Source: a virus
Taxonomy: Duplodnaviria > Caudoviricetes
Length of the DNA: 39,745 nucleotides
Reading direction: 5' to 3' (one strand)
Virus record (IMG/VR): IMGVR_UViG_3300020045_006736
Coordinates: 1 to 39,745 of that record
In this document: piece by piece, positions 1-39,745 of the stretch
Numbering within the stretch: position 1 is the first letter of the stretch
Layout of the letters: every line of letters starts with the position of its first letter
Program-made: the position numbers and the translations under genes
Notes under the pieces: model-generated
What the model was told of the DNA's origin: nothing
What the model saw: only the letters and a program-made list of their open reading frames with translations
The model's database searches: none

Positions 1-22
1 GCCGGGGAGGCCGGGGGCGCCG

Positions 23-183
23 GGGAAGCAGCGCCCGGGAAGCAGCGCCCGGGACGCCGGGGAAGCCCGGGAAGCCCGGGAAGCCCGGGAAGCAGCGCCC
101 GGGAAGCAGCGCCCGGGAAGCAGCGCCCGGGAAGCAGCGCCCGGGAAGCAGCGCCCGGGAAGCAGCGCCCGGGAAGCAGCGCC
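23..183. repeat. GC-rich tandem repeats: GGGAAGCAGCGCCC (14 bp) x2 then x~7, separated by GGGAAGCCC (9 bp) x3
   Basis: Read directly: 14-mers at 23-50 and 87-183; 9-mers at 60-86. Confidence 0.95.
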
Positions 184-454
184 GATAAAACCGCGCGGCC
201 AGCTTCGATAAAAGCCACTCTACTATATAGTACCAATCAGTAAAAACGCCTCGTCTATCGACTCGGCGAACAATGAGCCGCTACGCGGCAGTATTATTCG
301 ATCTTTGAAAGCATCAATAAGGAATCGCTGCGCGATACCACTTTGATTTTTTAAAGGCGATGTTCGCTTTCAGCGAGTAGGGGGGTACATGTGGCGGGGT
401 GGGAGGGGATTCGAGGGGGTGTGCTCCCAGTACCACCCCACCCATGACGACTCG

Positions 455-705
455 AAATTAGCAAGAAAAAATTAGCCACCCCTCCCCCTATCGCTTAGGC
501 AAAAAAAATTAGCAAGAAAAAATTAGCCGCCCATCCTTCTCTCGCTTAGGCAAAAAAATTAGCAAGAAAAAATTAGCCACCCCTCCCCCTCTCGCTTAGG
601 CAACAAAAAGTAGCAATTTTCCGCAGAAATCCACGCCAACAAAAAGTAGCAAATTTCCGCTGAGCAATTTTCCGCAGAAATCCACGCCAACAAAAAGTAG
701 CAAAT
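455..705. repeat. A-tract-rich direct repeats with ~50-51 bp period (two unit types)
   Basis: AAATTAGCAAGAAAAAATTAGCC...TCGCTTAGGCAA starts at 455, 506 and 556. AGCAATTTTCCGCAGAAATCCACGCCAACAAAAAGTAGCAAAT is at 612 and 663. Confidence 0.9.
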
Positions 706-1008
706 CCCCGCAAAATACGACTTAGCAAATCTCCGCAAAAATCTATGGTGGCCAACACCCCCCTACCTTGTGCAATCTTCGAGGGTGTTGCGGAGGAATA
801 TTCTGCGGAAATTTGCAAAAAATCGCGAAAAAAATCTTATCGGGGGTGTTTTGCGGAAAAATTACAAGTTTTTTTCCGTCCAGGGTAGATCTCCGGAGGG
901 GATTTTAGGGATAAATACCACACTGGTCGTAGGGTATTAGGGCACATTTTTCCGTAAATCGTACAAATTTTATACAATTTCGGAAAAAATTTCTCCGCTG
1001 ACGGGCAG

Positions 1009-1991
1009 GGTGGACAGCCAGTTTTTGTCTTACCTAGTAAATTACAGCAGCGTTTTGTATAAAAAATGGTCAAAATTGCCTAAAAAAGTGTCCACCGTAG
1101 CCAAAAAAGGGCTAAAAATGCCATGTTGGCCGCTACGGTGGACACCCTCCAACGACCTTGCTTTTCCTGTGTCCAATGTCCTCCAAGTCCTTATTTTTAT
1201 TATTATTATTATTATTATTATAGAGAAAATATATAGTATATAGGACGTGGGACGTGTCCAGGGTAGATGGCAATATCTATGGTGGACACTATGGTGGACA
1301 GCCAGGAAATACGTGGCTTCCAGGGGTGTTTTTGGGGTGTTTTTGGGGTTTGTCCACCCACATCTAAAGAGTTACTACAGAAAAAAAGGTGTGCCCTAGG
1401 ATTTTTGTAGGAGTACCCCCATCCCAGCGGAAATCTGCGCGATCCTCCCAGCGGAAATCTGCTCTGCGTAAATCTGCTCACTGTGTCTGGCGTGTAGCAC
1501 TGTGGAAAAATACCCAGGGCTTTTTTCCTGTAGGAAATCTTGATGGCATGGTGGACAAAATGGCTTTTTAAGCGTACTTCGGTAAGACCCAATGAAACGT
1601 TGATAAAAAACGAAGTATGAAGCCTTACAATGGGCTGACTACTCGAAAATTAAAGAGATACTACCTCAGAAAATGGCAAGAGTTAGTTTATGGTCAGCTA
1701 CAAGACTTTATGCGAAGTGCATTGAATACTTTGAAAAAAAAGTTAAAGACTAGGTATTTTAAAATTTAGATTTACTTTTGTGTTTTACAGTGGTACACTA
1801 CTAAAAATCCTGGATTTATGAAATCTACCCTGGACAGAACCCTTAAAAGCAGCCTGAAAAGGGCTAAAAATCAACCCCAAACTGAGGACGTAACCCTATG
1901 TATTCAATAGCTATTTGCCTTATTGACACCGCCGGTAAAGATGTGTCCACCGTAGCTGTCCACCGTAGCGATTTTTTGGCTACGGTGGACA
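1009..1991. promoter_or_regulatory. Cluster of TGTCCACC/GGTGGACA iteron-like repeats; candidate replication origin
   Basis: Ten octamer copies (1009, 1089, 1137, 1281, 1293, 1351, 1550, 1944, 1957, 1984) in both orientations around an AT-rich (TTA)n stretch at ~1191-1242. Confidence 0.6.
1771..1799 (+). promoter_or_regulatory. Sigma70-like promoter upstream of first early gene
   Basis: TTTACT-17 bp-TACACT with an extended TG at 1791-1792. Confidence 0.45.
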
Positions 1992-2953
1992 GAGAGCTTT
2001 TTGCCATCAATTTCGGCAGCATAAAATCACCCTATGTGGTTGAAATCGTTGACGAACATACTACCGACTATGTTTGTATCACCGAAAACAAGATTGTCAG
2101 GGTTTTTAAGCTTTTTATCAACAATGCAAGCACTTTGGACGTGTACGAGGCCGTTAATAGCTCTAGGCTGATGTACGACCTCCGCATCGGTAAAAATCCA
2201 CACGAAAAGCCTTTAAAATCAACAGATTTGGATGAATCCGAGACCAAGAATACGCAGCAGGACAACCCCATTGAAGGGTCTAAAAACCCGACTACGTACC
2301 GGGGTAAAAGGGTACGAGAAGCAAGCGCGATGATGAAATCGCTGATTTCCAGGGTCGAGGACATGAAGACCGTGCTTGAGTCCACAGAAAAAGGACTTAA
2401 AAGGGAAAACCGGATCGATAACTCGATGTGCATAGCCGCTATGAACGCTCTGAGTACCTCAATGGACACTTCCCTTGCCGAGTTTGCCAAGGTGCTGGTA
2501 AGGTATCAGATTGAGTTTCCCAAGGTTAAGACTTATCTGGAAGGGTCTTTGAAACCTACCTTGAGCGCGGCGGAACTGCAACGGCGGAGTGAGGAGGCGG
2601 CATGGAAGGAGAAGCAGGAGTTCAAAGCGAAACGCGCGGCGGAGAGACTGGCCAGACGGGAAGCCAAAAAAGCGGAGACAAAAGCCCGGTGGGACGCGAT
2701 CAAGTTGCAGAGGAAGAACGAGCTGGCCATAAAGCGGCTAAGGGCGACGCTGGCGAAGAAAGAACGCGAGCACGCTAGGGACACCCACCGCAAGGCGAAA
2801 GAAGCCCTTGAAACGGCCAAGCTTGCCCGGCGGTTGGATCGGCAGGCGAGGAAGGAACAAGCAGCGCGAGAGGCGGAGCAAAAGCGGCTTGACAATCTTG
2901 CCAAGACCAAACCAAAGCAAACGACCGATGAAAACTACGAGGATTTAGTATGA
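1898..2953 (+). CDS. Hypothetical protein with charged coiled-coil C-terminal half; ends TTDENYEDLV
   Basis: 351-aa ORF with GAGG SD upstream and a K/R/E/A-rich helical C-terminus. Confidence 0.75.
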   Translation: MYSIAICLIDTAGKDVSTVAVHRSDFLATVDRELFAINFGSIKSPYVVEIVDEHTTDYVCITENKIVRVFKLFINNASTLDVYEAVNSSRLMYDLRIGKNPHEKPLKSTDLDESETKNTQQDNPIEGSKNPTTYRGKRVREASAMMKSLISRVEDMKTVLESTEKGLKRENRIDNSMCIAAMNALSTSMDTSLAEFAKVLVRYQIEFPKVKTYLEGSLKPTLSAAELQRRSEEAAWKEKQEFKAKRAAERLARREAKKAETKARWDAIKLQRKNELAIKRLRATLAKKEREHARDTHRKAKEALETAKLARRLDRQARKEQAAREAEQKRLDNLAKTKPKQTTDENYEDLV

Positions 2954-3543
2954 CGACGCACGACAAGACCGTGGGGAAGGATGGCTATCAAAAGCCGGGA
3001 TCTCAAAGAACTTGCCGGTACAGACTGGTTTCAACGATGATCGACACCGCGCATTTGCTGAATTACTCCGAAATCCAACTCGATAACCCGATCACCGAGG
3101 AAACCCCCGCGCAAATTAAAGCAGCAGAGAAAGCAGCGGATGCCCTCCGGAACGCGATGATCGAACTGCAGGAAACCTTGCTGGCGTACGGCATCGAGCA
3201 ACCGGACATCGACTACAAAATTTACGAACCGGTAATTCCGGCCGGGCCGCTGATGTCGGCCAAGCAGCGCGAGGAGATCCAGCGAATCAAGGACAAGGAA
3301 GCCGCACGGCAAGCCAAACTGGACGCCAAAGCGGAACGGGAACTGCAAGCTCTGCTGGCCAGCCTGGATCGAAAGGCGGGCAACTCCGAACCGAAAGCCG
3401 CAAGGAAGCAACGAGCGAAGCCCCCAGGCGCCAAAGCCACCCAAACCGCCAAAGCCACCCAAACCGCCAAAGCCACCCAAACCGCCAAAGCCACCCAACG
3501 CGAACAACCAACGACCGATGAAAACTACGAGGATTTAGTATGA
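2950..3543 (+). CDS. Hypothetical protein with AKATQT repeats; ends TTDENYEDLV
   Basis: 197-aa ORF with an ATGA overlap with the upstream stop and a GAGG SD. Confidence 0.7.
   Translation: MTTHDKTVGKDGYQKPGSQRTCRYRLVSTMIDTAHLLNYSEIQLDNPITEETPAQIKAAEKAADALRNAMIELQETLLAYGIEQPDIDYKIYEPVIPAGPLMSAKQREEIQRIKDKEAARQAKLDAKAERELQALLASLDRKAGNSEPKAARKQRAKPPGAKATQTAKATQTAKATQTAKATQREQPTTDENYEDLV
3430..3498 (+). repeat. 18-bp tandem repeat GCCAAAGCCACCCAAACC x~4 (AKATQT)
   Basis: Read directly. Confidence 0.95.
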
Positions 3544-3698
3544 CGACGCACGACAAGACCGCGGGGAAGGGCGCCGAGTGGCGGAGCCTGGCCCTGCAAT
3601 TCAGCGATGCACTGCAAGCCGCCAGAAGCGACCAACCAGCAGCACCAACACCAACAGAACCCGTCGGCGTGACGGAAGGAGAACGGACATGGCGATAG
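3540..3698 (+). CDS. Small hypothetical protein (52 aa, MTTHDKTAGKG...)
   Basis: Below the ORF-track cutoff. Starts in the second copy of the 61-bp repeat with the same SD/ATGA coupling as 2950. Confidence 0.45.
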   Translation: MTTHDKTAGKGAEWRSLALQFSDALQAARSDQPAAPTPTEPVGVTEGERTWR

Positions 3699-4750
3699 GC
3701 AGACCGCGCAAGAACAGCATGCCCAAGGTGCTCAAAGGGCTGCCGAGGAAGGCGACCATGCTCCTGGTTGACACCGCCAGCGACGAACAGATCGGGAGCC
3801 ACTCGGTGCCATTCCCCGGCAACAACCAGAAGGAGGTGTACCTGGAGGCGGTGCGCTACGGCGGGCTGGACACGGGGACACTGGGCTACCCGGTGTACAC
3901 CTACCACGAGGACGGCACCGTGACGATCGAGAGCCGGGAGCTGGAACGGAAGGTTGTGGTGGTCATCCAGAACGAACACGACGAGGAGATAGCGTACCGC
4001 CCCAACCCGTCGAGCCAACCCGGCCAGACGCACCCGCAGAAGGAGAGCCACGTCAAGGAAGCCCTGGCGCAGTTCGAGCGCGAAAAGAAAGCGCAACGCA
4101 ACGCGCAACGGCAGCGGAACCTAAAGGCGAAGCACGACGCCGTGCTGACCTTCGTTGAGCGCCTGAGCAGGCAGCGCCGGGCACGGTACGAGCTGAGGAA
4201 GGGGGAACTGAAGACCCAGGAGCTGAACGCCAGGGAGAAATTGCGGGCCAAGGGCAAGGCGGACATGGAGGCACTGAAGGCCAAGCGCGAGCCATTGCAA
4301 CAGGAGCGGGACCGGCAGAACCAGTTGCGGGAAGAGCGGCGGCGGAAGCGATGGAACGCGAAGTCCACGGCGACTGCGCTACTGGATGTGGCTAGGACCG
4401 ATCTGAGGACGCTAGACGGGCTTTTGATACAAACCGAGGCTATGGTAGCGGTGAGCAACGCATCGACGCTCAGCGCGGCTGTACGTGCGCTGCAAGCGGC
4501 AATCAAGTCGATGCAGTCGGCGCAGAAGCGGCTGCGCACGGCGCTGAACGTCAGCGAGCGGCAGCAGAGCGCGGAGCTACAGAGGCTGGACCAGCGCATG
4601 GAGCGGCTGGCCAGGGAACGGGACCGGAAAGCGCAACTGTTGACCAAACGGCTGGCGAGGCGGCAGGCGAGAGCGCAGGAGGCGGCGGCGAAGGCGGCGG
4701 CGGAGCCGCCACTACTGGCCGGCGACGAGGACTACAGCGACTTAGTGTAA
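3689..4750 (+). CDS. Basic coiled-coil protein with N-terminal AT-hook-like GRPRK; ends DEDYSDLV
   Basis: Start reassigned to ATG 3689 (AGGAG SD just upstream); 353 aa. Confidence 0.75.
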   Translation: MAIGRPRKNSMPKVLKGLPRKATMLLVDTASDEQIGSHSVPFPGNNQKEVYLEAVRYGGLDTGTLGYPVYTYHEDGTVTIESRELERKVVVVIQNEHDEEIAYRPNPSSQPGQTHPQKESHVKEALAQFEREKKAQRNAQRQRNLKAKHDAVLTFVERLSRQRRARYELRKGELKTQELNAREKLRAKGKADMEALKAKREPLQQERDRQNQLREERRRKRWNAKSTATALLDVARTDLRTLDGLLIQTEAMVAVSNASTLSAAVRALQAAIKSMQSAQKRLRTALNVSERQQSAELQRLDQRMERLARERDRKAQLLTKRLARRQARAQEAAAKAAAEPPLLAGDEDYSDLV

Positions 4751-4757
4751 GAAAACC

Positions 4758-4787
4758 TTTACAAATATGAAAAACAAATGCTACATT
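4758..4787 (+). promoter_or_regulatory. Sigma70-like promoter
   Basis: TTTACA-18 bp-TACATT with extended TG; GAGGAGG SD before 4822. Confidence 0.5.
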
Positions 4788-4821
4788 GACACCCGGAAAT
4801 TAAATAACCTGAGGAGGGGCT

Positions 4822-6807
4822 ATGACAAAGCGCGTGACAGAGTTAACTGATGAGCAAAGGGCACAATTAAAGCCGTGGGCGGACAAGTGGGTAAAGATCG
4901 GACTGTCGTGTGAGCCAGCGGACTTCGACGCCGCGGGGAAAGCGATCCGGGACTGCTACCGGCTGTCTGGGCTGGCGCAACCGAAGGTGGTGATCCCCGT
5001 GTCGTCTCCGATGGTGATGCGGGTGGCGTCGCCGGCGGCGGAGTACGGGGTGTGGCTGGCCAGCAAGTTGAAGAAAGACCTGCTGGCGGCACTATCCGAG
5101 GCCGGTGAGGGGCTGAGCGTTGACAGGGATGAAACCGGTAAAGAGCCGATAGAGGCCTACGAAGCCAAGGATTTGAACTGGAAAGTGTGGGACAATCAAG
5201 TTTTGGGAGTCATCGATACGCTCCGCTCCGTCAACGGGGGCGGGGTGCTGAAAGAAGTGCGTGTTGCGGTGGAGCATCCCGTAAGTGATGCACTAGAAAG
5301 CGCGCTCCATGAAGCAGCGGCAATGGCGGTGGACAACCTATTCGCCGATACCGTCAAGCGGGAGGGAAACGAAGAGCATACTGGCCCGGAAGACAGCAAG
5401 GTAAACAGAGAGGTACTTGATAAAGTCTATGCGGAAGTGGACAGGAAAATATTTAACAACCAGTTCGTCGGAGAAAAACTAGAAATAGCTAGCCAGTTCT
5501 CGAATCCGCTTAAGGATAGCGTCGAAGGTATGGTTAATAAGCTGTTCAACGAAGCTATTCAAGATAACGGAAGAAAAGAATCCAGTGTGGATTCCAACAT
5601 ACAAGAGGATGTAAGACAGCTTCTATACAGCATTACGCAGCACACCAACGCAACAACAACAGCAAAAACCCTTGCGCTGTGGTCCGTGTACGAAGATGTG
5701 GATAGGGCAGTTGAACAGGCCACCAGAGCGGCTATTGAGGCGCAAGTAGCACAGGGGGGTGACAAAAGGAATAACCACATAAAAACGCATTTTGATGCGC
5801 AAACTGCGATAATCGTAAAAGTGCGCGAATCGGTATACTCGCTGACCGAAAGAGGTATACGAGACTCGGTGAGTCGCGCCTTTGGTAATCCAACATCGGG
5901 GGGTGCGCAAAGTGTCAAGGTGCTATTGGAAAGCGCGGTTAACGAAGGGGGATGTTTATTTTTGGCCAGGGGACCGCAAGCCAGCATGTTGAACATCGCC
6001 GCGGTAACAGCGGTGGTTTCAGCGGTCGAGACAGCGATTGTAGCAGCTATAAAAGAAGCTTCTCCAAGCCAACTGATGGCCGCTAAGACGTTGGGCAAAA
6101 ATCTGAGCGATCATGCCGTTAAGCAGTTTCTAAAAAGCAAAGTGGAAGAAGCCTTCCAGCATTTGGAGGCATCGGCGGTGTTCTACACAACGGGGAATCT
6201 ATATTCCTGGTGGCCGGCCTTCGAGAGCTTCTTTACTGAAGTCTGCAAGCTCGAACTGCCGGGGGACTATAACGAACGCGCGAAAGCGTACCGGGATGCC
6301 TGTACTAACGCGGGGTGGAGTTGCTTGTACAAGGATTTTGCGATGGTATGCGACCGGCCGGAGTGGATCAAATTAGAAGATAGACGGTTGCATTCGCCGG
6401 ATGGCTATGCGATAAAATGGCGTGACGGTTTCGGCTTAACGTTCTGGCGAGGAACACACGTACCCGAGCAATGGATCCTCGGAGAAAAGCCAACGGCGGC
6501 GGAGTTGCTTAAGCGGGAGAACGTCGAGGAAAGACGCGCTGGCTTCGAGATCATAGGCTGGGATGCGCTGTTGACTGAACTGAACGCGAAAGTTATTGAC
6601 CAGCACAGCAATCCGCAGATCGGTGCATTACTGGAGGCTGACATTCCTGACAGCGGTACGGAACGATTCCTGAAGGTTGAGTGCGGAACCGGGAGATCTT
6701 TTGTGATACCCGTACCACCAACCGTTAACACCGCAGTCGAAGCGCAAGCCTGGACCTACGGCTTCGATGACGTAAACGATTTTTTAATTCCTGAAGTAAG
6801 AACCTAA
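4822..6807 (+). CDS. DUF6745-like protein
   Basis: N-terminal W..IGLS.EPAD...Y...GL..P.....SP and C-terminal GW.......VCDRP......RLH..DG.AI.WRDG.G..FW.G..VP, then N.EERR and VPP....A.EA.AWTYG motifs. Confidence 0.75.
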   Translation: MTKRVTELTDEQRAQLKPWADKWVKIGLSCEPADFDAAGKAIRDCYRLSGLAQPKVVIPVSSPMVMRVASPAAEYGVWLASKLKKDLLAALSEAGEGLSVDRDETGKEPIEAYEAKDLNWKVWDNQVLGVIDTLRSVNGGGVLKEVRVAVEHPVSDALESALHEAAAMAVDNLFADTVKREGNEEHTGPEDSKVNREVLDKVYAEVDRKIFNNQFVGEKLEIASQFSNPLKDSVEGMVNKLFNEAIQDNGRKESSVDSNIQEDVRQLLYSITQHTNATTTAKTLALWSVYEDVDRAVEQATRAAIEAQVAQGGDKRNNHIKTHFDAQTAIIVKVRESVYSLTERGIRDSVSRAFGNPTSGGAQSVKVLLESAVNEGGCLFLARGPQASMLNIAAVTAVVSAVETAIVAAIKEASPSQLMAAKTLGKNLSDHAVKQFLKSKVEEAFQHLEASAVFYTTGNLYSWWPAFESFFTEVCKLELPGDYNERAKAYRDACTNAGWSCLYKDFAMVCDRPEWIKLEDRRLHSPDGYAIKWRDGFGLTFWRGTHVPEQWILGEKPTAAELLKRENVEERRAGFEIIGWDALLTELNAKVIDQHSNPQIGALLEADIPDSGTERFLKVECGTGRSFVIPVPPTVNTAVEAQAWTYGFDDVNDFLIPEVRT

Positions 6808-6824
6808 AACTAGGAGCAGAAAGT

Positions 6825-7175
6825 ATGAAAATAATTAGCAATGTAGCCGCGCAAGGGGATCTGATGATCCGAAAAGTGGCCGAAACCCCAAAAGAAACCG
6901 TTAAAGTACCTCCGACGAATGGCAGGTACGTTCTTGCGCACAGCGAGACGGGCCACGATCATGTCGTAGACGCGAAAGACGTGGACCTGTTCCGCTACGA
7001 AGGCGCGGACAACGACATGAAGTCGTACCTGGTCGTCAAAGGGATTATCGGCGCACAGCTAGAACACCTGCGGACGTTCGACACCCACGAAACGCTGTTG
7101 ATCCCACCGGGAATCTATGAGATCCGCAGACAGAGGGAGTACGTTCCGGAAGGCTGGCGCAAAGTGGAGGACTGA
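6825..7175 (+). CDS. Conserved His-rich partner of DUF6745 proteins
   Basis: QGD, HSETGHDH, EH....H and Y.IRRQREY......V.D motifs; GGAG SD. Confidence 0.7.
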   Translation: MKIISNVAAQGDLMIRKVAETPKETVKVPPTNGRYVLAHSETGHDHVVDAKDVDLFRYEGADNDMKSYLVVKGIIGAQLEHLRTFDTHETLLIPPGIYEIRRQREYVPEGWRKVED

Positions 7176-7471
7176 TGATCTTCGACGTTACAAAGCGGAA
7201 TGTAGCACACATAGAACCGCTAAGGAGGCTTATCGAAGAACTTGAGGTGATGTGGCCAAGTGCGCATTTCAGGGAACAAACCGCTTTTACGTCCGGGGGC
7301 ATAAAACAGTCGTTCGAGACTACGGTGATTGTCGATGCGGATTTTGAGAACGGGTATTTGAGGCACTACAAAATCACAAATGAATCCATCGAAAACTTGA
7401 TAGACCTGCTGTATTCTCAAGGGGTAAAGGACATCCGTATAAAACTTCTATATAAACCAGTGGAAAACTAA
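7175..7471 (+). CDS. Hypothetical protein
   Basis: 98-aa ORF translationally coupled to the upstream gene. Confidence 0.6.
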   Translation: MIFDVTKRNVAHIEPLRRLIEELEVMWPSAHFREQTAFTSGGIKQSFETTVIVDADFENGYLRHYKITNESIENLIDLLYSQGVKDIRIKLLYKPVEN

Positions 7472-7472
7472 C

Positions 7473-7673
7473 ATGAACGCTAAAACAGCTAAAAAACTGA
7501 GGCGCTACGTTCTGTCTACCGGGCTGACAGACCCGGAAACCGAGTACCGTGCGGACAGAACTACCGGAACCGTCAGAACGGTCGATCGGTGTTACCGGGG
7601 TGCGTACCAATCGCTCAAAAGAAAACTGAAGCACCATTCGGCATCCGGGAGGAGCGATCATGAAACTGCATGA
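7473..7673 (+). CDS. Small basic hypothetical protein
   Basis: MNAKTAKKLRR... 66 aa; fills the operon gap. Confidence 0.6.
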   Translation: MNAKTAKKLRRYVLSTGLTDPETEYRADRTTGTVRTVDRCYRGAYQSLKRKLKHHSASGRSDHETA

Positions 7674-7803
7674 CCTGAACGATGAACACGCAACCGCCAA
7701 AGCAATTGGCTATGGGCTGTTTACCGGCATCGCCATCGCTTTAGCCGGTTCTGTTATCGGCAAGCTGATGGCGGCGTTGTTGCTGAGCGATGTAACAATT
7801 TAA
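7660..7803 (+). CDS. Small membrane protein (47 aa)
   Basis: GGAGGAG SD; MKLHDLNDEHATAKAIGYGLFTGIAIALAGSVIGKLMAALLLSDVTI. Below the ORF-track cutoff. Confidence 0.6.
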   Translation: MKLHDLNDEHATAKAIGYGLFTGIAIALAGSVIGKLMAALLLSDVTI

Positions 7804-7816
7804 CGGGGGAGAGATT

Positions 7817-8296
7817 ATGAGCGAGAGAGAATACCAAGAACTGTGCTACAGAGTGGAGAGAATTGATCCAGACGCGGCGGAATATCTTAGGGGGGAGGGA
7901 AGAACTTTGTCAGGGTTCACAACTTCTGGGGATCTGCGAGAAGTTTTCTTGTGGGAGGCTACTAAGCAGGGGCGCGAATATTGGCAAAGAATACAAAAAG
8001 AATTGGAGTGGAGTGTGCGTAAACCAGACACATGTACACCGGTAATAAGATATTCCTACGACATGAAGGCAGCGAGTGAAAGGTTCGATAAGCTGATGGA
8101 GTTTAAAGCCGAGCACTGCCCGGACAAGGTGTGGGAGCACGGCGCGGCCAATTACTCTATCCACTACAACCATACGTCAGAAATGTGGGAATCCGCGCAG
8201 TGGCTATTCATGGAGCACCCGTCGGAAGTCTATCTGGATAAAACCAGTGCAGAAAAATTATCTAGCATGTTAAACTCTGGAGAGTTTGTATTCTAG
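7817..8296 (+). CDS. Hypothetical protein
   Basis: 159-aa ORF with purine-rich SD. Confidence 0.65.
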   Translation: MSEREYQELCYRVERIDPDAAEYLRGEGRTLSGFTTSGDLREVFLWEATKQGREYWQRIQKELEWSVRKPDTCTPVIRYSYDMKAASERFDKLMEFKAEHCPDKVWEHGAANYSIHYNHTSEMWESAQWLFMEHPSEVYLDKTSAEKLSSMLNSGEFVF

Positions 8297-8306
8297 GAGA
8301 CTTGAC

Positions 8307-8483
8307 ATGACTGAAAATTATGACTTGTACTACCGGGAAGGCTACCGGCACGCTGAACAGGGACTCGATCTTTACAACAACCCATACCCGCTAGGCTCCG
8401 AGGAAGCGAAAGCCTGGGCGCAAGGCTGGGAGGACGGGGACTACGAAGCCGGACCTGAAGACGATTCACTGGACATGGAGTAG
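8307..8483 (+). CDS. Rmf (ribosome modulation factor)/CrpP-fold-like protein
   Basis: GY..A..G.....NPY.........W..GW pattern resembling Rmf; AGGAG SD before ATG 8307. Confidence 0.55.
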   Translation: MTENYDLYYREGYRHAEQGLDLYNNPYPLGSEEAKAWAQGWEDGDYEAGPEDDSLDME

Positions 8484-8486
8484 CCG

Positions 8487-9320
8487 ATGTTGGAAGAATC
8501 GGAACTTCGCTACGACGATTACGACATTCTTTCAGCCTATTACCGAGAATTGGAAAGGCAACCGTGGAACAAGGACGCGGAGTACGACCTGGACGCAGGC
8601 TTGCCGGAACAGCGCAGCAACGAGCAAATCGACAAGCTGGTGCTCGGAAACATGCGTTTGGTAGTGACCATAGCGAATCGATACCACGCCGACGGGATGA
8701 CCAAACTGGATTTGATTCAGGAAGGAAATCTAGGATTGATACGCGCGGCGCAGAAGTTTGACCAGAGCCTTGGCATACGCTTTTCAACGTATGCCGGGCG
8801 ATGGATTTCCAGTTTCATTGAAAAGGCGATAATCAGGACACGAAGCATTGTCCATGCGTCCGATAAGATTTTGTCGGATAAAGCCGCGGTCAGCCGGATC
8901 GCCAATCAGCTTGAACTCAAGCTGGGGCGAACTCCAACGCGAGCCGAGGTACTTGCCGGTATTCCAAAAGGAAAAGAGCATTTAATCCCCACGGTCGATG
9001 TGGAATTTTACGATGCCCCACTGGTCGTTGAGCGGGATGGGGAGGAGATGGATCTTCTTAACGATGCCCGCTGCGCCAACCAGGAAACTCCGGAAGTACA
9101 GATACTCAACGAAGAGCTTAGTAAACACCTTTGGCAAGCGGTGTCCGAACTGTCGGATAAGCATCAATGGGTTCTTTCGGAACTGCTTTGCAAGGATAAA
9201 ACCATTTTAGAAGTCAGCGAGGCTATGGGCGCTTCGAGGCACGTAGTAAACCGGGTGTTAGCGGACGCCAAGACGATCATAGCGGACAGCGGGATAGGAG
9301 AACTGTGGATCGAGTGCTGA
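8487..9320 (+). CDS. Sigma70-family (RpoD/RpoS-like) RNA polymerase sigma factor
   Basis: Region 2 motifs NMRLVVTIANRY, DLIQEGNLGLIRAAQKFD and RFSTYA; region 3 LGRTPT; C-terminal region-4-like HTH. Confidence 0.92.
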   Translation: MLEESELRYDDYDILSAYYRELERQPWNKDAEYDLDAGLPEQRSNEQIDKLVLGNMRLVVTIANRYHADGMTKLDLIQEGNLGLIRAAQKFDQSLGIRFSTYAGRWISSFIEKAIIRTRSIVHASDKILSDKAAVSRIANQLELKLGRTPTRAEVLAGIPKGKEHLIPTVDVEFYDAPLVVERDGEEMDLLNDARCANQETPEVQILNEELSKHLWQAVSELSDKHQWVLSELLCKDKTILEVSEAMGASRHVVNRVLADAKTIIADSGIGELWIEC

Positions 9321-9892
9321 AAAAAGGGACGGAAGTTCCAAACGACGGACACCTGTACAGCCTGGAGAAAGGACTGATCGATGCTAAGTACCGAAGGAAA
9401 GGTTCAAGCAGGGAGTTCATTCTATACCAGCAGCATAAAGGTTTGATAGGACTCGACCAAATCGCTGGCGAAACGCAAAGGTTTCGATACGTGGCCAGGA
9501 CGAACTCCATCGTAAAAAGTTTCGGTTTGATTAGCAGTTTTCCGATAGACCAGGAAGCTGCAATATTTCTGGCAAGGCAATCCCAGTTAGCCAAGCAGAG
9601 ACTGACGGATTTCTTGACACTCGACACTGAAACGAGGGTGATGAAGATATTGACCGATAAATGCTTCAGCCCCTTGGCGATCACGCACCCAGACGGATTT
9701 CAGATCGGTATAACCCGGCAAGATCTTGCAAAGCTGGCGTCACTCAGCCGGGAGAGAACAGGGCTCGTTATCAAAGGGCTACATAAAAAAGGGCTCGTAT
9801 ACCTGGATGGGCGAAAGCAGCATATTGTTTTGCTGTGCGACAGGGAAGAAATGGCGCTGCGAAAGTCGCCTATTCACGAGTACCTTACCTAA
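9305..9892 (+). CDS. CRP/Vfr-like transcription factor with degenerate cNMP domain
   Basis: THPDGFQIGITRQDLAKLASLSRE matches the CRP stretch THPDGMQIKITRQE...SRE. Confidence 0.85.
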   Translation: MDRVLKKGTEVPNDGHLYSLEKGLIDAKYRRKGSSREFILYQQHKGLIGLDQIAGETQRFRYVARTNSIVKSFGLISSFPIDQEAAIFLARQSQLAKQRLTDFLTLDTETRVMKILTDKCFSPLAITHPDGFQIGITRQDLAKLASLSRERTGLVIKGLHKKGLVYLDGRKQHIVLLCDREEMALRKSPIHEYLT

Positions 9893-10117
9893 GGTATTTC
9901 TGAGTATGAAATTGATCGTTATAGATTTAAGATAACGCCTTCCATGTTCAAGAATTTTGACGCTGGTTTGTTTTGCATTAAAAATGAAAAATCCGTGTCT
10001 TACTACATCTTACCAAGTAAAGAACTTTCAAGCATTCAATCACTAAATTTGAAATTCGATAAACATCAAAATTCTAAATACGCGGATTTTCTAGTAAAGG
10101 TGGACTATAAGCAATGA
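9893..10117 (+). pseudogene. Probable 5'-truncated gene remnant upstream of the methyltransferase
   Basis: 74 sense codons with no stop in AT-rich DNA, ending in an ATGA overlap with the MTase start. Confidence 0.45.
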
Positions 10118-11025
10118 GACAGGCAGGTTTTCGCTTTATTGATCTATTCGCCGGAATCGGTGGGATAAGAATCCCGTTTGATAAATTTAACGGTGAGTGC
10201 GTATTCACATCTGAAATAGATGAATTTTGCCAAAAAACCTACAAGGCTAATTTTGGTGAAATTCCTTATGGAGATATTACAAAAATCAACCCAAAAGATA
10301 TACCCGACCATGATATTCTTCTCGGTGGCTTTCCTTGTCAGGCTTTCAGCATCATTGGGCACCAAAAGGGCTTTGAAGATACGCGCGGGACTTTATTTTT
10401 CAACATAGAAGAGATTTTAAGGGAAAAAAGACCTCGCGCTTTTCTTCTCGAAAACGTCAAACAACTTTATACGCATGACGGCGGGAAAACTTTTGCTACC
10501 ATACAAAAAAAACTGCGCGGCTTAGGGTACGATGTCCACGCCAAAATACTAAATTCTCTGGATTTCGGTATCCCGCAAAAAAGAGAAAGAACGTATATAG
10601 TTGGTTTTTTAGACAAGGTGAATTTCGATTTTCCGATTGGCGGTAAGCCGTATAATCTTTTAGATGTCCTTGAAGATGAGCGCGATGTATCTAAAACATA
10701 TCAAGCATCTGACTACATTGTTCGTAAAAGAAAAGATGCTGTTAAGGGTGAGCCACCCATGCCAAGCATCTGGCATGAAAATAAAAGCGGCAATATATCA
10801 GCACTTCCGTATTCTTGCGCGTTGCGGGCTTCCGCGTCTTATAATTACCTGTTAGTCAATGGTCGGCGCCGACCTACAGAACGAGAAATGCTGCGTTTAC
10901 AGGGCTTTCCTGATACTTTTAAGGTTGTAGTAAATTATTCTCAGACAAGAAAACAGGTTGGAAACTCGGTAAGCGTCCCCGTCGTCGAAAGCGTTGCTAA
11001 AAATTTGTTAGAGGCTGCTGGCTAA
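10114..11025 (+). CDS. DNA (cytosine-5)-methyltransferase, orphan
   Basis: Motif I FAGIGG, IV GFPCQ, VI ENV, VIII QKRER, IX RLQGFP, X GNSV; lower GC than neighbours. Confidence 0.96.
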   Translation: MRQAGFRFIDLFAGIGGIRIPFDKFNGECVFTSEIDEFCQKTYKANFGEIPYGDITKINPKDIPDHDILLGGFPCQAFSIIGHQKGFEDTRGTLFFNIEEILREKRPRAFLLENVKQLYTHDGGKTFATIQKKLRGLGYDVHAKILNSLDFGIPQKRERTYIVGFLDKVNFDFPIGGKPYNLLDVLEDERDVSKTYQASDYIVRKRKDAVKGEPPMPSIWHENKSGNISALPYSCALRASASYNYLLVNGRRRPTEREMLRLQGFPDTFKVVVNYSQTRKQVGNSVSVPVVESVAKNLLEAAG

Positions 11026-11041
11026 AATATTCAAAGTGCTA

Positions 11042-11070
11042 TTTACAAAATATCCCAACGGGCGTAAGCT
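11042..11070 (+). promoter_or_regulatory. Sigma70-like promoter
   Basis: TTTACA-17 bp-TAAGCT upstream of 11105. Confidence 0.45.
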
Positions 11071-11104
11071 AAAAACATTTGATAATTTTTCCGGAGCCTG
11101 ATCG

Positions 11105-11398
11105 ATGTTTGCGAAATTAAAACTGATGTACCAAGTGCTAGAGCAGGGTAAAAACCTGGCAGACCCGGCCAAATGGAAAAATGCGCAGGTATTGGCCAAT
11201 GGGCTGATGGTGATCATGGCTACGGTAGGATCGATGCTTCCGGAAGCGTATCGATTCGAGGATACCACCATGCAAAATCTGGCGTTCCTGTTGGGCGGCG
11301 TCGGGTCTTTGGCGAACACCTATCTGACCGTCGCAACGACGAATAAGATTGGCCTAAAGCCCAAGGGGGAAGGAAACGATGAATGCTCAGACTTATAG
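11105..11398 (+). CDS. Putative holin
   Basis: 97 aa with two hydrophobic segments and a charged C-terminus; G...A.P..WK..Q and T.AT..KIGL pattern of phage holin-like proteins. Confidence 0.5.
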   Translation: MFAKLKLMYQVLEQGKNLADPAKWKNAQVLANGLMVIMATVGSMLPEAYRFEDTTMQNLAFLLGGVGSLANTYLTVATTNKIGLKPKGEGNDECSDL

Positions 11399-11550
11399 CC
11401 TGGTGGTCGTTCAGGGCGATGACGTTGTTCGTAAGCAACATCATTTCCGGACTGTTTGAACCGAGAACTCTAGATAGCATGTACGACGTGGTTATGTACT
11501 CTATCCTGGTGTTCTCATTAGTTATCATTTTCACAACGAGGGTGTCATGA
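11383..11550 (+). CDS. Small membrane protein (55 aa)
   Basis: MLRLIAWWSF...VFSLVIIFTTRVS; its stop overlaps the ATG at 11547. Confidence 0.5.
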   Translation: MLRLIAWWSFRAMTLFVSNIISGLFEPRTLDSMYDVVMYSILVFSLVIIFTTRVS

Positions 11551-11810
11551 ATTTAAAGATAGGCGTTAACAAAGATGTAAAAGACAGGATACTGTTCGGC
11601 GGGGTTCTGTTAGCACTTATGGTGCTTTTAGTCGGTAACGACGCAGCAGCCGAGTATGACTACGACAAGAAGGTATACGAGGATTGCAGAAGCACGGCGA
11701 AAGCGATCATCAAGGACAAGGGCAGACTGGATACGTTCGTGCAGTGGACGGCGTATTCAAAATGGACTCACGCCGAGCAATGCTCCCAGTTTCTGGCGAG
11801 GAAGTATTGA
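11547..11810 (+). CDS. Small secreted/membrane-anchored protein
   Basis: N-terminal hydrophobic stretch ending AAA and two Cys. Confidence 0.6.
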   Translation: MNLKIGVNKDVKDRILFGGVLLALMVLLVGNDAAAEYDYDKKVYEDCRSTAKAIIKDKGRLDTFVQWTAYSKWTHAEQCSQFLARKY

Positions 11811-11938
11811 TGTACGAGTTTTTCATTCGACACGCATCGCCGGCTAAACTGATTTTTTTGTTTTTGATCACCTGGGCGGCAGTAATCTGGTTAAGAACAA
11901 ACTTGCAAGGGGTTGTGAAGGGCGGCAGAAAAGACTGA
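11810..11938 (+). CDS. Small membrane protein (42 aa)
   Basis: TGATG coupling; one hydrophobic helix and a basic tail. Confidence 0.5.
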
Positions 11939-11948
11939 GGAGTTCGCT

Positions 11949-12824
11949 ATGAAGCAATATCTAAGCCTGATGGGCGACGTTCTCCAGAATGGGGTGGAAA
12001 AAACCGACAGGACCGGAACCGGAACCATTTCGGTGTTTGGAAGGCAGCTAACCTTCAATCTACAGGAAGGCTTTCCGCTGCTTACCACCAAAAAAATGTT
12101 CTACAAAGGCGCTTTTGTAGAAACGCTTTGGTACTTGCGCGGCGACGCCAGCCTTGATTACCTGCACGAGAACGGGGTGCATTATTGGGACAAGTGGGCC
12201 ACCAAGGACGGGAGTTTAGGACCGGTGTACCCAGAGCAGTTCAGGCATTGGGAGATCGATCGAGAGTGGACGGTTGCCGTGGACAGGGGCAGGTGCACAG
12301 TGAAACCCATCGAAGTGGATCAGCTTCAGACACTCATCGATGGGTTGAGGAACCGGCCGGACAGTCGAAGGCATCTGGTTTCCGCATGGAACGTCGCGAA
12401 GCTGCCAGACGAAACGATGTCCCCGCAAGAGAACGTACTCGAAGATCGCATGGCCCTGGCGCCATGCCATGCGTTTTTTCAGTGCTACGTAGCGAACGGG
12501 GAGCTGTCCCTGCAAGTCTATCAGCGATCCGCAGATGTCTTTATCGGCTTGCCGGTCAACATCGCGAGCTACGCCTTGCTTACCCATTTACTCGCACACC
12601 AATGCGACCTTTTACCGGGAAAGCTTATCTGGGTAGGCGGAGACGTACATCTCTATTCGGACCACATTGAGCAAGCGGAACTGCAACGAACACGGATGCC
12701 AAAGGATCTTCCAAAGCTCAAGATAAAGCGTAAGCCCCCATCGCTGTTTGAGTACGAGTACGAGGATTTTGAGTTAGAAGGGTACGATTCCTGGCCGCAC
12801 ATCGCGGCGCCAGTGGCTGTTTGA
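11949..12824 (+). CDS. thyA: Thymidylate synthase
   Basis: [18 protein letters not shown], catalytic PCH, QRSAD..IG.P.NIASY and GD.HLY motifs. Confidence 0.97.
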
Positions 12825-12834
12825 CGAGGAAAAC

Positions 12835-13098
12835 ATGGCAAAACTTTTGGATTTAAAAGACGTGGTTAAAGACGATCGAGCCCCGGCGAGGCTCAATCAA
12901 GGCGTCGTTGACATGCTGTCGGAGGCGTTACAAGCGGCGATGAGCGGGGACCTGATAAGCGTCGAGATTTCTGGCGTGATGGTCGATGGCAGTGTTTGCA
13001 CAGCTTGGGAAACCTCATCGATGACCAGCGCCTGCACTTTGCTAGGCGTCATGGAGAAGAACAAGCAGGACGTGTTGAAGACGATGGAAGACTGGTAG
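12835..13098 (+). CDS. Hypothetical protein
   Basis: 87 aa; GAGGA SD. Confidence 0.65.
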   Translation: MAKLLDLKDVVKDDRAPARLNQGVVDMLSEALQAAMSGDLISVEISGVMVDGSVCTAWETSSMTSACTLLGVMEKNKQDVLKTMEDW

Positions 13099-13099
13099 T

Positions 13100-13273
13100 A
13101 TGGGCGTAGAATACTCGGAAAAGCCAAAGTCTTGGTCTACCGGAGTATTCTCTGAATTTATATGTCCCATCTGCAAAAGAAGTAAAGGCTTCGGCAGTAA
13201 CCACACGCGGTGCTATGAGATCATGAAACAACGGCAAATTACTAAACATTCGAGGGTTTCGCCATGCCAATAA
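13100..13273 (+). CDS. Small Cys/His protein (57 aa), possible zinc finger
   Basis: CPIC...H..C; fills the gap between 13098 and 13264. Below the ORF-track cutoff. Confidence 0.5.
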   Translation: MGVEYSEKPKSWSTGVFSEFICPICKRSKGFGSNHTRCYEIMKQRQITKHSRVSPCQ

Positions 13274-13755
13274 GCTACCTTTACGCAGCGATTTTCCTGG
13301 CGGGACTTGTCATTGGCGCCGGAACGGCGTATAAAATAGAACACGCGAACACCATCGCCATGCGCTTACAAGTGTCTGAAGCAAATAACAAAGTGCTTGC
13401 GGCGCAACGAGACGCGCAGGCTTTGGTGCAAACCGCTATGGATCAAGCCCGACAGAAAAACGAGGAGCTGGATAATGCAAACAGAAAAGCCATTGAAACC
13501 ATCAACCACTATTACGATGCTAACTCTAAGCTTATTGCTGACCGGGTGCGGGCCGCGAGTTCAAGCAATTGTAAGAACCCCGTGCCAACCGGTAATAGTC
13601 CCGTCGGCACTAAAGCTGAAGCCGCTAGACCTGGACTTCCAGAAGGATTTGGTGAATACCTTGCAGATCGAAGCCGACAGGCCACAGAATTAGCGCAATA
13701 CGCTAAAATGTGTTATCAATTTGTGGTTGAGAACAACTGTGGAATAATCAAGTGA
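13264..13755 (+). CDS. Rz-like inner-membrane spanin
   Basis: N-terminal TM helix, coiled coil and C-terminal Cys; contains an embedded lipoprotein gene. Confidence 0.75.
   Translation: MPISYLYAAIFLAGLVIGAGTAYKIEHANTIAMRLQVSEANNKVLAAQRDAQALVQTAMDQARQKNEELDNANRKAIETINHYYDANSKLIADRVRAASSSNCKNPVPTGNSPVGTKAEAARPGLPEGFGEYLADRSRQATELAQYAKMCYQFVVENNCGIIK
13475..13693 (+). CDS. Rz1-like outer-membrane lipoprotein spanin, embedded in +1 frame
   Basis: GAGGAG SD at 13462-13467, ATG 13475, lipobox LLTGC and Pro-rich mature part. Confidence 0.75.
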   Translation: MQTEKPLKPSTTITMLTLSLLLTGCGPRVQAIVRTPCQPVIVPSALKLKPLDLDFQKDLVNTLQIEADRPQN

Positions 13756-13761
13756 GGAGTT

Positions 13762-14379
13762 ATGCCGGGAAGACCATCAAGAAAACGCACGAAAGCTAGG
13801 TACGGAGAGGAGACATTCGAGAACCACCGCTTTCAGGTACTTCAGCAAAAACCACTGTTTCAGGATCTGTCGGACCCGCTAAAGCCCAAACGTGGGATTG
13901 GCGTAGGGCAAGGCAACTTGCCGAAGTTTCAGACCCCGGAAGCGATGGAGTTCGCGATTGATTTGTACTTCAAGGAAAAGTTTGAGAATAACGAGCCACC
14001 AACGATACCGGGAATGGCACTGGCTTTGGGGTTTAAAAGCCGGCATTCTTTGATCAGCTATAAAAACAAAAGCGAAGCTTTCTCGGACATAATCGAAACC
14101 GCGTTCACCAAGATCGAGGAATATAAGAACACCCTGTTGTTGTCGGTCGAAAGGGCGCCGCAGGGCGTCATGTTCGACCTAACCAACAACCACGGCTGGG
14201 TGGGCAAGAGCGAAGTTCGCAATGTCCACGAAGCCGGAGACACGTTGTCTGTTCTGTTCGCCAGCTTGCAAGGCTCGGTGCTAAGACCCATTATCGAACA
14301 CGAAAGCGCGGTAGAAGCGCAGTTTGAACCGGTATCGATGGCAGCGCCAGAGAAAGACCCCTGGGAGGGCTTAGTGTGA
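13762..14379 (+). CDS. terS: Terminase small subunit (DNA-packaging gp3-like)
   Basis: P.F.TPE.M..AID.YF ... PTI.G.AL.LGF..R..L..Y pattern; upstream of TerL. Confidence 0.75.
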   Translation: MPGRPSRKRTKARYGEETFENHRFQVLQQKPLFQDLSDPLKPKRGIGVGQGNLPKFQTPEAMEFAIDLYFKEKFENNEPPTIPGMALALGFKSRHSLISYKNKSEAFSDIIETAFTKIEEYKNTLLLSVERAPQGVMFDLTNNHGWVGKSEVRNVHEAGDTLSVLFASLQGSVLRPIIEHESAVEAQFEPVSMAAPEKDPWEGLV

Positions 14380-14816
14380 TTGAAACCCCATTAGAGCTTA
14401 TGGTTAAGCTGTGCAAAGAATTTGAAGGCTGTGAACTTGAAGCCTATCGGGATCCGGTAGGCATTTGGACGATAGGCTATGGGCATACCGGGCCAGACGT
14501 GTTTGAGCACTTGATGTGGTCCCAAGAGCACGCCGATGAAGTGCTGGCGAAAGATTGTCAGCACCACATGCAGGGGGCATTGTACTTTAGTCCTGGGCTT
14601 CGTCAGGAGTCCCCGTACAAGCAAGCCGCCATAGCAGACTTCGTGTTCAATCTTGGCGCTACGGCATACTCAAGATCGACCTTGAAAAAGCGGGTTGACG
14701 ATAAGAATTGGGCTTCGGCAATCAAGGAGATAAAGCGCTGGAACAAGGCCGGAGGTAAGGTTCTTAAAGGTTTGACCAGACGCCGGCAAAGAGAAGCCGA
14801 GTACCTAGCGAGATAA
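14376..14816 (+). CDS. Endolysin, GH24 phage lysozyme
   Basis: FEG..L.AY.D.VG.WTIGYGHT (E-x8-D-x5-T triad); FNLG; W..AGG..L.GL..RR..E. Confidence 0.95.
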   Translation: MIETPLELMVKLCKEFEGCELEAYRDPVGIWTIGYGHTGPDVFEHLMWSQEHADEVLAKDCQHHMQGALYFSPGLRQESPYKQAAIADFVFNLGATAYSRSTLKKRVDDKNWASAIKEIKRWNKAGGKVLKGLTRRRQREAEYLAR

Positions 14817-14842
14817 TCGATAGAAAAACAGTAAAGGATAAC

Positions 14843-16456
14843 ATGGGCGAAGTATTATCCCCGAAAGAGGAAAAGAAAAAATTAGCGGGGATCGATTTTT
14901 CCAAGTATGAGTTTACCAAGGAAGACTTGGTAAAAGGCCTTGGCGATCCGGTATGGCGGTTGAATAACCTGTACAAGATTGTCGATAAGAAAACCAAGGT
15001 TGTCACGTTCCGGCTAAACGCCGCGCAAACCAAGCTACTAAAGAACCTTCATAACCGGAACGTCATCCTGAAAGCCCGTCAGATGGGGTTCAGTACGTTC
15101 ATCCAGTTGCTGATTCTCGACACGGCGATGTTCTCCCCAAATCAGAGCGGGATCATCATTGCGCAGGACCGGGAGACCAGTGAGGCGATCTTCCGGGACA
15201 AACTGAAGTTCGCATACGATTCCCTCCCAGAACCTTTCCGAATTTCCGCGCCGACCGACGGCGAGCCTTCAAAAACAGCGATCGCGTTTACCAACGGCTC
15301 GATCATTGAGGTACGGACTTCGGCACGGGGGCGAACTCCTACCATTCTGCACGTGTCTGAGTTCGGTAAGATCGCCGCGAAAGACCAGGCCAAAGCCCGA
15401 GAAATTGTTACTGGGGCGATGACCGCGGTAGCTGAGAACGGCTTAATCTTCGTTGAATCCACCGCGGAGCAAGGGGAGGAAGGCGAGTTTTACAAGATGG
15501 TTCGCACCGCGATCCGACTGATGGAAGCCGGTCGGAAGCTCTGGAAACTGGAGTTTAAATTCCATTTCTTCGCCTGGTGGGAAGACCCCAGCTATATTGC
15601 GCCGGTAGGCTCGGCGGTTATATCGCCGAAAGACGAAGATTACTTCTCTGAGGTAGAGGCCCGCTGCGGGATCATCCTGTCGCCAGAGAAAAGAACTTGG
15701 TACGTGTTGTACCGGGATAATATGTATTCCGGCGATCAGCAGATGATGTACCAGGAAATGCCGTCGTACTGGGAGGAGGCTTTCAAAGTCTCACTGGAAG
15801 GCGCGTATTTCACTGAGCAGTTTAGGCGGCTGCGCAAAGAGGATCGAATTACCGACGTGCCCTACGACCCACAGTACCCGGTCAGCACGTTCTGGGACTT
15901 GGGCGCGGACGATTACACGGCCATTTGGTTTATCCAGGCGCGGCCAGGGTACTTCGCCGTGATTAATTACTTCGAGGAAAACGGAGAACCATTCAGCTTC
16001 TTTGTGGAATTGATGGATACCCTGGGATATGTTTACGACTACCATTACCTTCCGCACGATTCCAGGGCCGTTAAGCAAGGCAAGTTGCGCAATGAATCCC
16101 CGGAAGAAATGCTTCAGGAACTGGCGCCACACTGGCGGTTTTGGGTAATTGATCGGATTCCAGACAAAATGATGGCCATTGCGCAGGCTAGAAATTTGCT
16201 GCCGCTTTGCATTTTTGATCAGTCGAAATGTAAAATAGGGCTTAGACATTTGGAAAATTATCGAAAAGCCTGGAATGAACGTTCAGGAACCTGGAAATCG
16301 ACGCCGAAAGATGGTATAGAAACTCACGGATCGGATGCGTTCTTGCAAGCCGCGCAAGCGAAAGCCGCGGGGATTTTTGGCACCGTAGGCGGCAACGGCA
16401 TCGATACCGACCTCGCTTTGGGCGGGGCTATTTACGAACCGAACTACAACTATTAA
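14843..16456 (+). CDS. terL: Terminase large subunit
   Basis: Walker A LKARQMGFST, Walker B LHVSE, coupling motif EST, nuclease WDLG..D and HGSDAF. Confidence 0.93.
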   Translation: MGEVLSPKEEKKKLAGIDFSKYEFTKEDLVKGLGDPVWRLNNLYKIVDKKTKVVTFRLNAAQTKLLKNLHNRNVILKARQMGFSTFIQLLILDTAMFSPNQSGIIIAQDRETSEAIFRDKLKFAYDSLPEPFRISAPTDGEPSKTAIAFTNGSIIEVRTSARGRTPTILHVSEFGKIAAKDQAKAREIVTGAMTAVAENGLIFVESTAEQGEEGEFYKMVRTAIRLMEAGRKLWKLEFKFHFFAWWEDPSYIAPVGSAVISPKDEDYFSEVEARCGIILSPEKRTWYVLYRDNMYSGDQQMMYQEMPSYWEEAFKVSLEGAYFTEQFRRLRKEDRITDVPYDPQYPVSTFWDLGADDYTAIWFIQARPGYFAVINYFEENGEPFSFFVELMDTLGYVYDYHYLPHDSRAVKQGKLRNESPEEMLQELAPHWRFWVIDRIPDKMMAIAQARNLLPLCIFDQSKCKIGLRHLENYRKAWNERSGTWKSTPKDGIETHGSDAFLQAAQAKAAGIFGTVGGNGIDTDLALGGAIYEPNYNY

Positions 16457-16468
16457 TCGGAGGATGAC

Positions 16469-16699
16469 ATGGTGAAAACACCGCAGTTAATTATCGCAGA
16501 CGATCTGACTAAGATCGATTGGCCATTGCATTATTTTTCATCCGTTACCGAAGACGGATGCAGCTACATTCGGGATGACATCGAACCCGTTTTGGCCAGA
16601 CCGCCGTACTCAGCGACTTGCGTTTGCGGGCGGCTGATCCTGGCGTGGCGGGTGTTCACGGGGCAGTACGATGCGCTGAAGTGGCGAGGTGGTCAGTAA
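16469..16699 (+). CDS. Hypothetical protein
   Basis: GGAGG SD; 76 aa. Confidence 0.6.
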   Translation: MVKTPQLIIADDLTKIDWPLHYFSSVTEDGCSYIRDDIEPVLARPPYSATCVCGRLILAWRVFTGQYDALKWRGGQ

Positions 16700-16772
16700 C
16701 AAGGATGTTGGAGTTTATACCAAAGACGTGGTATAAGCCCGGATAAATTGGTATAAATTCTAGGAGATACTT

Positions 16773-17042
16773 ATGGCGCTGACAGCACCGAAAGGGACGG
16801 TAATTACCCAAACGGTAATCGATTACCAGTCGCTGGTAGATCGTTTAAAAGATCGGCAACTGGATCAGTACCCGGTCTACGAGTTCGGCGGGGGGCGAAA
16901 GCTATTCATGAATACGGATCAGGGCGACGGAGTTTACGATAGCCCTACCACGATAGTAGATGGCAAGATCGTTCATTTACCGAACCCGGATTTGGATTCG
17001 ACCATAGCGCCGTTACCCGCTTCCAGGACGATAGGGCTATGA
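16773..17042 (+). CDS. Hypothetical protein
   Basis: AGGAG SD; 89 aa. Confidence 0.6.
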   Translation: MALTAPKGTVITQTVIDYQSLVDRLKDRQLDQYPVYEFGGGRKLFMNTDQGDGVYDSPTTIVDGKIVHLPNPDLDSTIAPLPASRTIGL

Positions 17043-17305
17043 GGTACGATTTACAAGAGTTGTACGACGCCGCTAATTGGGCTTGCGAATGGGCTTTTCA
17101 CGACCGAGAGAAAATCAAGGGCGCGGTTAATTGGGCGGACATTCGTTGCACCTCCGCCGAACTAGCCGTGGATAACTTCGATGACCAAGTATACCGGGTC
17201 AACATTAGCGAAGCCGATCCTGGAGCGCAAGAACTTCACACCTTTATCCGGGCGCATTTAGCGGCTAAAGGCTTTGACAAAGTTGAAATTGTTACGGAGT
17301 GGTAG
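17039..17305 (+). CDS. Hypothetical protein
   Basis: ATGA-coupled 88-aa ORF. Confidence 0.6.
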   Translation: MRYDLQELYDAANWACEWAFHDREKIKGAVNWADIRCTSAELAVDNFDDQVYRVNISEADPGAQELHTFIRAHLAAKGFDKVEIVTEW

Positions 17306-17306
17306 C

Positions 17307-17747
17307 ATGAGTTCAGTCGCAGTCAATAATCCCGTAACCGATACTGTCCCAGTCGATTGGACTGCGGAGCGGGAAATCATCGCGAAAGACGCACTTCGAG
17401 TCCTTTACAAGCATTACAAAGGGTTCAAGTGGGGGATCGAGTTTACCGCGACTCACGACAGGTCGTTGGGGATGCTGGTGATTCGCATACTCGACATACC
17501 TACACAGGTGGTTTACACCATCCATCCGAAAGACATTGACCGGGATCGAATGTCGTGCGTAATGCGCGGCGCGGGGCTATTGCTCGAATCCCTTGGTTTT
17601 AAAGTAGGACACGCGAGAGGGGACGATGTGCATCTGGTTAGGAAGACAGCATCCGGGTTAATCATACCCAACTTCGATGCTATGCCAGAAAGAAATCCGG
17701 GATACGAGAAATTCAAAGAGACTTTTAAGCAATTGCACAATAAGTAG
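17307..17747 (+). CDS. Hypothetical protein immediately upstream of portal
   Basis: Start moved to ATG 17307 (GGAG SD). Confidence 0.65.
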   Translation: MSSVAVNNPVTDTVPVDWTAEREIIAKDALRVLYKHYKGFKWGIEFTATHDRSLGMLVIRILDIPTQVVYTIHPKDIDRDRMSCVMRGAGLLLESLGFKVGHARGDDVHLVRKTASGLIIPNFDAMPERNPGYEKFKETFKQLHNK

Positions 17748-17755
17748 GAATCGCC

Positions 17756-20104
17756 ATGATCCAAGACTCTACGTATCCTGTCCCATCCCTGGAAGGCGGA
17801 AGTTATAGGCCGGCCACTGCGGGGTCGGCGCCGCATGTTAATTCAGTCGATTATCACGGAATTAACAATGCCGATTACGCGGAGCCTCCAACACCAGGGG
17901 CGGACGTAGACTGGCTGTACATGGCGCGTTGCGCGTATGATTCAAGCGAAAGATGGACGCAGATTAATCTTCGCGCTACGTGGGCTAGAAACTTGGCGCA
18001 TTACCGGTCGGAGCATGGGCCGGACAGTGCGTTCAACGACCCTTCGAACAAACACAGGGCCAAGCACTTCTGGCCTAAAACCAGAACCTTAGTCCGGGAT
18101 CAGCAAGCTTCCGCGGTGGCGGCGTACTTTTCAAGTGCCGATGTGGTGGCCATAGAAGCCGAAAACAGCGATGACCCAGAGCAAGTCGAAGCCTCGAAGC
18201 TGATTAAAGAACTGACCAATTATCGGCTCAGACAAAGTGTACCGTGGTACAAGATAACCCTTGGGGCGATTTCGGAAGTGTCGGTATTGGGGGTGGTGTT
18301 CTCGCATCAATCCTGGGAGTACAGAACCGAGTCCCGGCTGGATAGAGTGGTCTATGACGCAGAGAACGATGAGGTTGTTCCGGTATACAAGAACGTTCTG
18401 GTAAAAGATTCACCGAAAATACGCATAGTGCCGGCGGAGAACCTTCGCATTTCCCCGGCATCGGATTGGCTCGACCCGATCAATTCCTCCCCCTACGTCA
18501 TTGAACTGATTCCCATGTTTTTAGGGGATGTGATGGCCCGGATTCGTAAGGGCGCGGACATACGGACCGGAGAGCCTAAGTGGCATGTTATCGAGCAAAG
18601 TTTGCTTCGGTCAGCGGGAAACAAGACCAACATCGACGCGATTCGCAATGCCAGGGTCGGGAAAAATAAAATAGACCCGAAAACCGAGCAGGCAGAGAAC
18701 GTCGATGAATTTAACGTAATCTGGATTCACCGTAATATCGTCCGGCACAATGATGTCGATTGGATGTATTACACGGTAGGTACCACAATACTGTTGTCCG
18801 ATCCGGTGCCTCTGCACGAGGTTATCCCCTGGGCGGATGGCGCCAGGGATTACGTGGCGGGCATCATGGAAGTGGAGACCGACAAGGTTTACCCGAGCGG
18901 CCCGGTCGAGATCATAGCGCCGCTTCAGAAAGCCCTCAACGAGCACAACAACCAGCGCATAGACAACGTTCGTCAAGTGCTGAATCGCAGGTATTTATAC
19001 CGTCAAGGTACGCAGGTGGACGTTCGCAGCTTGCAGAGAAACGTACCAGGGGGCTTGATAGGTGTTTCCGGTGCCGGAGATCTGAGCAATTTCGTTAAGC
19101 CGCTCGATACTCCGGACGTTACCAGTTCGAGTTATCAGGAACAGGACCGGATGAACCTGGCGATAGACGACCTGTCCGGTTCGACGATGGGATCAACGGT
19201 CTCATCGAACCGGAAGCTTCAGGAAACCGCGACTGGCATGAGCCTGATGTCGGACGAAGCGAACAAGATTCGCGAGATGGAACTGATGACGTTCACTAAG
19301 ACCTGGATGGAGAACGTTCTCAAGCAGGTAGTTCAGATGATCGCGATGTACGAGACCGATGCGACAGCGCTTCGAGTGGCGGCGACGAAAGCCGGTGTCA
19401 GTCAGATCCTGTCCAAGTTTTTCGATTACAAGTTCTCGGTATCGGTGAACGTGGGTATGGGGGCTACTGGCCCGACGCAACGGATGCAGCGATTCATTGG
19501 CGCGGTCTCGACGGTGGTACAAACAGTTCCGGAAGCCGCGGCGTCCATTCGCGGCGATGAACTGGTCAAAGAGATATTCGGCATATCAGGCTACGATAAC
19601 GGCAGTCGGTTCTTTGACTTCGCAGCCGGGCAGCAAAAAATACAGCAGCAACAGCAGCAACCTGACGCGAATGTCCAACTGGCAAGGGAGCAGATGCAGA
19701 TCAAAATGCAGATCGAGCAAGGCAAGCTTGAAATACAAAAGGCCAAGATGGAACTGGATAATCTGGATTTGCAACGCAAACTTCGTGAATCCGAAGCGCA
19801 GATCGATTTGTTGAAAGCTAAAACCGCTTCCGAGAACGTTACCGCCATCTTCTCGGCGACGCAAGCCGGCGGCGTCGTTGCACAGAACCCAGAGACAGCA
19901 CCGGTGAGCGATGTGATATTAAAAAGCGCCGGGTTCGTGGATCACGACGCACCGCCAACCGTGCCTACGGTGGAGCAAGCGATTCCGGGATCTATGCCAC
20001 TGGTGGATAGTAACAGCAGTCCTAATTTCCCGGCGAAAGCCCCCTCTCCGGCTGAAGGAATGAACAAGGGCATCGAAACCCCACGAATTGAAGCTAATTT
20101 GTAG
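17756..20104 (+). CDS. Portal protein (podovirus-type, long C-terminal Gln-rich helical extension)
   Basis: 782 aa, located after TerL; ETATG motif and Q-rich coiled-coil tail typical of P22-like portals. Confidence 0.85.
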   Translation: MIQDSTYPVPSLEGGSYRPATAGSAPHVNSVDYHGINNADYAEPPTPGADVDWLYMARCAYDSSERWTQINLRATWARNLAHYRSEHGPDSAFNDPSNKHRAKHFWPKTRTLVRDQQASAVAAYFSSADVVAIEAENSDDPEQVEASKLIKELTNYRLRQSVPWYKITLGAISEVSVLGVVFSHQSWEYRTESRLDRVVYDAENDEVVPVYKNVLVKDSPKIRIVPAENLRISPASDWLDPINSSPYVIELIPMFLGDVMARIRKGADIRTGEPKWHVIEQSLLRSAGNKTNIDAIRNARVGKNKIDPKTEQAENVDEFNVIWIHRNIVRHNDVDWMYYTVGTTILLSDPVPLHEVIPWADGARDYVAGIMEVETDKVYPSGPVEIIAPLQKALNEHNNQRIDNVRQVLNRRYLYRQGTQVDVRSLQRNVPGGLIGVSGAGDLSNFVKPLDTPDVTSSSYQEQDRMNLAIDDLSGSTMGSTVSSNRKLQETATGMSLMSDEANKIREMELMTFTKTWMENVLKQVVQMIAMYETDATALRVAATKAGVSQILSKFFDYKFSVSVNVGMGATGPTQRMQRFIGAVSTVVQTVPEAAASIRGDELVKEIFGISGYDNGSRFFDFAAGQQKIQQQQQQPDANVQLAREQMQIKMQIEQGKLEIQKAKMELDNLDLQRKLRESEAQIDLLKAKTASENVTAIFSATQAGGVVAQNPETAPVSDVILKSAGFVDHDAPPTVPTVEQAIPGSMPLVDSNSSPNFPAKAPSPAEGMNKGIETPRIEANL

Positions 20105-20118
20105 ATAGCATTTGACAG

Positions 20119-20173
20119 AAGCCTTGTATTTAAAGTACCCTGATATGGTACTTTCCAGTACGAGGCTTTTTTT
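20119..20173 (+). terminator. Long hairpin with U-tract after portal
   Basis: AAGCCTTGTA/TACGAGGCTT outer stem, AAAGTACC/GGTACTTT inner stem, then a T run. Confidence 0.55.
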
Positions 20174-20192
20174 ACGCATATCGAGGATGCGC

Positions 20193-20507
20193 ATGACTGA
20201 TTTATCCAACGAGTACCCTAACGACGACAAGATGCGAGCGGTTCAGCTAGGCATCGAAGCGAAGTATTTCATTGAGCACGACCGCATTGGCCGCTATCTT
20301 TGGCTGATGTCGGTGCAGCACAGAGCCTACGCATTAGAACAATTGGCCGTAGTGGATCCAGAAAACAGTAAGGAAATTCGAGCTTGGCAAAACGAGCTGG
20401 CACTTCACGAACTGTTTAAAGCCTGGATCAACGACGCGATTGCTAATGGCTTAGCGGCGGAGGAGCAAATCCTGGCCGAAGACGCGGCGGAACGGGCTGG
20501 GGATTAG
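20193..20507 (+). CDS. Conserved small phage protein downstream of portal
   Basis: Start moved to ATG 20193 (GAGG SD); helical, G..A..F and W...I..G..A pattern. Confidence 0.65.
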   Translation: MTDLSNEYPNDDKMRAVQLGIEAKYFIEHDRIGRYLWLMSVQHRAYALEQLAVVDPENSKEIRAWQNELALHELFKAWINDAIANGLAAEEQILAEDAAERAGD

Positions 20508-20508
20508 C

Positions 20509-20718
20509 GTGAAGATAGAAACGATAAGAACTCAGGTTTATGAAACGTATCTTTCGTCGAATAGCGTAGACGTATCGGTAACGGTATGGGGAAATTGTGA
20601 AGGGGCGAATCTTATGGTCGCTCACAAAGACACCGGTGCGGTTATTATGTCAGGCGCGTTGCGATGGGAAGTAATGGATTTGGTTGTCGCGGCAATTAGC
20701 GTCGCGAGGGCTGAGTGA
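20509..20718 (+). CDS. Hypothetical protein
   Basis: 69-aa ORF in operon context. Confidence 0.5.
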   Translation: MKIETIRTQVYETYLSSNSVDVSVTVWGNCEGANLMVAHKDTGAVIMSGALRWEVMDLVVAAISVARAE

Positions 20719-20750
20719 TAAAACTTTTTTTAAAAATCAGGAGCTAAAAA

Positions 20751-21026
20751 ATGACACAAAATGAAATGGTCAATCACATGGCATCGAGCTTAGGTATATC
20801 TAAGACCCAAGCGAAATATACAATACAAGAGTTCACAGCGATGCTGGTTGCGATACTGTTAGCCGAAGGCGAAGTCAGTATTCCAGATGTCGGCAAGATA
20901 AAAGTGTCCGATGTGGCTGCAAGAGTCGGTAGAAACCCTTCTACTGGGGAGTCGGTTAACATTGCGGCATCCAAGAAGTTAAAGTTTAAACCATCAACAG
21001 TATTGAAAGCCAAGGTCAACGCTTAA
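20751..21026 (+). CDS. HU/IHF-family DNA-binding protein
   Basis: 91 aa; AR.GRNP.TGE...I.A.K..KFKPS..LK..VN; AGGAG SD. Confidence 0.93.
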   Translation: MTQNEMVNHMASSLGISKTQAKYTIQEFTAMLVAILLAEGEVSIPDVGKIKVSDVAARVGRNPSTGESVNIAASKKLKFKPSTVLKAKVNA

Positions 21027-21047
21027 TTTACTTTCAGGCTATCGATG

Positions 21048-21087
21048 AACTTTCCGGTTTAGTAAGCTATACTTAAACCGGAAAGTT
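21048..21087. terminator. Perfect 14-bp inverted repeat (terminator or RNA-processing hairpin)
   Basis: AACTTTCCGGTTTA / TAAACCGGAAAGTT with a 12-nt loop. Confidence 0.55.
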
Positions 21088-21194
21088 ACCGCAATACTCA
21101 AAAAGTATTTGACAAAATACGCAGACATGTAGTATTGAATTGGTAATACTCCAAGTGCTATGCACCCCGGTTCAACGCCAATGCAGGAACTAAC

Positions 21195-22262
21195 ATGGCT
21201 GTAAATGTAAATGATCCAAATATAGCTAAACGAAGCCGCGCGGCCAAACGCTCTGAAAACCAAAGAGCCGGTAAGCCGATTGAAGAAGGCATCGATGACG
21301 CTCCCGCTGTTGAAGACGCATCCCCAGAAACCGAACCGGAAAAAACAGAAGCTCCTGAAATGCCAGAAGTGGTAGCAGAAGCTGAATCCGAACCGGAAGC
21401 TGCCAAAGAACCCGACATGGCCGAAACTCCCGAAGAAGAGGCCGCTGAGCCGCCCGCTGAAGAAGCCGGTGAGACTATGGCCGAAGAAGCTGCCGAAGTT
21501 ATGGACGAAGAACCTGCTCCAGAAACTATGGTCGAGGAAGAAGCCGCAGAAGAGCCAATGGCTGAAAGCGCTGAATCCAATGAATATTCCCCGCCGGAAG
21601 GCAAAACCCACGATGAGCTGGTTAACGAGTACCATATCGCGATTGCGTATGGCGACGTTGAAGCCGCCAACGAACTGTACCGGCAGCTTCAGAACCACCG
21701 CTACATGGAAAACGGACACAGAGGTAAGATGGAAGCCGCAGCGCAGAAAGAATGGGACGATTACGTAGCAGTGGCTACTTCGATCGTCGATAAGCACCCA
21801 GAATTGAACGAGAAAGGCCTGCCGGCCGATAAAGTCATGGCGCTTGCCGAACTGTACCGTAATAACGGTGAGTCAGCAACGAGCGCACTGAAGATGGCAG
21901 TCGCCGACTTGTACCCCGAACAGCCCCCCGCACCTGAAGCTGTCGCACAGGCGGCGGAGTCTCCATTAATCACGGAAGCTGAAATGCCCGCTGAGGAACC
22001 GGAACCCGCACCTGCTGAAGAACCGGAGGCCGCACCTGCTGAAGAGCCGGAAGCCGCGCCTGCCGAAGCTGAAGTCCCGCCGGGAGGCGTTGACGCGGGG
22101 GCACTTATTCCTGAAGGTTTGATGGAAGATCGCATGGCTCGTAAGAGCCGGCTGTCTGTAGTACCCAACGCATCTGCAAGGAATCAACCGCCACCGCCAC
22201 CGGAAACTCCCTCCAGGGAGTCGGCGATTGCGGAGATGAAGAGGTCAAGAGGCCAACTTTAA
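21195..22262 (+). CDS. Putative capsid scaffolding protein
   Basis: Very acidic E/A/P-rich protein directly upstream of the major capsid gene, with a short basic C-terminal helix. Confidence 0.7.
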   Translation: MAVNVNDPNIAKRSRAAKRSENQRAGKPIEEGIDDAPAVEDASPETEPEKTEAPEMPEVVAEAESEPEAAKEPDMAETPEEEAAEPPAEEAGETMAEEAAEVMDEEPAPETMVEEEAAEEPMAESAESNEYSPPEGKTHDELVNEYHIAIAYGDVEAANELYRQLQNHRYMENGHRGKMEAAAQKEWDDYVAVATSIVDKHPELNEKGLPADKVMALAELYRNNGESATSALKMAVADLYPEQPPAPEAVAQAAESPLITEAEMPAEEPEPAPAEEPEAAPAEEPEAAPAEAEVPPGGVDAGALIPEGLMEDRMARKSRLSVVPNASARNQPPPPPETPSRESAIAEMKRSRGQL

Positions 22263-22347
22263 CTCTGAAAAAACTGTACCCCGTCGTGATGACGGAATGA
22301 TCCCATTAGGGGCTGATGCCCTTAACGTAACGAGAAGGTAATCGAAA

Positions 22348-23346
22348 ATGATTTGGTCTATTGCAGATGAAGGTGGCTACCTCTGGGCGCCAAACTTATC
22401 CCAATTTTTAAGGTTGCAAAACTTGCCGATTGTTAAATTTCGGCAGCTTTGCGATGTAAAAGAATCCGACGCTGACGGCAAGCCACTGGTTGGCAAAGGC
22501 CGTGGCGAGAAATGGTATTGGAACGTTTTCTCTAAATTGTCCCGCAAAGGCGGACCTTTGGACGAAACCCAAAAAATGCCAACCACCGGCTTTAAAATTA
22601 CTCAGTTGTCTGGCACCATGACCGAGTACGGTAACTCGGTAGACTGGACCGGCAAACTGGATGATCTGTCCGAACAACCGATCAAAGAATTGATCCGTAA
22701 AGAATTGGCCATCGACGTTGCCGAAGCTTTCGACGTTGCCGCCTGGACTGAGTTCAACAAAACCCTGTTGTGGGCACAAGCCACCTCCGGCACCAGCACC
22801 ACCGCAGTTACTTTTGGCACCGATGGCATTCCGTCGATCACCAACAACGTAGCTTTCGGTAAAGGCCATGTTGAGCCAATCGTGACCTATATGAAAGAAC
22901 GTAATATCCCGGCTTACGAAAATGGTGATTACATCGCTATTGGCCGTCCAACCACGTTCATTCAGTTGAAATCCGACTTGGAAGGCATTCAAACGTACAC
23001 CGAGACCGGACTGGCGCACATTAAGAATGGCGAAATAGGTCGTTATCGTGGCACCCGTTTCATCGAGCAGACTCACGTTCCTGCTGGCGGTGCGCAAGAC
23101 TCAACTACGTACAACCCACAAACGGAAACATCCGATCCGTGGAACAACGCAAAATCCGACGGAATCTTCTTCTGCGGAGCTGATACCGTAGCAGAAGGCA
23201 TTGCGATTCCTGAAGAACTGCGCGGTAAAATCCCTGGCGATTTCGGTCGTGACAGAGGCTTTGCCTGGTACGCACTGGAAGGCTTCGGTTTGAGCCATCC
23301 GGACGCAGCCAATGCACGTATCGTTAAATGGGATTCCGCAGCTTAA
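22348..23346 (+). CDS. Major capsid protein (N4-gp56-like family)
   Basis: 332 aa; KFRQ..D, EYGN, GEIG...G.RFIE and DFGR..G.AWY...GFG motifs; highly expressed codon usage. Confidence 0.85.
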   Translation: MIWSIADEGGYLWAPNLSQFLRLQNLPIVKFRQLCDVKESDADGKPLVGKGRGEKWYWNVFSKLSRKGGPLDETQKMPTTGFKITQLSGTMTEYGNSVDWTGKLDDLSEQPIKELIRKELAIDVAEAFDVAAWTEFNKTLLWAQATSGTSTTAVTFGTDGIPSITNNVAFGKGHVEPIVTYMKERNIPAYENGDYIAIGRPTTFIQLKSDLEGIQTYTETGLAHIKNGEIGRYRGTRFIEQTHVPAGGAQDSTTYNPQTETSDPWNNAKSDGIFFCGADTVAEGIAIPEELRGKIPGDFGRDRGFAWYALEGFGLSHPDAANARIVKWDSAA

Positions 23347-23385
23347 GGCTCGGGTTAATTCTTAACTAATACCAGGAATACGATA

Positions 23386-23820
23386 ATGTCATACGCTGAA
23401 CCAAAGACCATTACTTACACCCGCTCGGTAGCGGTTACTAACACTACCTGGGCGGTTACACCTCCATACGGCGCTACCAAAGCCCGCATAGTGGACATCC
23501 AGGCATCTGTCACAACTACGTACAACGCAGTAACTACCGCCGCAACCATCGGCGTCGGCGTTGCCGGCAACACGGACAAAACAGGTTTGTTGTCCCTGGG
23601 CACCACTGCTGCCGGTAGCACCGTAGGCTTGAAAGATAGCTGGGTACGCGGTACCAACCCTGTGTACGCTACGTTGGACTTGACCGGCACATCGAACACC
23701 ATTTCAGGAACTCCAACAGTTCCCGAAGTGCTGGGACCGGTGCTGATTACGTTTACCGCGAACACCGGCGGCACTCCTGCCGGCGCCGCAGTGGCCGAAG
23801 TTACTATCGACTGGTTCTAA
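23386..23820 (+). CDS. Putative capsid decoration/cement protein
   Basis: T/G/A-rich beta protein directly after the capsid gene. Confidence 0.55.
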   Translation: MSYAEPKTITYTRSVAVTNTTWAVTPPYGATKARIVDIQASVTTTYNAVTTAATIGVGVAGNTDKTGLLSLGTTAAGSTVGLKDSWVRGTNPVYATLDLTGTSNTISGTPTVPEVLGPVLITFTANTGGTPAGAAVAEVTIDWF

Positions 23821-23856
23821 ACCAGCAACAACGAACACCGATATTCGGAGATCGAA

Positions 23857-24099
23857 ATGAAAGAGATGTATAGTTCTAAAGATTTTTCGGCCGACGCTAC
23901 TAACAGCATGGCCGATAAACGCAAGTTCTCTGGCTCTGGCTTAACTGCCGGTGTTCAGTCAGGCTTGTCGGAAGTCGTCAGTCCAAAACGCGGTGACATT
24001 CCCGCACAAATGAAATCGTCAGGTAACGATTTCAGACGTGTTGACGGAGTTGAACCCGCGGGCGAAAAAATGGGCAAAAACTTCCAGTTCAAAGTGTAA
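23857..24099 (+). CDS. Hypothetical protein
   Basis: GGAG SD; 80 aa. Confidence 0.6.
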   Translation: MKEMYSSKDFSADATNSMADKRKFSGSGLTAGVQSGLSEVVSPKRGDIPAQMKSSGNDFRRVDGVEPAGEKMGKNFQFKV

Positions 24100-24105
24100 A
24101 TTCCC

Positions 24106-24327
24106 ATGATAATCCTAGAAATAGGGGGATCAATGGACCAGGAGCCCGCTCACGAGCGGGCGCCTAACCCTTTGGAGACCGGAGTTCTCAGCGAAGGTCG
24201 CGCCAGCCGCCCTACCGGTACGGCTTGGTACGATACGTCGATGGGGACGGATTACGGCAACGGGTGCCGCTTCGATCACGAAGAGACGGCAACCATGACA
24301 AAAATACCATCGCGAAAGGATCGGTAA
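24106..24327 (+). CDS. Hypothetical protein
   Basis: 73 aa; TAATG coupling with the next gene. Confidence 0.5.
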   Translation: MIILEIGGSMDQEPAHERAPNPLETGVLSEGRASRPTGTAWYDTSMGTDYGNGCRFDHEETATMTKIPSRKDR

Positions 24328-24545
24328 TGGTTACATTAGATAGAACTCGGCATTTTGCGGTTTGCGTTGGCCCATCCGATGCGGAAGACGATATGGTCCA
24401 TGCGTGCTACTTTCAGGACGGAATTTACTTTCGACCGGACGGCACTGCGATCAACCAGCCGGAGGAAGAAAAACCTCCTGTTGTGGAACCGACTGTCGGT
24501 AAAAAATCGAAGTCGAAAGACCCAGATATTCAAGGCTTGGTATAA
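24327..24545 (+). CDS. Hypothetical protein; ends DPDIQGLV
   Basis: Start moved to ATG 24327; LD..R.F...Y.QDG.YF..DG pattern seen in phage head-region proteins. Confidence 0.6.
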   Translation: MVTLDRTRHFAVCVGPSDAEDDMVHACYFQDGIYFRPDGTAINQPEEEKPPVVEPTVGKKSKSKDPDIQGLV

Positions 24546-24593
24546 CCCGCTTTGGAGCATTCAAAGCAATAAATTCTTAAAGGGGCTGTTAAC

Positions 24594-25286
24594 GTGTTGA
24601 CCTTATCCGATTTAATTAGACGAGCAAGGTCAAGGCTAGATGACGCAGCCCTCCCCTATCTATGGACGGATCAGGATCTCACAGACTATATCAACGACAC
24701 CCTGTGGGACGCCGCCCTCCGCGCCAACTTAACTGTTCAAGACGAAATCCCGGTAGTATTTACGCAAACCGGGTCGGTATGGAATGCTAGGTACGCATTA
24801 CCTAGCGGAATCCTCGATGTAAAATCCGTGTACTTAAATTCGGCGCCAACGGCACCGTTGGAACGAACCAGTATACGCCGTCAAGAGCGGGTATTTAAAC
24901 ACCGGCCTACGCAGTCCGGTTCCCCTTGGGGCTATGCCCTAGACATGACTAAGCTCGGTTCGGGAGATGACGACGGGCTTTATGTACGTGCTATCACTTT
25001 CCTGGGAACTCCAGATGCAGCGGACACCGCCTATCTGGATGTGGTAAGACTTCCAGTCATACTGGAGGGGTCTTGCGATATTCCAGAGATCGATCCTATG
25101 TGGCAGTCCGATCTGATGTTCGGAGTTACTGCTCTTGCCTATCTTAAAAACGATACGGATACCTACAATCCTCAGAAATCCGCAAGGGATTTTCTGATGT
25201 TTGAGGAACGTTTTGGACCTCGGCTCCCGGCTGTTGTTTTGAGAGAACGACAAACGGATGTGCCGTTAGAAATGCTTGTTTGTTGA
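24594..25286 (+). CDS. Head-tail adaptor protein
   Basis: L..LI...R..LDD...PYLW.D..L..YIN N-terminus; C-terminal PEI, AYLK.D.D and F...FG motifs. Confidence 0.7.
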   Translation: MLTLSDLIRRARSRLDDAALPYLWTDQDLTDYINDTLWDAALRANLTVQDEIPVVFTQTGSVWNARYALPSGILDVKSVYLNSAPTAPLERTSIRRQERVFKHRPTQSGSPWGYALDMTKLGSGDDDGLYVRAITFLGTPDAADTAYLDVVRLPVILEGSCDIPEIDPMWQSDLMFGVTALAYLKNDTDTYNPQKSARDFLMFEERFGPRLPAVVLRERQTDVPLEMLVC

Positions 25287-25303
25287 GATGGGTTTTTGGA
25301 ACG

Positions 25304-25498
25304 ATGCAGATGGAAAGAAGAAGCTACGACGCCGATATTGCGGAAATTAAACAGCGGGTGAAGGATTTGGAACGGCGTTGTGATGTGAAGGAAGATAAAC
25401 TGTCCGCGCTGGAAGCTTTCCAGAACAAAGCGATAGGTTACGCACTGGCCGCTAGCGCCATAGCAACCTTTGTCGCCCAATACCTAAACAGCAAATGA
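25304..25498 (+). CDS. Coiled-coil plus C-terminal TM protein (XhlA/holin-like architecture)
   Basis: Heptad pattern followed by a hydrophobic helix; start uncertain. Confidence 0.45.
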   Translation: MQMERRSYDADIAEIKQRVKDLERRCDVKEDKLSALEAFQNKAIGYALAASAIATFVAQYLNSK

Positions 25499-25508
25499 GG
25501 CCATACTG

Positions 25509-25661
25509 ATGAATATCATTGTTCTATATACCGCCGTGTGGGTCGCGGCTATTTTCGTAGCCAACACCGATTTGTGCTATCATCTTAGACGACGCGGGGT
25601 GCATAGCCTAGATCACTGGGTTCGAGTGGTGCCCTGGATACACAACCGATCAAAAATGTAG
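25509..25661 (+). CDS. Small membrane protein (50 aa)
   Basis: GAGG SD; MNIIVLYTAVWVAAIFVA... Below the ORF-track cutoff. Confidence 0.45.
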   Translation: MNIIVLYTAVWVAAIFVANTDLCYHLRRRGVHSLDHWVRVVPWIHNRSKM

Positions 25662-25668
25662 AGGAAAC

Positions 25669-27045
25669 ATGTTGGAACAAGAGAAGTATCAGGAAGTCTG
25701 GAAACACGAGCAATATCGTACCGTGGCTCCAGGAGAGCACTGCGTTGATCTATTCTTGCAATTAGCAAAACCGAAGGCGACCGATACCATTACGGATTAC
25801 GGTGCTGGAACGGGAAGGGCGGCGCTGAAGCTGGCGGATGCCGCTAAAGTCAGAATGCTGGACTTTACCACCAACAGTCTGGATCCGATAGTCCAGGAGC
25901 ATCTGAACGAGCGGTTGGTGTTTGCGCAGCACGATTTGACTCAACCGATAACCGACTTCACCAAGTACGGGTATTGCTGCGATGTCATGGAGCACATCCC
26001 GCCGGAAGATGTGCTGACGGTTCTGAAGAACATTACCCAGTCCTGCCGGCACTGCTTTTTTCAGATTTCTTGCGTTCCCGATGTTATGGGCGCACTGATT
26101 GGGGAGCAATTGCATCTTACGGTGCAGCCGTATTCCTGGTGGCTTGACCGGTTCAATGAGATTGGCTGCGCGGTTCGCTTCTCGAAAGACCTGGAAACCC
26201 ACTGCCTGTTTTACGTATCGGCATGGGCGAACGGGGGCGATGTAGCGGTTATCGCGAAGGTTAATACCGAGGATGAAGAAATTCGCGCCAACGTCAAGCA
26301 CAATATTCAGCTAGGGCTTTCGGAAGCTAAGCCATATGAACAGCAAGAGCAGGAGCTGATCATCCTGGCTGGCGGACCGAGCTTGAACGATTTCAAAGAC
26401 GAAATCCTGATCAACAAGAAGATGGGGCTACCCATTGTAACCCTTAACGGGGCGTACAATTGGGCGATAGAGCACGGTATCAAGCCGGATGTGCAGATCA
26501 TCCTCGATGCTCGTGAGTTCAATAAAAGGTTCCTGGAACCTATCGTTCCAACCTGTAAATACCTACTATCCTCTCAGTGCCATCCAAATTTGATAAAATC
26601 GGTGCCACCGGAGCAAGTTACCTTGTGGCATAGTGGGGCCGCGGTAGTTCGATCCGTAGTTGAAGAATTGGGCATTGAGCGGGACGTGTATCCTGTGTAC
26701 GGGGGTATGACTGTGCCGCTACGGGCGATACCGCTATTAATCATGCTGGGCTTTCACCGCTTCGTGATTTACGGCTTCGATTCATGCTTGAAGAAGGATG
26801 AGCACCACGCCTACGCGCAGCCGGAAAACGATTACAACACCGTACTAGAGGTTGAATGCGGCGGGCGGTACTTTAAATGTCATGGCTGGATGGTCAGCCA
26901 GGCGCAGGAATGGTTGCAGTTGCAGGACATGATCGCGGATCTCTGTGAGATAGAAGTGAAAGGCGATGGTTTGATAGCCCACACCATTCGTACCGGGGCG
27001 GACATAGCGAAAACAAAGACTATAGGTTCGGAGACCAACATATAG
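25669..27045 (+). CDS. Class I SAM methyltransferase fused to MAF/DUF115 (MptE-like) domain
   Basis: DYGAGTG and DVMEHIP in the N-half; IILAGGPSL, N.A......IKPD....LDA and GG.TV...A......GF.....YGFD in the C-half. Confidence 0.7.
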   Translation: MLEQEKYQEVWKHEQYRTVAPGEHCVDLFLQLAKPKATDTITDYGAGTGRAALKLADAAKVRMLDFTTNSLDPIVQEHLNERLVFAQHDLTQPITDFTKYGYCCDVMEHIPPEDVLTVLKNITQSCRHCFFQISCVPDVMGALIGEQLHLTVQPYSWWLDRFNEIGCAVRFSKDLETHCLFYVSAWANGGDVAVIAKVNTEDEEIRANVKHNIQLGLSEAKPYEQQEQELIILAGGPSLNDFKDEILINKKMGLPIVTLNGAYNWAIEHGIKPDVQIILDAREFNKRFLEPIVPTCKYLLSSQCHPNLIKSVPPEQVTLWHSGAAVVRSVVEELGIERDVYPVYGGMTVPLRAIPLLIMLGFHRFVIYGFDSCLKKDEHHAYAQPENDYNTVLEVECGGRYFKCHGWMVSQAQEWLQLQDMIADLCEIEVKGDGLIAHTIRTGADIAKTKTIGSETNI

Positions 27046-27056
27046 TATACTTATTG

Positions 27057-27112
27057 TGCAGGATAGGATGGCCGTCCGATAAGCTCGCACCGCTCTCAGC
27101 GAGTTTCCTGCA
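27057..27112 (+). ncRNA. C4-antisense-like three-stem RNA upstream of HNH gene
   Basis: Stems TGCAGGA/TCCTGCA, GGAT/GTCC and CTCGC/GCGAG. Loop ACCGCTCTCA is complementary to TGAGGG (27122) and GAGCGG (27140). Confidence 0.55.
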
Positions 27113-27149
27113 ACCACTTAATGAGGGCTAAATTAGGTGGAGCGGGCCG

Positions 27150-27758
27150 ATGAAAGTGTGTACGAAGTGCGGGGTGGAGAAAGCGTATAGCGAGTTCGGA
27201 ACACGAAAAAACCTCCTGGATGGGCTGAGTAAACAGTGTAAGGATTGCGTTAGGAAATATGACCGGGAATATTATTCTAAAAATAGAGAGGCTTGCATGG
27301 CAAGGAGCCGCAAGTGGCAGAATGCCAATAAGGATAAGTTATGGCATGTAGCGTATGCGGATAAAGCAAAAATACGCAGAGCGATATATAAAGCCGGAAA
27401 TAAAGAACGAATAAGTGAATCTGGAAAAGCGTATCGGTTAAATAACGCTGAAAAAGAAAGAATACGGCATAAGGAGTATGCAGTAAATAACAGGGGTAAA
27501 AGGGCTGCAAATGAAGATAGAAGACGAAATTCTATGAGAATAGCTACTCCTATGTGGGCTAATTTATTTTTTATAGAAGAAGCATATTCATTAGCTAAAC
27601 TTAGAACTGAAATTACCGGGCATAAGTGGCACGTTGATCACATAGTTCCTTTGCAAAGCGAAATAGTATGCGGGCTGCATGTACACGATAATATTCGAGT
27701 AGTTCTTGGAAAAGTGAACATGCAAAAATATAATAGGGTTTGGCCTGACATGCCGTGA
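27150..27758 (+). mobile_element. Free-standing HNH homing endonuclease with N-terminal Cys4 zinc finger
   Basis: C..C...C..C at the N-terminus; TP.WA...HVDHIVPLQ..VCGLHV..N HNH motif; AT-rich. Confidence 0.88.
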
Positions 27759-27814
27759 AACTGTTAACCGGGCGATAGCCCATTTTTAAACATTGACTAT
27801 CGGGAGATACTCAA

Positions 27815-28514
27815 ATGGCTGCAGGCTTATAGTTTAGGCCCCCGGTAAGGTAACTTATCGGTAAACTCTGTGTGAATTGCTGGAAAACCCGACCGCTAAA
27901 GACGAGGGCAATCAGCAGCGAAGCCGAGCGATCGGAACGTTCAACGACTATCCCGAGAGGGAGTACGCTCAAGCGAGTGGAAGCGCACAGCACCCAGAAA
28001 TGGGTGAAGATATAGTCTACTCTTTATAGTAATATAAAGCAGGGTATAATCCCGGATAACTTGGTAGCGTAAGTTATTGAATTATAAGGCGTATACACTT
28101 TATAATGAAAGTAAGAAATATTTGAACACCGGGCAAATTGACCTCGACACCAACAACTTATTTTCTAAGCTGTTTAAATCGACAAGTAATGCCTCGACAT
28201 ATACTTTGTCAAATACTTCGGAATTGACCAACCCGGTATCGGGCGGTGGTTATACTGGACAGAAGGCGTTAACTTCGGTTGTCGTAACCGCGGGCGCGTC
28301 TGCTAAACAGATTAAGTTCGATGCTGCGGACGTTATTTACACTGCGTCGGGCGGTAACGTGGGTTCGATTATGTACGACGTTATTTTCGCGTCGGGCGGT
28401 AAGTTGATTTGTTGGGCTAAACTTAGTACGGCCGCATTTACTGTGACCTCTGGGAATACTCTGACTAACCAATTCAACTCAGCGGGTATTTTTACTATTA
28501 CATCTAGCCCGTAG
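27815..28514 (+). CDS. Intron-split virion structural protein: join(27815..27827, 28090..28514), 145 aa
   Basis: GGGAG SD and ATG at 27815; splicing restores MAAGSYTLYNESKKYLNTGQIDLDT... Confidence 0.75.
27828..28089 (+). ncRNA. Group I self-splicing intron (IA2-like, ORF-less, ~262 nt)
   Basis: P AATTGCTGGAAA (27875), Q AATCAGCAG (27910), R GTTCAACGACTA (27939), S AAGATATAGTC (28007). P3 CTGTGTG/CGCACAG, P7 GACTA/TAGTC, hairpins for P7.1, P7.2, P8 and P9. P1 has a U.G pair; terminal G. Confidence 0.92.
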
Positions 28515-28630
28515 TAGTAATTTAATATCCATCCGCAGGTGCATTGAGGGTAGAATACCGGCAATCAATTTTCGGTAGCTACCCTAGCCGAGAGTAGTAT
28601 TTGTAAACATTTCATTGTCGGGAGACAACA

Positions 28631-28822
28631 ATGGCATTACCACAAGAAGCAATTGAACTGGACGCAAAACGTCTGGCCGTCGTTCAGCAAATCGAAGAAT
28701 TGAAAGTCGAAGCCAGAGCTTTGAAAAAAGCGATGGACAAAGCGATCGAAAAAGCCAATTTGGAGTTCAAGTTGGGCATCGTAACTGACGAAGATCGTGA
28801 GAAAATGAAAGCTCTGCTGTAA
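28631..28822 (+). CDS. Small coiled-coil protein
   Basis: GGGAG SD; 63 aa. Confidence 0.65.
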   Translation: MALPQEAIELDAKRLAVVQQIEELKVEARALKKAMDKAIEKANLEFKLGIVTDEDREKMKALL

Positions 28823-28870
28823 CCGCGTCAGCGGTTGCCGCAGCTCTTTTCTAAATTATCGAGGTTCTTT

Positions 28871-29953
28871 ATGCGATTTGCTAAGCAGTTTAATCGTGCC
28901 TTACGCTTTGCGGCGATGGGCATGGTCTTTTCAACATCCAGTATGGCGGCCACGATGATTGTGGACAGAGGCTTCGAGACCGGGGAGCTGACCGGTCTTG
29001 TCTGCTCCGGTAACTGCCCTACGGTAGTTTCCTCACCGACCGCTGCCGGGTCTAAATTCTCCGGAAGTTTTGCTTTGACTCGCGACATGCGAATCCCTTA
29101 CCGGACTGAAATTACGTTCGGGCCAAAGGGTAAATTCGAGTTCGGGAAAGAATACTGGGTCGGATTTAATTATCGGTTTGAAGACTGGGAGCGGGATGGA
29201 AGTCCAGAGATGGCTCCGTTCCAGGTTCATGAAGCCACCCTAGACTGGGACGCAACCTGCGGCTGGGGATCAGCGGTCGGTAACGCGCCATTCTATATGC
29301 TCACCCAACACGGTAAGGTCGAATTTCGAGTGTACCGCAGCCGAACCATGTGGGAAGAACCCATAGTTCGGGGTAAGTGGGCTGGTATGACACTACACTT
29401 TAAAATATCCCCGAACGATGACGGCTTTATAGAAGCTTGGAAAGACGGCGAGAAGCTGTTCTCGACCACAGGGAAGAACACCAATGGACTGGACAAGTGC
29501 GGCAGGCCTATGAAGCCTACCTACATGAAAATGGGCATTTACAAGTGGGATTGGAAGGCTGGTAGACCGGACACCCAATCCTCGCGGCGTGAACTGTTCT
29601 TAGACAATCTGAAAATCGCTTCCGGAGAAGACGGCTTCGCGCTGGTATCTACGCCGGTTGAAGCACTCCCACCACCACCACCACCGCCTCCGCCCGAACC
29701 AACGCCTACTGACATACCAGTAATAAGCGGCGCAGGGGCTGTTGTTAACGGCACGACGGCTACTGTTAGCTGGGTATCCCAAGCGCAGAAAGGATCCGCC
29801 AGAATAACGCATTCGGTGGTGCTTACAGGACTTACCCCAGGATCCGTAGTCAGCTATGTTATCAAAGCTACGAACAGCAAGGACAAAGTGACGGCCAGCG
29901 AGACGCTGACATTTACGGTGCCAGAAATAGAACCGGAACCAGAGTTACCTTAG
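28871..29953 (+). CDS. Secreted polysaccharide lyase (heparin lyase I / jelly-roll type) with Pro linker and Fn3-like tail
   Basis: Signal-like N-terminus ending SMA; R.E, EYW.GF, Q.H, G.IEAWKDG and YMKMGIYK motifs; poly-Pro linker; HSV.LTGL.PG. Confidence 0.7.
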   Translation: MRFAKQFNRALRFAAMGMVFSTSSMAATMIVDRGFETGELTGLVCSGNCPTVVSSPTAAGSKFSGSFALTRDMRIPYRTEITFGPKGKFEFGKEYWVGFNYRFEDWERDGSPEMAPFQVHEATLDWDATCGWGSAVGNAPFYMLTQHGKVEFRVYRSRTMWEEPIVRGKWAGMTLHFKISPNDDGFIEAWKDGEKLFSTTGKNTNGLDKCGRPMKPTYMKMGIYKWDWKAGRPDTQSSRRELFLDNLKIASGEDGFALVSTPVEALPPPPPPPPPEPTPTDIPVISGAGAVVNGTTATVSWVSQAQKGSARITHSVVLTGLTPGSVVSYVIKATNSKDKVTASETLTFTVPEIEPEPELP

Positions 29954-29980
29954 CGGGGTTGGAGAGAAGCGAAAGTTTTA

Positions 29981-30012
29981 GCCCTCGGCAGTAGTATCGC
30001 AGGGCATTTTTT
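29981..30012 (+). terminator. Putative intrinsic terminator
   Basis: GCCCT...AGGGC stem followed by TTTTTT. Confidence 0.4.
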
Positions 30013-30109
30013 CTGTAGTTTGCGGAGGAAAACTGCTAAGGCCCGTGGTCCCTCCGCGAAATCGGAAAGAATAAAAACATATTTTAATGGGGATAAACTG
30101 AGATTTTTT

Positions 30110-31141
30110 ATGAAAAATTATATAAACCGCAGCATAAACAACAGATATTTACAAATGGATTACGCGCGAACACTGCAAACTAATAAAATTCGCAATTTTC
30201 TGTCACGTTTCCGGAGTAGTATTAACAATTTCGTATTGTATATTGCGCTACTCGGAATTTTCTTTTCCCATGCAGCGCAGGCATTAGTGGACCCAAACGA
30301 GCCATTCGACGCTAGACGTATTCCAGTTGAATTGCAGGCATGGTGGACGCCAAATTTTGGACATGTCCACGCCGGGCTTCGCCTGCCTCTTGGCCAGGTT
30401 GTTTCCGGTAAACTCGATGTTAACGTGCGCGTTGTGCTTCATGACAACCCAAGCAAAATCACCTGGGTACGAATTTGCGCGGAAAGCAGCGTTTGTTTTT
30501 ATAAAAAGGATTTGAATCTCACATGCCCTTACGATGGCATAACGAGTACGAATTGCGCATTTAACGTACCCATATCTATGGATACAACCAAGATGAAAGA
30601 TGGCTGGCGCGAGCTTAGAGTTAGCGCCAATATGATTACGGCCGATGGTAAACGTTTTTTCAATTCGAGTGGAATCCCCATAAATGTTCAAAATGGCTTT
30701 TCGGACAGTAACTATAACAGATATTGTAACAACAAGTCGTTGATTGGCCGAGGATGGTACGAAGAATTTGATTACACGAATGCGGTTATAGAGTGTGTAC
30801 CTCTTGCGCCAATTTCTGGAACTCACGTATTTCGTGTTAGAGCGCAGAATTTAAGCGAGCACCTAAAGGTTGCACTCGATAGGAACCACCATATCCCTGC
30901 GGTTGATCAATACCATCCGGCGGAAGATCCGCGCGAAGGCATCATCTTGTTCGATAAAGAGGGGTCATTTACAACTTGGCAATCAATTTCAATTGACACT
31001 CTAAGTCTTGAGAATGGATGGCACACATTATCAGTGACCTCTACCAGTCCAAGGGGGTCAACTTCTGAATGTGATTATTGTAACGGAGAATTTAATAAGC
31101 CGCACGGGGTGGCAAAAATGTGGTTTTACGTCCAAAATTGA
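30110..31141 (+). CDS. Putative secreted Cys-containing beta-rich protein (moron-like); start uncertain
   Basis: Signal-like VLYIALLGIFFSHAAQA; two Ig-like DT....GW..L.V motifs; lower GC. Confidence 0.65.
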   Translation: MKNYINRSINNRYLQMDYARTLQTNKIRNFLSRFRSSINNFVLYIALLGIFFSHAAQALVDPNEPFDARRIPVELQAWWTPNFGHVHAGLRLPLGQVVSGKLDVNVRVVLHDNPSKITWVRICAESSVCFYKKDLNLTCPYDGITSTNCAFNVPISMDTTKMKDGWRELRVSANMITADGKRFFNSSGIPINVQNGFSDSNYNRYCNNKSLIGRGWYEEFDYTNAVIECVPLAPISGTHVFRVRAQNLSEHLKVALDRNHHIPAVDQYHPAEDPREGIILFDKEGSFTTWQSISIDTLSLENGWHTLSVTSTSPRGSTSECDYCNGEFNKPHGVAKMWFYVQN

Positions 31142-31237
31142 TATTGACCAATACGGCTATGAACTCGCCATAGGTTTACCAGATCAGTAAGCGACTCGCT
31201 TGAGATATAAAACAGATATTTACGCATAAATAAATAA

Positions 31238-33727
31238 ATGGCAATTAGCGCAACTAATCTTGACACTATAAATTCAAGTACGGATGCGGCATCCTATGCG
31301 TTCGCTTCACAGACGTATTCCAATAACAAGCTATATTTATTATTCGTAACTACGTCCATAGGATCAGGATCCGCGCCTACTGTCACTGATATATCGGGGG
31401 GCGGGCTGTCGTTTACATCCATCACATCCACGACGTTTGGGTCAACAAGGCGCCTTGAAGCGTTCAGGGCGCTGCCTACTTCTGGGGCGACTACAGGAGT
31501 TGTTACGATAACGCTTAGCACTACCGGTCAGGGGTGCGAGGCTTGCATCGTTGAACTTGATGGGATGGATACCTCTGGAACTAATGGATCCGGGGCTATT
31601 GTTCAAAGTGCAACTGTCTCTAGCACTTCCGGGGGGACTTCAGCAACGGTAACGCTAGCCGCTTTCGGCAGCACTGATAATAGGCCGGTAGCGTTTTTCA
31701 ATCACAGGGCAGATGAAGCGGTTACTGAGGAAGGCGGATATGCTGTTTTAGCCTCTGGGAATCATGCTTCTCCGAGCATGGGATTTTTATGCGAATGGCT
31801 GTCCGGGTCCACAGATACCACGCCATCCGCTTCCTGGACCACTAGCGCCAACAACGGGGGCGTAGCGGTTGAGGTTAAGGCCGCTGCGGGGAATACAACG
31901 CTCCCTGGCGCCGGCAGTTGTGTATACGCTGGTCAGGCACCGACCGAAGCGCAAACATTTTCTACGGCTCCCGGCGTCGGCAGTAAGGTCTACACCGGTC
32001 AAGCACCTACCGAGGTGCAAACGACCGATACGTTCACCGCACCGGGCGTCGGCAGCAAGGTCTACACCGGCCAAGCACCGACCGAGGTGCAGACGGCCAA
32101 TGCGTTCACCGCACCGGGCGTCGGCAGCAAGGTCTACACCGGTCAAGCACCTACCGAAGCGCAAACATTTTCTACGGCTCCCGGCGTCGGCAGCAAGGTC
32201 TACACCGGTCAAGCACCTACCGAAGCGCAGACGGCCAATGCGTTCACCGCGCCGGGCGTCGGCAGCAAGGACTACACCGGTCAAGCGCCGACCGAGGTGC
32301 AGACACTCAATGCGTTCACCGCACCGGGCGTCGGCAGCAAGGTCTACACCGGCCAAGCACCTACCGAAGCGCAGACGGCCAATGCGTTCACCGAGCCGGG
32401 CGTCGGTAGCAAGGTTTACACCGGCCAAGCGCCAACACTGAACTTAGGGGACAGCCAGACGGCTCAGCCAGGGGCAGGCAGTAAGGTTTACACCGGTCAA
32501 GCACCTACCGAAGCGCAGACGGCCAATGCGTTCACCGCACCGGGCGTCGGCAGTAAGGTCTACTCCGGTCAAGCGCCGACCGAAGCGCAGACACTCAATG
32601 CGTTCACCGCACCGGGCGTCGGTAGCAAGGTTTACACCGGACAAGCACCGACCGAGGTTCAGACGGCCAATGCGTTCACCGCACCGGGCGTCGGCAGTAA
32701 GGTCTACACCGGCCAAGCACCTACCGAAGCGCAGACGGCCAATGCGTTCACCGCACCAGGCGTCGGTAGCAAGGTTTACACCGGCCAAGCGCCAACACTG
32801 AACTTAGGGGATAGTCAGACGGCTCAGCCTGGGGCGGGCAGTAAAGTCTACACCGGCCAAGCACCATCCGAAGCGCAAACGTTCAACGTGTTCACCACAC
32901 CGAGCGACGGAGCCATTCTCTACTCCGGCCAAGCACCGACCGAAGCGCAAACGTTCAACGTGTTCTCCTCGCCTAGTTTCGGATCCATTCTCTACACCGG
33001 CCAAGCACCGACCGAGGCGCAAACGTTCAACGTGTTCACCGCGCCGAGCGATGGATCCATTCTCTACACCGGCCAAGCACCGACCGAAGCGCAGACGGCC
33101 AATCAGTTCTCCTCGCCTAGTTTCGGGGCGGTCCTCTACTCTGGGCAGCAATCCGCCGTACAGAACGGAGACAGTCACGTCAGGCAACCTGGAAGCGGGG
33201 AGAAAATTTACACTGGGCAGCAACCTACGGCGAACTTCTCGCACAGCGCGGCACCAGGACAAGGGACGGTGCTGTACGGAGGAACGCAGTCCACGATTAT
33301 TACCGCGAGCAATCAGTTCGCAGCTCCAGGATTTGGCGCAAAAGTCTATTCAGGGCAGGCATCGACGATCACAAATCAATACTTCAGCTACGTTAATTTC
33401 GGTACGGTAACGTATACTGGAACCAGCGGGATTATTGATTTGAGGATTGCGTCCGCTACTGGCAGTATGCTCTATACCGGGTTGACTACCACTGTCACGC
33501 AGGGGGACGTTCGGTTACTGGGTGCAGGCGAGCAGCAATACTCTGGGCAAGTGCCGGTGTTCTTTTACTCTACAGGAACATTCACATTCCCTTCGGCTGG
33601 TACCGAGGTGTACGTTGGGGGACAGCCGATTGCGAACACAAGCCGCCTGGTACCGGACGCATCGATATTAAGGGTTGTGTGCGGGAATCCGTATAAAAGC
33701 GTAGTGCTAGGGTTTAGATCCAATTAA
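31238..33727 (+). CDS. Tail fibre/spike-like protein with 22-24-aa tandem repeats
   Basis: 829 aa; S/T/G-rich N-domain followed by TAPGVGSKVYTGQAPTEAQTANAF repeats. Confidence 0.7.
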   Translation: MAISATNLDTINSSTDAASYAFASQTYSNNKLYLLFVTTSIGSGSAPTVTDISGGGLSFTSITSTTFGSTRRLEAFRALPTSGATTGVVTITLSTTGQGCEACIVELDGMDTSGTNGSGAIVQSATVSSTSGGTSATVTLAAFGSTDNRPVAFFNHRADEAVTEEGGYAVLASGNHASPSMGFLCEWLSGSTDTTPSASWTTSANNGGVAVEVKAAAGNTTLPGAGSCVYAGQAPTEAQTFSTAPGVGSKVYTGQAPTEVQTTDTFTAPGVGSKVYTGQAPTEVQTANAFTAPGVGSKVYTGQAPTEAQTFSTAPGVGSKVYTGQAPTEAQTANAFTAPGVGSKDYTGQAPTEVQTLNAFTAPGVGSKVYTGQAPTEAQTANAFTEPGVGSKVYTGQAPTLNLGDSQTAQPGAGSKVYTGQAPTEAQTANAFTAPGVGSKVYSGQAPTEAQTLNAFTAPGVGSKVYTGQAPTEVQTANAFTAPGVGSKVYTGQAPTEAQTANAFTAPGVGSKVYTGQAPTLNLGDSQTAQPGAGSKVYTGQAPSEAQTFNVFTTPSDGAILYSGQAPTEAQTFNVFSSPSFGSILYTGQAPTEAQTFNVFTAPSDGSILYTGQAPTEAQTANQFSSPSFGAVLYSGQQSAVQNGDSHVRQPGSGEKIYTGQQPTANFSHSAAPGQGTVLYGGTQSTIITASNQFAAPGFGAKVYSGQASTITNQYFSYVNFGTVTYTGTSGIIDLRIASATGSMLYTGLTTTVTQGDVRLLGAGEQQYSGQVPVFFYSTGTFTFPSAGTEVYVGGQPIANTSRLVPDASILRVVCGNPYKSVVLGFRSN
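31903..33120 (+). repeat. 66/72-bp tandem repeat array inside tail gene
   Basis: Near-identical units, plus a higher-order duplication with 360-bp offset (32431 vs 32791). Confidence 0.92.
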
Positions 33728-33739
33728 CAGGAAGAATAG

Positions 33740-34099
33740 ATGCCATATTTAGCAGATAGGGTAAAGGACTCGACGACCACGACAGGGACTGGAAACCTGA
33801 CGCTATCCGGTACTGCTCCGACCGGGTTTCAAACGTTTAATGCTGCGTTCGGTACGAATACACGGTTCTACTACGCGATTTCCTCGTCGAGCGGATCGGA
33901 GTGGGAAGTTGGGATAGGCTATTTATCGGCATCGACGACGATGGTTAGAGACAAAATAACTGCTAGCAGTAATAGCGGCGCTGCGGTAAACCTGAGTGCC
34001 GGAACGAAGGATGTGTATTGCACGTTTGCCGCTAACGTAGCTGAAAACGCCAATCACGGAAAATTATTAACAATTGCAATGGGCCAATGCCGGTCCTAG
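33740..34099 (+). CDS. Conserved virion/tail protein
   Basis: LADRVK.STTTTGTG..TL.G...GFQ.F and WEVG.G motifs common in phage tail proteins. Confidence 0.7.
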   Translation: MPYLADRVKDSTTTTGTGNLTLSGTAPTGFQTFNAAFGTNTRFYYAISSSSGSEWEVGIGYLSASTTMVRDKITASSNSGAAVNLSAGTKDVYCTFAANVAENANHGKLLTIAMGQCRS

Positions 34100-34110
34100 G
34101 ATAAAACGCC

Positions 34111-34563
34111 ATGCCAGGAAATTCAGACCCACTATTTTCAAGAGTTGGAACCATTGGAACGCCAGTTGCGGTAACAGCCGCAAATACGTCTACCCAGGGC
34201 GGCGGAACGATTGGCACCGATATGTTCTTAGCATTTACTTCGGACGCCACCAACGGCAGCTTCGTCCGGGAAGTTCGCTTTGTCCCGTGCGCAACAACGG
34301 CTGGAACAGCGACTACGGCCACCGTTGCCAGGGTATTTATCTCGACGCAAACGTCCGGGGCGACCACGTCGAGTAATACTCACATGTATGCGGACATTGC
34401 GCTAGGCGCTCAGACTGCCGACTCTGCATCGGCTGGAACGTTTCCGGTGATTGTCCCGATGAACATTGCGCTTGATCCAGGCTATACGATTTTGGTCACG
34501 AATCACGCATCCCCGGCGGCTAACACCCATTGGAAAGCTATGGTTATCGGGGGTAAATACTGA
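34111..34563 (+). CDS. Putative tail protein
   Basis: T/A/G-rich 150 aa ending GGKY. Confidence 0.65.
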   Translation: MPGNSDPLFSRVGTIGTPVAVTAANTSTQGGGTIGTDMFLAFTSDATNGSFVREVRFVPCATTAGTATTATVARVFISTQTSGATTSSNTHMYADIALGAQTADSASAGTFPVIVPMNIALDPGYTILVTNHASPAANTHWKAMVIGGKY

Positions 34564-35003
34564 TGTTTAAAAGCCCTATTGAGTTTTTGTCGGTGTATAC
34601 GGGTCAAACCGGCTACATGCTAATTCATGACTTCTATCGAACGGTTATCTCGGTAAACTTTGATGATGGCACGGAAGTTCCTAACGATCCGCCGTATTCG
34701 TATACGGTAACTGGCGTTGAAGTTCAGATCGAGCCGATTTTAGGGTCTGATGCGCCGGAAACACCTGCTCAAAACACGCATGTTTTGTTGGAATACGAGC
34801 TACGCCGGCGGTTTACCACAGAGGAAAAAGTTCTATTGTACGAGGCGGCAAAGTCGAATACGGTAGTTCAGGTATGGCTGGATGATTTACGCGCCAGGGG
34901 GTCGGTTGATTTACAGGGTACAGAAGCTGCCGCTGCATTTACCGGGCTAGTGGCCCTCGGTGTCTTATCGCAAGAGCGAGCGGATGAAATAATCAATGCT
35001 TGA
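34563..35003 (+). CDS. Putative tail fibre assembly-associated protein
   Basis: C-terminal RFT.EE...VDL......LV..G.L...RA.EI motif. Confidence 0.6.
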   Translation: MFKSPIEFLSVYTGQTGYMLIHDFYRTVISVNFDDGTEVPNDPPYSYTVTGVEVQIEPILGSDAPETPAQNTHVLLEYELRRRFTTEEKVLLYEAAKSNTVVQVWLDDLRARGSVDLQGTEAAAAFTGLVALGVLSQERADEIINA

Positions 35004-35946
35004 TTTATACCACATACCGTCAGATCAGGGGAACACTGATGTTTATGTCTTTTACGGACAGGCTATCGGCGGTGCTAGTGATGGCACGGTTGCATGGTCA
35101 AAACCCCGTGGAAAGTCCATGTGCAGCATTTTCGCCGCTGGCGGCGGTGGCTCCGGCGGTGGCGGCTTTGTTGGTGCTGCTTCTGCGGCTGGCGGCGGTG
35201 CAGGTGGCGGATCGGGCGCGACCGGGTTTATCAATGTTCCGCTATGGCTGTTGCCAGACGTTCTCTATCTGATAGTAGGGCGCGGCGGCGCGACAGTCGC
35301 CGGTGGTTCGGCTGGTAATGCTGGCAACGCTACCAGAATATGTTTACAGCCAACAAGCAGTAATACCATAATGCTTTGCAACGGCGGTGGCGGGGGTGCA
35401 GCCGGTGCCGCAACCGGCGCGGCTGCGGCTGGCGTTGCTGGAACGGTTACGACGATAGGTAACGCACCATTAGCGTTGATGCACGGGTTGATGACAACTA
35501 ACGTCAACTTGGTAGGTCAAGCTGGTGGTGCTGGAGGCACCGCGACTTCTGCCGGGTTAGGTGGCACGGTCACAATCCCCACAACTGGCCTTGCTGTCAC
35601 GGGTGGCGGTGGCGGTGGCGCGATTGGCACTACTGGCAACGGAGCGGCTGGCGGCGCTATTACCGGATCGGGGATGATCCCTACTAGGGCTGGCGGTGTT
35701 GGTGGCGCGGGTGCTGGCGGCAAGGGTAATGCGGGCGCTAGATGGCCGTCGATTCGCGGGTTGATGTTTAACTTAGGCGGCTCAGGCGGAGCGGGATCAG
35801 CGTTTAACTCAGCAACATCCGGCGGTGACGGAGGCGACGGAGGCTTTGGTTGCGGCGGTGGCGGTGGCGGTGCTTGCTTGACCGCAGGAACCGGAGGCCG
35901 TGGTGGAAACGGCGGCCCCGGAATTGTCGTTATAACTTGCTGGTAA
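34996..35946 (+). CDS. Glycine-rich tail protein
   Basis: W.KP.G......GGGGSGGGG ... GG.GG.G.V.ITCW architecture. Confidence 0.75.
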   Translation: MLDLYHIPSDQGNTDVYVFYGQAIGGASDGTVAWSKPRGKSMCSIFAAGGGGSGGGGFVGAASAAGGGAGGGSGATGFINVPLWLLPDVLYLIVGRGGATVAGGSAGNAGNATRICLQPTSSNTIMLCNGGGGGAAGAATGAAAAGVAGTVTTIGNAPLALMHGLMTTNVNLVGQAGGAGGTATSAGLGGTVTIPTTGLAVTGGGGGGAIGTTGNGAAGGAITGSGMIPTRAGGVGGAGAGGKGNAGARWPSIRGLMFNLGGSGGAGSAFNSATSGGDGGDGGFGCGGGGGGACLTAGTGGRGGNGGPGIVVITCW

Positions 35947-35952
35947 TGCGCG

Positions 35953-36921
35953 GTGCTAGGTCACGCACCGCTTTCAACACTACCGCTTAGTACACTAGAA
36001 GTAGTAGCGGCTGGGGGAGTAACTACAACTCCTGGTGCGGGAAATTGCGAGTACACCGGGCAATCACCTACTGAAGCACAAACATTTTCTACGTCTCCCG
36101 GCGTCGGCAGTAAGGTCTACACCGGGCAGGCACCTACCGAAGCGCAGACGGCCAATGCGTTCACCGCGCCGGGCGTCGGCAGCAAGGTCTACACCGGTCA
36201 AGCGCCGACCGAAGCGCAGACGGCCAATGCGTTCACCGCACCGGGCGTCGGCAGTAAGGTCTACACCGGACAGGCACCGACCGAAGCGCAGACGTTCAAT
36301 GCGATAATCACTACGGGCGGAGGTGCTATCTTCTATATCGGACAAGCACCGTCCGAGGCGCAGACGTTTAGTTCCTCACCCGGATTCGGAGCTATTCAGT
36401 ATTTAGGACAGCAACCTACTGAGCTGGAACAAGCCAATCAGTACACCGCCCCGGGTAATGGGGAAGAAATATATGCAGGAGCGCAAACCACACTAAGAAC
36501 TCAGTATTATTCGTACACTAATTTTGGAACAGTCTCATATTCCGGAACTAGCGGCAGTCTTAACTTGGCAATCCCGAGTGCATCCGGAGCGGTTCTATAC
36601 GCCGGGTTAACAGCCGAAATTTATCAGAATACTATAAGAAATACAGGATTCGGAGAAGCTAATTACCAAGGTCTGCAACCAAGTTACTCTCGAACAACAG
36701 ATTTTTATGCGTACTTAGTTCCAGGTGCTATAATTTATACTGGGCTGGATCCCATACCTAACCCGAGCAAAATAGTTCCGGATCAATCAGTTGATTGGAT
36801 TATTTGCGAAGCGGCATTCCCCAAGATTGTAGTAAGTGATCCGATAAAAACTGTTTTTGCTGTGGAAGGTATAAGAACTGTATTCACAGTAGAAGTCGGA
36901 AAGATGCTGGTACCCTGGTAA
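35953..36921 (+). CDS. Tail protein, shorter paralogue of 31238-33727
   Basis: Same repeat unit (~36031-36370) and a homologous C-terminal region (QY.SY.NFGTV.Y.GTSG). Confidence 0.75.
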   Translation: MLGHAPLSTLPLSTLEVVAAGGVTTTPGAGNCEYTGQSPTEAQTFSTSPGVGSKVYTGQAPTEAQTANAFTAPGVGSKVYTGQAPTEAQTANAFTAPGVGSKVYTGQAPTEAQTFNAIITTGGGAIFYIGQAPSEAQTFSSSPGFGAIQYLGQQPTELEQANQYTAPGNGEEIYAGAQTTLRTQYYSYTNFGTVSYSGTSGSLNLAIPSASGAVLYAGLTAEIYQNTIRNTGFGEANYQGLQPSYSRTTDFYAYLVPGAIIYTGLDPIPNPSKIVPDQSVDWIICEAAFPKIVVSDPIKTVFAVEGIRTVFTVEVGKMLVPW

Positions 36922-36951
36922 GTACGGAAATTTTTAGTTGGAGGCATAATA

Positions 36952-37470
36952 ATGTTTTACCCCGCATTGCAGAAAGGCCCGTATAAAGTTCCAGGGTTCC
37001 ACGACCCGGACGCAAAGAGAATAGTCGGGCTAATACTACGTCCTGATCCGTGGACTTCCGGGCTGGTCTATTATAAATATGATGACGACAATTACGATAT
37101 TGTCATTCCATCGGTTTTCACAGGGCTGTATTACAAAGTTAAGCAACCGGGGCTTTCTGGAGGCACCGAGCCGACATGGGTTAAGATACCCGGCGAAGAA
37201 ACAGCAGATTCAACAAACGGGCTCGTTTGGGAAGCGGTTCTGTACAACCTGATGCCGGTAGGAGAGAATATTTCTGCGGTGACGTACCTTACGACTGACG
37301 GTGTTACGGTGTCCGCTACCAGTTTTACCAACAATACGATCCAGTTCACAATAGACCCCTTGCCTCCAGCGGCAGAGGTAACTGGGCGATTTGATGTTAC
37401 TGTCCATGTAACGAAATCAACGAGTGCGATAGCGGATTACACGCTTCGTTTTAAAGTTGCAGAACGATAG
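36952..37470 (+). CDS. Putative fibre-tail adaptor protein
   Basis: DPDA...W N-part and GE.IS...G.TV...VT..VT...V.ER C-part; GGAGG SD. Confidence 0.55.
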   Translation: MFYPALQKGPYKVPGFHDPDAKRIVGLILRPDPWTSGLVYYKYDDDNYDIVIPSVFTGLYYKVKQPGLSGGTEPTWVKIPGEETADSTNGLVWEAVLYNLMPVGENISAVTYLTTDGVTVSATSFTNNTIQFTIDPLPPAAEVTGRFDVTVHVTKSTSAIADYTLRFKVAER

Positions 37471-37544
37471 CATTATGTTGTTGAAATTCATGATACAATC
37501 GCGCGAAATAGCACCTTCGGCATAATCCCAGTGGTGATCGTTAA

Positions 37545-38768
37545 GTGCCCTTAGCAAGAATACAGTTTAATGGGATGAACAATTTGAGTCCGGATGACTC
37601 GGTTCCGCCAGGAAAAGCGCGTAATATCGTTAATTGCGACGTAGACGACTATGGAAATGTGCGCTTTCCGAGGCAGGGAAGTGCTAAGGTTTATTCGGGA
37701 TCAGATTGTCATTCCTGGTTCAGTCATGAGACTGACACGTCTTTAGGGCTATTCGTTGAAGGTGGGGTGCTTAAGCGGTTAAATTCAGATTTAACGGCAG
37801 CATCGCTAAAAACGGTTGGCGATTCCAAGATGAGCTATTGCCGCCTCGGGGATACGGTTTTCTTCTCGAACGGCATTGTCAGCGGACGGCATAAGTTCGA
37901 GACGTTATTCGAGTGGGGTGTTGATAACCCTCCGATACAGCCTACGGCAACGGTAACACAAACTGGCGGGATGTACGCGGGGGATTACCTAGTCGCCATC
38001 ACATGGTTGTCGAACGGTGAAGAGTCTGGGTCGGTTAACGCCAGGGTCGTGTCGGTTCAAGACGGCGGCGGAATACGGTTGACTGCGTTTCCAGAACCCC
38101 CTGCCTACGTTGATACCGTAGCGGTGTACGTATCGAGTGTGAACGGTGCCGATTTGTATTTGTACGACGAGTTTCCGGCGAGCGCTGATGAAGTGACGGT
38201 CAGGTACTTCGTCGGCACGATCAAGTTGGAGTATCAGTTTGTCCAGAAGGTTAAACCGGGTCTTGGGTTGACAGTACACAACGGGCGCATTTACTGGCGA
38301 GACGGGTCGATGATCCGGTTCACCGATGCGCACCGGTACGGAACTTACAGCGCGTTCAATTACATCCCGTTCGAGGACGAGGTGACGAATATCGTCAGCT
38401 TGCCGACGGTACTGTTTGTGACTACCCGAAAGGCCATATACCGGGTGGACGGAATCGATACCGATCAGATGACATTGATAACGGTCAAAACGTGCGGCGC
38501 GGCAACCGATTCTGTTTGCTACGATGAAGTGGATAAAGTCGCGTATGTAATGTCGGACAGGGGCTTTATTCTGCTTGCCCAAGAGGGTGTTAAAGAGCTT
38601 CACGGCGATCAGGTTATTCCACCGACATTTAATCGAGGTGTTACCGCGATCCTGTCGCAAAATGGATTCAGGAAGTTGGTTTTTGTAGGGCAGAACGCAG
38701 TAGCGCACGCACTACAGCATCCAGAATATAGTGCCAGCGAGGTAGCACGGAAAGGCAGCAATTTGTAG
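37545..38768 (+). CDS. Putative tail nozzle / virion stabilisation protein
   Basis: F.G.NN......P......N.D.D..G....R.G N-terminus and beta-propeller-like composition. Confidence 0.6.
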   Translation: MPLARIQFNGMNNLSPDDSVPPGKARNIVNCDVDDYGNVRFPRQGSAKVYSGSDCHSWFSHETDTSLGLFVEGGVLKRLNSDLTAASLKTVGDSKMSYCRLGDTVFFSNGIVSGRHKFETLFEWGVDNPPIQPTATVTQTGGMYAGDYLVAITWLSNGEESGSVNARVVSVQDGGGIRLTAFPEPPAYVDTVAVYVSSVNGADLYLYDEFPASADEVTVRYFVGTIKLEYQFVQKVKPGLGLTVHNGRIYWRDGSMIRFTDAHRYGTYSAFNYIPFEDEVTNIVSLPTVLFVTTRKAIYRVDGIDTDQMTLITVKTCGAATDSVCYDEVDKVAYVMSDRGFILLAQEGVKELHGDQVIPPTFNRGVTAILSQNGFRKLVFVGQNAVAHALQHPEYSASEVARKGSNL

Positions 38769-38823
38769 TAGTTTTATATTTTTCGTGCTGTGAAGCACTA
38801 CGATCCCATGTGAGGAAACATCA

Positions 38824-39645
38824 ATGGCAAATTTAGCAGAACTTAAATGGTACCTGTCTGGGGGCGCGGCTAACTCGAACCCAGTATTGAGCACCGGCGG
38901 CATCATCTCATCGACACAAGTTTTGTCGCAACTGGCGACCGCAGTAACCACAACCATTTCCGGCGTAACGCTGGGGGATGCTTCCGGCAACACGTTGGGC
39001 ACCGGAACGCTTACTTTCACCTACTCGGCTACCGCGCCGACATTGCAGTGGACGCCACCGTCCGGCTCAATAGGCACCGCGGTCAACGTAGCGAGCAACG
39101 GCACCTACGCCTTGCAGGGCGGCAACAACGGCGGCGTTCTGATTGTGACGGTGGTTTCCGCGTCACTGCCGGGATCCAACAAGACCGATACCATTACCAT
39201 CACGGCGCAAGATCAGAAGATCTTCGACGACCTTACTAAAGCGCAGTCGAAAGATGGTCGCATCGAGTTTCGCTGTCTTTACCTTAAAAACACCGGTACC
39301 GTGGCGACTACCGACGATAAGGTGGACGTTGAAATCTGGATCGAAAGCAACACCCCCGGCGATGACGTAATCTCGATAGGCCTTGCTACGCAGGCGCCGA
39401 GCGACGGCGCAACCGGTGTGGCGGGTACCAACTACCCAGCGGACACTGGCAGTGAAACCGGAACGCCAGCCGGTGTTACCTTTTCAAGCCCTACTTCAGC
39501 AGCGCCTTTGACAGCGTTCAACCTGTCCTCTACAGCAGGAACTACATACGCCAAAGGGCTTTGGATCAAGCGAGAAGTTCCAGCCGGTACGTACACCCAG
39601 ACGCTGAACAACACCTTTCGTATCGGATTCCGCGCGAAAGTGTAA
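38824..39645 (+). CDS. Putative virion structural protein
   Basis: LSGGA.NS.P..S.GG, FDD.......G..E.RC.Y..N and .WI.R.VPAG motifs. Confidence 0.65.
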   Translation: MANLAELKWYLSGGAANSNPVLSTGGIISSTQVLSQLATAVTTTISGVTLGDASGNTLGTGTLTFTYSATAPTLQWTPPSGSIGTAVNVASNGTYALQGGNNGGVLIVTVVSASLPGSNKTDTITITAQDQKIFDDLTKAQSKDGRIEFRCLYLKNTGTVATTDDKVDVEIWIESNTPGDDVISIGLATQAPSDGATGVAGTNYPADTGSETGTPAGVTFSSPTSAAPLTAFNLSSTAGTTYAKGLWIKREVPAGTYTQTLNNTFRIGFRAKV

Positions 39646-39671
39646 GCTACCTAACTGCGTAAGGAGCAGGC

Positions 39672-39745
39672 ATGGCAACGATAACTCCTAACAAGACGCA
39701 AGGGCAGACGTTACTTGCCCATACGCAGCAGGCGACGGCTACGGT
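39672..39745 (+). CDS. 5' end of next gene (truncated by window edge)
   Basis: AAGGAG SD; ATG 39672, open to the window end. Confidence 0.6.
   Translation, partial: MATITPNKTQGQTLLAHTQQATAT

What the first reader, a model, noticed from the sequence alone, without database searches (positions are those of the whole stretch)
27815..28514. Group I ribozyme splitting a virion gene after a 13-nt first exon
Seen: a complete P1-P9 core. P1 GGCU/GGCC puts a U.G pair at 27827. Unspliced RNA reads MAAGL-stop; splicing 27828-28089 yields MAAGSYTLYN... (a one-base-shifted junction giving MAAGAY is also in frame but lacks the U.G site). The ORF track's TTG start at 28077 is therefore probably false. The intron ends can also pair with each other (CTTATAGTT/AATTATAAG), competing with P1. 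Known: phage group I introns are mostly in DNA-metabolism genes. Inference: splicing gates production of a structural protein.
Basis: partly seen in the sequence, partly recalled or inferred. Interest (0 to 1): 0.75.

Follow-up and report, generated by a model that had tools for sequence, protein, structure and literature searches.

The report
Intron pile-up in phage virion gene
A self-splicing-type intron interrupts a predicted tail-fibre adaptor gene of an uncultured phage after only 13 coding bases, and relatives carry up to three other such introns in the first 83 bases of the same gene, likely spread by a DNA-cutting enzyme gene that sits just upstream rather than kept to control the protein.

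Summary
The intron is real. It is a 262-nt ORF-less group I intron (27828-28089; Rfam RF00028, 97.8 bits) with IA2-type helices, U at the 5' site and G at the 3' end. Removing it gives MAAGSY..., the start of 8 of the 11 closest homologues. The 145-aa product folds like phage tail-fibre adaptor and baseplate domains. First, a free-standing HNH-like endonuclease gene (27150-27758) ends 56 nt upstream. Second, relatives carry four other ORF-less introns in this gene (CDS nt 23, 36, 66, 83), up to three per allele, with a 13-nt internal exon. All 5 intron-bearing allele clusters with upstream DNA have the endonuclease or its likely scar upstream, against 5 of 126 intronless clusters. Near-identical introns sit in diverged alleles, and the endonuclease gene is swapped under them. 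Best reading: a collaborative-homing hot spot (cleavage untested). 'Splicing gates production' is not supported: most alleles lack introns, and the end-to-end pairing is unique to this intron and predicted to lose to P1. No RNA spans the junction. Precedents: Twort orf142, ICP1 terminase, S-PM2 psbA. Earlier scan notes held nothing on this gene.

The parts
27055..27149 (+). Leader of the endonuclease cassette (structured, int-alpA-like in a relative)
   Evidence: Aligns with the leader of the L107 HNH gene and with the L088 intergenic stretch; the L107 copy scores 41.7 bits on RF02996, cut-off 35.8, while the window copy does not hit
27150..27758 (+). Free-standing HNH-like endonuclease gene, 202 aa: N-terminal CxxC..CxxC finger, helical linker, C-terminal DHIxP..VCGLH..N motif; 40% GC against 51% for the window
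   Evidence: PHROG endonuclease hits; invariant residues in 40 homologues; relatives annotated HNH in cultured phages; GC; fold searches weak
27794..27813 (+). Predicted hairpin over the Shine-Dalgarno sequence of the split gene (GGGA loop)
   Evidence: Folding; 25 of 27 cells pair across 7 loci, one pair with two-sided change; also present in intronless L001, so not intron-specific
27815..27827 (+). Exon 1, 13 nt (Met-Ala-Ala-Gly plus first base of Ser)
27828..28089 (+). ORF-less group I intron, 262 nt, IA2-type (P2, P7.1, P7.2, P9-P9.2), in-frame stop at 27830-27832
28090..28514 (+). Exon 2; the spliced product is a 145-aa beta-rich protein predicted to be a tail-fibre adaptor or collar-type virion domain
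   Evidence: Model pLDDT 95.6; all 7 PDB matches with Z>=5 are phage tail, neck or baseplate chains; BFVD TM 0.80 to a phage 7-7-1 structural protein; phrog_644, unknown function

Best explanation
[quoted passage not shown] Step 1 (shown by structure and homologues; activity inferred): the ribozyme excises itself at U27827/G28089 and restores the 145-aa virion protein. Step 2 (shown): the gap upstream of this gene is repeatedly occupied by endonuclease genes of different kinds, and they are swapped or deleted. Step 3 (inferred, untested): the endonuclease cuts or nicks the conserved first ~90 bp of the gene in co-infecting phages whose allele lacks the intron. The intron interrupts that site in its own genome, and repair copies endonuclease, 5' exons and introns together. 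Step 4 (inferred): each replacement endonuclease favours whichever intron breaks its own site, so different introns collect at nt 13, 23, 36, 66 and 83, up to three per allele. How an intron first reaches a new site is not addressed by my data (reverse splicing is the textbook route; own knowledge).
For: Five sites, each U|...G and each restoring the frame, all within the first 83 of 435 nt. Uniform-placement probability is 2.5e-4, or 3e-3 for a span of 70 nt anywhere, while protein conservation is flat along the gene (0.65-0.72). Of 131 allele clusters (95% identity) with at least 300 nt upstream, 5 of 5 intron-bearing ones have the HNH gene (4) or its likely deletion scar (L088), against 5 of 126 intronless ones (L001 3' remnant; other endonuclease types in L004, L106, L109, L186) (Fisher 8e-7, not corrected for kinship). 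Intron alleles fall in 3 places on the gene tree; one clade is rejected (AU p=0.004). L091 against L089/L107: upstream 28 nt, exon 1 and exon 2 are 100% identical and both introns 99%, then exon 3 drops to 25/30 and the last exon to 84-86% (third positions 68-69%), a conversion-tract pattern. L089 against L107: introns 99.7-100%, last exon 97%, HNH proteins only 40% identical, so the endonuclease was swapped. Published model: PMC6083498, PMC3984707, PMC10448857 (passages).
Against: No cleavage or homing assay exists, and the nuclease fold was not confirmed (Foldseek E>0.7, VIA best Z 4.4). All intron alleles lie in one close group (29 of 37 tree rows), so the counts are not independent. The complete relative G001 has a similar ORF-less intron in its major capsid gene, and the only match to this HNH family in that genome is the 33-aa remnant about 5 kb away, so such introns persist without an endonuclease neighbour. 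The HNH family is not generally tied to introns: 0 of 40 other loci by Rfam, 0 of 82 by my profile. Four intronless lineages have an upstream endonuclease. My locus searches kept only the 80 best hits per scan, which may under-count introns in mid-gene.
Confidence: 0.55

Rival explanations
1. Neutral passengers in an intron-rich lineage: the introns arrived with their own endonuclease ORFs or by reverse splicing, lost the ORFs, and stay because exact loss is rare; the upstream HNH gene is an independent lodger at the same recombination hot spot. PMC10448857 raises this turnover alternative for collaborative-homing loci.
For: ORF-less intron in the G001 capsid gene with no neighbouring endonuclease; the introns at nt 23 and 83 carry an extra ~60 nt in the P5 region; endonucleases upstream of intronless alleles; kinship inflates the association.
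Against: Does not by itself explain why five sites crowd the end next to the endonuclease, nor 99%-identical introns in alleles 85% identical downstream.
Confidence: 0.22
2. Splicing gates or times production of the virion protein: a ribosome starting at 27815 would cover P1, and the end-to-end helix would hold the intron inactive until some signal.
For: The 5' splice site is 13 nt from the start codon and an in-frame stop follows, so an initiating ribosome would overlap P1 (inference from known footprints); end pairing -9.9 kcal/mol, 0 of 500 shuffles; hairpin over the Shine-Dalgarno; translation affects folding of the T4 td intron (PMC3017892 passage).
Against: Most alleles have no intron; sites and introns differ between lineages; the pairing is absent in 4 of 4 other introns and costs 4.8 kcal/mol against P1; the hairpin is also in intronless L001.
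Confidence: 0.1
3. The 5' clustering reflects splicing tolerance: with a very short first exon there is little upstream RNA to misfold P1, so introns survive selection only near the start.
For: Exon-intron mispairing is a known trap for td; all five P1 helices are the locally favoured fold.
Against: The G001 capsid intron lies about 85 codons into its gene; does not explain the endonuclease link or the conversion tract.
Confidence: 0.09
4. No splicing needed: translation starts at TTG 28077 inside the intron end and gives a 145-aa protein with four different first residues.
For: The frame is open from 28077; no RNA read spans the junction.
Against: Met1-Ala2-Ala3 are 93-99% conserved in 68 homologues; the Shine-Dalgarno lies before 27815; relatives with introns at nt 36-83 could not use such a start.
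Confidence: 0.04

Closest known systems
Staphylococcus phage Twort orf142 (tail tube gene, three group I introns; passages in PMC11878797 and PMC10136302)
   Same: Small virion gene, three introns in one allele, IA2 subgroup, short internal exon (23 nt there, 13 and 30 nt in L091).
   Different: Different protein (adaptor-like fold, not tail tube) in a phage with an SU10-type portal and adaptor; five sites across lineages, all in the first 83 nt; a free-standing endonuclease next door, which the passages I read do not mention for orf142. Splicing and exon skipping were shown for Twort, not here.
Collaborative homing: F-CphI and the psbA intron of cyanophage S-PM2 (PMC6083498 passage); T3/T7-like phages (PMC10448857 passage)
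   Same: ORF-less group I intron with a free-standing endonuclease gene adjacent to the host gene.
   Different: There one intron and one enzyme, cleavage shown; F-CphI uses the Endo VII (DHHRN) motif at its C-terminus. Here an HNH-like C-terminus, several introns, swapped enzymes, a virion gene, and cleavage untested.
Vibrio phage ICP1 terminase intron with adjacent T5orf172 gene (PMC10448857 passages)
   Same: Endonuclease gene next to an un-annotated N-terminal exon; annotation called only the large downstream exon.
   Different: Different nuclease family and host gene; splicing there shown by RT-PCR; one intron described.
T4 free-standing mob/seg endonucleases and mobE trans-homing (PMC2988022 passages)
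   Same: Optional intergenic endonuclease genes; structured leader.
   Different: Targets here unknown; family not matched by Pfam (1 of 40 members weakly hits HNH_4).

Membership tests
Group I intron (RF00028) | P3-P7-P8 and P4-P6 core matching the covariance model | tested here: met
   97.8 bits, full model; helices; covariation in seven related introns
Group I intron (RF00028) | U.G pair in P1 at the 5' splice site and terminal G | tested here: met
   U27827.G27837; G28089 after P9.0; same rule at all five sites
Group I intron (RF00028) | Excision restores the host reading frame | tested here: met
   145 aa, N-terminus as in 8 of the 11 closest homologues
Group I intron (RF00028) | Guanosine-dependent self-splicing, spliced RNA in vivo | not testable with these tools
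   No contig of 8 runs laid spans either junction
Subgroup IA2 | P2, two stems P7.1/P7.2 between P7 and P3, P9.1/P9.2 (criteria recalled; classes described generally in PMC3984707) | tested here: met
   no subgroup-specific model was available to score it
Mobile group I intron with internal endonuclease | Endonuclease ORF inside an intron loop | tested here: not met
   262 nt with no room for one; relatives 252-319 nt
Collaborative homing pair | ORF-less intron with adjacent free-standing endonuclease gene | tested here: met
   27150-27758 next to 27815; same layout in L089, L091, L107
Collaborative homing pair | Enzyme cleaves the intronless allele and the intron blocks self-cleavage | not testable with these tools
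   Needs a cleavage assay
Collaborative homing pair | Co-conversion of intron and flanks between alleles | tested here: inconclusive
   Tract pattern in L091 against L089/L107; cause not shown
HNH (beta-beta-alpha-metal) homing endonuclease | His-Asn catalytic motif | tested here: met
   Invariant D163 H164, C174 G175 L176 H177, N181; N190/N195 in 90% or more; PHROG hits
HNH (beta-beta-alpha-metal) homing endonuclease | Fold match to a solved HNH domain | tested here: inconclusive
   Top Foldseek rows are mostly HNH domains but E>0.7; VIA best Z 4.4; C-terminus modelled poorly
Phage tail-fibre adaptor / baseplate-type virion domain | Fold shared with solved virion proteins | tested here: met
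   9f4a_AY Z 13.7, rmsd 2.4, 129 aligned; 8jou_a (GP4 fibre and fibre-tail adaptor) Z 9.2, rmsd 3.0, 118; 9d93_Ra Z 9.0, rmsd 2.2, 96
Phage tail-fibre adaptor / baseplate-type virion domain | Present in particles | not testable with these tools
   Uncultured phage; position after capsid and adaptor genes only

The most novel reading that the evidence does not exclude
The first 83 bp of this virion gene act as a shield array in phage-against-phage competition: each endonuclease that moves into the upstream gap targets a different spot there, and a matching ORF-less intron is recruited to break that spot. Successive swaps leave stacks of ribozymes separated by 13-30 nt micro-exons, a dated record of an endonuclease arms race. 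This would show how collaborative-homing loci arise and why phages keep empty introns.
Probability: 0.3. Interest if true: 0.78.

Novelty: new variant of a known kind. Interest (0 to 1): 0.58.

Why it matters
Papers read here call the bias of phage group I introns to DNA-metabolism genes unexplained (PMC12350094, PMC11878797) and say it is unclear how collaborative-homing layouts arise (PMC10448857). This locus offers natural alleles in each state: no enzyme and no intron (L086), enzyme remnant only (L001), intron with enzyme deleted (L088), and one, two or three introns with different enzymes (window, L089, L107, L091). The whole target is under 100 bp, so an enzyme-by-allele cleavage matrix is a small experiment. 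It also shows a routine annotation error: 11 of 27 close homologues in the protein collection are called without their N-terminus, several starting where an intron would end.

Tried and rejected
RNA evidence: 19 runs held a small share of the stretch. Eight were laid; none spans a junction. Deep cover on the intron core came from short, divergent pieces of other introns, and one 219-nt contig from an RNA library matched exon 2 only. No conclusion drawn. Pattern scans of viral contigs for the HNH end and the intron 3' end gave 2 and 1 hits, none at this gene; rejected as unrelated or chance. The genome collection gave 1 intronless locus, so no host could be named. Nearest cultured capsid relatives are Vibrio phages at 45%, and the gene's only cultured hits are mycobacteriophage hypothetical proteins at under 40%. 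General HNH-intron link rejected: 0 of 40 loci by Rfam, 0 of 82 by profile; 40 of the 80 HNH loci were not scanned with Rfam. End pairing as a shared switch rejected. Promoter scan was at chance level (6 against 3.7+-2.1). No solved-structure sequence match for the endonuclease; fold searches inconclusive. P10 is weak in this intron (4 of 5 pairs). One search used wrong columns and was repeated. Literature: searches showed no listing on introns in this gene family. The supplement of PMC11878797 (table of known split phage genes) could not be read and may list structural genes; subscription papers are not searched.

Full report
Setting. The window is a whole 39,745-nt linear IMG/VR record, about 43% complete. 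It is a tailed phage with terminase, SU10-type portal, major head protein and adaptor genes ahead of the finding and likely tail or virion genes after it. The host is unknown.

The observation. Rfam's group I model matches 27818-28039 at 97.8 bits, the only hit in the window. P1-P5, P7, P7.1, P8, P9, P9.2 and P9.0 pair base by base; P9.0 uses A28087-G28088 and leaves G28089 terminal. Many junctions keep the frame open, but only 27827/28090 has both the U.G pair and the homologue sequence. Of the 11 best homologues, 8 begin MAAGSY, 1 MASGSY and 2 are N-truncated. Intronless L086 even has the same TCG serine codon. The protein collection itself calls the window's gene from the false TTG (P0001). 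The end-to-end pairing is there (-9.9 kcal/mol, 0 of 500 shuffles; a comparison chosen after the fact). It is not seen in four related introns, and a folding model, which cannot form the P7 pseudoknot, prefers P1 by 4.8 kcal/mol.

The host protein. PHROG gives only an unknown family. The model is confident (pLDDT 95.6). Foldseek on PDB gave nothing under E 0.001, though its top rows were phage neck and fibre chains. BFVD gave TM 0.80 to a phage 7-7-1 structural protein. VIA-align gave 7 chains at Z>=5, all phage tail, neck or baseplate proteins, including the GP4 fibre and fibre-tail adaptor entry. A virion role in attaching fibres is likely, not shown.

Upstream lies a 202-aa ORF (27150-27758, 40% GC) with endonuclease PHROG hits, an invariant DHIxP..CGLH..N motif and relatives annotated HNH; its fold could not be confirmed. 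Among 239 loci holding the gene (144 clusters at 95%), five besides the window carry group I introns in it. L088 has one at CDS nt 83, L089 and L107 at 23 and 36, L091 at 23, 36 and 66, and L087 (cut by its contig end) at 36 but not 66. All are ORF-less, 252-319 nt, 55-79% identical between sites. Each has its own P1 with U.G and ends in G, and each restores a 145- or 151-aa frame (L107 as far as its contig goes); exon 2 in L089, L091 and L107 is 13 nt. Each scan kept only its best 80 hits (of 373, 337 and 176 found), so this is a sample.

Clustering and association. Five sites within 83 of 435 nt are unlikely under uniform placement (2.5e-4; 3e-3 for any 70-nt span), and conservation is flat along the protein. 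In the protein hits, 11 of 27 close homologues lack their N-terminus against 1 of 100 distant ones, and none lacks only its C-terminus. P0006, P0014, P0017 and P0245 begin at or next to where the nt-36 or nt-66 introns end, but contig edges could explain some and I could not see their DNA. Of 131 clusters with 300 nt upstream, the 5 with introns have the HNH gene (4) or, in L088, what looks like its leader fused to its last codons (an inferred deletion). Of 126 intronless clusters, L001 has a 33-codon remnant and L004, L106, L109 and L186 have other endonuclease-like genes. That PHROG scan took one upstream ORF for 127 of the 131 clusters and missed L004's, so small genes may be under-counted. 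Kinship inflates the association.

Movement. Intron alleles need three changes on the gene tree, and a single clade is rejected (AU p=0.004). L091 shares its upstream 28 nt and exons 1-2 exactly, and both introns at 99%, with L089 and L107, then falls to 84-86%: the intron block moved recently between diverged alleles. L089 and L107 share introns and exons (97-100%), but their endonucleases are 40% identical: the enzyme was replaced.

Against the reading. G001, a complete relative that is intronless at this gene, has a 251-nt ORF-less intron in its major capsid gene. A 96%-identical capsid allele lacks it, it is 1 of 80 capsid loci, and no HNH gene of this family lies beside it. The HNH family is common and not tied to introns elsewhere. 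No RNA spans the junction.

Mechanism. Splicing restores the protein (structure and homologues shown, activity inferred). I put 0.55 on collaborative homing as what spreads and stacks these introns, 0.22 on neutral passengers beside an unrelated lodger, 0.10 on regulatory gating, 0.09 on splicing tolerance near the start and 0.04 on no splicing. A ribosome at the start codon would overlap P1 (inference), so translation may affect splicing yield, but sporadic occurrence argues against a kept function.

Literature seen. Passages: PMC3984707 (also section 11 whole), PMC11878797, PMC2988022, PMC6083498, PMC10136302, PMC10448857, PMC3017892, PMC12350094. The primary papers by Landthaler and Shub, Zeng et al. 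and Bonocora and Shub were seen only as cited there. IA2 criteria and ribosome footprint size are recalled. Searches showed no listing on this gene family; one relevant supplement was unreadable. Earlier scan notes had nothing on this genome or sequence; a word search listed eight notes on other phage introns and endonucleases, which did not change my reading.

Verdict. A real intron at the stated sites, in a likely virion gene. The larger feature is a multi-intron hot spot beside a revolving free-standing endonuclease: a new variant of known elements, interest 0.58.

Noticed in passing
L328:351-601 (G001, complete 64.8-kb relative): ORF-less IA2-like group I intron (251 nt, RF00028 86.6 bits) in the major capsid gene; removal gives the sequence of intronless L329 (96% identical protein); 1 of 80 capsid loci; no HNH gene of this family beside it.
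   Followed up: partly
L088:2480-2570: Intergenic stretch looks like the endonuclease leader joined to the last codons of the ORF through a short repeated word, i.e. a clean deletion of the whole HNH gene; L001 keeps only the last 33 codons.
   Followed up: partly
L107:1084-1149; window 27055-27149: The endonuclease leader in L107 passes the Rfam int-alpA (RF02996) cut-off; the window and L088 copies align with it but do not hit.
   Followed up: partly
window 27794-27813 and 28614-28628: Hairpins with a GGGA loop over the Shine-Dalgarno sequence precede both the split gene and the next 63-aa ORF; kept in L001, L089, L091, L107, weak in L088, absent in L086.
   Followed up: partly
L106, L109, L186, L004: Unrelated endonuclease-like genes (phrog_9019/945/314 hits) sit right upstream of intronless alleles of the same gene, so this gap is invaded repeatedly.
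   Followed up: partly
window 31238-33727: 829-aa ORF with a long array of about 27-residue repeats (APGVGSKVYTGQAPTE...), no Pfam or PHROG hit; likely a fibre that the adaptor could carry.
   Followed up: no
window 28835-29953 and 25669-27045: A polysaccharide-lyase-like gene (PF14099) with a proline linker, and a methyltransferase/MptE-like fusion (PF01973) that precedes the split gene in several relatives.
   Followed up: no
P0006, P0010, P0014, P0017, P0243, P0245: Homologues called without their first 12-22 residues; probable further intron-bearing alleles, DNA not seen.
   Followed up: partly
window 8487-9320, 10114-11025, 11949-12824: Phage-encoded sigma-70-type factor, C5 methylase and an uninterrupted thymidylate synthase gene, the classic intron target, which is intronless here.
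   Followed up: no
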